Virus record (IMG/VR): IMGVR_UViG_3300045988_096863
DNA: 38,282 nt
Source of the DNA: a virus
Reading direction: 5' to 3' (one strand)
Shown here piece after piece: positions 1 to 38,282 of this stretch (position 1 is the first letter of the stretch; every line of letters starts with the position of its first letter). The notes below the pieces were generated by a model, which saw only the letters and a program-made list of their open reading frames with translations, searched no databases and was not told the DNA's origin. The position numbers and the translations under genes were made by a program.

Positions 1-119
1 GCCACAGTGGTTACTTTGCCAACTGTACTCATGGCACTGGATACTTTACTACCAAAACTCGATGCACTGTTAGTCGCAGACGTAGTACTTGTAGCCATGC
101 GTGACATTGCCGAAGTATA
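1..119. repeat. 119-bp exact direct repeat, identical to 38164..38282 (window ends overlap; circular or permuted genome)
   Basis: Compared base by base: 1..119 equals 38164..38282. The repeat lies inside the tape measure coding sequence. Confidence 0.97.
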
Positions 120-161
120 ACCTGATATATCAGCTGTAAAAATAGCTGCTACTTCTGCCAT
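1..161 (-). CDS. Tape measure protein, true 5' end (gene wraps the window junction)
   Basis: ATG at 161..159 is preceded by GGAGGTG. It reads MAEVAAIFTADISGYTSAMSRMATS..., in frame with the ORF that runs off the window at 38282. Confidence 0.85.
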   Translation of the reverse strand, partial: MAEVAAIFTADISGYTSAMSRMATSTTSATNSASSFGSKVSSAMSTVGKVTTV

Positions 162-164
162 ATA

Positions 165-889
165 TTATTCACCTCCGCGATTAAATAAATCGTTGATTCG
201 TTTAAGCGCTTCAAGATCAGGCTTTTTACGGCCTTTTTTGTTTTGAACCACTTGTTCTTCTTCTTTCTCTAATTCTCTTTGCATCTTTTTGATTGTTGTT
301 TTCGGTTTCTTAGCATTAGTTATCCCAGCATTGAACGCGGCCAACTCTAAATTATTGCGCCTCTCATCGATATTTTTTAAAGTTGCCCCATCAAGGATAG
401 CCTTTGCTTCCCATAAATATAAAGAAAAAGGAATCTCCGGATCGAAGATTCCCTTACGTGCAAAGTCAATTAGGAGAGACTCTTCTTCATTTCTTCCAAA
501 GTATCTTTGATCGCTTTGGCTTGAGTCTTCTCTTCCGATGTTTTTTGTGGAAGAGATGTCAGGTTCTTTTCCACTAAGTCTGTCCAATGTTTCGCGGCGC
601 GACGGAAAAAAGACGACTTTTCAAGTTCTGATTGAAGATCCTTGTAAAGTTCTTCAAATTTATCACCGTCTGAATAATCACTGTCGATCAAGTCTTCAAT
701 TTCCGAATCCTTTTTATCAGTGAGTAACACGCGTAACGCATTGTATACGGCTTCATTTTCATCACCAGTTACAAATTGTAACCATAATTGGCTTGCACCA
801 TCTTTTGCGTCTGCTTGCGTACTAAGCAATGCATTCGCACGGAACAATGCTTTGAAATTAAATTTAACCTCGGTATTACCAATTTTCAT
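165..889 (-). CDS. Tail assembly chaperone G-T fusion made by -1 programmed frameshift (about 241 aa)
   Basis: ORF 165..587 lies in the -1 frame relative to 470..889 and overlaps it over 470..587. An A6 run lies within the overlap. Its stop abuts the tape measure start. Confidence 0.7.
470..889 (-). CDS. Tail assembly chaperone (gpG-like)
   Basis: 139-aa ORF between the major tail and tape measure genes. It overlaps a -1 frame ORF, the classic G/GT arrangement. Confidence 0.8.
   Translation of the reverse strand: MKIGNTEVKFNFKALFRANALLSTQADAKDGASQLWLQFVTGDENEAVYNALRVLLTDKKDSEIEDLIDSDYSDGDKFEELYKDLQSELEKSSFFRRAAKHWTDLVEKNLTSLPQKTSEEKTQAKAIKDTLEEMKKSLS
539..550 (-). promoter_or_regulatory. 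Candidate slippery site for G/GT frameshift (CCA CAA AAA ACA; A6 run 541..546)
   Basis: It is the only homopolymer in the G/T overlap. Zero frame reads LPQKT and the -1 frame reads STKNI. It is not a perfect X_XXY_YYZ heptamer. Confidence 0.5.
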
Positions 890-907
890 ATCTCGTTATC
901 CTCCTAA

Positions 908-1696
908 TTAAGCAGTAGTTACAGTACCGGCAGAAGTAGCTTTTAATGATCCACTAGTTGCGGTAATTGTGACTGGCCCTGCTTTTACTGCTGTTACTTT
1001 GCCAGAATTATCGACAGTAGCAGTCAACGGATCAGATGATGTAACTTTAACATCATCTGGGCCAGTGATGGTTAACTGGTAAGTAGAACCAGCTTTAACA
1101 CTAAACGTTGATGGTGAAATAGAAACTGTCGTAGCAGCATCACTAAATTCACCGGTCTTTTGGCCTGGCCGTTCATAGTCGTAAAGTGCTTGTAATGACT
1201 GAACTTCAGCGTCAGTTAATGGGAAAGTGCCATCTACTAACTTACCTAAAATATTGATTGTCCAATCGATTTCGGAAAATGAATCTTCATCTGAAATGTC
1301 AGCACTATCAACGATACCATAACCGAACATTGCCGGATATGCCTTGTGGTCGTCTTCAGTAACAGCCAATCGTTTATCAACGATAACACGCCATACTTTG
1401 ATTTGTTTGCCATCATGTTTAGCTTTGATGATAGTATCAGTCGCTTCATCACCAGGCACCATGTAAGACGTTACTTCAATCGAATCTTCGTTCGTTGATG
1501 GTGCAACAATCCGTCCCATCTTAGTTTGTTCATCAAGTGAATCACCTTCAATTGATGTATCGCCAGATTCTTGATGAGCCGGTAGAATACCAGGTGCACC
1601 GATCGGGGCATCTACTGATTGCAGAAAATACCAAACATCTTTACCACGATAGGGAGTATCTTTAACGAATTTTACACCGTTGTTAATTGATACCAT
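908..1696 (-). CDS. Major tail protein with in-frame C-terminal Ig-like (Big_2-type) domain
   Basis: 262 aa, located upstream of G/GT. The C-terminus VSISPSTFSVKAGSTYQLTITG...VTAVKAGPVTITATSG has the Big_2 pattern. Confidence 0.8.
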   Translation of the reverse strand: MVSINNGVKFVKDTPYRGKDVWYFLQSVDAPIGAPGILPAHQESGDTSIEGDSLDEQTKMGRIVAPSTNEDSIEVTSYMVPGDEATDTIIKAKHDGKQIKVWRVIVDKRLAVTEDDHKAYPAMFGYGIVDSADISDEDSFSEIDWTINILGKLVDGTFPLTDAEVQSLQALYDYERPGQKTGEFSDAATTVSISPSTFSVKAGSTYQLTITGPDDVKVTSSDPLTATVDNSGKVTAVKAGPVTITATSGSLKATSAGTVTTA

Positions 1697-1708
1697 GTTT
1701 TATCCTCC

Positions 1709-2062
1709 TTAAATTGTGAACGTGACTAAAAACATTGCTCGTCTTATGTCGCGTCCTGTACTTGTGTCAACCATTGTTTGCGTAGTTAGGCTATCCCAAC
1801 GAATCGTCTTACTGATCGAATTTTTAACTTTATTCACCAATGATTCAAACTCAACGACAGAAATTGTATTCTCACAATATAAATCAATTTGTTGGCTAAC
1901 TTGGTTAAGCGTGTCGATCTTAGTTGATCTGTCGGAATCGGTGTGAATATTAACATGCAAGAGTGGCAGAACATCATTGGCACTTGGCTGCGTAAATTTA
2001 ACTTTTAGTCCACCAGCCGTGCATGTGCTTCTTAGGGCTAAATACCATTCCGATAATGTCAT
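1709..2062 (-). CDS. Tail completion / tail terminator-like protein
   Basis: 117 aa. Called from synteny only, directly upstream of the major tail gene. Confidence 0.45.
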   Translation of the reverse strand: MTLSEWYLALRSTCTAGGLKVKFTQPSANDVLPLLHVNIHTDSDRSTKIDTLNQVSQQIDLYCENTISVVEFESLVNKVKNSISKTIRWDSLTTQTMVDTSTGRDIRRAMFLVTFTI

Positions 2063-2436
2063 GAAAATTTCACCGCCTTTGCTAATTCGCGCTTGATTTC
2101 AGAAATGAAATACGGGTGCGCTTCGGCAACGCCAACTCGTATAAATGGTTTAGCACTCATTTTGTAAGTGCCGTATTCATTATAGCTTGAATAATCAGCG
2201 CGCGCAACGTATCGGCCACTAACTACCGAACCTGAAGCCTTAATATAATCAATGTCGATATTGTTGCGCATGTAACCAGTATCGACACGTGCGTTTCGTT
2301 TAGATACTTCTTGTGCTTTTGATAACGTTGATTTCATGGCAGACTTGGTGGCTTCTAATGATGATTTAGATGTAGCATTAAATTCATTCATTAAATTATT
2401 AAGCCCAGTCCATTTAATGTTAAAATCATTTGCCAC
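2059..2436 (-). CDS. HK97 gp10-family neck/tail component
   Basis: Motifs VDTGYMRNNI, YNEYGT and AKPFI are typical of the HK97 gp10 family. Position is in the connector cluster. Confidence 0.7.
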   Translation of the reverse strand: MANDFNIKWTGLNNLMNEFNATSKSSLEATKSAMKSTLSKAQEVSKRNARVDTGYMRNNIDIDYIKASGSVVSGRYVARADYSSYNEYGTYKMSAKPFIRVGVAEAHPYFISEIKRELAKAVKFS

Positions 2437-2710
2437 AAATTAACACCATCACTTTCCGTTGGCGATATGAAGTAACGATCGATTGTTCAATTTCATCAAT
2501 CAATACACGATTAGGCGTATCAACGTTGTTTTTTAAATGCACTTCATATGCCGTGGTTTTTAATAATCCATAAGTCGCCAATTCTTGAAAGTCCGTAATC
2601 GGGATAATTGTAGACGGAACATCATCAACGATTCGCTTGCTAACTTCACCAGTTAATTCGTCAACCGGCCCTGTTAAATAAATTAACGTCACTCGATCAT
2701 TGTATCTCAT
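2426..2710 (-). CDS. Head closure / head-tail adaptor protein
   Basis: 94 aa. Called from synteny between the gp6-like connector and the gp10-like protein. Confidence 0.55.
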   Translation of the reverse strand: MRYNDRVTLIYLTGPVDELTGEVSKRIVDDVPSTIIPITDFQELATYGLLKTTAYEVHLKNNVDTPNRVLIDEIEQSIVTSYRQRKVMVLICGK

Positions 2711-3051
2711 TATACAAACCTCATTCCGGAGTTGCGACGCTTATATGACTTGCGGTATACATCTAGCACGTCAGAATATTCAGATAAAGAAGATGGTGTT
2801 TCCCATGTGTTAGATACGTTGCCTTCACTTGAAGATTCTTTTCCCTCGTCGCCAATCTTGTTATAAATCTGAATAGTAATATCTTTAATCACGAAGTCTA
2901 GCCCGTTAGATAATTCCGACTGAACTAATCCATCTTGATTGACATATGCCAATACACGTGCTTGCACATCGGCAATAATATCAGTAATCAGATCATCTTG
3001 TTTTGTATCTTCAATACCGATTCTTAGTTTGATTGAATCTAGCAATGCCAT
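2710..3051 (-). CDS. Head-tail connector (gp6-like, DNA-packaging type)
   Basis: The N-terminus MALLDSIKLRIGIEDTKQDDLITDIIADVQARVLAYVN has the typical gp6-like connector pattern. It is the first gene after the capsid gene. Confidence 0.65.
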   Translation of the reverse strand: MALLDSIKLRIGIEDTKQDDLITDIIADVQARVLAYVNQDGLVQSELSNGLDFVIKDITIQIYNKIGDEGKESSSEGNVSNTWETPSSLSEYSDVLDVYRKSYKRRNSGMRFV

Positions 3052-3073
3052 TTTATCACTTCCATTCCATATA

Positions 3074-3106
3074 TAAATAAAAAGCGCAACCGTAATCGGC
3101 TACGCT
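3074..3106 (-). terminator. Rho-independent terminator/attenuator downstream of the capsid gene
   Basis: Minus strand AGCGTAGCCG-ATTA-CGGTTGCGCT forms a 10-bp stem with 2 G-U pairs, followed by TTTTTATTT. Confidence 0.7.
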
Positions 3107-3119
3107 AATTATATCATTT

Positions 3120-4252
3120 TTAAGCCTTGGTAACAGTAACGGCAACACTAGAAGTGAATGAACCACTAGTTGCGGTTACGGTAGCTGTACCTTCAGCAAC
3201 GGCATTGATCGTGCCATCTGTTGTTACAGTTGCAATCAAATCGTTAGATGATTTCCAAGTAACGGCTTTAATCACAGCAGCACTATCATCAGCACTTTCA
3301 GGAACCGTGGTAACCGTGATCTTGCGAGTATCGCCTACTTTAATGCTGGCTGTGTTTTGTGATGTTTTAATCCCAGTCGCATTATTCGGCGCTACCCTTT
3401 TGGGGTTGCGGTGAAGATGGCTTTCTTGTTATCGTCTAAGATAAACGTACCGTACTTACCAGCACCTTGTAATTCAACACCAGCGAAGTCAATAGCTTGG
3501 ATAGTCCGAGCAATGTTAATACCAGTGAACAAGCGTGCAATGTTATCAGGTGCGAAGATAACGGCCTTGCCACCCATGTATTGAGTAGGAACTTTGGTAA
3601 TAGTGATCCCGCGGAATGATACCATACCGTTAGTATCGATATTAACGGCCGAGTTCTTAGCAGTGGTTACGTTAGCTAAATCGATAATAGCATTGTAAAC
3701 CGTTGCAGTAACGTATGCACGAACCGGTGCGATAACTTCTAAGTCGGTGTACTTTTCAACTACCGATTCAAATAGCGTGTTAATGTCAGCAACTTGGCCT
3801 AAATCAGTACCGGCTGCAGCTAAAGCTTTACCCATTGCAACGTTGAATAAACGTGTCTTGGCTTGTGCTTGTAAGTTCAACCGATCAGCAACGGCTGCAT
3901 CTAAGTCGTTGTTAACGGTCATCTGATCTAAGCCTTCATGGATTGCCCAGCTTGCAGTGTAAGGTACGTCGGTATCTGTGTAAATAACTTCTTTCATGTC
4001 ACCGAAACGGCTTGACTTAGAAGTCCCAGTGCCAAATGCAGTGTTTGCATCAGTGCTATATTCACCAACCACAACAGCCATGGAGTTTGTCTTAACACTG
4101 AACGCAACAGCATTGTTTGAAATACCGTCTAATGCTTGTAAAGCACCGAATGTAGGCATGAATACGGACTGTGCTTGATAAACGGTTGATAGCAATTGTA
4201 AGAATTGCTTTGAATAAACGCGCACTGGTAAATTGTTATTAGTAGTTGCCAT
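3120..4252 (-). CDS. Major capsid protein with Ig-like C-terminal extension made by -1 frameshift (about 377 aa)
   Basis: The -1 frame stays open across the capsid stop for 92 codons. It encodes ...IKVGDTRKITVTTVPESADDSAAVIKAVTWKSSNDLIATVTTDGTINAVAEGTATVTATSG..., a Big_2 pattern. This frame has no start codon of its own. Confidence 0.75.
3392..4252 (-). CDS. Major capsid protein (zero-frame product, 286 aa)
   Basis: Position after the scaffold gene, strong RBS, appropriate size and composition. Confidence 0.85.
   Translation of the reverse strand: MATTNNNLPVRVYSKQFLQLLSTVYQAQSVFMPTFGALQALDGISNNAVAFSVKTNSMAVVVGEYSTDANTAFGTGTSKSSRFGDMKEVIYTDTDVPYTASWAIHEGLDQMTVNNDLDAAVADRLNLQAQAKTRLFNVAMGKALAAAGTDLGQVADINTLFESVVEKYTDLEVIAPVRAYVTATVYNAIIDLANVTTAKNSAVNIDTNGMVSFRGITITKVPTQYMGGKAVIFAPDNIARLFTGINIARTIQAIDFAGVELQGAGKYGTFILDDNKKAIFTATPKG
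3398..3404 (-). promoter_or_regulatory. Canonical -1 slippery heptamer C_CCA_AAA, three codons before the capsid stop
   Basis: Zero frame reads ACC CCA AAA GGG TAG. After the slip it reads CCC AAA AGG GTA... Confidence 0.75.
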
Positions 4253-4271
4253 AATTTAAAACCTCGTTTTT

Positions 4272-4820
4272 TTATTTTTTGTATTGGCTCATAATCTTGC
4301 TAAATGGATCTTCAGGATCACCAAGCACGGAAGAACCGGTCGCAGGCGGATTTGATTGTACGGCTTTTTCCACTTGTTCCTTAACCGCTGAATCGACTGA
4401 AGCTTTCAACGTTTCAACAGCACTTTTAATCGCATCGGCATCACCTAACGCAATAAGCGAATCGGCCATTTCAGTAGGCAAGCCTTGTTCAGACAACAAA
4501 TCTTTTGTGCTGTACGACAATTCGCGCTTGTTTAATTCAGCTTCACGTTGTTTGAATGCTTCTTCACGTTGCTTCTGTTCTTCAGCTAATTTATCGGCAG
4601 CAGACATTTTAGCGAGCTTAGCACCTTCATTTTTGGCGTCTTCGATTGCTTGCTTTTGATCAGCTTCCCACTTGGCTTTTGCTTTTTCAATCGCAGCAGC
4701 AGAACGTTTATCAGCTTCGGAATCAAGTTTCGCTTGTAATTCCTTTGGCGTTAAGGTTAATGTTTCTTCTGCTGGATCTGTTTCTTCGCCTTGCGGTGTT
4801 ACTACTGGTTCTTCTGACAT
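4272..4820 (-). CDS. Scaffolding protein
   Basis: ATG at 4820 after GGAGGATTATCA. The protein is charged and coiled-coil rich (AKAKWEADQKQAIEDAKNE...). It lies between the minor head and capsid genes. Confidence 0.75.
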   Translation of the reverse strand: MSEEPVVTPQGEETDPAEETLTLTPKELQAKLDSEADKRSAAAIEKAKAKWEADQKQAIEDAKNEGAKLAKMSAADKLAEEQKQREEAFKQREAELNKRELSYSTKDLLSEQGLPTEMADSLIALGDADAIKSAVETLKASVDSAVKEQVEKAVQSNPPATGSSVLGDPEDPFSKIMSQYKK

Positions 4821-4924
4821 TGATAATCCTCCTATCCCGACACGGATAATTAATTTTGCGATCCCAATTACGCTATGCACAATCACGATCAATCAATTGT
4901 CCCCATCACGATGTTTTTTTATTT

Positions 4925-5746
4925 TTAATCGACAGCAACCCAACTACATAAACAATTAGGGTGTTCTGGAATCATTCCTTCCGCCTCGTTTAATGTATAT
5001 TTCTTGCCATCGTGCGGCATGCAAATACGACAAGCGGCCGTATTGGTAACCCACATGACTTTAGTATATCCTAAATCTTTTGCGTTATCAATTCCTTGCT
5101 GTGCCATAACGCGAGCGCTTTCGGTTCGCAGCAATCTGCGTGCTTGCTTTTCATTTACGTTATACCGATCGCGAATCGCTTTGGTTTGTGAAACTGGGTT
5201 CGTATGCGTAAGCAACGCTTGCTTCATAATACGGTTAATATCATTTTTTAACGCATCTTGGTTTGCCCAGATCCGATCACTCCAATCGATTCCCTCAATC
5301 TTACCATCGACTAATTTTTTGATTGCTGATTCCGATACGTCAGCCTTGACATGGTACATTGAACTAACCTTATCAATTACTAACTTGGATTCGCTTTTAA
5401 GTTTATTAGATACATGGCTAATCAATCCAATCGCGACCGCAGCAGCAGCGACATACGCAGCGTACATAATCAATTCATCATTATTGGCCGGTGACTTAAC
5501 AGATACGCCATTTTTAAGTGCCTGTTGGTTAACCATGTTGGTTAGTTCGCTGTCTGGTAACTGTGAATCGTTGGCTTTCGTATAATCTTCGTATCGTTCG
5601 TTTAACGCATACCAGAACGCAAGCAGGTCTTTCTTTGATCCATTGACGATCTTTCTAATCTCGGCATCACTCTTTGACTGATTAGCCTTGCCGTCCGCGA
5701 ACTCCTTCATCATTTGGCGCAGTTGTTGTATTTGTTTGTCCGTCAT
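4925..5746 (-). CDS. Minor head / head morphogenesis protein (SPP1 gp7, Mu F-like)
   Basis: Follows the portal gene. The C-terminus CRICMPHDGKKY...EHPNCLCSW is typical of the Mu F / gp7 family. Confidence 0.8.
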   Translation of the reverse strand: MTDKQIQQLRQMMKEFADGKANQSKSDAEIRKIVNGSKKDLLAFWYALNERYEDYTKANDSQLPDSELTNMVNQQALKNGVSVKSPANNDELIMYAAYVAAAAVAIGLISHVSNKLKSESKLVIDKVSSMYHVKADVSESAIKKLVDGKIEGIDWSDRIWANQDALKNDINRIMKQALLTHTNPVSQTKAIRDRYNVNEKQARRLLRTESARVMAQQGIDNAKDLGYTKVMWVTNTAACRICMPHDGKKYTLNEAEGMIPEHPNCLCSWVAVD

Positions 5747-7214
5747 TATTCATAACTCCATTCCGATCAACTGAATAATCACCGCTTGCCGATTGTTCTT
5801 TCATCATGTCAACAATGTCTTGTGGGTTCGTCACGCCAGGTAACTGCTGATATAGATATTTCTGTGGCAAGGTAGCTCCAGCTTGAACCAACGCTTGAAT
5901 TTGACTAATGCTGTCGGCTGGCAAATTATCGCGGAATGTGAACGTCAATTCCTGTGGGTCAAACGTCCAATCGCCATGAATAGAGTTTTCAATGTTACTG
6001 ATAATCTGATAGCGTGCATATAATCCACGTTCAAACATACGACGCTTAGTGCTTGCCAATTCGACAGTGCCTAATACTTTATATTGCATAGCAACACCAG
6101 AACTGTTACTTGCGAAATTCTCATCGGTTAAATCAGGTGTATGGCTGAATTTATGAATATCCCCCGCCACGCGCTTTTTATATGCTTCAGATCCCACCAC
6201 ATCATAGGACTTGTTAATGTATTTGGCGTCAACCGAAGTCTGTGTACCATTAACCGTCATTCCTGACTTCAGCAATAGCATGTTTGAATCTTTCATTTCC
6301 TTAATCAATTCAAGCTTATCTTTAGCAAGCTTTGCCATTGCATTTTCATCGTTAGGGTCAATTGTGCTCATAATATCCGACCCCTCGAACAAAGTATCAA
6401 TATCGCCTTGGATAATCAGCATGGCTTCGTTTAAATCAGTCATGTAATTTGCTGTATCTGATTGTGCAGCATCATAAAGGTCAATCAACGGCAAAACATT
6501 TTCAAAGTCGCCCAAACGGAAATTACTATTATCAAATTCAACAACTGGGAACGTTGTGATCGATTTCGCTGTATCAACTGTCATTTTCCCCATGATTGGT
6601 GTCGGCTTATAAAGTGTATATGTGTCAGCAGTCCAAGTTTCAGGAACATAATTAATTGTTGACACTTGGTTATCATCTACCAATTCGATCTGGTGATAAC
6701 GCACGGCCATGATTGGTTTAGGATCAACGTCAGTCGAATAAATGACGAACGTGTCCAGTGGATCCAGCTTAGCCAAATGTTCTTCATTATCTTCGCCACG
6801 ATAGACATATTCATACGCCCGTCCGTAACGCGTCATATCCAAAAACAGATCATAGTTCTCTGCGTCAACATCATTGGCTTTATTGAACGTGTCGAATCCA
6901 TCGTTATTACCATCATCAGGCAGCTTAACATTAATCGGATTACCAACTGAATAAGACGTTTGGAAATCAGCAATATATTTTGCGAACGAGTGGGTAGCTC
7001 GATGATCGGCCTTGCCATCTTCATGCCGTCTTGATTGTTTATCAAGAATCTTTCGGTTGTACCCCTGATAATAGTCATCCAACGTTTCTAATCGTGGCCG
7101 CTGATAATTGAAATGATGCGTAATAAATTTCATAACTTTATCAGGCGTTAAATTTTCCAATGATTCTTGGTAAATCAAATTAGCCTGCTTGTGTTTTGTT
7201 AAATCGTAATCCAT
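5682..7214 (-). CDS. Portal protein (SPP1 gp6-like)
   Basis: 510 aa, immediately downstream of terL, with a GGAGG RBS. Confidence 0.85.
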   Translation of the reverse strand: MDYDLTKHKQANLIYQESLENLTPDKVMKFITHHFNYQRPRLETLDDYYQGYNRKILDKQSRRHEDGKADHRATHSFAKYIADFQTSYSVGNPINVKLPDDGNNDGFDTFNKANDVDAENYDLFLDMTRYGRAYEYVYRGEDNEEHLAKLDPLDTFVIYSTDVDPKPIMAVRYHQIELVDDNQVSTINYVPETWTADTYTLYKPTPIMGKMTVDTAKSITTFPVVEFDNSNFRLGDFENVLPLIDLYDAAQSDTANYMTDLNEAMLIIQGDIDTLFEGSDIMSTIDPNDENAMAKLAKDKLELIKEMKDSNMLLLKSGMTVNGTQTSVDAKYINKSYDVVGSEAYKKRVAGDIHKFSHTPDLTDENFASNSSGVAMQYKVLGTVELASTKRRMFERGLYARYQIISNIENSIHGDWTFDPQELTFTFRDNLPADSISQIQALVQAGATLPQKYLYQQLPGVTNPQDIVDMMKEQSASGDYSVDRNGVMNNDGQTNTTTAPNDEGVRGRQG

Positions 7215-7224
7215 GCTAAGCCTC

Positions 7225-7521
7225 CTATAATCCTAAATTCTTTAATGTTGATACACGTTCCTGATAATTCATATATTTACCAGCACGAACGAACATATAC
7301 TTCTCAAGTGCATAGCGGAGGGCGTCACAATTATGCACAATAACGCCACCATTAACTGCAAAGTTATGGTGGTTATTTACATACATGTCGTAGACATCTT
7401 CATATCCGTAAAAATTAATTGACTTGATTTTCACGCCTTTTGGCAAACGAGAGCTTTGAGGCGCAACTACGTGAGCAGGTTTCTTTTTTTGAATATTTGT
7501 TTGCACTGAATTTGGTTCCAC
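7225..7521 (-). CDS. terL: Intein C-terminal fragment fused to the TerL C-extein (last 34 aa of terminase)
   Basis: Contains ...KIKSINFYGYEDVYDMYVNNHHNFAVNGGVIVHN|CDALRYALEKYMF... Intein blocks F and G end in HN, followed by the +1 Cys and the TerL DALRY nuclease motif. Same reading frame as 8101..9576. The start codon is uncertain: GTG at 7521 or GTG at 7434. Confidence 0.8.
   Translation of the reverse strand: MEPNSVQTNIQKKKPAHVVAPQSSRLPKGVKIKSINFYGYEDVYDMYVNNHHNFAVNGGVIVHNCDALRYALEKYMFVRAGKYMNYQERVSTLKNLGL
7330..7434 (-). other. IntC core (35 codons, (M/V)KIKSINF...VIVHN)
   Basis: Size and pattern match natural split-intein C fragments. Asn codon is 7330..7332 and the +1 Cys codon is 7327..7329. 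Confidence 0.75.
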
Positions 7522-8050
7522 AGACTATACACGTCCTTTCTACATCATCAATGTGGTTATTTCTACGCCATTTTGACTTACAAGCGTTTGAACAGAAACG
7601 GTTGTGCCCATTATCTTGTGCTAAAAATGTTTTCCCACATTGCTCACAGACAAATTCCTTTTTGGCATACAATTTGTCTTTAGTCATCTCGTAATGTTTG
7701 AGGTGCCACTCATGGCCTTCGGCAGAAGCGTGCCATTTAGGTGCTGATTCAATCCCAAGTTGATGGAATTCAGAAAACCATTCTGGATTGTTTTTAACCC
7801 TTTCGACACCATGCAAGTGCTGATGGTCATGTGAGGAAAGACAGACAAGATTGGAAATATCATTGTTGTCTTTGTTTTTATCAATGTGGTGGACGTCATA
7901 ACCGGGCTTTATTGTACCGTGATACTTTTCCCAAATATAGCGGTGCAATCGCTTAGGTTTTCTTTCCTTTGCAATAAATTGGTTGCACTGCCAATATCCA
8001 CTTTTATTATCTTTTACAAAACGATAGCCGTCTACAATAACGGATTCCAT
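7415..8050 (-). CDS. Free-standing HNH homing endonuclease with two FCS-type zinc fingers, lodged between the intein halves
   Basis: HNH core is HHIDKNKDNNDISNLVCLSSHDHQHLH. Zinc fingers are CEQCGKTF...RFCSNACKSKW and CIVCGTKF...ETCSRSCASKL. It has its own ATG and GGGAG RBS, and lies in a different frame from terL. Confidence 0.85.
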   Translation of the reverse strand: MESVIVDGYRFVKDNKSGYWQCNQFIAKERKPKRLHRYIWEKYHGTIKPGYDVHHIDKNKDNNDISNLVCLSSHDHQHLHGVERVKNNPEWFSEFHQLGIESAPKWHASAEGHEWHLKHYEMTKDKLYAKKEFVCEQCGKTFLAQDNGHNRFCSNACKSKWRRNNHIDDVERTCIVCGTKFSANKYSKKETCSRSCASKLSFAKRRENQVN

Positions 8051-8070
8051 AAGATCATCTCCCTACACAC

Positions 8071-8079
8071 ATTATACCA
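8071..8079 (-). promoter_or_regulatory. Extended -10 promoter (TGGTATAAT) for the intein-associated HNH gene
   Basis: Minus strand reads CATGGTATAATGTG, located 21 nt upstream of the HNH ATG in the 50-nt gap after the IntN stop. Confidence 0.55.
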
Positions 8080-8100
8080 TGTATAGAGTATCTTGGCGCA

Positions 8101-9576
8101 TTAAATTGAGATAATCTCATCATTTTCTGTCAGATCGCCTAACTCTTTCCAACCGTTTTTGGTGAGAAACTTATGGTCGGCCGTTGCTTTGACTGTTCGC
8201 CCATCTTCTAATTCGATTTCAAATACCGCCGCGTGCTCTCTCGTTTTGCATACGTTGCTAAACTCGTCAGTCGTTACGTTTCCCGTTTCAGTGTCAAGAC
8301 TATAAACGTTACCAGACTTACCCACTAGCTCACTGATTGGCTTGCTGCCGTTAGTGGTTTCAACTAATGTATCACCAGTCAAGCAGGCATGGTTATTCGC
8401 ATCTTTCGGTTTGTTCAGCCAATTGCCCTCTTTGTCCTTATCATAAACGTAAGTGTTAAATTCCTCCATCAATCCTTTAACACGCGGATGCACAACGAAT
8501 CGGTAAGACTGCATGTATTGGATTCCTTGAATAACACTGTCCTTGCCTTTACCTGATGGCTTGATATTAGGGACACGGTGCTGTTGTGATAATTCGACAA
8601 TCATACGTTGTTCAGCACTATCGGCTGTAATTGGTAATCCGAACGCTTTATGGTTAGCCAATTCTTGTGCAATCTGATTAGTTAATAAATGTTGCTTATA
8701 AAACTCATCATAAATATAAACAATTCGGTTATCCTGATCAACCGCAATAAATTCACCAGCAGTCGGGTCATGTTTGAAACCGAAGTCCAATCCGACTGAC
8801 TTAGGCAGACCAGCAATCTCGTCATAAGAGAAGTCACGCTGCTCAAACAATCCATCGAATACTAGCCCTTCAGCAATACCCCATTCACCGAGAACCGCGA
8901 CACGTGCACGGTTAGGATTGCGCACGAGCATTTCTTTTAGTGAATCGACGTAAGCCTTGTCCAAGTAATTGTTATCTTTATACGTTGTTGTAAATGCTCT
9001 GGTGTTTGTTCGCTGCTTGTCTTTGTCAAAAAATTCAGACTTCAACCAATGGCGATCTGACCACGGGTTAAACGTTAATATCGACTGGTAGAATCCACGC
9101 GGATCATCTAACTCACCACGCAACGATTCTTCAACCGTATTAAATCCATCTAATGACTTCAACTCAAAACATTCCTCGTACCAAGCTCGACATAATTGGC
9201 CGACCACCGGGGTAATCGATGTAATCTTTAATGGACTATCCATTCCTCTGAAAAATATCTTTTGACCAGTAGGTTTATAAGTTACTTCCAAAGGTGACGT
9301 TGTCCATTTGAACAGTTCATATACACCTAACGATGCTGCAACCTTTTTTAAGGTAGCAAACGTACTATCTTTGTGAGTTGTAAAATACTGCCTAATCACT
9401 AGCCAATTTACATATGGCCGTGTGATTGTATCAATGATCACTTTCTCGGCAGCAGCATACGACTTCCCAGATCCACGAGACCCTTTGTAAACCAGATACC
9501 TATCTCGACTATTGAACATCGGGTAATACGCTTTAGAAACGATGTCAGGTACGTTTAAATCGATTGTGTTAGCCAT
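8101..9576 (-). CDS. terL: Terminase large subunit N-extein (397 aa) fused to intein N-terminal fragment (94 aa)
   Basis: Walker A YKGSRGSGKS. Nuclease motifs GLDFGFKHDPTA and ITADSAEQ. Then NNHA|CLTGDTLVE (block A) and KATADHKFLT (block B), ending at TAA 8101..8103. The start is taken as ATG 9576, which overlaps the terS stop. Confidence 0.88.
   Translation of the reverse strand: MANTIDLNVPDIVSKAYYPMFNSRDRYLVYKGSRGSGKSYAAAEKVIIDTITRPYVNWLVIRQYFTTHKDSTFATLKKVAASLGVYELFKWTTSPLEVTYKPTGQKIFFRGMDSPLKITSITPVVGQLCRAWYEECFELKSLDGFNTVEESLRGELDDPRGFYQSILTFNPWSDRHWLKSEFFDKDKQRTNTRAFTTTYKDNNYLDKAYVDSLKEMLVRNPNRARVAVLGEWGIAEGLVFDGLFEQRDFSYDEIAGLPKSVGLDFGFKHDPTAGEFIAVDQDNRIVYIYDEFYKQHLLTNQIAQELANHKAFGLPITADSAEQRMIVELSQQHRVPNIKPSGKGKDSVIQGIQYMQSYRFVVHPRVKGLMEEFNTYVYDKDKEGNWLNKPKDANNHACLTGDTLVETTNGSKPISELVGKSGNVYSLDTETGNVTTDEFSNVCKTREHAAVFEIELEDGRTVKATADHKFLTKNGWKELGDLTENDEIISI
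8104..8385 (-). other. IntN (Cys1 codon 8383..8385; blocks A and B)
   Basis: CLTGDTLVETTNG...GRTVKATADHKFLTKNGWKELGDLTENDEIISI followed by a stop. Confidence 0.8.
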
Positions 9577-10105
9577 TGTCATCACCATCTTCTGGAAGAT
9601 GCACATTCACGACTACTTGGCTATCTGCTGAACCATCGGCCTGCTTAACACGCAGTTCGGCAAGTTCTGCATCCGCCTTAATTTTACGAGCGCGTTGCTT
9701 CTCAATTTCCTTACTCTCATTTTTAAGCTGACCGCCTAACTTAAACCAAAGCTCCGCCGCATTGACCTGTTCTTTAGTTGGGGCTGGCGAAGTCATGGTT
9801 TCGTCAGTAACAATTTCATCTTTGATATTGTCCCTTTTTGTAAAACTATGAGTAATCGGTTTGCCTGACGCGATTCGGTAAATATTCATCAACACTTCGT
9901 CTGCATCGTCAGATTCTTTTTGTTCAACTTTTTTGGTTTTACTTGAAATATATTTACTGATTCCAGCATTTTCAAGTAATTGATGTGTCGCGTTTTTAGC
10001 GGTTGCCGGAGCATACCCAGCATATAATGCTGACTGATAAGCATTGTGTGTTCTAATCCACTCATTGGCAAATTTACGCTGTTGAGTACTTATTGACTTA
10101 GTCAT
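9569..10105 (-). CDS. terS: Terminase small subunit
   Basis: QQRKFANEWIRTHNAYQSALYAGYAPATAKNATHQLLENAGISKYI is the typical phage small terminase HTH pattern. It lies immediately upstream of terL and overlaps it. Confidence 0.85.
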   Translation of the reverse strand: MTKSISTQQRKFANEWIRTHNAYQSALYAGYAPATAKNATHQLLENAGISKYISSKTKKVEQKESDDADEVLMNIYRIASGKPITHSFTKRDNIKDEIVTDETMTSPAPTKEQVNAAELWFKLGGQLKNESKEIEKQRARKIKADAELAELRVKQADGSADSQVVVNVHLPEDGDDNG

Positions 10106-10111
10106 ACATAA

Positions 10112-10339
10112 TCACCCATTTCTACCACCTGCCACTTTCTTAATTAACTCCGGTCTAAATCCACACCATGAACGATCGGGAGTTTCAACAACCGGATATG
10201 ATTGAAATCCCTGCTCACGGAAGCGCTGTATATCACTATTATGCGGCTTAACTACCTCAAAATCAACGTTTGCAACTTTAAATAGTCTTTCAGTCAACCG
10301 ACATTTTGCACAATTTTCTGTATCATAAATTTTAATCAT
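10112..10339 (-). CDS. nrdH: NrdH-like glutaredoxin
   Basis: 75 aa with CAKC at residues 10-13 and a WCGFRPE motif (NrdH signature WSGFRP). GGAGG RBS. Confidence 0.8.
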   Translation of the reverse strand: MIKIYDTENCAKCRLTERLFKVANVDFEVVKPHNSDIQRFREQGFQSYPVVETPDRSWCGFRPELIKKVAGGRNG

Positions 10340-10361
10340 ATAAAAATACCTCCGGCTTTAA

Positions 10362-10370
10362 ATTATATCA
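10362..10370 (-). promoter_or_regulatory. Extended -10 promoter (TGATATAAT) in front of nrdH and the late operon
   Basis: Minus strand reads TTCATGATATAATTTAAAGCCGGAGGTATTTTTATATG. Confidence 0.55.
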
Positions 10371-10532
10371 TGAATTGATTTTGTAATAAAAAACGCGTTT
10401 GTAAGAAAAAATATTACGCTTTCCAACATTTTTCTTACACATCACTTTCCTGCATTGTATATTAGACAAATCCCTATACATAAGTAAATAAACAAATATA
10501 TTTTATATATACTATACTGTTTGTTAGAAAGT

Positions 10533-10572
10533 AAGAAAAAAGGAAACCAAGAAAAATTTATTTTTTTCTTGG
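10533..10572 (-). terminator. AT-rich hairpin plus T-run inside region A
   Basis: Minus strand CCAAGAAAAA-AATAAA-TTTTTCTTGG followed by TTTCCTTTTTTC. The stem is weak (A/T rich). Confidence 0.4.
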
Positions 10573-10699
10573 AATCCTCTGTTTTTTTCTAACTTTCTTA
10601 CAACCGTTGGCGCTGTAAGTAAGAAACCCGTTATATTTAATTTTTGATTTCTAACTTTCTAACATTTTATTGAGTTAATACGGGGCTTTCGCTAGTAAC

Positions 10700-10728
10700 A
10701 ATATACCATTCCCAGACGTTTTTTACAA
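10700..10728 (-). promoter_or_regulatory. Promoter TTGTAA-17-TATATT with TG extension at the upstream edge of region A
   Basis: Minus strand reads TTGTAAAAAACGTCTGGGAATGGTATATT. A matching TGGTATATT element is present in region B at 25443..25451. Confidence 0.5.
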
Positions 10729-10733
10729 GTGAA

Positions 10734-11234
10734 TTATTCAGCATCGGCATTCTCGAACCGATAGCCTCCAGTTTGCTTTAATCTGCCTTTAATAACAGCA
10801 TTAATGTTTGGCTGTTGAAGCCCCAGCACTCGGCTCGCTTCGTGTTGTGATGAAAACCGAGATACTTCTAGCGTGGTTAAGTTTACTGCTAACACTGGTC
10901 GCCCTAATGCTTCTCCAAAATCTTCTTGATATTGGCGGTTATATTTTGACGTACACCATTCTAAATTTTCAGCGTTGTTGTTAGATCTATTACAATCTTT
11001 GTGATTAACCATCGGTAAGCTGTTAGGATTATGAACAAATGTTTCTGCAACTAACCGATGCACCAACTTATTAACTTTTTTGCCATTCACGCGAAAGCTT
11101 ACTCGCATATAGCCACCTCGATCTGGATGATTTGTATAATAGTGTCCTTTAACTGACCTTACTCTACCGAATTAACTAACTTCTATTTTATCAATTTCCG
11201 GATGTCTCCACCAAATTTCAGTTTCATTTTCCAT
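10734..11234 (-). pseudogene. NUMOD4/HNH_3 homing endonuclease with in-frame TAA at codon 21 (11172..11174)
   Basis: From ATG 11234 it reads MENETEIWWRHPEIDKIEVS*FGRVRSVKGH...YMRVSFRVNGKKVNKLVHRLVAETFVHNPNSLPMVNHKD... Paralogues have EVS(T/I)FGRVR at that position. Confidence 0.8.
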
Positions 11235-11236
11235 AA

Positions 11237-12412
11237 CTATTCTCCCAAATTTCCTTTCAGTGTATACTCTGCAAGCAAACCGTTTGTATCAAATTCCAAC
11301 AGCTTCATTGTTTTCTGACCCATCACAAAGCCGTTTTTGGTTTCGTAACCATCAGCAGGCTTCGGCGTTTCGAATTGCCTTTGGATTGTTCCGCCTGTGT
11401 CTTTAACGATTTCTGTATGGTAGTGGCCGAAGTGCACTTCTCGCCATACGCTGTTTGCCCAAACTTCTGAATACTCATTAGCAAACAACGGTGATAGCTT
11501 AGCCTTTGCTACGTCTCCATGTGCTAACATGATTCCAACTTTGCCATACGTGAAAACTTGTCTGTACGATCCTGGGTTGAATACATCTAGTTGTGGGTAT
11601 TTTGCTTTAATCATTTCTATAAATGCCCAATGGAGATCAAAGTCATGGTTTCCTCCGATGGCATACAATTCGGTAACATCTGAATTTTCGATTGCTGGTT
11701 CAATGATGCTTTTAACAAATTCAGCAGCGTCTTGCCATGCTTTAATCATATCGACATGATCTAACTGGGTATTTTTCACAGTTTGTGTCTTTTTTAAGAA
11801 ATCACTGTGTAACGTGTCGCCTCCAACTTCGATCACAATCTTTTCAAATGGATGCGAATTAATGATTGTTAAAATCTCATCAAGATACGGCTTCATATTG
11901 TCATAACTATTAATTCCGAAGTGCAAGTCAAACATCGGAACCACCAGCATACGTTTTAAGGCACCTCCAGTGCGTTTTAAGCGCGCTTTATTAACACTGT
12001 GATTAATTATACCTGATAGTTCTAAAATGCTCACATTACTCTTAGGTTTAACTTTGACGGTGATACTGTATTGAGGTTGAGTGCCATCTTCAGTGGAATG
12101 CTGCTCATACACTTTGTACTGTGAACTAATCAAATCGAATTTGTCCGGATCATAACCGGTTAGCATGAGCATGGTACGTGGTGATTTATCCGGTTCATGT
12201 TTTAAACGCATTAGGATTGTGGCCGTTTGTGTGCCATTTGCTTCAGTCGTAACTTCTTTGAAATCTTCAGCTTTTGTATTAGCAAGGTGACGTTGTCTAT
12301 AATGCTTCACCGCTGCACGTGTCCTGCCCAGCCTTTCGGCAATCTTTGAATCCGACAATCCAATGGCGACTAATTGTTCAATTTTATTTTTGTCTTCGTT
12401 TGTCCATTTCAT
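11237..12412 (-). CDS. HTH domain fused to calcineurin-like metallophosphoesterase
   Basis: N-terminus IGLSDSKIAERLGRTRAAVKHYRQRH looks like an HTH. Phosphoesterase motifs present are DLHFG, GGDTLH, GGNHD, LAHGD and GHYH. Confidence 0.7.
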   Translation of the reverse strand: MKWTNEDKNKIEQLVAIGLSDSKIAERLGRTRAAVKHYRQRHLANTKAEDFKEVTTEANGTQTATILMRLKHEPDKSPRTMLMLTGYDPDKFDLISSQYKVYEQHSTEDGTQPQYSITVKVKPKSNVSILELSGIINHSVNKARLKRTGGALKRMLVVPMFDLHFGINSYDNMKPYLDEILTIINSHPFEKIVIEVGGDTLHSDFLKKTQTVKNTQLDHVDMIKAWQDAAEFVKSIIEPAIENSDVTELYAIGGNHDFDLHWAFIEMIKAKYPQLDVFNPGSYRQVFTYGKVGIMLAHGDVAKAKLSPLFANEYSEVWANSVWREVHFGHYHTEIVKDTGGTIQRQFETPKPADGYETKNGFVMGQKTMKLLEFDTNGLLAEYTLKGNLGE

Positions 12413-13008
12413 AGTTTTAAGGTTTCCCTTCCCTGTTTATTATTTACTATATTTTCACCAATCTCGTGTAGCTTGTGATTAATAATATTATCAGCATTAT
12501 CATCGGCGTTTGTAAACCAAAAATGGCCTGCGCGTTTTCGCTTTCCTTTAATAACAGCGCTAATACTTCCTGAGCTAATTTCCAAAACTCGGCTCGCTTC
12601 ACGTTGTGAACGGAAACTTGAAACTTCTAACGTTGTCAGATTAATTGCAAAAACAGGTTGCCCTAAAACTTCTGTTTGTGAAAATCCATGTTTTTCACGA
12701 TACTGGCGATTATATGAACGTGTACACCATTCAATGTTACTAACGTTATTATTCGTTCTATTTCCGTCCTTATGGTTAACTTCAGGTAAAATATTTGGGT
12801 TTGGTATGAATGTTTGAGCTACAAGCCGGTGAACCTTTTTATTAAATGATTTACCATTAATACGAAAGTGTACGTACAAATAGCCATCACGGTTTAGCTG
12901 AATTGCATAACAGTGCCCTTTTAATGTCCGAACCCTACCAAAAGTGCTAACTTCTAGTTTTTCAAAATCCGGATGTGCTCTCCAAATTTCAGATTCATTT
13001 TTAGCCAT
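12409..13008 (-). CDS. NUMOD4/HNH_3 homing endonuclease (intact paralogue)
   Basis: MAKNESEIWRAHPDFEKLEVSTFGRVRTL...HRLVAQTFIPNPNILPEVNHKDGNRTNNNVSNIEW..., with a C-terminal nuclease-associated DNA-binding repeat. ATG 13008 follows AGGGGAATAGTT. Confidence 0.85.
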   Translation of the reverse strand: MAKNESEIWRAHPDFEKLEVSTFGRVRTLKGHCYAIQLNRDGYLYVHFRINGKSFNKKVHRLVAQTFIPNPNILPEVNHKDGNRTNNNVSNIEWCTRSYNRQYREKHGFSQTEVLGQPVFAINLTTLEVSSFRSQREASRVLEISSGSISAVIKGKRKRAGHFWFTNADDNADNIINHKLHEIGENIVNNKQGRETLKL

Positions 13009-13024
13009 AACTATTCCCCTAATT

Positions 13025-13300
13025 TCATTTTTCAATGCCTACTTCTTTGAATTTTATCATAAACGGCTTTAACAACTGGGATAATTCGTTGAAGCAATCT
13101 ATATACTTTTCAGTTGAGAACGGCACATATGAATTAACACCTAAATGTGAAAACGAAAACAATTTCTTGAAATCCTGGCGACTGTGAATATTAACTTTAG
13201 GATTACCGTTGTTGTAATAAAACGTGATTGGAATTTCATTTTTATTGGCAATGTCAATAATGATTTTTAATTCTGCCGGTGAATATGGATAATTAATCAT
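13025..13300 (-). CDS. Hypothetical protein
   Basis: 91-aa ORF with its start coupled (ATGA) to the upstream small ORF. Confidence 0.5.
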   Translation of the reverse strand: MINYPYSPAELKIIIDIANKNEIPITFYYNNGNPKVNIHSRQDFKKLFSFSHLGVNSYVPFSTEKYIDCFNELSQLLKPFMIKFKEVGIEK

Positions 13301-13443
13301 TTTTTTAATCTCCTTACTATAAACACGATCAATGCAATAATTCCTACTGTTCCTGCAACTGGCTTGATTAAAGGTTTAACCAGCCATGCAATAATTCGCA
13401 TAAATATTAATGTCATGATGATAAATGATAGAAATGTTGCCAT
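13297..13443 (-). CDS. Small hydrophobic peptide (48 aa, 2 predicted TM)
   Basis: MATFLSFIIMTLIFMRIIAWLVKPLIKPVAGTVGIIALIVFIVRRLKK. Translated by hand. ATG is 1 nt after the upstream stop and its own stop overlaps the next ATG. Confidence 0.5.
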   Translation of the reverse strand: MATFLSFIIMTLIFMRIIAWLVKPLIKPVAGTVGIIALIVFIVRRLKK

Positions 13444-13444
13444 A

Positions 13445-13879
13445 TTATTCAGCCTCCTCTAAAGTTACCTTGTTCCAATCAAGTGGAATATCTTCACGTT
13501 GCTTTAGGTGTTCAATATTTTCATCAGTGAATTTAGTTTTAAAAACATCAGTATTATTGTTATCACTAAGCTCAAATTCATCATTAACAAAATTTAAGTA
13601 GCCATAATAACCTTTCAACACATGAATAAAATACTTTTTTTCTACCACCCGTTCATCTAGTGGGGTGATTGCAAGTTCTGACAAGATCATGTAAAGCTTA
13701 TTGCTGAATGGCAGCTTTTTAAAAATGGTTTCGTCATTATAGAACAAATATCTTTCATCGCCTTTAACCCACGCGACAATGATATTTTTGTAATCAACAG
13801 CAAAATCGCCATCTCCCATATAAACATCATACTTGCTTGACAATGCTTTGATCCGTTTCTCTGCTTCGCTATATTTCAT
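13445..13879 (-). CDS. Hypothetical protein
   Basis: 144-aa ORF tightly packed after the methyltransferase gene. Confidence 0.5.
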   Translation of the reverse strand: MKYSEAEKRIKALSSKYDVYMGDGDFAVDYKNIIVAWVKGDERYLFYNDETIFKKLPFSNKLYMILSELAITPLDERVVEKKYFIHVLKGYYGYLNFVNDEFELSDNNNTDVFKTKFTDENIEHLKQREDIPLDWNKVTLEEAE

Positions 13880-13881
13880 GA

Positions 13882-14598
13882 TTATTTTTCCTCCATAATT
13901 CGTTGTTCTGCAATCTTAAAATATTTCTCTTCTAACTCCATACCGATGAACGATCTGTTTAGATTGATAGCAGCCACGCCGGTACTTCCTGATCCCATGC
14001 AATTGTCAAGGACGGTTTCGCCTTCAAAAGTATATGTTTTAATCAAGTATTCAAGTAACGGAACTGGTTTTTGGGTGGGATGGGATAGGTTTCTAATTAC
14101 ATTATTGAATTTAATTACGTCCCTTGGATATCTATCACCATTACTTTTAGTGTCAGTGCTTTTTGAATTAGAGATATAAATGCTCCCAGATCTGTTTTTT
14201 GTTGCTTTGTGATAGTAAGGGGTTCCTTTCGTTTTTTGAGGATTATATGTTGGCAAATGTTTGTAAAAAATAGTGATATTCTCCTTACAACGCAAAGGCA
14301 TCTTGTTAGCATTATAAAATCCGGTTGCTCTAGATTTTTCCCAAACAAAATCATATCTATACATTTTTTCATTACTAAGTCTCAAACGGCTGCTAAACGG
14401 TTCTTGCCCAAACAACGCGATAGCACCATTATTTTTAATAATTCTTTTATACTGCTGCCACAATTTATCAAATGGGATTATGATATCCCATTTATTTGCA
14501 GTTGTACCATATGGCAAATCACATAAAATCATATCAATCGACCCATCTGGAATATCTTTCATTAACTCTAAACAATCGCCTTGCTGTAAATCTATCAT
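13882..14598 (-). CDS. DNA methyltransferase (N6A/N4C beta-class), orphan
   Basis: Motif IV ILCDLPYGT lies near the N-terminus and motif I VLDNCMGSGSTGVAA near the C-terminus. No restriction partner is visible. Confidence 0.85.
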   Translation of the reverse strand: MIDLQQGDCLELMKDIPDGSIDMILCDLPYGTTANKWDIIIPFDKLWQQYKRIIKNNGAIALFGQEPFSSRLRLSNEKMYRYDFVWEKSRATGFYNANKMPLRCKENITIFYKHLPTYNPQKTKGTPYYHKATKNRSGSIYISNSKSTDTKSNGDRYPRDVIKFNNVIRNLSHPTQKPVPLLEYLIKTYTFEGETVLDNCMGSGSTGVAAINLNRSFIGMELEEKYFKIAEQRIMEEK

Positions 14599-14614
14599 TT
14601 TAATAATCCTTTCT

Positions 14615-14746
14615 TTACATCACTGAAATCATTAACCCAGCAATCAATACATAAATCGTCAATGCTTTTAAAAACTCGTGTTCAGTATTTTCAAAAACCA
14701 TTGATACGAACAAAACAATTAAAATTAGAAAAACGTAGCACCACAT
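14615..14746 (-). CDS. Small hydrophobic peptide (43 aa, 2 TM)
   Basis: MWCYVFLILIVLFVSMVFENTEHEFLKALTIYVLIAGLMISVM. GGAGGAATAAATT precedes the ATG. Confidence 0.5.
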   Translation of the reverse strand: MWCYVFLILIVLFVSMVFENTEHEFLKALTIYVLIAGLMISVM

Positions 14747-14749
14747 AAT

Positions 14750-14965
14750 TTATTCCTCCAATGATTTAATATATTCAGCTAGAAAAATCAATTGATGTTT
14801 ATAGCTCATGCCATAGTATGGTCTTTCAAGTCCTTCCGGTGCTAATCCCCAATCTATTGACTCACATACATCGGTCAAGCTTTCTAGTGGTTGGTTATAA
14901 TGATCTTTAACCTCTTGCAAAACCCATTCCAGCAGCTTGCGTTCTTCATTAGTTAATTCGTTCAT
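14750..14965 (-). CDS. Hypothetical small acidic protein
   Basis: 71-aa ORF. Confidence 0.5.
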   Translation of the reverse strand: MNELTNEERKLLEWVLQEVKDHYNQPLESLTDVCESIDWGLAPEGLERPYYGMSYKHQLIFLAEYIKSLEE

Positions 14966-14969
14966 CTTA

Positions 14970-15284
14970 TCATCTCTCCCAGTAATTTTTATGCTTCGTC
15001 AATTCATAACGGCCGACCTTATATAGTTGAGCCTTGTGTTCTGCTTTCGCTTCTGTGATCCCACCTAAATAATATGCCAGCTGGCGAACGTTAATATCAC
15101 CTTTTAAATACCTTTTAATAATCGTGATTTCATATTGATTCAAACTGGCAGATTCATTTTTATAACATGGATAAGACAATTTAAGCATGTAGTTACGTTC
15201 ACGATCATTCATGAGGCTGACAGTCCCATACTTGCTTTCAATTTCTTGCACGTAGTTTAGTAATTCGCGATAATGTTCTCTCAA
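14970..15284 (-). CDS. Hypothetical protein, possible HTH (sigma region 4 / ArpU-like)
   Basis: 104 aa. The segment ITIIKRYLKGDINVRQLAYYLGGITEAKAE resembles an HTH, but the pattern is weak. Confidence 0.35.
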   Translation of the reverse strand: MREHYRELLNYVQEIESKYGTVSLMNDRERNYMLKLSYPCYKNESASLNQYEITIIKRYLKGDINVRQLAYYLGGITEAKAEHKAQLYKVGRYELTKHKNYWER

Positions 15285-15514
15285 AATCCTATACCTCGCT
15301 TATATTTGACGTGCAAGTCCTTCGCAACTTGTTTCGACATCAACTTGGCTGACTGATCGTCGCATGTCATATAATCAGCAACGTTGATGCCATTGAACAT
15401 GGTGATACCAGAACTATTTCCATTCGAATAAGGGGCAATTACAACTTGATCGTTCGGAATGCCATAGTCAATAATTGTTTTTCGAAAGCGATTAACATAT
15501 TTTTTAGTTTCCAT
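15281..15514 (-). CDS. Hypothetical protein
   Basis: 77-aa ORF that overlaps the end of the RHH gene. Confidence 0.5.
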   Translation of the reverse strand: METKKYVNRFRKTIIDYGIPNDQVVIAPYSNGNSSGITMFNGINVADYMTCDDQSAKLMSKQVAKDLHVKYKRGIGF

Positions 15515-15659
15515 TCTTTTTCATATCCTTTTCGATTAGCTGGTTAGCGTATGCAATGAATTTAGTCCAAGATATTCCATATTTCTCCTTCAGTTCCTTT
15601 AACTTTAAGTAGTCGTCTTCGTTCAATCGAAGACTCGGCGTAATTGATTTCTTAGCCAT
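15504..15659 (-). CDS. Ribbon-helix-helix (CopG/Arc-like) regulator, 51 aa
   Basis: MAKKSITPSLRLNEDDYLKLKELKEKYGISWTKFIAYANQLIEKDMKKNGN. AAAGGAGGA RBS. It is the first gene after a consensus promoter and is absent from the ORF track because it is under 60 aa. Confidence 0.65.
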   Translation of the reverse strand: MAKKSITPSLRLNEDDYLKLKELKEKYGISWTKFIAYANQLIEKDMKKNGN

Positions 15660-15688
15660 GTTTTCGTCCTCCTTTACTTGATATTTAT

Positions 15689-15717
15689 ATTATAGTGGCA
15701 CCGTACCACAAAGTCAA
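15689..15717 (-). promoter_or_regulatory. Near-consensus promoter TTGACT-17-TATAAT with palindromic spacer GTGGTACGGTGCCAC (15695..15709)
   Basis: Minus strand reads TTGACTTTGTGGTACGGTGCCACTATAAT. It lies just downstream of the early terminator. Confidence 0.75.
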
Positions 15718-15734
15718 CAATTGTTTTTAATTAA

Positions 15735-15764
15735 ATAAAAAAGTTCTCACCGTTAAGTGAGAAC
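15735..15764 (-). terminator. Rho-independent terminator ending the early/tRNA transcript
   Basis: GTTCTCAC-TTAACG-GTGAGAAC followed by TTTTTTATTT. Confidence 0.85.
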
Positions 15765-15772
15765 ATACGTTA

Positions 15773-15844
15773 TACTCGTAGATTGGCTTGAACAATCGAC
15801 CCCTCAATTATAAGTTGAGCGCTCTACCCCTGAGCTATACGAGT
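15773..15844 (-). tRNA. tRNA-Ile, anticodon UAU (reads AUA)
   Basis: Hand fold gives a full cloverleaf: ACTCGTA TA GCTC AGGGGTA GAGC G CTCAA CTTATAA TTGAG GGGTC GATTG TTCAAGC CAATC TACGAGT A. CCA is not encoded. Confidence 0.8.
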
Positions 15845-15859
15845 AAATTATGAAATATA

Positions 15860-15963
15860 TGTGCTTGGTAGGGATTTGCACCCTACATGACTATCATTTT
15901 CCAAATCGGGCCGAAAAGTAATCATGATAGCCTACCTATGTCTACCTATTCCATCACAAGCAC
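15860..15963 (-). ncRNA. Aberrant tRNA-like element (104 nt)
   Basis: The acceptor stem GTGCTTG/CAAGCAC and the Leu-type D-arm ATG-GAATAGGTAGA-CAT are recognisable. The T-arm is GTAGGG-TGCAAAT-CCCTAC. The anticodon region is replaced by a roughly 50-nt bulged hairpin (GGCTATCAT...ATGATAGTC), and the T-loop has G at position 55. Confidence 0.45.
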
Positions 15964-16009
15964 ACGTTATACAGTTTTAGCCCTCATGAGTAGCCATGCT
16001 GCATAACAA

Positions 16010-16069
16010 TATCGCTGACGGGGATCGAACCCGCATTCCTTTGTGGCTTACCAATTAGCCCACAGCGAT
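16010..16069 (-). ncRNA. Truncated tRNA-like element lacking an anticodon arm (60 nt)
   Basis: ATCGCTG TG GGCT AATTGGTA AGCC ACAAAGGAAT GCGGG TTCGATC CCCGT CAGCGAT A. The acceptor stem, D-arm and T-arm are canonical, but only about 9 nt stand where the anticodon arm should be. Confidence 0.5.
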
Positions 16070-16079
16070 CACCAATCTG

Positions 16080-16211
16080 TCAATATAAATAGTATATCAA
16101 AACTAACATCAAAGCAATAGACACCCAACATGTTTTTGGCCTGTTTTTAACAATACGCGTTGCTAACATCGCCCATATACATGAAAAAATAAACGATAAT
16201 ATAAAAAGCAT
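16080..16211 (-). CDS. Small hydrophobic peptide (43 aa, 2 TM)
   Basis: MLFILSFIFSCIWAMLATRIVKNRPKTCWVSIALMLVLIYYLY. GGAGGATTAACAG precedes the ATG. Confidence 0.5.
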   Translation of the reverse strand: MLFILSFIFSCIWAMLATRIVKNRPKTCWVSIALMLVLIYYLY

Positions 16212-16214
16212 CTG

Positions 16215-16676
16215 TTAATCCTCCACAGTATATCCGTCTAGCCACGCAAGGGCAAACGTTTCCGAATCATCTTCCATATACTTATCAACCTTATTTGATT
16301 TAAAAGGATAATGTATAGCGTCCCAAATATCACAGTCGGTTGACTTCATATAATCAATGTATTCAGCAACATAATTCGGGATCACTGGTAATTCGGCATA
16401 CGTCTTCTTGAATATATCATCTGCAATCGGCCAGTGCTCACCATTTAAGCCGGTGGCAATCCAGTCACCTGGGTTAACTTTTAAGTCACCTTCGAGTGTT
16501 TTAATGTGCCAATTGTGCGACTGATGACCGTTTTCTAGTTCATCAACCATTGCACTAATCATTCCACTTGTTGTATGTTCATATTCTTTATCAAATACTC
16601 CTTCAGGGATTACACTATTTTCCGGATCAAACTGTTCAGCCTTGATAGTTGACGTTTTACGATAAATTTTAATCAT
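16215..16676 (-). CDS. Hypothetical protein
   Basis: 153-aa ORF. The C-terminal part resembles lactic-acid-bacteria phage proteins of unknown function; this is from memory only. Confidence 0.5.
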   Translation of the reverse strand: MIKIYRKTSTIKAEQFDPENSVIPEGVFDKEYEHTTSGMISAMVDELENGHQSHNWHIKTLEGDLKVNPGDWIATGLNGEHWPIADDIFKKTYAELPVIPNYVAEYIDYMKSTDCDIWDAIHYPFKSNKVDKYMEDDSETFALAWLDGYTVED

Positions 16677-16823
16677 TTAATTCCCTCCCATAATTTCAAC
16701 CGCAGCCATAGCTACTAACGTAATCAGTGCATTAACAATAACGAGCAACAACGGTGACTTGTATTTTCCAATTAGTAATGCGACAGCATTAAATGTGGTA
16801 ATAAACGAAATATATTCAATCAT
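16677..16823 (-). CDS. Small hydrophobic peptide (48 aa)
   Basis: MIEYISFITTFNAVALLIGKYKSPLLLVIVNALITLVAMAAVEIMGGN. ATGA overlap with the upstream gene. Confidence 0.5.
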   Translation of the reverse strand: MIEYISFITTFNAVALLIGKYKSPLLLVIVNALITLVAMAAVEIMGGN

Positions 16824-16996
16824 ATTTTTCCCTCACTATTTTTATAGTATTTACATATATAAGTAATAATCCATGTGTAAATTCCAAGCGCGACAATGTG
16901 AACCATACCGTTAATCATTCCAATTTCGAATGACATCACAATCCGATATAAAACCCATAAAGCGCCAAACGCAATGATAAAATTAATGATTTTCAT
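16820..16996 (-). CDS. Small membrane protein (58 aa from MKIINF...)
   Basis: GAGGAGAACGACA precedes ATG 16996. Two hydrophobic helices. Confidence 0.55.
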   Translation of the reverse strand: MKIINFIIAFGALWVLYRIVMSFEIGMINGMVHIVALGIYTWIITYICKYYKNSEGKI

Positions 16997-17825
16997 TGTC
17001 GTTCTCCTCATCGATCAATTTATCCAAATACCAACGTGCCTTGTTTAAATCTTCTAACCGTTTCCCCTTGTACGGTGCGCGGTCAATGTATTTATATACA
17101 TTGAACAACAAACCACCTTGATACGCATTCCAGTCGCTATTTTCAAGATGTTCCTTAATGTCATCAATCGTTTCACGGCCACCGTGGTTGTAATGTGATG
17201 GGTGATCGACAGTTTCATCAAGTGACGTATGAGTTTTTCTATACATTTCAATATTTGATTCTACTTGTTTTTCCGTATCTGAATCCTCGACATAAAACCC
17301 GTTTATGACCGTATGCAATTCACCGTTAAAATCACTGACAATCATGTCAATACCATTTTTATTTGGCAAGCAAGCATACATGTAGCCAATCATTTCAGAA
17401 ATAATGTATGGCTTATCTATAAGTTTTTCTCCGTCAAGTTCAACCATATTATCAGTAATACCAGTAATCAAACGCCATCTACCGTCAGTAAAAGGTACAT
17501 ATAATCCGACATGTAAAGACAATGGGTCATACATATGCCCATGAATCTGAATATCTGTTTGCTGACGCATGTCAATGGCAATGCGATGACTGTTATTATA
17601 TCTTAAAAGTTTACCAGATTGGTCACGCCAATATTTATCAGTACATGAATTATAATCAATGCAAGTTTTGACTGCTTTTTTTAAATTACGTCCTCGCACG
17701 ACAACCTCGTCAAAATTACTAGCCACAATTCCTGGAACATACTTTTTAGTTCCAACATAATTATACCAATTTGAACTTGGTACTTTCACAAGTAATTCAC
17801 CATTATTATCTTTTAAAGCTTTCAT
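16983..17825 (-). CDS. Hypothetical protein with DUF3310-like C-terminal domain
   Basis: C-terminus DHPSHYNHGGRETIDDIKEHL...NVYKYIDRAPYKGKRLEDLNKARWYLDKLI. Confidence 0.5.
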   Translation of the reverse strand: MKALKDNNGELLVKVPSSNWYNYVGTKKYVPGIVASNFDEVVVRGRNLKKAVKTCIDYNSCTDKYWRDQSGKLLRYNNSHRIAIDMRQQTDIQIHGHMYDPLSLHVGLYVPFTDGRWRLITGITDNMVELDGEKLIDKPYIISEMIGYMYACLPNKNGIDMIVSDFNGELHTVINGFYVEDSDTEKQVESNIEMYRKTHTSLDETVDHPSHYNHGGRETIDDIKEHLENSDWNAYQGGLLFNVYKYIDRAPYKGKRLEDLNKARWYLDKLIDEENDNENH

Positions 17826-18172
17826 CGTTTATCCTCCAATATCTTTAATTCATTTCTTACAATTTCAACGGCCTCTTCTGCAGACCTGCATACTCCATAG
17901 ATCACGTTCTTGTTTCTCAAACCGTTTGCAAAATTCACTTGGTCTTTACGCCTGTGTCCGATGGCTGTTTTAACCTCGATGAAAAATATTCGGCCGTTTT
18001 CAGGCTTGTAGCCCATTAGATCAGGGAAACCGCTCGGCAACCCCGTGTCGAACCATCTTCCGTCGGCAGTCTTAACTTTTCCTACGTTCGTCCTAAAAAC
18101 GATATAACCATGTTCTGCCAATGCAACACGTATGCTATCTTGGATAGCTTGCTCCTGTCCTTTAATCGTCAT
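17822..18172 (-). CDS. VRR-NUC family nuclease
   Basis: GFPDLMGY...IFFIEVKT is a PD-(D/E)XK core in a 116-aa protein. Confidence 0.65.
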   Translation of the reverse strand: MTIKGQEQAIQDSIRVALAEHGYIVFRTNVGKVKTADGRWFDTGLPSGFPDLMGYKPENGRIFFIEVKTAIGHRRKDQVNFANGLRNKNVIYGVCRSAEEAVEIVRNELKILEDKR

Positions 18173-18692
18173 ACGGGATCACCTCCCAAGCATTCAAGTG
18201 CATTACTGCAGCCACTTCGTTTGCTTCATTACGCGAATCGAAAATTTTTGCATCGTCTTTATTGACTACTAATGCTTCAGAACCATTAACATACATGCCG
18301 TAATAATCTTCTTTTACGATGAAATGTTCTGGTTCTTTACGCTTTATTTTTTTAAAAATGTCTGATTTTTCTAATAATGGAATTAATTCAACAAATTCAT
18401 TGAACGTATCTTTAATGGTTGCTTTCACTAGCACCTCGTCTCCTGGTTTTAAACTGTTAATGTCAATATCGTAAACATCACTGATTACTCTTGCAACAGA
18501 TCCTGAATAAAAATTATATGGGCTTCCTTCAATACTAAAAAGCGTAAGTTCGTTATCTAATTCATTAACTTCTGTAACTTTACCAGATTCTGGAAATCTA
18601 TCTTCCATAATTAATGCAGTATCATCAACACTCATATCTGCGTAATTCTTAAATTCAACAATATCTCCAACTTTTAACTTCATAGTTATCAC
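18162..18692 (-). CDS. Hypothetical protein
   Basis: 176-aa ORF. The start may be GTG 18692 or ATG 18683. Confidence 0.5.
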   Translation of the reverse strand: MITMKLKVGDIVEFKNYADMSVDDTALIMEDRFPESGKVTEVNELDNELTLFSIEGSPYNFYSGSVARVISDVYDIDINSLKPGDEVLVKATIKDTFNEFVELIPLLEKSDIFKKIKRKEPEHFIVKEDYYGMYVNGSEALVVNKDDAKIFDSRNEANEVAAVMHLNAWEVIPYDD

Positions 18693-18717
18693 TTAACCTT
18701 TCTTTTACTATATTAGT

Positions 18718-18746
18718 ATTATAACACTAATACTTATGGTTATAAA
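18718..18746 (-). promoter_or_regulatory. Early-type promoter P4: TTTATA-17-TATAAT
   Basis: Minus strand reads TTTATAACCATAAGTATTAGTGTTATAAT. It shares ATAAGTATTAG..T-TATAAT with P2. Confidence 0.6.
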
Positions 18747-20145
18747 GACGAAACACAAAACTTTTTTTAACGCCTAAATGCTGTGCGAATCCGTTCAGCT
18801 CTTCAATGCTACATATGCCTTTTTGTCTGATCGCAGCATTGATAGGTCGCCTTACGTTGCCAATGTTCATCACTTTACGCGCTTTAAAATGCTCGTAGAT
18901 AGAAATTAAACTATCTCCTTTTTCAACTTTACGGTTGGCTATCTCAACCATTTTAGCCTGTTCGATCTGCTTCTTGCCCTCTGCAGTACGTGGATCTGCT
19001 TCTGGTTTTAATTCTCCACAATACGGGCAACGATTGTCCACTGTCCAATCATAGAACACCTGATAGCAATGCTGGCATGTGTGTATATCTGGCGCATCTA
19101 CTTTGCCTTTTGAATTGTGGCCAGTCAAACTCCATTCGCGATCATCATCAGGCAAGCCAAAGCGCATGTAATTACCAGCGTGGTCAATAATTATAGCTTG
19201 CTTTCCAGGTAAATAACGCATACAACGCATGGTTGATTGGATATTGAATACCATAGAAGCAGTAGGGCGCGCGATCACACAGCACGAGCATTCTTTAACA
19301 TTGTACCCCTCGTCAAAAAGCGAATAATTACATAAAACCTGTATTTTACCAGTACGAAAATCAGCAACGATCTTATCTCGTTCGGCTTTTGGTGTCTTAG
19401 AATCAACGTGAGCGGCCTTTATACCGTGTTTAATAAACTCTGATGCTATTTCCTTGCTATGCTCGGTGCTGTACGCATAAACGATTGTGCGACGATCTGA
19501 AGCTTTATCATGCCATGTTTCATATATATCACCAAAGATAGTATCCGTAGCCGCATCCTTGATTGACGCTTGTGTGAAATCTCCATGTGCTTTTTTTAAC
19601 TTTTTTTCATCGAACAATTTAGCTCCATAGTAAGTAAACGGTGCTAAATGTTCATGATCTATTAGCCACTTTACGGTCGGGCCATATACAATCCCTTGAT
19701 AAATGTCATCAAATCCAGCCCCACTCATACGCCACAAACTTCCAGAAAAACCCAACCGCGGCACATCAGGCCAATGCTTGAAAATTTCTATATACGTTTT
19801 AGCCCTTGCATGTTGTGCTTCATCGGTAATGATTAAATCCGGTTTAGGTAAATCATTAATGCGATTTTTAACTTTTCCAACCATCATGACACTTGAAAAA
19901 TCTGGCGAAACATCTTGCTGATTTAAAGATTCTTTTATCTGGTCAACCAATTCTTGGCGATGGACAAAAAATAATACACGCTTGCCATTGTTTGTTGTCA
20001 TTCGAGCGATCTCGGCTATTACAACCGACTTACCCGCACCGGGCGGGGCAATCATTGCGATATTCTTAATTCCTGATCTCATTAATTTACGTGCATCATC
20101 AATCATCTTTTGTTGGTAATCGTACAGTTTAAACATTAATTTCAC
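18727..20145 (-). CDS. SF2 DEAD/DEAH-box DNA helicase with C-terminal zinc ribbon
   Basis: Walker A APPGAGKS, DEAQH box, and CQHC...CPYC. Confidence 0.8.
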   Translation of the reverse strand: MKLMFKLYDYQQKMIDDARKLMRSGIKNIAMIAPPGAGKSVVIAEIARMTTNNGKRVLFFVHRQELVDQIKESLNQQDVSPDFSSVMMVGKVKNRINDLPKPDLIITDEAQHARAKTYIEIFKHWPDVPRLGFSGSLWRMSGAGFDDIYQGIVYGPTVKWLIDHEHLAPFTYYGAKLFDEKKLKKAHGDFTQASIKDAATDTIFGDIYETWHDKASDRRTIVYAYSTEHSKEIASEFIKHGIKAAHVDSKTPKAERDKIVADFRTGKIQVLCNYSLFDEGYNVKECSCCVIARPTASMVFNIQSTMRCMRYLPGKQAIIIDHAGNYMRFGLPDDDREWSLTGHNSKGKVDAPDIHTCQHCYQVFYDWTVDNRCPYCGELKPEADPRTAEGKKQIEQAKMVEIANRKVEKGDSLISIYEHFKARKVMNIGNVRRPINAAIRQKGICSIEELNGFAQHLGVKKSFVFRLYNHKY

Positions 20146-20178
20146 CTACAATAAAAGGGCTTTTCAGCCCTTAATTTT

Positions 20179-20388
20179 TTAATATGCAAATTCTAAAAAC
20201 GCTTTGATAACTTGCTTTTCTTCGTCAACAGTTAACGCTTCGTAATCTTCATCAATTGATTCCGTATTTTCATTATTAAAAAAATCACAAATTGATCCGA
20301 TTGGATATCCATTGCCACAATTAGAATCATATTCCATCAATTCGTCTAATACTCGCTGTGCTAGATCACTCATTTTATCATCTCCCAT
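20179..20388 (-). CDS. Hypothetical small, very acidic protein
   Basis: 69-aa ORF rich in D/E. Confidence 0.5.
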   Translation of the reverse strand: MGDDKMSDLAQRVLDELMEYDSNCGNGYPIGSICDFFNNENTESIDEDYEALTVDEEKQVIKAFLEFAY

Positions 20389-20849
20389 TAAAATGGTGCG
20401 CTGCTATCTTCATCTTTAGTTGTATCGACATTTACGGTTTGCAGATTGACGTTTCGGCGTGTTTTCCCTTTGTAAGTTTCTTCGGATAATTTAACCGTAA
20501 CACCAGTGCCAATCATCTGTTTAACCAAATATTCGAAGAATCCTTCAAGGTTGCTTGTTGCTTTTTCAACAGCCGTGTCACTGATTACTCCAGCTTCGTA
20601 ATATGGTGCGATTCTGAATGAAAGCTGGTTCTCATTCTTTTCCGGATCACTGTTGACGAACATTGTATCGACCAAAGTTGCTGGCTTATGGTTTTGATCT
20701 TCGACTTCATAAATGAATCGCCATACTTCAAAATCGGCCGCTGTACCGTGCTTGATGTTCTTCAATACACCATCGTAATTTCCTAACGGTAAATCCTCGT
20801 TGCTGATACGGTTGTTTGCGTTTGCCTTGATCTTATCTAATAGTCCCAT
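20388..20849 (-). CDS. Putative single-stranded DNA-binding protein
   Basis: ATG 20849 follows AAGGAGGAAACAAAAC. The C-terminus ...TTKDEDSSAPF resembles the acidic SSB tip ending in PF. It lies within the recombination/replication module. Confidence 0.5.
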   Translation of the reverse strand: MGLLDKIKANANNRISNEDLPLGNYDGVLKNIKHGTAADFEVWRFIYEVEDQNHKPATLVDTMFVNSDPEKNENQLSFRIAPYYEAGVISDTAVEKATSNLEGFFEYLVKQMIGTGVTVKLSEETYKGKTRRNVNLQTVNVDTTKDEDSSAPF

Positions 20850-21030
20850 GTTTTGTTTCCTCCTTGATTTCTTCGATGATAGCAACAATTTGATCGCGCT
20901 TTTCTTTTTTCAATGGCTTAATTAACATATTCATATAAGCCCCGGTCGTGATTCCCAATTTATCTGCAATTAATCGATACGGAACTCGGAATGACATAGA
21001 TCTTATATCTTCGTTAGCGTGTTTCTGCAT
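20833..21030 (-). CDS. Small HTH protein
   Basis: ATG 21030 follows GAAGGAGG. The segment RLIADKLGITTGAYMNML looks like an HTH. Confidence 0.5.
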   Translation of the reverse strand: MQKHANEDIRSMSFRVPYRLIADKLGITTGAYMNMLIKPLKKEKRDQIVAIIEEIKEETKHGTIR

Positions 21031-21060
21031 TGAGCTAACCTCCTTCAACTTTATGTGATA

Positions 21061-21089
21061 ATTATAATACTAATGTGATTGAGTGTCAA
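21061..21089 (-). promoter_or_regulatory. Consensus promoter P3: TTGACA-17-TATAAT
   Basis: Minus strand reads TTGACACTCAATCACATTAGTATTATAAT. Confidence 0.8.
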
Positions 21090-21097
21090 GTGTTTTC

Positions 21098-22966
21098 TTA
21101 GATCTTTCTTGCGTCCCAGCGCCTAGCGAAACGCTCAATTTCTGATTTTTCACATTGTGATGCCCTTAGGATTTCCAATGCCAAGTCTTCATCGTTGGCC
21201 TCTTTCGCCCGTTGGAGTGCCCAATAAGTGATCGAATTTCTGTTACCAACCGCAGCCGAAGATACACGATCAACGATTCCGCTTGTGTCCCGTGGTAATG
21301 AAGCATTCAACGGTTTGTAATTGATGATGATATTCTTGCCACCAATGAAATATCGATGCGCAATTGCTTCGCATGTCGGGTCAATATCATCTTTCAATAA
21401 CTTCCCGATTTTAATTACATTTTCACGATATTCGTCAGCATTATTGCTTTCAATCCCTGGCAATACAACCCGATAACGCAATTTATCTGGTTTACTGCTT
21501 GAAGTTTCGTAGGCAATAAACGCATACGGTAACTTGATTTCTTTCAAAGATTTCAACTTGGATTCATCAACATCAAGGACAATTCCCGTTGCCTTATCGA
21601 TTTCATCAGTTCTAACTCCTGTGCCAGTGAATAGACCAAACATCGCTTGTTCTTCTTTAGGCGTGTCATTAGCCGCCTCAATGTTATCCGACATACTCCC
21701 GAACGTGGTTTTGATCTTCTTTGGTTTAGTGTCTTTAAGCCCAGTCAACATTGAAATGTTAAATTCATCGAATGAACTCTGATCAGGCAACCCATCTTTT
21801 TTATTTTCAGCAAAATAGCCATAAATCACCAAATCATCAACCCGTTTAGTCTTAGGCCCATCAGGATATGCCATCTTAACAATATCCTTACCGAATTCTT
21901 TTTTTAGTGATCCTGCTTTGACCGCACCCATTGCATTCACATACTTTTTGCATTCATCGATTTTGCTATCGAGCTTATTACTCCATCTGTTTTTGACATC
22001 GAATAGCTTGGTTGGCTTTTCGTAATTAACGTAGTTTAAAATTTCAGCCACATCTAAATTATGAAGCTCGTTTAATTCGTCAAACGTAAAATCTGGTAAC
22101 GTATGATCCAATCGAATTAAAATCAATCGCTTTGATACTTGCGGTGAAGCGAAATATTCTTCTTCCGTGTTAGTAGCAATAACCGATGAACCACTATACG
22201 TTTTAAAGTCACGCTCGCCTTGCTTGGCTGTCATACTAGCCATGCGTTGATTCATGAAATTTTTGATAAAATCCGGTGAAATCGGTTGTGATTCGTCATC
22301 GTCATCGGTAATAACTAAGAATTTACCGTTAACCATGCCATTCCATACGCCAGCATCAAAACTGAAAGCCTTACGCGTTTGAACGTTGGCATCAATCCGA
22401 TAATATAGTGTGTCAAGCGCATTCGTGATGATCGTTTTACCAGTTGACGGAGCGAACCCGAACATCAAATGCTTGCGCAATCCAGACTTTTGATTGTCAA
22501 ACGGATATTTCATAATATCAGACCAAACACCTTTATACGTTTCAGATTCCAAAAAATCAATGAATTTTTCTAGCGGTTTGCACGGGACTGTCATAGCCTC
22601 ATCAACCGGTGCATAATCTTTAAATTCGGTAACTTTTTTAGCAATCACCATCAAAACATCGTGCATCAATTCGGCCGCTTCATCGGTTGCCTTTTTAGTA
22701 CGTGGGTAAGCGACATCTTTAATCATGTCACGAAGTTCGCTTACATCGTACCTCAATTCCCGAATCGTAAATTCAGCAGTCAATGATCCGTAGACTAGCT
22801 TTAATTCGTTTACATTTACGTTCTTAGCCGTTTTAGCTAGGGCTGCGAACGTTTTATCGCTGTCGTCTTCTAAGCCTTGAATAGCTCTGTAAGCGCGATA
22901 CACGCGAGGCGAAAATTTTTCATTGTTTGTGTTGTCCGCAATTGCATACTCTCTTAGTGTTTGCAT
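21098..22966 (-). CDS. Replication protein: P-loop NTPase of the primase/helicase (D5/VirE-like) type
   Basis: Walker A GFAPSTGKT and Walker B LVITDDDDE. Large (about 620 aa) and located in the replication module. The exact family was not verified. The start is ATG 22966 (AAGGA RBS) or ATG 22975. Confidence 0.55.
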   Translation of the reverse strand: MQTLREYAIADNTNNEKFSPRVYRAYRAIQGLEDDSDKTFAALAKTAKNVNVNELKLVYGSLTAEFTIRELRYDVSELRDMIKDVAYPRTKKATDEAAELMHDVLMVIAKKVTEFKDYAPVDEAMTVPCKPLEKFIDFLESETYKGVWSDIMKYPFDNQKSGLRKHLMFGFAPSTGKTIITNALDTLYYRIDANVQTRKAFSFDAGVWNGMVNGKFLVITDDDDESQPISPDFIKNFMNQRMASMTAKQGERDFKTYSGSSVIATNTEEEYFASPQVSKRLILIRLDHTLPDFTFDELNELHNLDVAEILNYVNYEKPTKLFDVKNRWSNKLDSKIDECKKYVNAMGAVKAGSLKKEFGKDIVKMAYPDGPKTKRVDDLVIYGYFAENKKDGLPDQSSFDEFNISMLTGLKDTKPKKIKTTFGSMSDNIEAANDTPKEEQAMFGLFTGTGVRTDEIDKATGIVLDVDESKLKSLKEIKLPYAFIAYETSSSKPDKLRYRVVLPGIESNNADEYRENVIKIGKLLKDDIDPTCEAIAHRYFIGGKNIIINYKPLNASLPRDTSGIVDRVSSAAVGNRNSITYWALQRAKEANDEDLALEILRASQCEKSEIERFARRWDARKI

Positions 22967-22968
22967 GG

Positions 22969-23550
22969 CTACCATCCTTTGCGAATCTTGTGTAATTTAT
23001 TATTAATAGCGTCAGTAGCTTTATCATCGTCGTTCACGAACCAAAATCCGGACGTTTGCTTGATTCTACCTTTAATGACGCTGTTAATGTTTCCTACGTT
23101 AGCCCCAAGTGCTTGTCCAGCTTCGCTTTGTGACTTAAATTTAGATACTTCCAATGTAGCTAAATTGAGCGCTAACACAGGTTTACTTTTAGCTTTCCCG
23201 TATTTCTCTTGATATTGGCTGTTATATTTTGCCGTACACCACTCTAAATTATCAACATTATTATTTGTTCTGTCGCAATCACGATGATTTACCATTGGGA
23301 AACTGTTAGGGTTAGGCAAAAAAGTTTGAGCTACAATACGGTGAACTGTTTTCCTAGTCCATTTACCATCAACTTTGATATTTACTTGCAGATATCCTTT
23401 GCTGTTGTCAAATTGTTTTAAAACTCGTCCTTTTATGAATCGTGTATATTTTCCGCTTGGTACCACTTTATCTAATGTCCGTACTCTTCCAAAAGTGCTT
23501 ACTTCTAGCTTTTCAATTTCTGGGTTTTTTTTCCAGATTTCTGTTTCCAT
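22969..23550 (-). CDS. NUMOD4/HNH_3 homing endonuclease (intact paralogue)
   Basis: METEIWKKNPEIEKLEVSTFGRVRTL...HRIVAQTFLPNPNSFPMVNHRDCDRTNNNVDNLEW... Confidence 0.85.
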   Translation of the reverse strand: METEIWKKNPEIEKLEVSTFGRVRTLDKVVPSGKYTRFIKGRVLKQFDNSKGYLQVNIKVDGKWTRKTVHRIVAQTFLPNPNSFPMVNHRDCDRTNNNVDNLEWCTAKYNSQYQEKYGKAKSKPVLALNLATLEVSKFKSQSEAGQALGANVGNINSVIKGRIKQTSGFWFVNDDDKATDAINNKLHKIRKGW

Positions 23551-24212
23551 TATTTTTCTCCCTTAGCGAAATTGATCGCTTTCCAGTAGTCTTCATTGCT
23601 AATCGACTGCTTCTTTATTTTGTCTGCCAATCGGTTTTTAATCACGCCACGGTTGTCGGAATTCATAACTACTGTATATCCGTCAAATCCTGTTTCCGTG
23701 CGGCTAACCAACTTAGCGTAGCCGGCTACCGAGTTGAAAGCCTTGGCATTCATAGCTGGTTGCTCCTTGCCATCTTCGGTAACTAACGACCAGAGAGTGA
23801 ACAACACGTCGCCTTTATAATGGATAGCCCACGTACTGAACTTAGACAGTAGCGTTTGGAGCTTTCCATAAGCCGCTCTGCCGTCTGTGTTGTTTCCAAC
23901 CTTGCCGGATTGAATTGCCTCAACTAAAGTCGTTTCTAATGCTGATATGTTGTCGAAAACAACTAAATCATAATTCTTAGCCATATCATCAATTTCAGCG
24001 ATAAATCTATCGGCGTTATTATAGTCTGATAATTCCGGCTCAACTACCGTAACCTCGCTTTCATGGCCAACCAGCGTACTGTATGAACTGTCAAAACTGA
24101 TAACAAGTTTCTTGCCTTTGTGATTTAAAGCCAGATGTGTTTTCCCACTTCCCACTTGGCCGAGTACAACAAATAAATTTGCACTGTCTGTGAAGTTAAC
24201 TATTTTTTTCAT
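23550..24212 (-). CDS. Sak4-like RecA-fold ATPase (AAA_24-type recombination protein)
   Basis: Walker A GQVGSGKT and Walker B LVVFDNISALE. 220 aa, near the exonuclease and SSB-like genes. Confidence 0.65.
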   Translation of the reverse strand: MKKIVNFTDSANLFVVLGQVGSGKTHLALNHKGKKLVISFDSSYSTLVGHESEVTVVEPELSDYNNADRFIAEIDDMAKNYDLVVFDNISALETTLVEAIQSGKVGNNTDGRAAYGKLQTLLSKFSTWAIHYKGDVLFTLWSLVTEDGKEQPAMNAKAFNSVAGYAKLVSRTETGFDGYTVVMNSDNRGVIKNRLADKIKKQSISNEDYWKAINFAKGEK

Positions 24213-24244
24213 ATCAAAATTTCCTCCTTATTTGCTATGTGATA

Positions 24245-24273
24245 ATTATAATCCTAATACTTATAATTGTAAA
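24245..24273 (-). promoter_or_regulatory. Early-type promoter P2: TTTACA-17-TATAAT
   Basis: Minus strand reads TTTACAATTATAAGTATTAGGATTATAAT. It overlaps the 3' end of the decayed HNH gene. Confidence 0.65.
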
Positions 24274-25065
24274 GTATGAAGTTTACGTTTAATAGCATAA
24301 TCAGCCTTGCCATCGTCGTTCACGAACCAATAGCCGCCAGTTTGTTTCATTCTTCCTTCAATAACCTTGTTAATGTTTCCATGGCTAACTCCTAACACTC
24401 TACTAGCTTCACGTTGTGAATTAAACCGTGAAACTTCTGACGTGATCAAATTGACCACAAATACTCCTCCTCTAAAAGGCATACCGTCTACAATACCTTT
24501 TAGCTTATCATTGTCGGTTTCAATGCCATTGTCATCATCTTCTTTAAACCAATAGCCACCGGTTTGCTTGATTTTACCTTTAATAACCATGTTAATGCTT
24601 CCTGTGCTAGCTCCAAGTACTCGACCAGCTTCAGCTTTTGAGCGAAAATGTAAGACTTCCATCGTAGTTAGGTTAACTGCAAAAACGGGTTGTCTTTGTG
24701 ATGCTCCATATTTTTGCCTGTATTGCTGATTATATGAAGCTGTACAAAACTCAAGGTTTTCAACATTGTTGTTTGTTCTATTACAATCCTTATGATTAAC
24801 CATTGGAAGATTATCCGGATTAGGGATAAATGTTTCTGCAACAAGTCGATGCACTCTTTTGGTAATCCGTTTTCCATCAATTGGAATGTTTACTTGCATA
24901 TAGCCATTGGTGCTGTTGGATTGATTTAAAACGTGTCCTTTTTTTTGAATATGTTCCGGTTTTTCTTGATCCCAATTTGTCTAGTGTCCGAACCCTACCA
25001 AAAATTGAAACTTCTATTTCTTTGTATTCTGGATGTTTCCGCCAAATTTCTTCTTCATTTGTCAT
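24261..25065 (-). pseudogene. NUMOD4/HNH_3 homing endonuclease with two C-terminal DNA-binding repeats, frame broken at an A8 run (24939..24946)
   Basis: The 62-aa ORF carries the NUMOD4 part (EEIWRKHPEYKEIEVSIFGRVRTLDK). The 212-aa ORF carries HRLVAETFIPNPDNLPMVNHKDCNRTNNNVENLEF. Removing one A gives ...TYSKKGHVLNQSNSTNGYMQVNIPIDGK, which is collinear with the paralogues. Confidence 0.85.
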
Positions 25066-25110
25066 AACAATTCCTCCAATTTTTTTAATTCATTTATTCA
25101 ATGTGTGATA

Positions 25111-25140
25111 ATTATAACACTAATTGTTGTGATTGCACAA
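25111..25140 (-). promoter_or_regulatory. Early-type promoter P1 with extended -10 (TGTTATAAT)
   Basis: Minus strand reads TTGTGCAATCACAACAATTAGTGTTATAATTATCACAC. The -35 element is weak. Confidence 0.55.
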
Positions 25141-25325
25141 TCGTTTTCGTAATAATAAATATATTTTTCCAACACGTTTTCTAACACAAAATTAAAATTA
25201 GTTGTATTATACAAACATTAGTCTATATAGTATATATAAACAACAACTTTTATTTATTTATTATGTTTGTTAGAAAGTTAGAGAATTATCCGTGTTTTTT
25301 TGTAAATAAATTTTATATATACAGC

Positions 25326-25386
25326 AAAAAACTCTAACATTCTTACAACCCTTGGGAGAGTAGGGTTATAAGTGTTAGAGTTTTTT
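25326..25386 (-). terminator. Strong bidirectional-looking terminator hairpin inside region B
   Basis: AAAAAACTCTAACA and TGTTAGAGTTTTTT form perfect 14-nt arms. They enclose a second stem, CTTATAACCC/GGGTTGTAAG. U-runs flank the hairpin on both strands. Confidence 0.75.
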
Positions 25387-25454
25387 TAGATTTTCTAACT
25401 TTCTAACAAACTTTGGAGGAAATTTGTTATGTCCGTACCAATAATATACCACGA

Positions 25455-26195
25455 TTATAGGTTTACTGCAAGCAAATCTGGAACAACAATATCAACCGGC
25501 TGGCTGTGCATTTTTTTAATTGACCAATCGGATAGATCGTTTTTAAATACCGGCTCAGTATTACCAGATTCAATATCTTCAATCCTGCTTACCTCGGCTT
25601 GTAGTGATTCAATCATATCTTGGCTATATTTCACATTTGCCACATCGTACACGCGATAATTCAAGCTTGTTTTATCAATGGCTACAATATAATAGTGCTC
25701 ACGATCAGCCATGTTTAAATAAATCAGCGCTTGCGTTAGATAGTGCGTGCTGTAAATCCAATCGTCATACCCATTAGGGCCCCATACTTTGTCGAAATTT
25801 TTAACGGTAACGAATTTATAATCTAGGATCGCATCATCACTGATTAAATCGAAACGTCCTTCAAACACCCCGTTATCTGCGTTCTGCTCGGTTTTAAACC
25901 CACCATGGATAATTGAACTGCGTATGTGCTTGGCTAGCGCTATCGAGTTGCTAAGTGTCTTAAACGCGACCTTAACGCCTGCTTCTTCAATTCCACGACG
26001 GTAAACTGATTTTTGTTCGTTTTCGTCAAGTTCAGGTTCTTCTCCGGCCAATTCAGCATGAGCTATCTTTCCATAGACCAAAGCATCATTTGGCTTGGTG
26101 TCGTAAGCTGTGGGATCGTGTAGAACATAATGTGCATAGGCGCGTGCTTCGTTGTCTAAATATCTTGAAATTCTCGTAAAACTGTATGATGTCAT
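25455..26195 (-). CDS. PD-(D/E)XK (RecB/Cas4-like) exonuclease
   Basis: Motifs YGKIAHA, GRFDLISDDAILDYKF and YLTQALIY. Confidence 0.7.
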   Translation of the reverse strand: MTSYSFTRISRYLDNEARAYAHYVLHDPTAYDTKPNDALVYGKIAHAELAGEEPELDENEQKSVYRRGIEEAGVKVAFKTLSNSIALAKHIRSSIIHGGFKTEQNADNGVFEGRFDLISDDAILDYKFVTVKNFDKVWGPNGYDDWIYSTHYLTQALIYLNMADREHYYIVAIDKTSLNYRVYDVANVKYSQDMIESLQAEVSRIEDIESGNTEPVFKNDLSDWSIKKMHSQPVDIVVPDLLAVNL

Positions 26196-26197
26196 AA

Positions 26198-26599
26198 TTA
26201 ATAACCTTTCTGTGACCAGATCAGGTTGTCAGCCCGATCATCAGTTATATCTCCATTGACATGCTCGACACATCGATAATTATATGGATTAGGTACGAAC
26301 AATCTCGCAACCAAAGTGGACAACTGGTATGGATCACCTTTTATACTAACCATTGACCGTCCATCTTTTAGCACTGTTTTAGTTAGCACTCGTTGTTTAA
26401 TTACACGTTTGACACCACGTGCATCGGTCACTTCACGTTCAAGGCTAATTGCTTGGCCTTCAGAAGTTACCGCATAACCAGCGATCCATGGCAATTTTTT
26501 GATTTCACCAACCGGTGTGACATGCATCTCGATTTTATCTAACAACATACTGTCGCTAATTTTTCCACGCATTTTTAACAATTCAACCACATCATTCAT
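26198..26599 (-). CDS. Divergent HNH-type endonuclease
   Basis: VARLFVPNPYNYRCVEHVNGDITDDRADNLIW resembles the HNH_3 core. ATG 26599 follows GAAAGGTGATCGCC. Confidence 0.5.
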   Translation of the reverse strand: MNDVVELLKMRGKISDSMLLDKIEMHVTPVGEIKKLPWIAGYAVTSEGQAISLEREVTDARGVKRVIKQRVLTKTVLKDGRSMVSIKGDPYQLSTLVARLFVPNPYNYRCVEHVNGDITDDRADNLIWSQKGY

Positions 26600-26684
26600 G
26601 GCGATCACCTTTCTTAAAAGCATAAACAATAATGCCACCTAACACTAACCCGATCAATAAACTTGGAATATCAATAACTAACAT
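26592..26684 (-). CDS. Small hydrophobic peptide (30 aa), first ORF of the early operon
   Basis: MLVIDIPSLLIGLVLGGIIVYAFKKGDRHE. AAAGGGTGATTTAT precedes the ATG, and the stop overlaps the next ATG. Confidence 0.4.
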   Translation of the reverse strand: MLVIDIPSLLIGLVLGGIIVYAFKKGDRHE

Positions 26685-26757
26685 ATAAATCACCCTTTCA
26701 TTTCTATGCTTATTATATTATCACCAATCTAGTCAAACTACAATAGTTTTTTGAAAT

Positions 26758-26825
26758 AAAAAAACACCGCCAAATGAATGACGATGTGAAGGTTAGCGAG
26801 GTATGAAAGGTAGTTCCCTCGGTGT
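26758..26825 (-). ncRNA. Short leader/sRNA-like hairpin with U-run, downstream of promoter 26831..26839
   Basis: The 3' strand CGGTGT followed by TTTTTTT can pair with either ACACCG (26820..26825) or ACATCG further downstream. Confidence 0.35.
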
Positions 26826-26830
26826 CGTTA

Positions 26831-26839
26831 ATTATACCA
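26831..26839 (-). promoter_or_regulatory. Extended -10 promoter (TGGTATAAT) at the start of the early region
   Basis: Minus strand reads TTTCATGGTATAATTAACG, the same CATGGTATAAT as at 8071..8079. Confidence 0.55.
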
Positions 26840-26899
26840 TGAAATCAGATAAATAAAAAGCCACTCCGCTAAGAATGACTTAATCGCGCCCGTGTGGTA

Positions 26900-26931
26900 G
26901 TTCAGCCAACCATCGTTGGCGCTTGCTGAAC
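26900..26931 (-). terminator. Hairpin 20 nt after the endolysin stop (possible late-operon terminator or stabiliser; no clear U-run)
   Basis: Outer stem GTTCAGC...GCTGAAC with inner stem CCAAC/GTTGG. Confidence 0.35.
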
Positions 26932-26950
26932 TCTTTAATAACTAATTATA

Positions 26951-28186
26951 TTACTTAAACGATCCTAACGCAATCCCGTTTTCACGAACAGCTACATAAT
27001 GCCATGCACCGCCAGTTGACTGATAAGCTGCATAGATATAATTACCGTTGCGGATATATCCTTGATATTGAACACTCTCACCACGGTAGTAATTAACGCC
27101 CGTATATGACGTTCCTGGGCGATTCCAGACACGTAATGTCGTGTTAGCGGTAAATGTACCAGATTCACGTTTAACGCCACTAGGTAGCTTCGTATGGTTT
27201 GCTACTGGCTTAGTTTGTAGAATTTCAACGTTTGATTTCGAAATCCAACTGTTGATACCAGATAACAATACTTTTTTACCACTGACTTTGGCAACCGTAT
27301 ACGTTTGACCCTTTACCCAGCTTGGAATCTGCTCGCCTGTCGACCAGTGAACTGCCGAAAAGTTAACCTTGACCTTATCCCCAGCTTTAATTTCATGCTT
27401 AGGTGTATCTTGAGCAATTTTACCAACATCAATAGCCGGGGTGTTAGTGTGCGGATTATCGTTCTTAGTATATCCGTTATCAGTAATTCCAGTAAGATCA
27501 ATATTGCCATCAAGACCACCAGCAATATACGTGCTAGTAAATTGGAACAGTGCTACATTTTCCCATGATGGGAAGTAGTTGTAGTTCGGCTTAGGCGTGA
27601 CATTGTAGTCCGGATATTCTCCAAGCCATAGTTTGTAAGTGCTCGAAATCTGGCTCAAATAAATATGGGCATTGAAATAGTTCAGGTAGCCGTACAACAT
27701 AGGTGTATATTCATAATCACTAACTTGTTTTAGCGCAGCTTTGATTGCATCCGTGTTAGCTTGTTTTTCAGCTGGTGTACTGACGTATTGATAGCCGTTC
27801 CATTGACTAGCCGTTGCACCGTCCTCATAATCAATAGCCACAATCGATCCTTTTGGCGTTTGAACTTTAGGTAACATGTAATCAAGCATAGCCTTTGCTT
27901 GCGTTTTGCTTGAACCAAATTCTCCCCATAGGTACGTATGTGCACGTTTACCAGCAGCAATTGCTGAAGCCACTTGTGTTTTGTAAGTCCATTGGTCGTA
28001 TAGTTTGCCGTGAATCGTACCACCAGCTTGCGAGATAACAAACTTATCTGACGGGTAGGCAAACTTACCGTTAGCCCCTTGATAAACCGCCCAGTCAACG
28101 CCTTGATCGCCTTTCGAAGCCATTGCAGTTAATGGCATTAGGAACAGTGCTAACGATGCTACTAACAGTAATAACTTCTTTTTCAT
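26951..28186 (-). CDS. Endolysin: GH25 muramidase with cleavable Sec signal peptide and C-terminal SH3-like wall-binding repeats
   Basis: MKKKLLLLVASLALFLMPLTAMA|SKGDQGVDWAVYQG has n-h-c regions and an AxA site. The GH25-type N-terminus follows. The SH3b-like segments are KAGDKVKVNF...KGQTYTVAKV and LRVWNRPGTSY.... Confidence 0.8.
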   Translation of the reverse strand: MKKKLLLLVASLALFLMPLTAMASKGDQGVDWAVYQGANGKFAYPSDKFVISQAGGTIHGKLYDQWTYKTQVASAIAAGKRAHTYLWGEFGSSKTQAKAMLDYMLPKVQTPKGSIVAIDYEDGATASQWNGYQYVSTPAEKQANTDAIKAALKQVSDYEYTPMLYGYLNYFNAHIYLSQISSTYKLWLGEYPDYNVTPKPNYNYFPSWENVALFQFTSTYIAGGLDGNIDLTGITDNGYTKNDNPHTNTPAIDVGKIAQDTPKHEIKAGDKVKVNFSAVHWSTGEQIPSWVKGQTYTVAKVSGKKVLLSGINSWISKSNVEILQTKPVANHTKLPSGVKRESGTFTANTTLRVWNRPGTSYTGVNYYRGESVQYQGYIRNGNYIYAAYQSTGGAWHYVAVRENGIALGSFK

Positions 28187-28187
28187 G

Positions 28188-28646
28188 CTATTCCTCCGTT
28201 GCTGGTTTAGCTAAAGATCCTGATGCAATTGCTTCTGCCACAATCGACTGTGCAGTGGCCGCCACCGACTGTGCATCAGTGCTTTTTGGTGTATCATCAG
28301 TTGCTTGCGGATAAGTTTTGTATAACTCATCTTGTAAATCGGAGAATGCTTTTTCAACAGCATTCTTAACAGTCATTTCATCGGCATTCGTAAATCCTAA
28401 TGAATTTAATCCATTAATTACATACTGAACTGCTTTTGACTTTTTAGCTTCACCAGATAAATATTTATTAACGCCCAACTGTGCTGCAGCCGTGACAGCC
28501 GCTTCGGCCAATGGTGTCAATGCGTTTAACAACGATAAAGCTTTTTTGTTATTAGCTAACACTTTACCGATCCATGCGAACACAATCGGAATTAGTGCCG
28601 TAGAAATTGCCACGATCAACTCTGAAATATTATTCATGTTTCTCAT
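28188..28646 (-). CDS. Holin (LL-H-like, one N-terminal TM)
   Basis: N-terminal TM segment LIVAISTALIPIVFAWIG and a long hydrophilic tail. It lies directly upstream of the endolysin. Confidence 0.6.
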   Translation of the reverse strand: MRNMNNISELIVAISTALIPIVFAWIGKVLANNKKALSLLNALTPLAEAAVTAAAQLGVNKYLSGEAKKSKAVQYVINGLNSLGFTNADEMTVKNAVEKAFSDLQDELYKTYPQATDDTPKSTDAQSVAATAQSIVAEAIASGSLAKPATEE

Positions 28647-28809
28647 CCTGCTTTCTTAATTCATCGTTCTGTTTCTTCAAATCTTCAATTGCCCGCTTCA
28701 AATCTTCTTCGTTGTGATCGGGACGCTTCGTACCGTAGAATGCGGTAAGAAAAGCTACTGCAATCGATCCAGCCGTTGTGATTAATGCGGTAATAACAGC
28801 GTCACTCAA
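28630..28809 (-). CDS. Small membrane protein (59 aa, TTG start): N-terminal TM plus charged coiled-coil tail; possible lysis accessory
   Basis: (M)SDAVITALITTAGSIAVAFLTAFYGTKRPDHNEEDLKRAIEDLKKQNDELRKQDEKHE. GAGGGG lies 9 nt upstream. The ORF overlaps the holin start. Confidence 0.45.
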   Translation of the reverse strand: MSDAVITALITTAGSIAVAFLTAFYGTKRPDHNEEDLKRAIEDLKKQNDELRKQDEKHE

Positions 28810-28814
28810 TTATG

Positions 28815-29195
28815 TCAGCCCCTCACCACGATTTCGTTAATAATTGATGCCAACACGAATGCAGCATACATACTTTCAAATCCGACAACGATCCCTTGCT
28901 CCCAATCCCACAGCATAAATACTATGAAGAATAATAACCATACAAACGTCAATAGCCCCGTCATGATTGATTTGTAGGCTAAATTATTTATATTCCATAG
29001 TGCATAAACAATCGTAAATGTTCCAACGATCCCCAATAAAAATATAAATGGTGGATCATCGAAATACATTAATAACGATGGTCTTGGCGGATAAAACGAA
29101 ATTGTATTTTGCCTGATAATAAATAATACACCAATTCCATACGTTTCTAACGCTTTCCAAAGCCAAAATCGGTTGTGCTTTAAATTATTTATCAA
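28815..29195 (-). CDS. Integral membrane protein (about 4 TM), function unknown
   Basis: 126 aa, with a TTG start after AGGAGTG. It lies between the receptor-binding protein and the lysis genes. Confidence 0.55.
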   Translation of the reverse strand: MINNLKHNRFWLWKALETYGIGVLFIIRQNTISFYPPRPSLLMYFDDPPFIFLLGIVGTFTIVYALWNINNLAYKSIMTGLLTFVWLLFFIVFMLWDWEQGIVVGFESMYAAFVLASIINEIVVRG

Positions 29196-29216
29196 TAAAA
29201 ATCACTCCTGTCATAG

Positions 29217-31679
29217 TTATACAGTAGTTGTATTAATTTTTAACCAGCTACCCCAATCAGACCCAGTTTTCTGTCGCCAAAAAATTTCAGAAGCGTTTGT
29301 ATAAATATACTGCATAAGCACACCAGATCCTGTATCGATTTGATGAACCATTCCTGCACGCCATTGACCGGCAATTGTAGATGGGAGATGTCCGAAATTG
29401 ATAGTTCCCCCGAAAGACCATTTACCACTAGAAGTTAGATTATTCAAATCATATGTGCTTGACAGTCCTCTGATTCGCCATTGACCATCTTCAGGGGCGG
29501 CAGTGTGTTTATGTTCATAGTATCCTGATTCAAACATCAAGTTGCTAATAGTATATGTTGCTTTACTGCCATCAAGTGTCATTCTCAATCGTTCGCCAAA
29601 AACAAAGTTGCGACTGAAAGTAAATAGTTGTGTGATGTGTTGGTCTCCGTTTTTCAAGGTTGCAGTTAATGGAATAGATTGCCATGGGCCTGCAACACCA
29701 TCATCGGCTAACGTTCCGATATACATCTTTCCATTATCGTAATTGGTGATATTGAGATCAAACGATAGTCTTAGAATTGATTTTGCCGGTGCAAGCGATG
29801 GCAAGTCTTCAGGTAACGCCCATTCATGAATGATCTGCCCATTTGTTCTGTTACCAGTAAATGAAAATTTTTCTCTCGTATCAATAGCGAGATTTCTACC
29901 GCCACTAACATCAATCGGTGCTGAAACGATTTTATAAGGTTCTGCTGGGTTGTTTGCCCATGAATTATCAGACCCATCAGTTACAAGGCAAACAGGTGCG
30001 TCGTATTTAGTCGTTTGCCATAAATTAGCACCATTAGGCGGTAGGAAACCATCTGACTTATTTAATCTAAGTGTGATTGTTCCGTCTTGTTTTTCTATTT
30101 CAAAGAATATCTTTGAATACCCCATGTTTTGAGTTGTATGAATATTAACCTCAACGAGTGAACCACTTGCAACGCTTTTAGAGACTCGATAATGATATTC
30201 AATTCCTTGACGTGGATAAATGTCATTTACACCTGCATAGATTTTTACTTTAGGCACAGACGTTCTCAAATTAGCTACTCCACTACTTTCAACAGCTGGC
30301 TTGTAAAATGAGATTGCTTTTTGAATTATTTTCTCTTGATCGTCTGTGGTGATGTTCATTACTGTAAAGTGCTGCGTGCGTGACCCATCGACCGCCGTTA
30401 TATTAATCTCATTGTTCCAAGTAACACCGTCTGAGCTTTCCATTCTATAACTGGAATAGTCTTCAAATTCATCTGCATAGCAATACAATTTTCCATCGCC
30501 AACCACTAACGACGGGCCTTCACAATGATGAGAAAATGGTATGTCAGTTACATAATCAAATTCTCCAGTGATGCTTGTACCTTTATATAATTGAATTTTA
30601 GGGCTGAAATCAGGGAGTCCATAGTGATAGCCATATTTCATAGCTAACCACCAATAGCCATTATAGAATGTTGCGGTATTATCAATGACGTTGGCATACT
30701 CATTTTTGTTGTGATAAACCATTTCTTTCCATGCGCCAAATGATAACGTTGTATAATCAAATTTACAGATATAAGATTTATAATCTGATTCAGGAACCCA
30801 AAATCCATTTGTACCAGATGTTCCCATAATGTAAAAATTACTACCATCAATTACAATTTCCGGTGCCCAATTAACAGCTCCACCTGCAGAATTAATGACT
30901 GGCAATGGTACTTTTGTGAAATTGATTAAATCAGTCGAATATGCTAATCCCCATGTATAAGCGACCCAAAACTTGCCATCAATAAAAGAAATGCTTGGAT
31001 CACGTAATGTGCCTAAACTATCGATTTTAGTTTTATTGATTGGATAAAAATGTTCATAATCATTCGACCAATATAAATCAAGGGCGTTAAAATTAGGCCC
31101 ACCAAATGATGACATTAACGCTTTAAATTGGTTAGGTTGGTCGGTTGAATAATTTTGAGCTTCTTTTTGGTATTTTGCGTCAGATTCAGACTTGTTATAA
31201 AATTCACCATTTTTATACGCTTCATCAATTGCGTTAACTTTTGATTGCAAATCACGTAATGTACCATCAATAATTGTCACATAATCGTCTGCACGTTTTT
31301 GATCAATGTCGATGGATTTTTTGACAATAAAAATTAAATCGTATGTTGTTTGCTGCCCATCGGCAGCATTAAGTGAGAAATATGCCTTTTTGATTTTACC
31401 TGCTTCTGACCACAACGCATTAGGTACTGCATAATCGAACCGACCATTAGTAGCATCGGTTAACGTCACTCCGGCATTGTCAGCTACGACTGCTGTATCG
31501 TTAGCCGTTTTTGCAATCAGATTAACTGTTTGTCCTGTTAAATCAACAGCAGTTCCACGGTCTGTAATTGTTACATGCAGTGTAACAGCACCATTTTTAT
31601 CACCTTGACGGCCTACGATGGGTTCTGGAATTGTTGAATTATAACTATCGAGTAAGATGTCATATGTTCTAATTGCCAT
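29217..31679 (-). CDS. Baseplate/receptor-binding protein: BppU-like N-terminus, GH43-like beta-propeller, C-terminal distal domain
   Basis: N-terminus MAIRTYDILLD...GRQGDKNGAVTLHVTI...DLTGQTV (BppU_N pattern). The central part has RDPSI, WAPEIV and CEGPSL, the GH43 catalytic-motif pattern. Confidence 0.65.
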   Translation of the reverse strand: MAIRTYDILLDSYNSTIPEPIVGRQGDKNGAVTLHVTITDRGTAVDLTGQTVNLIAKTANDTAVVADNAGVTLTDATNGRFDYAVPNALWSEAGKIKKAYFSLNAADGQQTTYDLIFIVKKSIDIDQKRADDYVTIIDGTLRDLQSKVNAIDEAYKNGEFYNKSESDAKYQKEAQNYSTDQPNQFKALMSSFGGPNFNALDLYWSNDYEHFYPINKTKIDSLGTLRDPSISFIDGKFWVAYTWGLAYSTDLINFTKVPLPVINSAGGAVNWAPEIVIDGSNFYIMGTSGTNGFWVPESDYKSYICKFDYTTLSFGAWKEMVYHNKNEYANVIDNTATFYNGYWWLAMKYGYHYGLPDFSPKIQLYKGTSITGEFDYVTDIPFSHHCEGPSLVVGDGKLYCYADEFEDYSSYRMESSDGVTWNNEINITAVDGSRTQHFTVMNITTDDQEKIIQKAISFYKPAVESSGVANLRTSVPKVKIYAGVNDIYPRQGIEYHYRVSKSVASGSLVEVNIHTTQNMGYSKIFFEIEKQDGTITLRLNKSDGFLPPNGANLWQTTKYDAPVCLVTDGSDNSWANNPAEPYKIVSAPIDVSGGRNLAIDTREKFSFTGNRTNGQIIHEWALPEDLPSLAPAKSILRLSFDLNITNYDNGKMYIGTLADDGVAGPWQSIPLTATLKNGDQHITQLFTFSRNFVFGERLRMTLDGSKATYTISNLMFESGYYEHKHTAAPEDGQWRIRGLSSTYDLNNLTSSGKWSFGGTINFGHLPSTIAGQWRAGMVHQIDTGSGVLMQYIYTNASEIFWRQKTGSDWGSWLKINTTTV

Positions 31680-33885
31680 CTACATTACCACCTTTGTATT
31701 CTTTGTATTCGTCATTACTAATTGTACCAGTTCCTTCTTCAATTTTCTTCACTTCATCTAACGTCATATTGGTTTTAACTAATCGATCATCTTCATATCC
31801 GCGACGCTTGGCCTTTAACTCCCATGCAAAATTAGCATTAGGCTCGTCAGATTTTACGACAAATCCATCTTCGTTGCGCGCTTCAACCCAAACATGAGCT
31901 TTACTATAACTTTGCAAAAACACTTGATATTTAATGTTGGTGTTTACAATGTCACCGAATATTGGATCAACTGGAACAACGACTTCACAATTGCTATCTG
32001 TGGTTGATTCTCCCATATCACCGAACCAACTTTCAGCCATTTCATACGCAGGCGTAGCACGCACACCATCACGTGTAACAGTGGCTGCGTTCTTAGTACC
32101 ATTGTATACAGTGAAATTACCATAAACATCAACCCGATCATCATAAACATTTAATTGGTTAGCTTTACCGCTATTAGCACTAATTACTACTTGTTGTTTT
32201 CCCATAATCCAGAATGCGCTGTCTTTCTGACTAACGATATCTCCATCGGTGAAATAGTTACCAGATGAGTATAATTGCGCTTGAACATTCAAATTAGATT
32301 GGCAGTTTCCAAACAATTTATATTGTGGCTGGTCGATTGTTGATGTTTTTGGTATCTGAAATACCGCTCGTGACAATGATTGGTCTTTGTTAGATTGGTT
32401 AATACTGAATATATAACCAGGTGAGTTCCAAACCGCAAACCCGTTAACTTTTCCGGTAGCTTTATCGTTAGTAGCATAGATTCCTCCCATAGAATCGCCA
32501 TCATTGAAATACTCCATATTACCTTTTTGCAATGTAATTCTGAATTTATCGACATCATCAACCGTATTGTAAGTGATACCATTGATAACGCCGGCAACAA
32601 TATTACTAGCGTTAATATTCTTAATGTTGATGTTTTGTCCATCAATGCTTTCAGCAGTGATCGCTGTTTTAAATGTTTGCCCACCATCGGTAGAAACTCC
32701 AATACCGGCCGAGTTTAAAATAACCATATTATTATGATTATTTGTATCGACTGCAATGATACCTTGATCGGTAAACTTCAATTCAGTTCTAGCAGCCAAA
32801 ATGCTGTTAGTAGCCAATTGCATTTGTTCGCTGAACCATGCGTCAGGTAATGTTGAATTACCATTCATAATGTCTGTGATTGTGCTAGTAGCAACCGATG
32901 AACTGACTGATTGTGTCTGTGCCATAGTTAAATCACCGCACGTTACATCAACCGAAATGCGTTCGCCATTTATATTATATGAACTGACAACCTTAATAAT
33001 ACGCACTTCATCTTCAAAACCTAACGATTCATCTACAATTGTAATTGAATCGCCAGCACTAGCCATTGCATATGGATAACCAGCATTTTGTAAATCTAAC
33101 AATGACACGGTGATTGCCAAACTCCAACTATTATCAACTTTAGCTTTAACTGCAGCCAACAAATTATCAGCAACTTTGTATCGCTCATCATCAACCGGCT
33201 CAGCTTCAATAGTTCCAAATTTATCTTTATACATATCGTATAGTGGACTGTAATATTCAACCGATAACCGCGGTGACGTTTGATCGTCAACATTATTGTG
33301 TGCACCATAACCTACACCATAAGTTGCAAACGAGCTACTATTGGTTTCGATTTCAGCTTTTGCTAGGTTGAATCCTTGACGAACAACAGTTGATAGGTCA
33401 GATCCAATTTTGTTTTTGATATAAACCGTTGTTCCTTGGACTTCAAATTCGGCTGAAATTTGATTGATAATATCATTGAACAACGATAACTTATCTTTCA
33501 ATCCCCAATTTTCTTTTTCAAACGCAGCTGTTGATGTTTCGTTGTTGTATGAATACCCAGTGTCTTTAAAAATAGCGTTTAAATATTCGCTTAACGGGTG
33601 TGATCCATTCCACTTTTCATGAAACGCCTTAATACTTAACGTGTAGAAAAACATTTGAACGGCTGAAAACGATACCGTGTTGTCTTTGTCATTATATCTG
33701 AACGTAACGATAGCATATTCTTCGTCATTGAATATCATCGTCCAACCTTTTGCAAGTTTTTTCTTTACATCATTGCCAAAATAAATCGTACCTGTTAACG
33801 ATTTTTCACCATTAACACCTTCGGTAATCTTGATTTCAGTATCAGCAACATATTCGTTATTGCTAATATCTTTAAACACTGTCAT
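31669..33885 (-). CDS. Tail-associated lysin-like / tail tip protein (Tal, prophage-tail endopeptidase family N-terminus)
   Basis: 738 aa, immediately after Dit. Called from synteny and N-terminal pattern. Confidence 0.65.
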   Translation of the reverse strand: MTVFKDISNNEYVADTEIKITEGVNGEKSLTGTIYFGNDVKKKLAKGWTMIFNDEEYAIVTFRYNDKDNTVSFSAVQMFFYTLSIKAFHEKWNGSHPLSEYLNAIFKDTGYSYNNETSTAAFEKENWGLKDKLSLFNDIINQISAEFEVQGTTVYIKNKIGSDLSTVVRQGFNLAKAEIETNSSSFATYGVGYGAHNNVDDQTSPRLSVEYYSPLYDMYKDKFGTIEAEPVDDERYKVADNLLAAVKAKVDNSWSLAITVSLLDLQNAGYPYAMASAGDSITIVDESLGFEDEVRIIKVVSSYNINGERISVDVTCGDLTMAQTQSVSSSVATSTITDIMNGNSTLPDAWFSEQMQLATNSILAARTELKFTDQGIIAVDTNNHNNMVILNSAGIGVSTDGGQTFKTAITAESIDGQNINIKNINASNIVAGVINGITYNTVDDVDKFRITLQKGNMEYFNDGDSMGGIYATNDKATGKVNGFAVWNSPGYIFSINQSNKDQSLSRAVFQIPKTSTIDQPQYKLFGNCQSNLNVQAQLYSSGNYFTDGDIVSQKDSAFWIMGKQQVVISANSGKANQLNVYDDRVDVYGNFTVYNGTKNAATVTRDGVRATPAYEMAESWFGDMGESTTDSNCEVVVPVDPIFGDIVNTNIKYQVFLQSYSKAHVWVEARNEDGFVVKSDEPNANFAWELKAKRRGYEDDRLVKTNMTLDEVKKIEEGTGTISNDEYKEYKGGNVDGN

Positions 33886-33899
33886 TAATTAGTCACCTC

Positions 33900-34718
33900 C
33901 TATGCGTATAAATCCTGAAAGTTTAAAATTCTTATTTCACCTGCAATTGAACTTGAAATTTTGTTTGCAACTCCTGGCAAAAATTTAAAATGAGCCTTGT
34001 TAGTAGCTTTGACAATGCTTATACCATTTTTAGTATATTCATATCCGGAAAGTTTAAAAACATCTCCTGACACAACATTTCCAGGAGCAATAAAATCAGT
34101 CCCATTTAATGATATTTTTAAATTTGCACCTGATGCTTTAGCTGCAAACTCAACAATAAACCCTTGCTCAAGCTGACTGCAAATCACCGTGCCAGCATAC
34201 GGGATAATTCCATTATTAATTTCTAAATCACGTGGCACACTCTCACCGTAAGGCAATTTCATCGTTGCAAACTTAGCGCTGATTTTATATAACACGTGGC
34301 CGCCATACGATCCAACCAATTCAGATTCTAACGAACTAGCATACACATAGAATCGTTTGTGGCTTGGCCGGTTTACCTGTTTGTCGAAGTAATCGCCGCT
34401 TGTTTCTCCAGGCCGTTCAAAGCTATTATCATTATCATTCTTTAATTGCGTGACATAATACCCTTCAGGATCTGATAATAGCGCATAAATTCTTTCACGC
34501 AAATATTCTTCATCTTCTAAATCATCAGCTCGGTAATAGCCAACGTAATCGATTGTTTTAGCTTCGTTCCAACCGCCGAAATCAACGTTACCATTGCGAT
34601 ACTGAATCTGCGTATTGTTACGTTTTACCGATGGCGAACTTTCTTCAAATGATGTTGTAATCACTTTATATCTACTAAGATAAGTACGCTTATCACCTTT
34701 TTCGATTAGTAAATCCAT
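33900..34718 (-). CDS. Distal tail protein (Dit)
   Basis: 272 aa, the first gene after the tape measure gene. Confidence 0.7.
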   Translation of the reverse strand: MDLLIEKGDKRTYLSRYKVITTSFEESSPSVKRNNTQIQYRNGNVDFGGWNEAKTIDYVGYYRADDLEDEEYLRERIYALLSDPEGYYVTQLKNDNDNSFERPGETSGDYFDKQVNRPSHKRFYVYASSLESELVGSYGGHVLYKISAKFATMKLPYGESVPRDLEINNGIIPYAGTVICSQLEQGFIVEFAAKASGANLKISLNGTDFIAPGNVVSGDVFKLSGYEYTKNGISIVKATNKAHFKFLPGVANKISSSIAGEIRILNFQDLYA

Positions 34719-34732
34719 CTTTTCCCCTCCTT

Positions 34733-34763
34733 ATAAAAATAGCCCGCCATACACTGGCAGGCT
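34733..34763 (-). terminator. Hairpin plus short U-run between tape measure and Dit (internal attenuator)
   Basis: AGCCTGCC-AGTGTAT-GGCGGGCT followed by ATTTTTAT. Confidence 0.45.
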
Positions 34764-34784
34764 TTAATTCATTATACTACATTT

Positions 34785-37700
34785 TTAACTCATAAAAAAC
34801 TTACTGCTGACTTGATCGTCTGCTTGACCTTGACTAACAATAGTACGAATCTTGTCGCCAACTAATTCGTTATGAATAACGTATGTTGGTTTAACCCAAT
34901 TTTCAGTATCGATGTTTTGATCGATGCTTCCACCTTGATAGCTTGCGGCTTGCATTGATAGATCACCAGTTTTAATGTCACCAGCTACCGAATTAATACT
35001 GTCGGTTAATGTATCGGCCATGCTAGAAACATTGCTTTTAACGGTTGAAAAGCTATTCATTAACCCAGAATTCAAACCATTCATGATAGCATTACCAGCC
35101 GGAATAAGCAGCTTGGCATCGTAGCTAACAGGTCCTTTGTGTTGACGAATCCAAGATGCAATACCACTTACGAAGCTTTGAACATTACCCCATGCTGCTC
35201 GCAATCCACTGAAAAAGCTATCCATAATCGCACGTCCAGCATCTGCTAAAGAGAAATTTCTTAAAGCATTGAATGCCCCAACAATGCCACTAACAACGCC
35301 ACTAGCGATACTGGAAAATCCACTCCAAGCGCTTCTAACGCCACTGACAATACCACTAGCAATACTTTGAATTGTAGACCTAATGCCATTCCAAGCAGCA
35401 CTGGCAGCTCCTCTAATGCCACTCCACAATCCTGACATGAAAGACCTCAACCCATTAAATAGTGATTGTGCAATTGAAACAGTCCCATTAATTGCAGAAC
35501 TAACTACTGACTTAATTCCATTCCAAGTTGATGAAGCTAATGATTTAAGTCCGTTCCATATCCCTGAAATTAATGATACAGCTCCACTCCATAACGATTG
35601 TGCAATGCTTACAGCTCCTTGAACGGTAGATGTTACAACTGATTTAATACCATTCCAAACAGACGAAGCAACAGACTTTAATGTATTCCAAATAGTCGCT
35701 AATGCTGATCCGATTGCGTTCCATATTCCAATCGCGCTTCCTGAAATCACTCCCCAAATTCCTGACAAAATTCCAACAAAACCATTCCAGATTGTAGAAC
35801 CAGCGCTAACAATTGATGTCCAAACCAAATTTAAATCTGATGAAATCATATTCCATTGGCCGTCAATGAAATCAGCTAGAATTAGAATTGGCGCCATGAT
35901 AACAGCTTTTAACAAATTCCAAATTCCTGTTGCCAAAGTAACAATCCCTGTCCAGATAGTCATAGCAGACGTGGAAATTCCTGTCCAAGCAGTTGTGAAT
36001 GCTGTCATTATTCCCGTCCAAAGAGTTGTAAAGAACGTTGATATAGGAGTGAATACAGCCATTGCAACTGTTACAATGGCATTCCATATAGTCGTTACTA
36101 CTGCTACAATACTAGTCCAAATTGTTGTTGCAACTGTTGATATACCAGTCCAAAGGGTTACAAAAAATGTTGACAGTCCTGTCCAAATTCCAGTAGCAAC
36201 ACCTACAATACTTGACCATATTCCGGAAATTGTAGATGTAAATCCGTTCCACATTGATGTAGCACCATTCGATATTCCAGCCCAAAGGTTGACAAAAAAT
36301 ATAGTCAACCCGTTCCAAACATCAGTAGCAGTCCCAACAATATTATTCCAAGTTGTCCCTAACCAAGTTGTGAAGTCATTCCACATTTTTTTGCCTGTTT
36401 TAGTTTGAGTAAAGAACGTTACGAGCGCGACTACTACCGCAGCTATCGCGGCTATAACAATACCCCAAGGGCCTAGCCCCAATAAGGCTGTTAACCCAGT
36501 CCAAGCGTTCTTTAAAACGCCAATTGCTCCTCCTAAACTAGACATAATAGTTATGATGCTTTGAATCCAGCCAACGACACTGGTAATTATTTTAATTGTT
36601 TTAACTGCCGTAACAAATGTTAGGATCCCTTTGGAAAGTGGGCCAAGCCAATCAGAATTACTATTAATCCAAGCAGTGAAACTATTAAGTGCATTTAAAG
36701 CTATATCAATACCACTTCTAATAGTGCCAAAAACAGTTGTCCATGAAATGTTACTAAAACTGCTACCCATACCAGAAGCAACATTTTCCGCAGTTGTAAT
36801 AAGATTTTTTAATATTGACTGAATTGTTGACACTGTTTGTTGAATCCATGCCGCGTTAAATACGGACTTGAAAGATTTTCCTATTCCATCAATTGCACTT
36901 CTAAATGATGCGGAAGATTGATAAACTTTTGCCAATGCAACAATGAACACTGCAATTGCAGCAGCACCCAATGTCCACGGATTTAAAATAGCTCTGCCAA
37001 TCATAGCCATGTTGCCTTTAAAATTGGTAGCAAATGTGCTCATAGCATTAGAGATAGTTAAAAACGAACCAAATGATGTTAATGCAACTCCAATAGCAGG
37101 AGATAACCCAATGAACCCTCTAACGACTTTTGCCATACTACCATTAGAAGAATTTGCCCAATTCAATGCTTGATTTACCATACCAATCATGGATCCATTT
37201 ATTTTTTTAGCTGCTTCCATTGACTTGTTACGTAAAGATTCCCAATTACCTGTAACTTGTTCGATTGATGATCCAATATTTTTTTGCATTTCTGAAGCTT
37301 GATTTGACAAAAACTTGTTAGATACAGCACCTGAACTACTTGCATCATTTTGTGCTTTAGCATAAGCATCCCATGAAGTTGCAGTATTTCCAGTTTTATC
37401 TTTAACTGAATCTAATAACGGTAGTAAGGCTTGCATGCCAGCAGTGCCAACCATTGTTTTTAGAGCTGCAACCTTTTGACTTTGTGACATGCCATCTGTG
37501 GCCCTGGCTATATCACGTAAAATTTGTGGAAATGGTTTCATCTTACCACTTGCATCTGTAAATTTAAGTCCTAATGCGCTGATTACCCCCTGAGCATTGT
37601 CACTTGGAGCTTGTATAGCAATGATTGCATGGGCTAAATCTTGCGAAGCTCGTTGAGCAGTAAAACCTTTGTTAGTCATTAACCCAATTGCTTCGGTCAT

Positions 37701-38282
37701 GTCACCCATACCATAACCGGCGTTTTTAGCTACACCCCCAATGTTGGCAATAGCACCAGACATATCTTCGATGCTTGCGTTAGACAAGTTAGCTGTTTGA
37801 GTTAAGATTGCTGCTGCACGTGATGGTGATTTAAGGCTTTCCCCCCAAATGTTCATTGATTGTTGAACCGTTCCAGCAGTCGTCTGTAAGTCAGCTCCAG
37901 TCGCAGTTGCTGCTTCTGCGATTGCTGGGAACTCCTTGGTGATCGTTTTAATAGATGCACCATCTTGCGCCATTGAAACCATGGCATCGGCTGCATCTTG
38001 TGCGCTAAGTGGTAATTCAGCACCCATCTTGTTAGCCATGTCTGCTAACTCACCAATATCTTTAGACGTACCACCGGCAATAATAGCGGCCTTGTTAAGT
38101 GACTGCTGGAATGTACCATAAGACTTTAATGCACTAACGCCCATTGCAGTAGTTGCTGCACCGGCCACAGTGGTTACTTTGCCAACTGTACTCATGGCAC
38201 TGGATACTTTACTACCAAAACTCGATGCACTGTTAGTCGCAGACGTAGTACTTGTAGCCATGCGTGACATTGCCGAAGTATA
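34785..38282 (-). CDS. Tape measure protein (about 1179 aa once joined to 120..161)
   Basis: 1161-aa ORF open to the window edge. It sits between the G/GT chaperones and Dit, and has hydrophobic segments and a long array of 11-residue W/F repeats. Confidence 0.9.
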   Translation of the reverse strand, partial: YTSAMSRMATSTTSATNSASSFGSKVSSAMSTVGKVTTVAGAATTAMGVSALKSYGTFQQSLNKAAIIAGGTSKDIGELADMANKMGAELPLSAQDAADAMVSMAQDGASIKTITKEFPAIAEAATATGADLQTTAGTVQQSMNIWGESLKSPSRAAAILTQTANLSNASIEDMSGAIANIGGVAKNAGYGMGDMTEAIGLMTNKGFTAQRASQDLAHAIIAIQAPSDNAQGVISALGLKFTDASGKMKPFPQILRDIARATDGMSQSQKVAALKTMVGTAGMQALLPLLDSVKDKTGNTATSWDAYAKAQNDASSSGAVSNKFLSNQASEMQKNIGSSIEQVTGNWESLRNKSMEAAKKINGSMIGMVNQALNWANSSNGSMAKVVRGFIGLSPAIGVALTSFGSFLTISNAMSTFATNFKGNMAMIGRAILNPWTLGAAAIAVFIVALAKVYQSSASFRSAIDGIGKSFKSVFNAAWIQQTVSTIQSILKNLITTAENVASGMGSSFSNISWTTVFGTIRSGIDIALNALNSFTAWINSNSDWLGPLSKGILTFVTAVKTIKIITSVVGWIQSIITIMSSLGGAIGVLKNAWTGLTALLGLGPWGIVIAAIAAVVVALVTFFTQTKTGKKMWNDFTTWLGTTWNNIVGTATDVWNGLTIFFVNLWAGISNGATSMWNGFTSTISGIWSSIVGVATGIWTGLSTFFVTLWTGISTVATTIWTSIVAVVTTIWNAIVTVAMAVFTPISTFFTTLWTGIMTAFTTAWTGISTSAMTIWTGIVTLATGIWNLLKAVIMAPILILADFIDGQWNMISSDLNLVWTSIVSAGSTIWNGFVGILSGIWGVISGSAIGIWNAIGSALATIWNTLKSVASSVWNGIKSVVTSTVQGAVSIAQSLWSGAVSLISGIWNGLKSLASSTWNGIKSVVSSAINGTVSIAQSLFNGLRSFMSGLWSGIRGAASAAWNGIRSTIQSIASGIVSGVRSAWSGFSSIASGVVSGIVGAFNALRNFSLADAGRAIMDSFFSGLRAAWGNVQSFVSGIASWIRQHKGPVSYDAKLLIPAGNAIMNGLNSGLMNSFSTVKSNVSSMADTLTDSINSVAGDIKTGDLSMQAASYQGGSIDQNIDTENWVKPTYVIHNELVGDKIRTIVSQGQADDQVSSKFFMS
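38164..38282. repeat. Second copy of the 119-bp terminal overlap
   Basis: Identical to 1..119. Confidence 0.97.

Follow-up and report, generated by a model that had tools for sequence, protein, structure and literature searches.

The stretch of viral DNA analyzed here (38,282 nt, hereafter the window) contains one copy of terL, the gene for the terminase large subunit (TerL). This copy runs into an intein sequence that ends at a stop codon, and the last TerL residues are encoded beyond a complete endonuclease gene. How could a phage with such a gene obtain a whole terminase? We consider it highly probable, judging from the sequence comparisons presented below, that terL is a fractured gene (N-terminal intein half IntN, free-standing HNH endonuclease, C-terminal intein half IntC) whose two TerL fragments are rejoined by protein trans-splicing. 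The same three-part arrangement had been proposed in a sequence-only reading of this DNA, and it is borne out here by Hint-domain matches, an exact insertion site, recurrence in other genomes, and purifying selection.

Anatomy of the divided terL gene

The 5' ORF of terL (9576..8101, minus strand) encodes 491 aa, comprising 397 TerL residues followed by a 94-aa segment (Table 1). The TerL portion, or N-extein, covers the ATPase domain and most of the RNase H-like nuclease domain, carries the TerL motifs GSRGSGKS (Walker A), GLDFGF, and ITADSAEQ, and ends in ...KDANNHA. It shares 85% identity with residues 1-407 of phiJL-1 TerL, and its product matches the Pfam profiles Terminase_3 (E = 2.5e-49) and Terminase_3C (E = 2.4e-23), the latter up to profile position 146 of 155. 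The 94-aa segment, IntN, opens with Cys1 in CLTGDTLVE (block A), continues through KATADHKFLT with block B (KATADH), and has ...DEIISI as its C terminus. A terL ORF with these Walker A and nuclease motifs running into an intein had been described in the sequence-only reading, and on rechecking, all of its coordinates were found as given, on the minus strand. The 3' gene is again in the terL frame and reads ...VYDMYVNNHHNFAVNGGVIVHN|CDALRY..., contributing 34 residues up to TAG 7227..7225 (TerL 398-431, at 7329..7228). If joined, the two parts would give a spliced protein of 431 aa.

Table 1. Features of the terL locus, in coordinates of the window
Feature	Position	Strand	Basis
terL 5' gene, N-extein (TerL residues 1-397)	8386..9576	-	Pfam Terminase_3 + Terminase_3C
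IntN, 94 codons	8104..8385	-	Intein_splicing match; alignment to solved DnaB/DnaE mini-inteins
TAA stop of the TerL-N/IntN polypeptide	8101..8103	-	Earliest of the 8 intein-frame stops within the cassette
Spacer, 50 nt, with extended -10 motif and SD	8051..8100	-	Motif and hairpin layout recur in L020 and L021
Free-standing HNH_3 endonuclease gene, 211 aa, two C-terminal CxxC zinc ribbons	7415..8050	-	Pfam HNH_3
Cassette, 639 nt: stop, spacer, and first 586 nt of the HNH ORF	7465..8103	-	Exactly absent from L011
Candidate IntC leader, 29 codons from GTG 7521..7519, in the +1 frame over the HNH 3' end	7435..7521	-	SD pairing
IntC core, 35 codons, VKIKSINFYGYEDVYDMYVNNHHNFAVNGGVIVHN (blocks F and G, terminal His-Asn)	7330..7434	-	Intein_splicing profile 121-155
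C-extein: Cys+1 (7329..7327), then DALRYALEKYMF...NLGL, 34 residues	7225..7329	-	Alignment to phiJL-1 and SPP1 gp2

Both intein halves score with the Pfam Intein_splicing profile, of which positions 7-93 match residues 410-489 of the 5' gene (E = 2.2e-12) and positions 121-155 match the downstream IntC ORF (E = 1e-6), so that the Hint-domain assignment made earlier from CLTGDTLVE, KATADHKFLT, and HN|C is upheld by profile search. The IntC core aligns with the IntC region of Npu DnaE. The joined halves align at the sequence level with the full length of the solved Npu DnaB mini-intein (4o1r, E = 4e-18), as well as with DnaE and NrdJ-1 inteins. All class 1 intein residues are present (C-LTGD..., KA-T-AD-H, HHNFAVNGGVIV-HN, and the +1 Cys), and Cys1, TxxH, HN, and Cys+1 are found in the related loci L005, L020, and L021 and in phages CL2 and BL3. 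As is characteristic of fractured genes, IntN ends the 5' gene and IntC begins the 3' gene on the same strand. In canonically split inteins, an IntN of about 90-125 aa has blocks A and B and an IntC of about 35-55 aa has blocks F and G. The split sizes here are canonical (IntN, 94 aa; IntC, 35 aa for the core or 64 aa from GTG 7521), and the break lies in the Npu DnaE split loop, in agreement with its earlier placement at the endonuclease insertion point after block B.

The most likely start of IntC is GTG 7521, which we regard as the best candidate from its SD/anti-SD pairing of -13.2 kcal/mol, compared with +0.7 for GTG 7434. It is the only IntC start with a good SD, at a long spacing of 12 nt, and this SD sits in conserved HNH codons, so that its conservation is confounded. 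Most of the other loci with the three-ORF layout likewise have, ahead of the IntC core, an in-frame start that follows an SD. The leader itself looks unconstrained, since the five substitutions between the window and L020 upstream of 7465 are silent in the HNH frame and change residues in the leader frame; we see no purifying selection on the leader in its own frame. IntC halves are commonly basic, and the net charge here is -1 for the IntC core, +3 for IntC with its leader, and -9 for IntN. A fusion of HNH to IntC by +1 frameshifting at the A7 run is unsupported, because the run is missing from L005 and an SD-preceded GTG exists. Read-through of TAA 8103 was also rejected, as the intein frame has another stop 23 codons on, with six more beyond it.

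Between the terL parts lie the spacer and the HNH gene, which has its own ATG and SD, is in a frame different from that of terL, and matches HNH_3 with E = 4.4e-15; the lengths reported for both by the sequence-only reading were confirmed. Within the spacer, the extended -10 motif TGGTATAAT is found at 8079..8071 and the GGGAG SD at 8063..8059, 8 nt before the HNH ATG. In a hairpin predicted at 8088..8061, the loop would contain the -10 motif and the 3' arm the SD; its folding z-score in the window (-0.4) is not significant. The promoter and hairpin are predictions at the consensus level. The proposal that the HNH gene is self-promoted is plausible: TGGTATAAT recurs in the L020 and L021 spacers, and all seven copies of TGNTATAAT in the window are on the coding strand, six of them intergenic, while the spacer site, which has no -35 element, was for that reason not picked up by a two-hexamer promoter scan. 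The 120 matches listed of 139 HNH homologues are free-standing proteins (121-249 aa, mostly about 200-220), and none of these 120 contains an intein domain. Nine members of the family share H54, H55, N62, N63, N67, H76, and H80 and four CxxC-type pairs without variation, and the window has them all.

The intein parts the metal-binding motif of the TerL nuclease

An intein-less terL, of the kind that had been suggested for comparison, is present in phiJL-1. Its DANNHA-I-DALRY corresponds to DANNHA|intein|C-DALRY in the window, so the insertion is exact, and the joined exteins can be aligned with phiJL-1 TerL from one end to the other, the sole change at the junction being Ile to Cys at +1. This substitution is confined to intein-bearing alleles with one exception, the intein-less L024, which keeps the Cys. 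The intein lies inside the H-x-x-D metal-binding motif of the TerL nuclease, where it separates the residues equivalent to H400 and D403 of SPP1 gp2, both of which are required for nuclease activity and packaging (PMC3592435). It is the C-extein that supplies the D403 equivalent, identified here as the DALRY Asp to which attention had been drawn in the last 34 TerL residues. Given a single terL in the window and an intein between the H400 and D403 equivalents, the fragments would need to be rejoined.

Recurrence, selection, and mobility

Contigs from three other samples are identical to the window over 7100-9700 except for 0-1 mismatch at 9472, at least 18 contigs of ~38 kb, drawn from different samples, encode an identical HNH protein, and a variant with 99% identity (P0001) stops at the same ...EIISI. 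We also observe the three-ORF layout in L005-L010, L020, and L021-23. It is present without annotation in two phage isolates, CL2 and BL3, and of the 80 best IMG/VR loci with an HNH gene of this family, 38 have it. An open intein ORF with an HNH homologue in another frame is present in TJE1, phiCDHM19, and Highwayman and in 18 of those 80 loci. IntN and IntC occupy different frames in L005 and CL2. The gene calls of CL2 and L002-L004 miss the IntC/C-extein ORF and give a truncated or odd-length terL. When the intein/HNH segment was searched as DNA against the phage collection, only phiJL-1 extein matches were returned.

IntN, IntC, and HNH have been under strong purifying selection after the split, with dN/dS values of 0.04 to 0.07, 0.09 to 0.12, and 0.05, respectively. 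Between the window and L020, both of which are split, the values are 0.06 for IntN, 0.09 for IntC, and 0.05 for HNH, at a dS of about 0.8 to 0.9. The element shows 84 to 91% nucleotide identity between genomes whose flanking exteins share 65 to 71%, with saturated synonymous sites, and in the comparison of L005 with the window, IntN and HNH are each 61% identical and the N-extein 39%. Its presence varies among close relatives. That the element is more alike than its flanks is a footprint of mobility.

A contiguous allele that lacks the cassette

The mini-intein of L011/P0012 is contiguous (...DEIISI-APQSSRLPKG-VKIKS...), and an indel of exactly 639 nt sets it apart from the window; as this allele joins both halves, they belong together. 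In the window the cassette has TGCGCC at both ends (8100..8095 and 7465..7460). The L011 linker APQSSRLPKG equals the sequence at 7464..7435, part of the leader, and L011 still encodes HNH residues 196-211 in another frame. In addition, the HNH C-terminal tail overlapping the linker is conserved in free-standing family members without an intein. Both observations make it less likely that the window allele arose when HNH entered an ancestral mini-intein, and more likely that L011 is a deletion product. From its sequence, L011 appears to be a "healed" fractured gene whose linker comes from the HNH 3' end in another frame; the published gene-breaking model is not known to include such a split-to-contiguous step. 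A probable group I intron is present elsewhere in the L011 terL.

Other ways to a terminase

The intein halves might only dock the 491-aa and ~98-aa fragments, yielding a two-chain terminase by noncovalent complementation. We regard this as very unlikely. The HNH-split NrdA of Aeh1 does work as two chains (PMC2677866), but here all catalytic splicing residues are kept in lineages down to 39% extein identity, the +1 Ile has become a Cys nucleophile only in intein-bearing alleles (L024 excepted), and an unspliced intein of ~130 to 160 aa would occupy the H-x-x-D metal site.

A separate matter is the role of the HNH protein, which could be mainly a packaging cofactor, as in cos phages, its position in terL then reflecting functional coupling and not homing. 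HNH genes commonly adjoin terminase genes and some of their products stimulate terminase (PMC3592412), and the present family is nearly always at or adjoining terL. However, phiJL-1 and L011 have no HNH gene, and that of BL3 has decayed to a zinc-ribbon remnant next to intact intein halves, which argues that HNH is dispensable for packaging; the greater similarity of the element than of its flanks is also what a mobile element would show. A principal role in packaging is therefore very unlikely.

Repair at the RNA level is highly improbable. The cassette would then be an intron, of group I or another type, whose removal returns an L011-like mini-intein ORF to the mRNA. Its 639 nt are a multiple of 3 and exactly absent in L011, the terL of L011 probably has a group I intron at another site, and HNH genes are frequent passengers of group I introns in Firmicute phages. 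Yet an Rfam search of 7200-8450 at E up to 10 gave no match, noncoding sequence makes up only 53 nt of the cassette and the HNH ORF extends 50 nt past the cassette's 3' end, so that a ribozyme core cannot fit, and no choice of boundaries combines a U before the 5' splice site with a terminal G. With these results, removal of the cassette as a group I or II intron was rejected; moreover, with IntN and IntC in different frames in L005 and CL2, cassette excision could not give one ORF there.

We give almost no credence to an assembly artifact or a defective relic, for which the metagenome-type sequence without an isolate and the A7 run in the HNH/IntC overlap could speak, considering the at least 18 contigs with an identical HNH protein (three checked, identical across the region), the shared layout of the CL2 and BL3 isolates, strong purifying selection on all three parts, and the lack of the A7 run in L005; the matching independent contigs and the eight stops in the intein frame rule out sequencing or assembly error.

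Proposed route to a complete terminase

Trans-splicing best explains the anatomy, exact insertion, recurrence, selection, position in the metal site, and lack of an intron signal. In the mechanism that we propose, terL of this phiJL-1-like, Lactobacillus-type phage would give rise to three polypeptides: TerL residues 1-397 fused to the 94-aa IntN; the free-standing 211-aa HNH/zinc-ribbon endonuclease, made from its own SD and, probably, from an extended -10 promoter belonging to it; and IntC (the 35-aa core, most likely with the 29-aa leader from GTG 7521) followed by the last 34 TerL residues. IntN and IntC would assemble into one Hint domain, and class 1 trans-splicing through Cys1, TxxH, the terminal HN, and Cys+1 would link Ala397 to Cys398. 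Ligation would restore the metal-A site (H-x-x-D) in the RNase H-like nuclease and yield the 431-aa terminase. The HNH protein would act as a homing endonuclease that cuts the intein-less terL of co-infecting relatives, with repair copying the whole IntN-HNH-IntC block into the cut allele.

Implications

At the H-x-x-D-A-x-R-Y motif, in at least three codon registers, we observe split inteins, contiguous inteins with an overprinted HNH, and inteins whose HNH has decayed, as well as an HNH gene just downstream of an intein-less terL that kept the +1 Cys. The element at the TerL site may be a record of inteins passing back and forth between architectures under the drive of a single free-standing HNH family that is never fused in frame, a tentative idea that we hold to be possible and somewhat short of even. 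The series is unusually complete, spanning intein-less, Cys-footprint, mini-intein, overprinted, fractured, and HNH-decayed states, and helps to test how inteins and homing endonuclease genes come together and separate. Should splicing be borne out, ordinary phages of lactic acid bacteria would rely on protein trans-splicing for an enzyme of virion assembly, and since the intein parts two ligands of one catalytic metal, splicing could also act as a checkpoint on the packaging nuclease. The CL2 and BL3 isolates make the layout experimentally tractable; few fractured genes offer this, the first of them having come from metagenomic assemblies. The canonical mesophilic Cys1/Cys+1 pair (94 aa plus 35 to 64 aa) is a candidate protein-engineering tool, and its dozens of natural variants are candidate orthogonal tools. 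Annotations also call for correction where terL is given as truncated or of odd length and the IntC/C-extein ORF is overlooked.

Comparison with known systems

The layout is real and widespread, and its kind was described in 2009; an HNH-fractured PolB is also known. Dassa, London, Stoddard, Schueler-Furman, and Pietrokovski (NAR 37:2560) included a phage terminase among eight fractured host enzymes and reported that ORF overlaps, 5'-UTR hairpins, and control elements arrive with the endonuclease (PMC2677866). The suggestion that the arrangement was undescribed for a terminase is therefore wrong, although that case has an atypical break and another nuclease family. It is a gp17-like terminase from Lake Gatun with a 122-aa IntC, whereas the present TerL is of the PBSX/SPP1 type (Terminase_3), is split in the canonical loop (94 aa and 35 to 64 aa), and occurs in isolated phages too. 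The endonucleases of that set are GIY-YIG or Vsr-like only, HNH having been predicted and not observed; here we find HNH_3 with zinc ribbons. In the literature, which we covered incompletely, no earlier account of this specific TerL/HNH family from Lactobacillus phages came to light.

Natural split inteins with demonstrated trans-splicing are known in the phage TerL proteins GOS-TerL, AceL-TerL, and Cat-TerL (PMC11766414). By their description they stand apart from the present case, being split after block A into an IntN of 25 to 37 aa and an IntC of 104 to 115 aa. Closer in layout is the cultured Pseudomonas jumbo phage MIJ3, in which an HNH-family homing endonuclease ORF lies between split-intein halves, as here; its host gene is PolB with Ser1/Ser+1 in place of TerL with Cys1/Cys+1, and that report was without population or selection evidence (PMC6892783). 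A preprint describes open intein ORFs with an endonuclease in another frame, with EndoVII-like, Vsr-like, and antisense LAGLIDADG cases in actinophages. TJE1, phiCDHM19, Highwayman, and the 18 of the 80 best loci belong to this architecture class, with an HNH family that is not in the preprint, whereas in the window the intein frame is closed by eight stops and the intein is thus truly split.

The best whole-Hint matches are the Npu DnaB mini-intein and DnaE split inteins (4o1r, 4kl5, 2keq, and 7qil; E = 4e-18 to 4e-13). The order of blocks is the same, and the break lies in the DnaE split loop, about 10 residues earlier. DnaB and DnaE inteins differ in their exteins and have no intervening endonuclease gene, and the DnaE halves are encoded at separate loci. 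Finally, in Aeh1 nrdA the free-standing HNH gene mobE likewise splits an essential gene into two co-transcribed genes, but there the chains have no intein and function noncovalently (PMC2677866).

Fractured organization of the terminase gene

The terL, intein and HNH features listed by the sequence-only reading are all found on the minus strand of the window, and its interpretation of terL as a fractured gene (a host gene broken by split intein halves with an endonuclease gene between them) is supported. The 5' gene carries GSRGSGKS, GLDFGF and ITADSAEQ in its TerL part, its intein segment (IntN) starts with CLTGDTLVE and contains KATADH, and Pfam scores a Terminase_3 domain along with a Terminase_3C match that ends early, at profile position 146 of 155. 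The two intein halves match the Intein_splicing profile at positions 7-93 (IntN, E 2.2e-12) and 121-155 (IntC, E 1e-6), and the ORF between them matches HNH_3 (E 4.4e-15).

Features of the window discussed in the text
Feature	Coordinates	Strand	Description
TerL-N + IntN ORF	9576..8101	minus	397 TerL residues + 94-residue intein segment; stop TAA 8103..8101
Spacer	8100..8051	minus	50 nt, with TGGTATAAT and GGGAG
HNH ORF	from ATG 8050	minus	211 aa, frame other than terL
IntC + C-extein	ends TAG 7227..7225	minus	terL frame again; VKIKSINFYGYEDVYDMYVNNHHNFAVNGGVIVHN followed directly by CDALRY; 34 extein residues
Insertion relative to L011	8103..7465		639 nt
TGCGCC at cassette ends	8100..8095 and 7465..7460		
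HNH_3/NUMOD-type ORF	~13035..12409	minus	199 aa (gene call of related locus L002), upstream of terS
ORF	12412..11237		391 aa, no Pfam match
HNH_3/NUMOD-type ORF	~11234..10734	minus	166 aa (L002 gene call), upstream of terS
tRNA gene	15773..15844	minus	Rfam RF00005, 65.3 bits
TGNTATAAT, six other copies	3116, 10370, 17768, 18726, 25119, 26839	minus	five of six intergenic

The genome has at least three HNH genes, because two further HNH ORFs lie near terS, where they flank the 391-aa ORF. A tRNA gene is also present, and the distant locus L005 likewise has one just upstream of terS.

The intein-less allele, sought among relatives, was found in Lactobacillus phage phiJL-1, the nearest phage in the collection (81% nucleotide identity over the exteins, the TerL parts flanking the intein). 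Its TerL is unbroken (440 aa), the window's joined exteins align with it end to end, and its terL site runs from AACCATGCA directly into ATCGACGCT, the sole junction difference being DANNHA-I-DALRY in phiJL-1 versus DANNHA-C-DALRY in the window. Cys at +1 is the nucleophile required by the intein. Different samples yielded at least 18 contigs of ~38 kb that encode the identical HNH protein; three of these, compared with the window, are the same over 7100-9700 except for one base at 9472. The inserted DNA holds eight stops in the intein frame, and the window has a single copy of terL. Together, these observations make an assembly error, stop read-through or a pseudogene untenable, the identical contigs and the eight stops in particular telling against an assembly error.

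Probable requirement for rejoining the TerL halves

When fused, IntN and IntC match solved mini-inteins from end to end, in support of their assignment to one Hint domain; the best match is Npu DnaB (4o1r, E 4e-18), with DnaE and NrdJ-1 inteins next. The broken loop is that of the natural DnaE split, in keeping with the proposal that it sits where natural split inteins break. The TerL nuclease domain aligns with SPP1 gp2 (2wbn, E 3e-16) and, anchored on D266, the NNH-A/C-D of the window (slash, intein site) corresponds to H400-T401-I402-D403. Catalytic metal A of SPP1 gp2 is bound by H400 and D403, and cleavage and packaging are impaired when either is mutated (PMC3592435). By this alignment, the intein puts two ligands of one metal ion on separate polypeptides. 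In the CL2 terL described below, rejoined exteins would read ...AHDHCMDATR... at the junction. It is unlikely that the terminase halves complement each other non-covalently instead of being trans-spliced as proposed, as this leaves the retention of every splicing residue unexplained.

A contiguous mini-intein allele

Locus L011 (a JGI contig; protein P0012) has the same intein unbroken, reading ...DEIISI-APQSSRLPKG-VKIKSIKF...VHN-CDAFRY. Relative to this allele the window carries an exact 639-nt insertion, a cassette that comprises the stop, the spacer and 586 nt from the 5' end of the HNH ORF; for its final 50 nt this ORF uses linker/IntC DNA in the +1 frame. The hexamer TGCGCC is present at both cassette ends and may be microhomology used in its insertion or deletion; it was not seen at the L005 junctions. 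Since the part of HNH that follows its last Cys (CASKLSFAKRR...) is kept in free-standing, intein-unrelated family members (PAE1, Shemara, EauM-23 and L024) and is still encoded in L011 in another frame, we infer that the mini-intein linker consists of HNH 3'-end DNA. Most likely, L011 arose by cassette deletion from a fractured ancestor, which would make it a re-fused split intein.

RNA splicing is an unlikely way of removing the cassette: Rfam gives no signal at E up to 10, the non-coding part of the cassette is 53 nt only, the boundary bases are incompatible, and the frames of IntN and IntC differ in L005 and Lactobacillus phage CL2. A frameshift at an A7 run is not supported, the run not being conserved.

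Between codons ...KIFFRG and (M)DDALKITS, the terL of L011 also has a ~245-nt non-coding insert (L011 18-266, JGI 3300023205 contig), which matches the whole Rfam Intron_gpI model at 24.5 bits (E 0.0012), under the gathering score. Mini-intein and a probable group I intron thus share one terL.

Selection and mobility of the element

A second lineage, L020, has the same three-ORF layout. Between it and the window, dN/dS is 0.06 for IntN, 0.09 for IntC and 0.05 for HNH, with dS ~0.8-0.9, and synonymous sites are saturated in the flanking extein codons. Between genomes, nucleotide identity is 84-91% in the element where the flanks reach only 65-71%. Compared with the distant phage of loci L005-L010, the N-extein is 39% identical, and IntN and HNH 61% each. 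The contrast between element and flanks, together with the dN/dS values, argues that the 1.06-kb IntN-HNH-IntC block moves as a unit and has been kept by selection since the split.

Expression signals

The motif TGNTATAAT occurs seven times in the window, always on the coding strand and in six of seven cases intergenic, against a shuffled expectation of 3.7 on average for both strands together. The six other copies in the table probably serve this phage as extended -10 promoters. TGNTATAAT is also found in the spacers of L020 and L021, which otherwise differ; L005 and CL2 have short spacers lacking it. In the predicted folds of the window, L020 and L021, a hairpin holds the -10 motif in its loop and the Shine-Dalgarno sequence (SD) of HNH in its 3' arm; the z-scores are -0.4, 0.05 and -2.1, a weak thermodynamic support. 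This predicted hairpin resembles a layout known for phage homing-endonuclease genes and mentioned in Dassa et al. 2009 (PMC2677866).

GTG 7521 is the first usable start for IntC, an upstream ATGATG being shut off by two TAG codons. Its SD, GAAAGGA (-13.2 kcal/mol), includes an AGG Arg codon; AGG accounts for 7% of the genome's Arg codons. The SD/anti-SD pairing check detected no SD at GTG 7434. GTG 7521 is put forward as a candidate start; most fractured loci have a strong-SD in-frame start upstream of the IntC core.

Distribution and related architectures

The three-ORF layout also occurs in L021-L023. In CL2, IntN forms the end of the CDS annotated "terminase large subunit" (506-1954), an HNH CDS follows (1967-2590), and an unannotated IntC and C-extein lie between the latter and the portal gene. 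Brochothrix phage BL3 (L013) retains at 2223-2411 an HNH remnant in a third frame (residues 140-200, the zinc-ribbon part), while its IntN-bearing terL (gp2) and the 98-aa gp3 (IntC + C-extein) are both intact; its terL is a fractured gene with a decayed endonuclease. Close relatives in which HNH is missing or decayed contradict the idea that the HNH protein is a packaging cofactor.

The HNH family alignment was used to scan IMG/VR, and the best 80 of at least 317 loci, a sample skewed to close relatives of the query, were classed: 38 are fractured, 18 have a contiguous intein ORF with HNH in a different frame, 16 have no detectable intein and 8 are partial. In TJE1 (L014), phiCDHM19 (L015), Highwayman (L018) and these 18 loci (e.g., L040, L043, L058), the TerL-intein ORF stays open over ~600 nt, a stretch that also encodes the HNH homologue in another frame; no locus with HNH in frame with the intein was found among these three phages and the best 80. 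An exhaustive IntN-only search gave 3183 relatives; in 54 of the top 149, the IntN part ends no more than 8 residues from the protein C-terminus.

Nearly all intein-bearing loci among the best 80 of at least 317 have their interruption in H-x-x-D-A-x-R-Y of TerL, where related inteins use three or more adjacent codon registers. These are ...NH/C-IDA.RY, ...NHA/C-DA.RY (the window type, 8386/7329) and ...H.IDA/C-RY, from the extein junctions of L005, L012, L013, L042, L056, L018 and the window.

At L024 350-480, and in L025 and L026, a terL without intein reads DANNHA-C-DGLRY. The L024 TGT (Cys) lies exactly at the window's +1 Cys, where phiJL-1 has Ile, and would be either a pre-adapted site or a footprint left by an intein that was lost precisely. 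Beginning 19 nt past the stop of terL in L024, an HNH homologue (55% identical) extends over the start of the portal gene. In Exiguobacterium phage vB_EauM-23 (MH844558; L016 2270-3250), the annotated TerL ends ...EDKNNH-SMAA*, followed by a 212-nt gap, an HNH homologue and 142 nt coding ...NNQ/CDATRYAMEM.... This terL is broken at the same site as in the window; IntN and IntC are not detectable there, and the Rfam group I match reaches 11.9 bits only (E 5.4). An ORF-bearing intron is one possible reading of the locus, a broken gene without intein another.

Comparison with known systems

The sequence-only reading knew of no such arrangement in a terminase, but Dassa et al. 2009 already include a phage terminase, gp17-like with an atypical break point and a 122-aa IntC (PMC2677866); the novelty of the fractured terL is therefore smaller than first claimed, and it belongs to an already known type. 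GOS-TerL and AceL-TerL are atypical TerL split inteins characterised as tools (PMC11766414). In phage MIJ3, an HNH ORF lies between PolB split-intein halves (PMC6892783), and out-of-frame endonucleases inside inteins have been reported from actinophages (preprint). The searchable literature, itself incomplete, gave no description of this TerL/HNH family, nor of its occurrence in CL2 and BL3. What the window shows is the "fractured gene" arrangement of Dassa et al. 2009; the nucleases in that work are GIY-YIG or Vsr-like, with HNH predicted and none observed (PMC2677866), whereas the nuclease here is an HNH.
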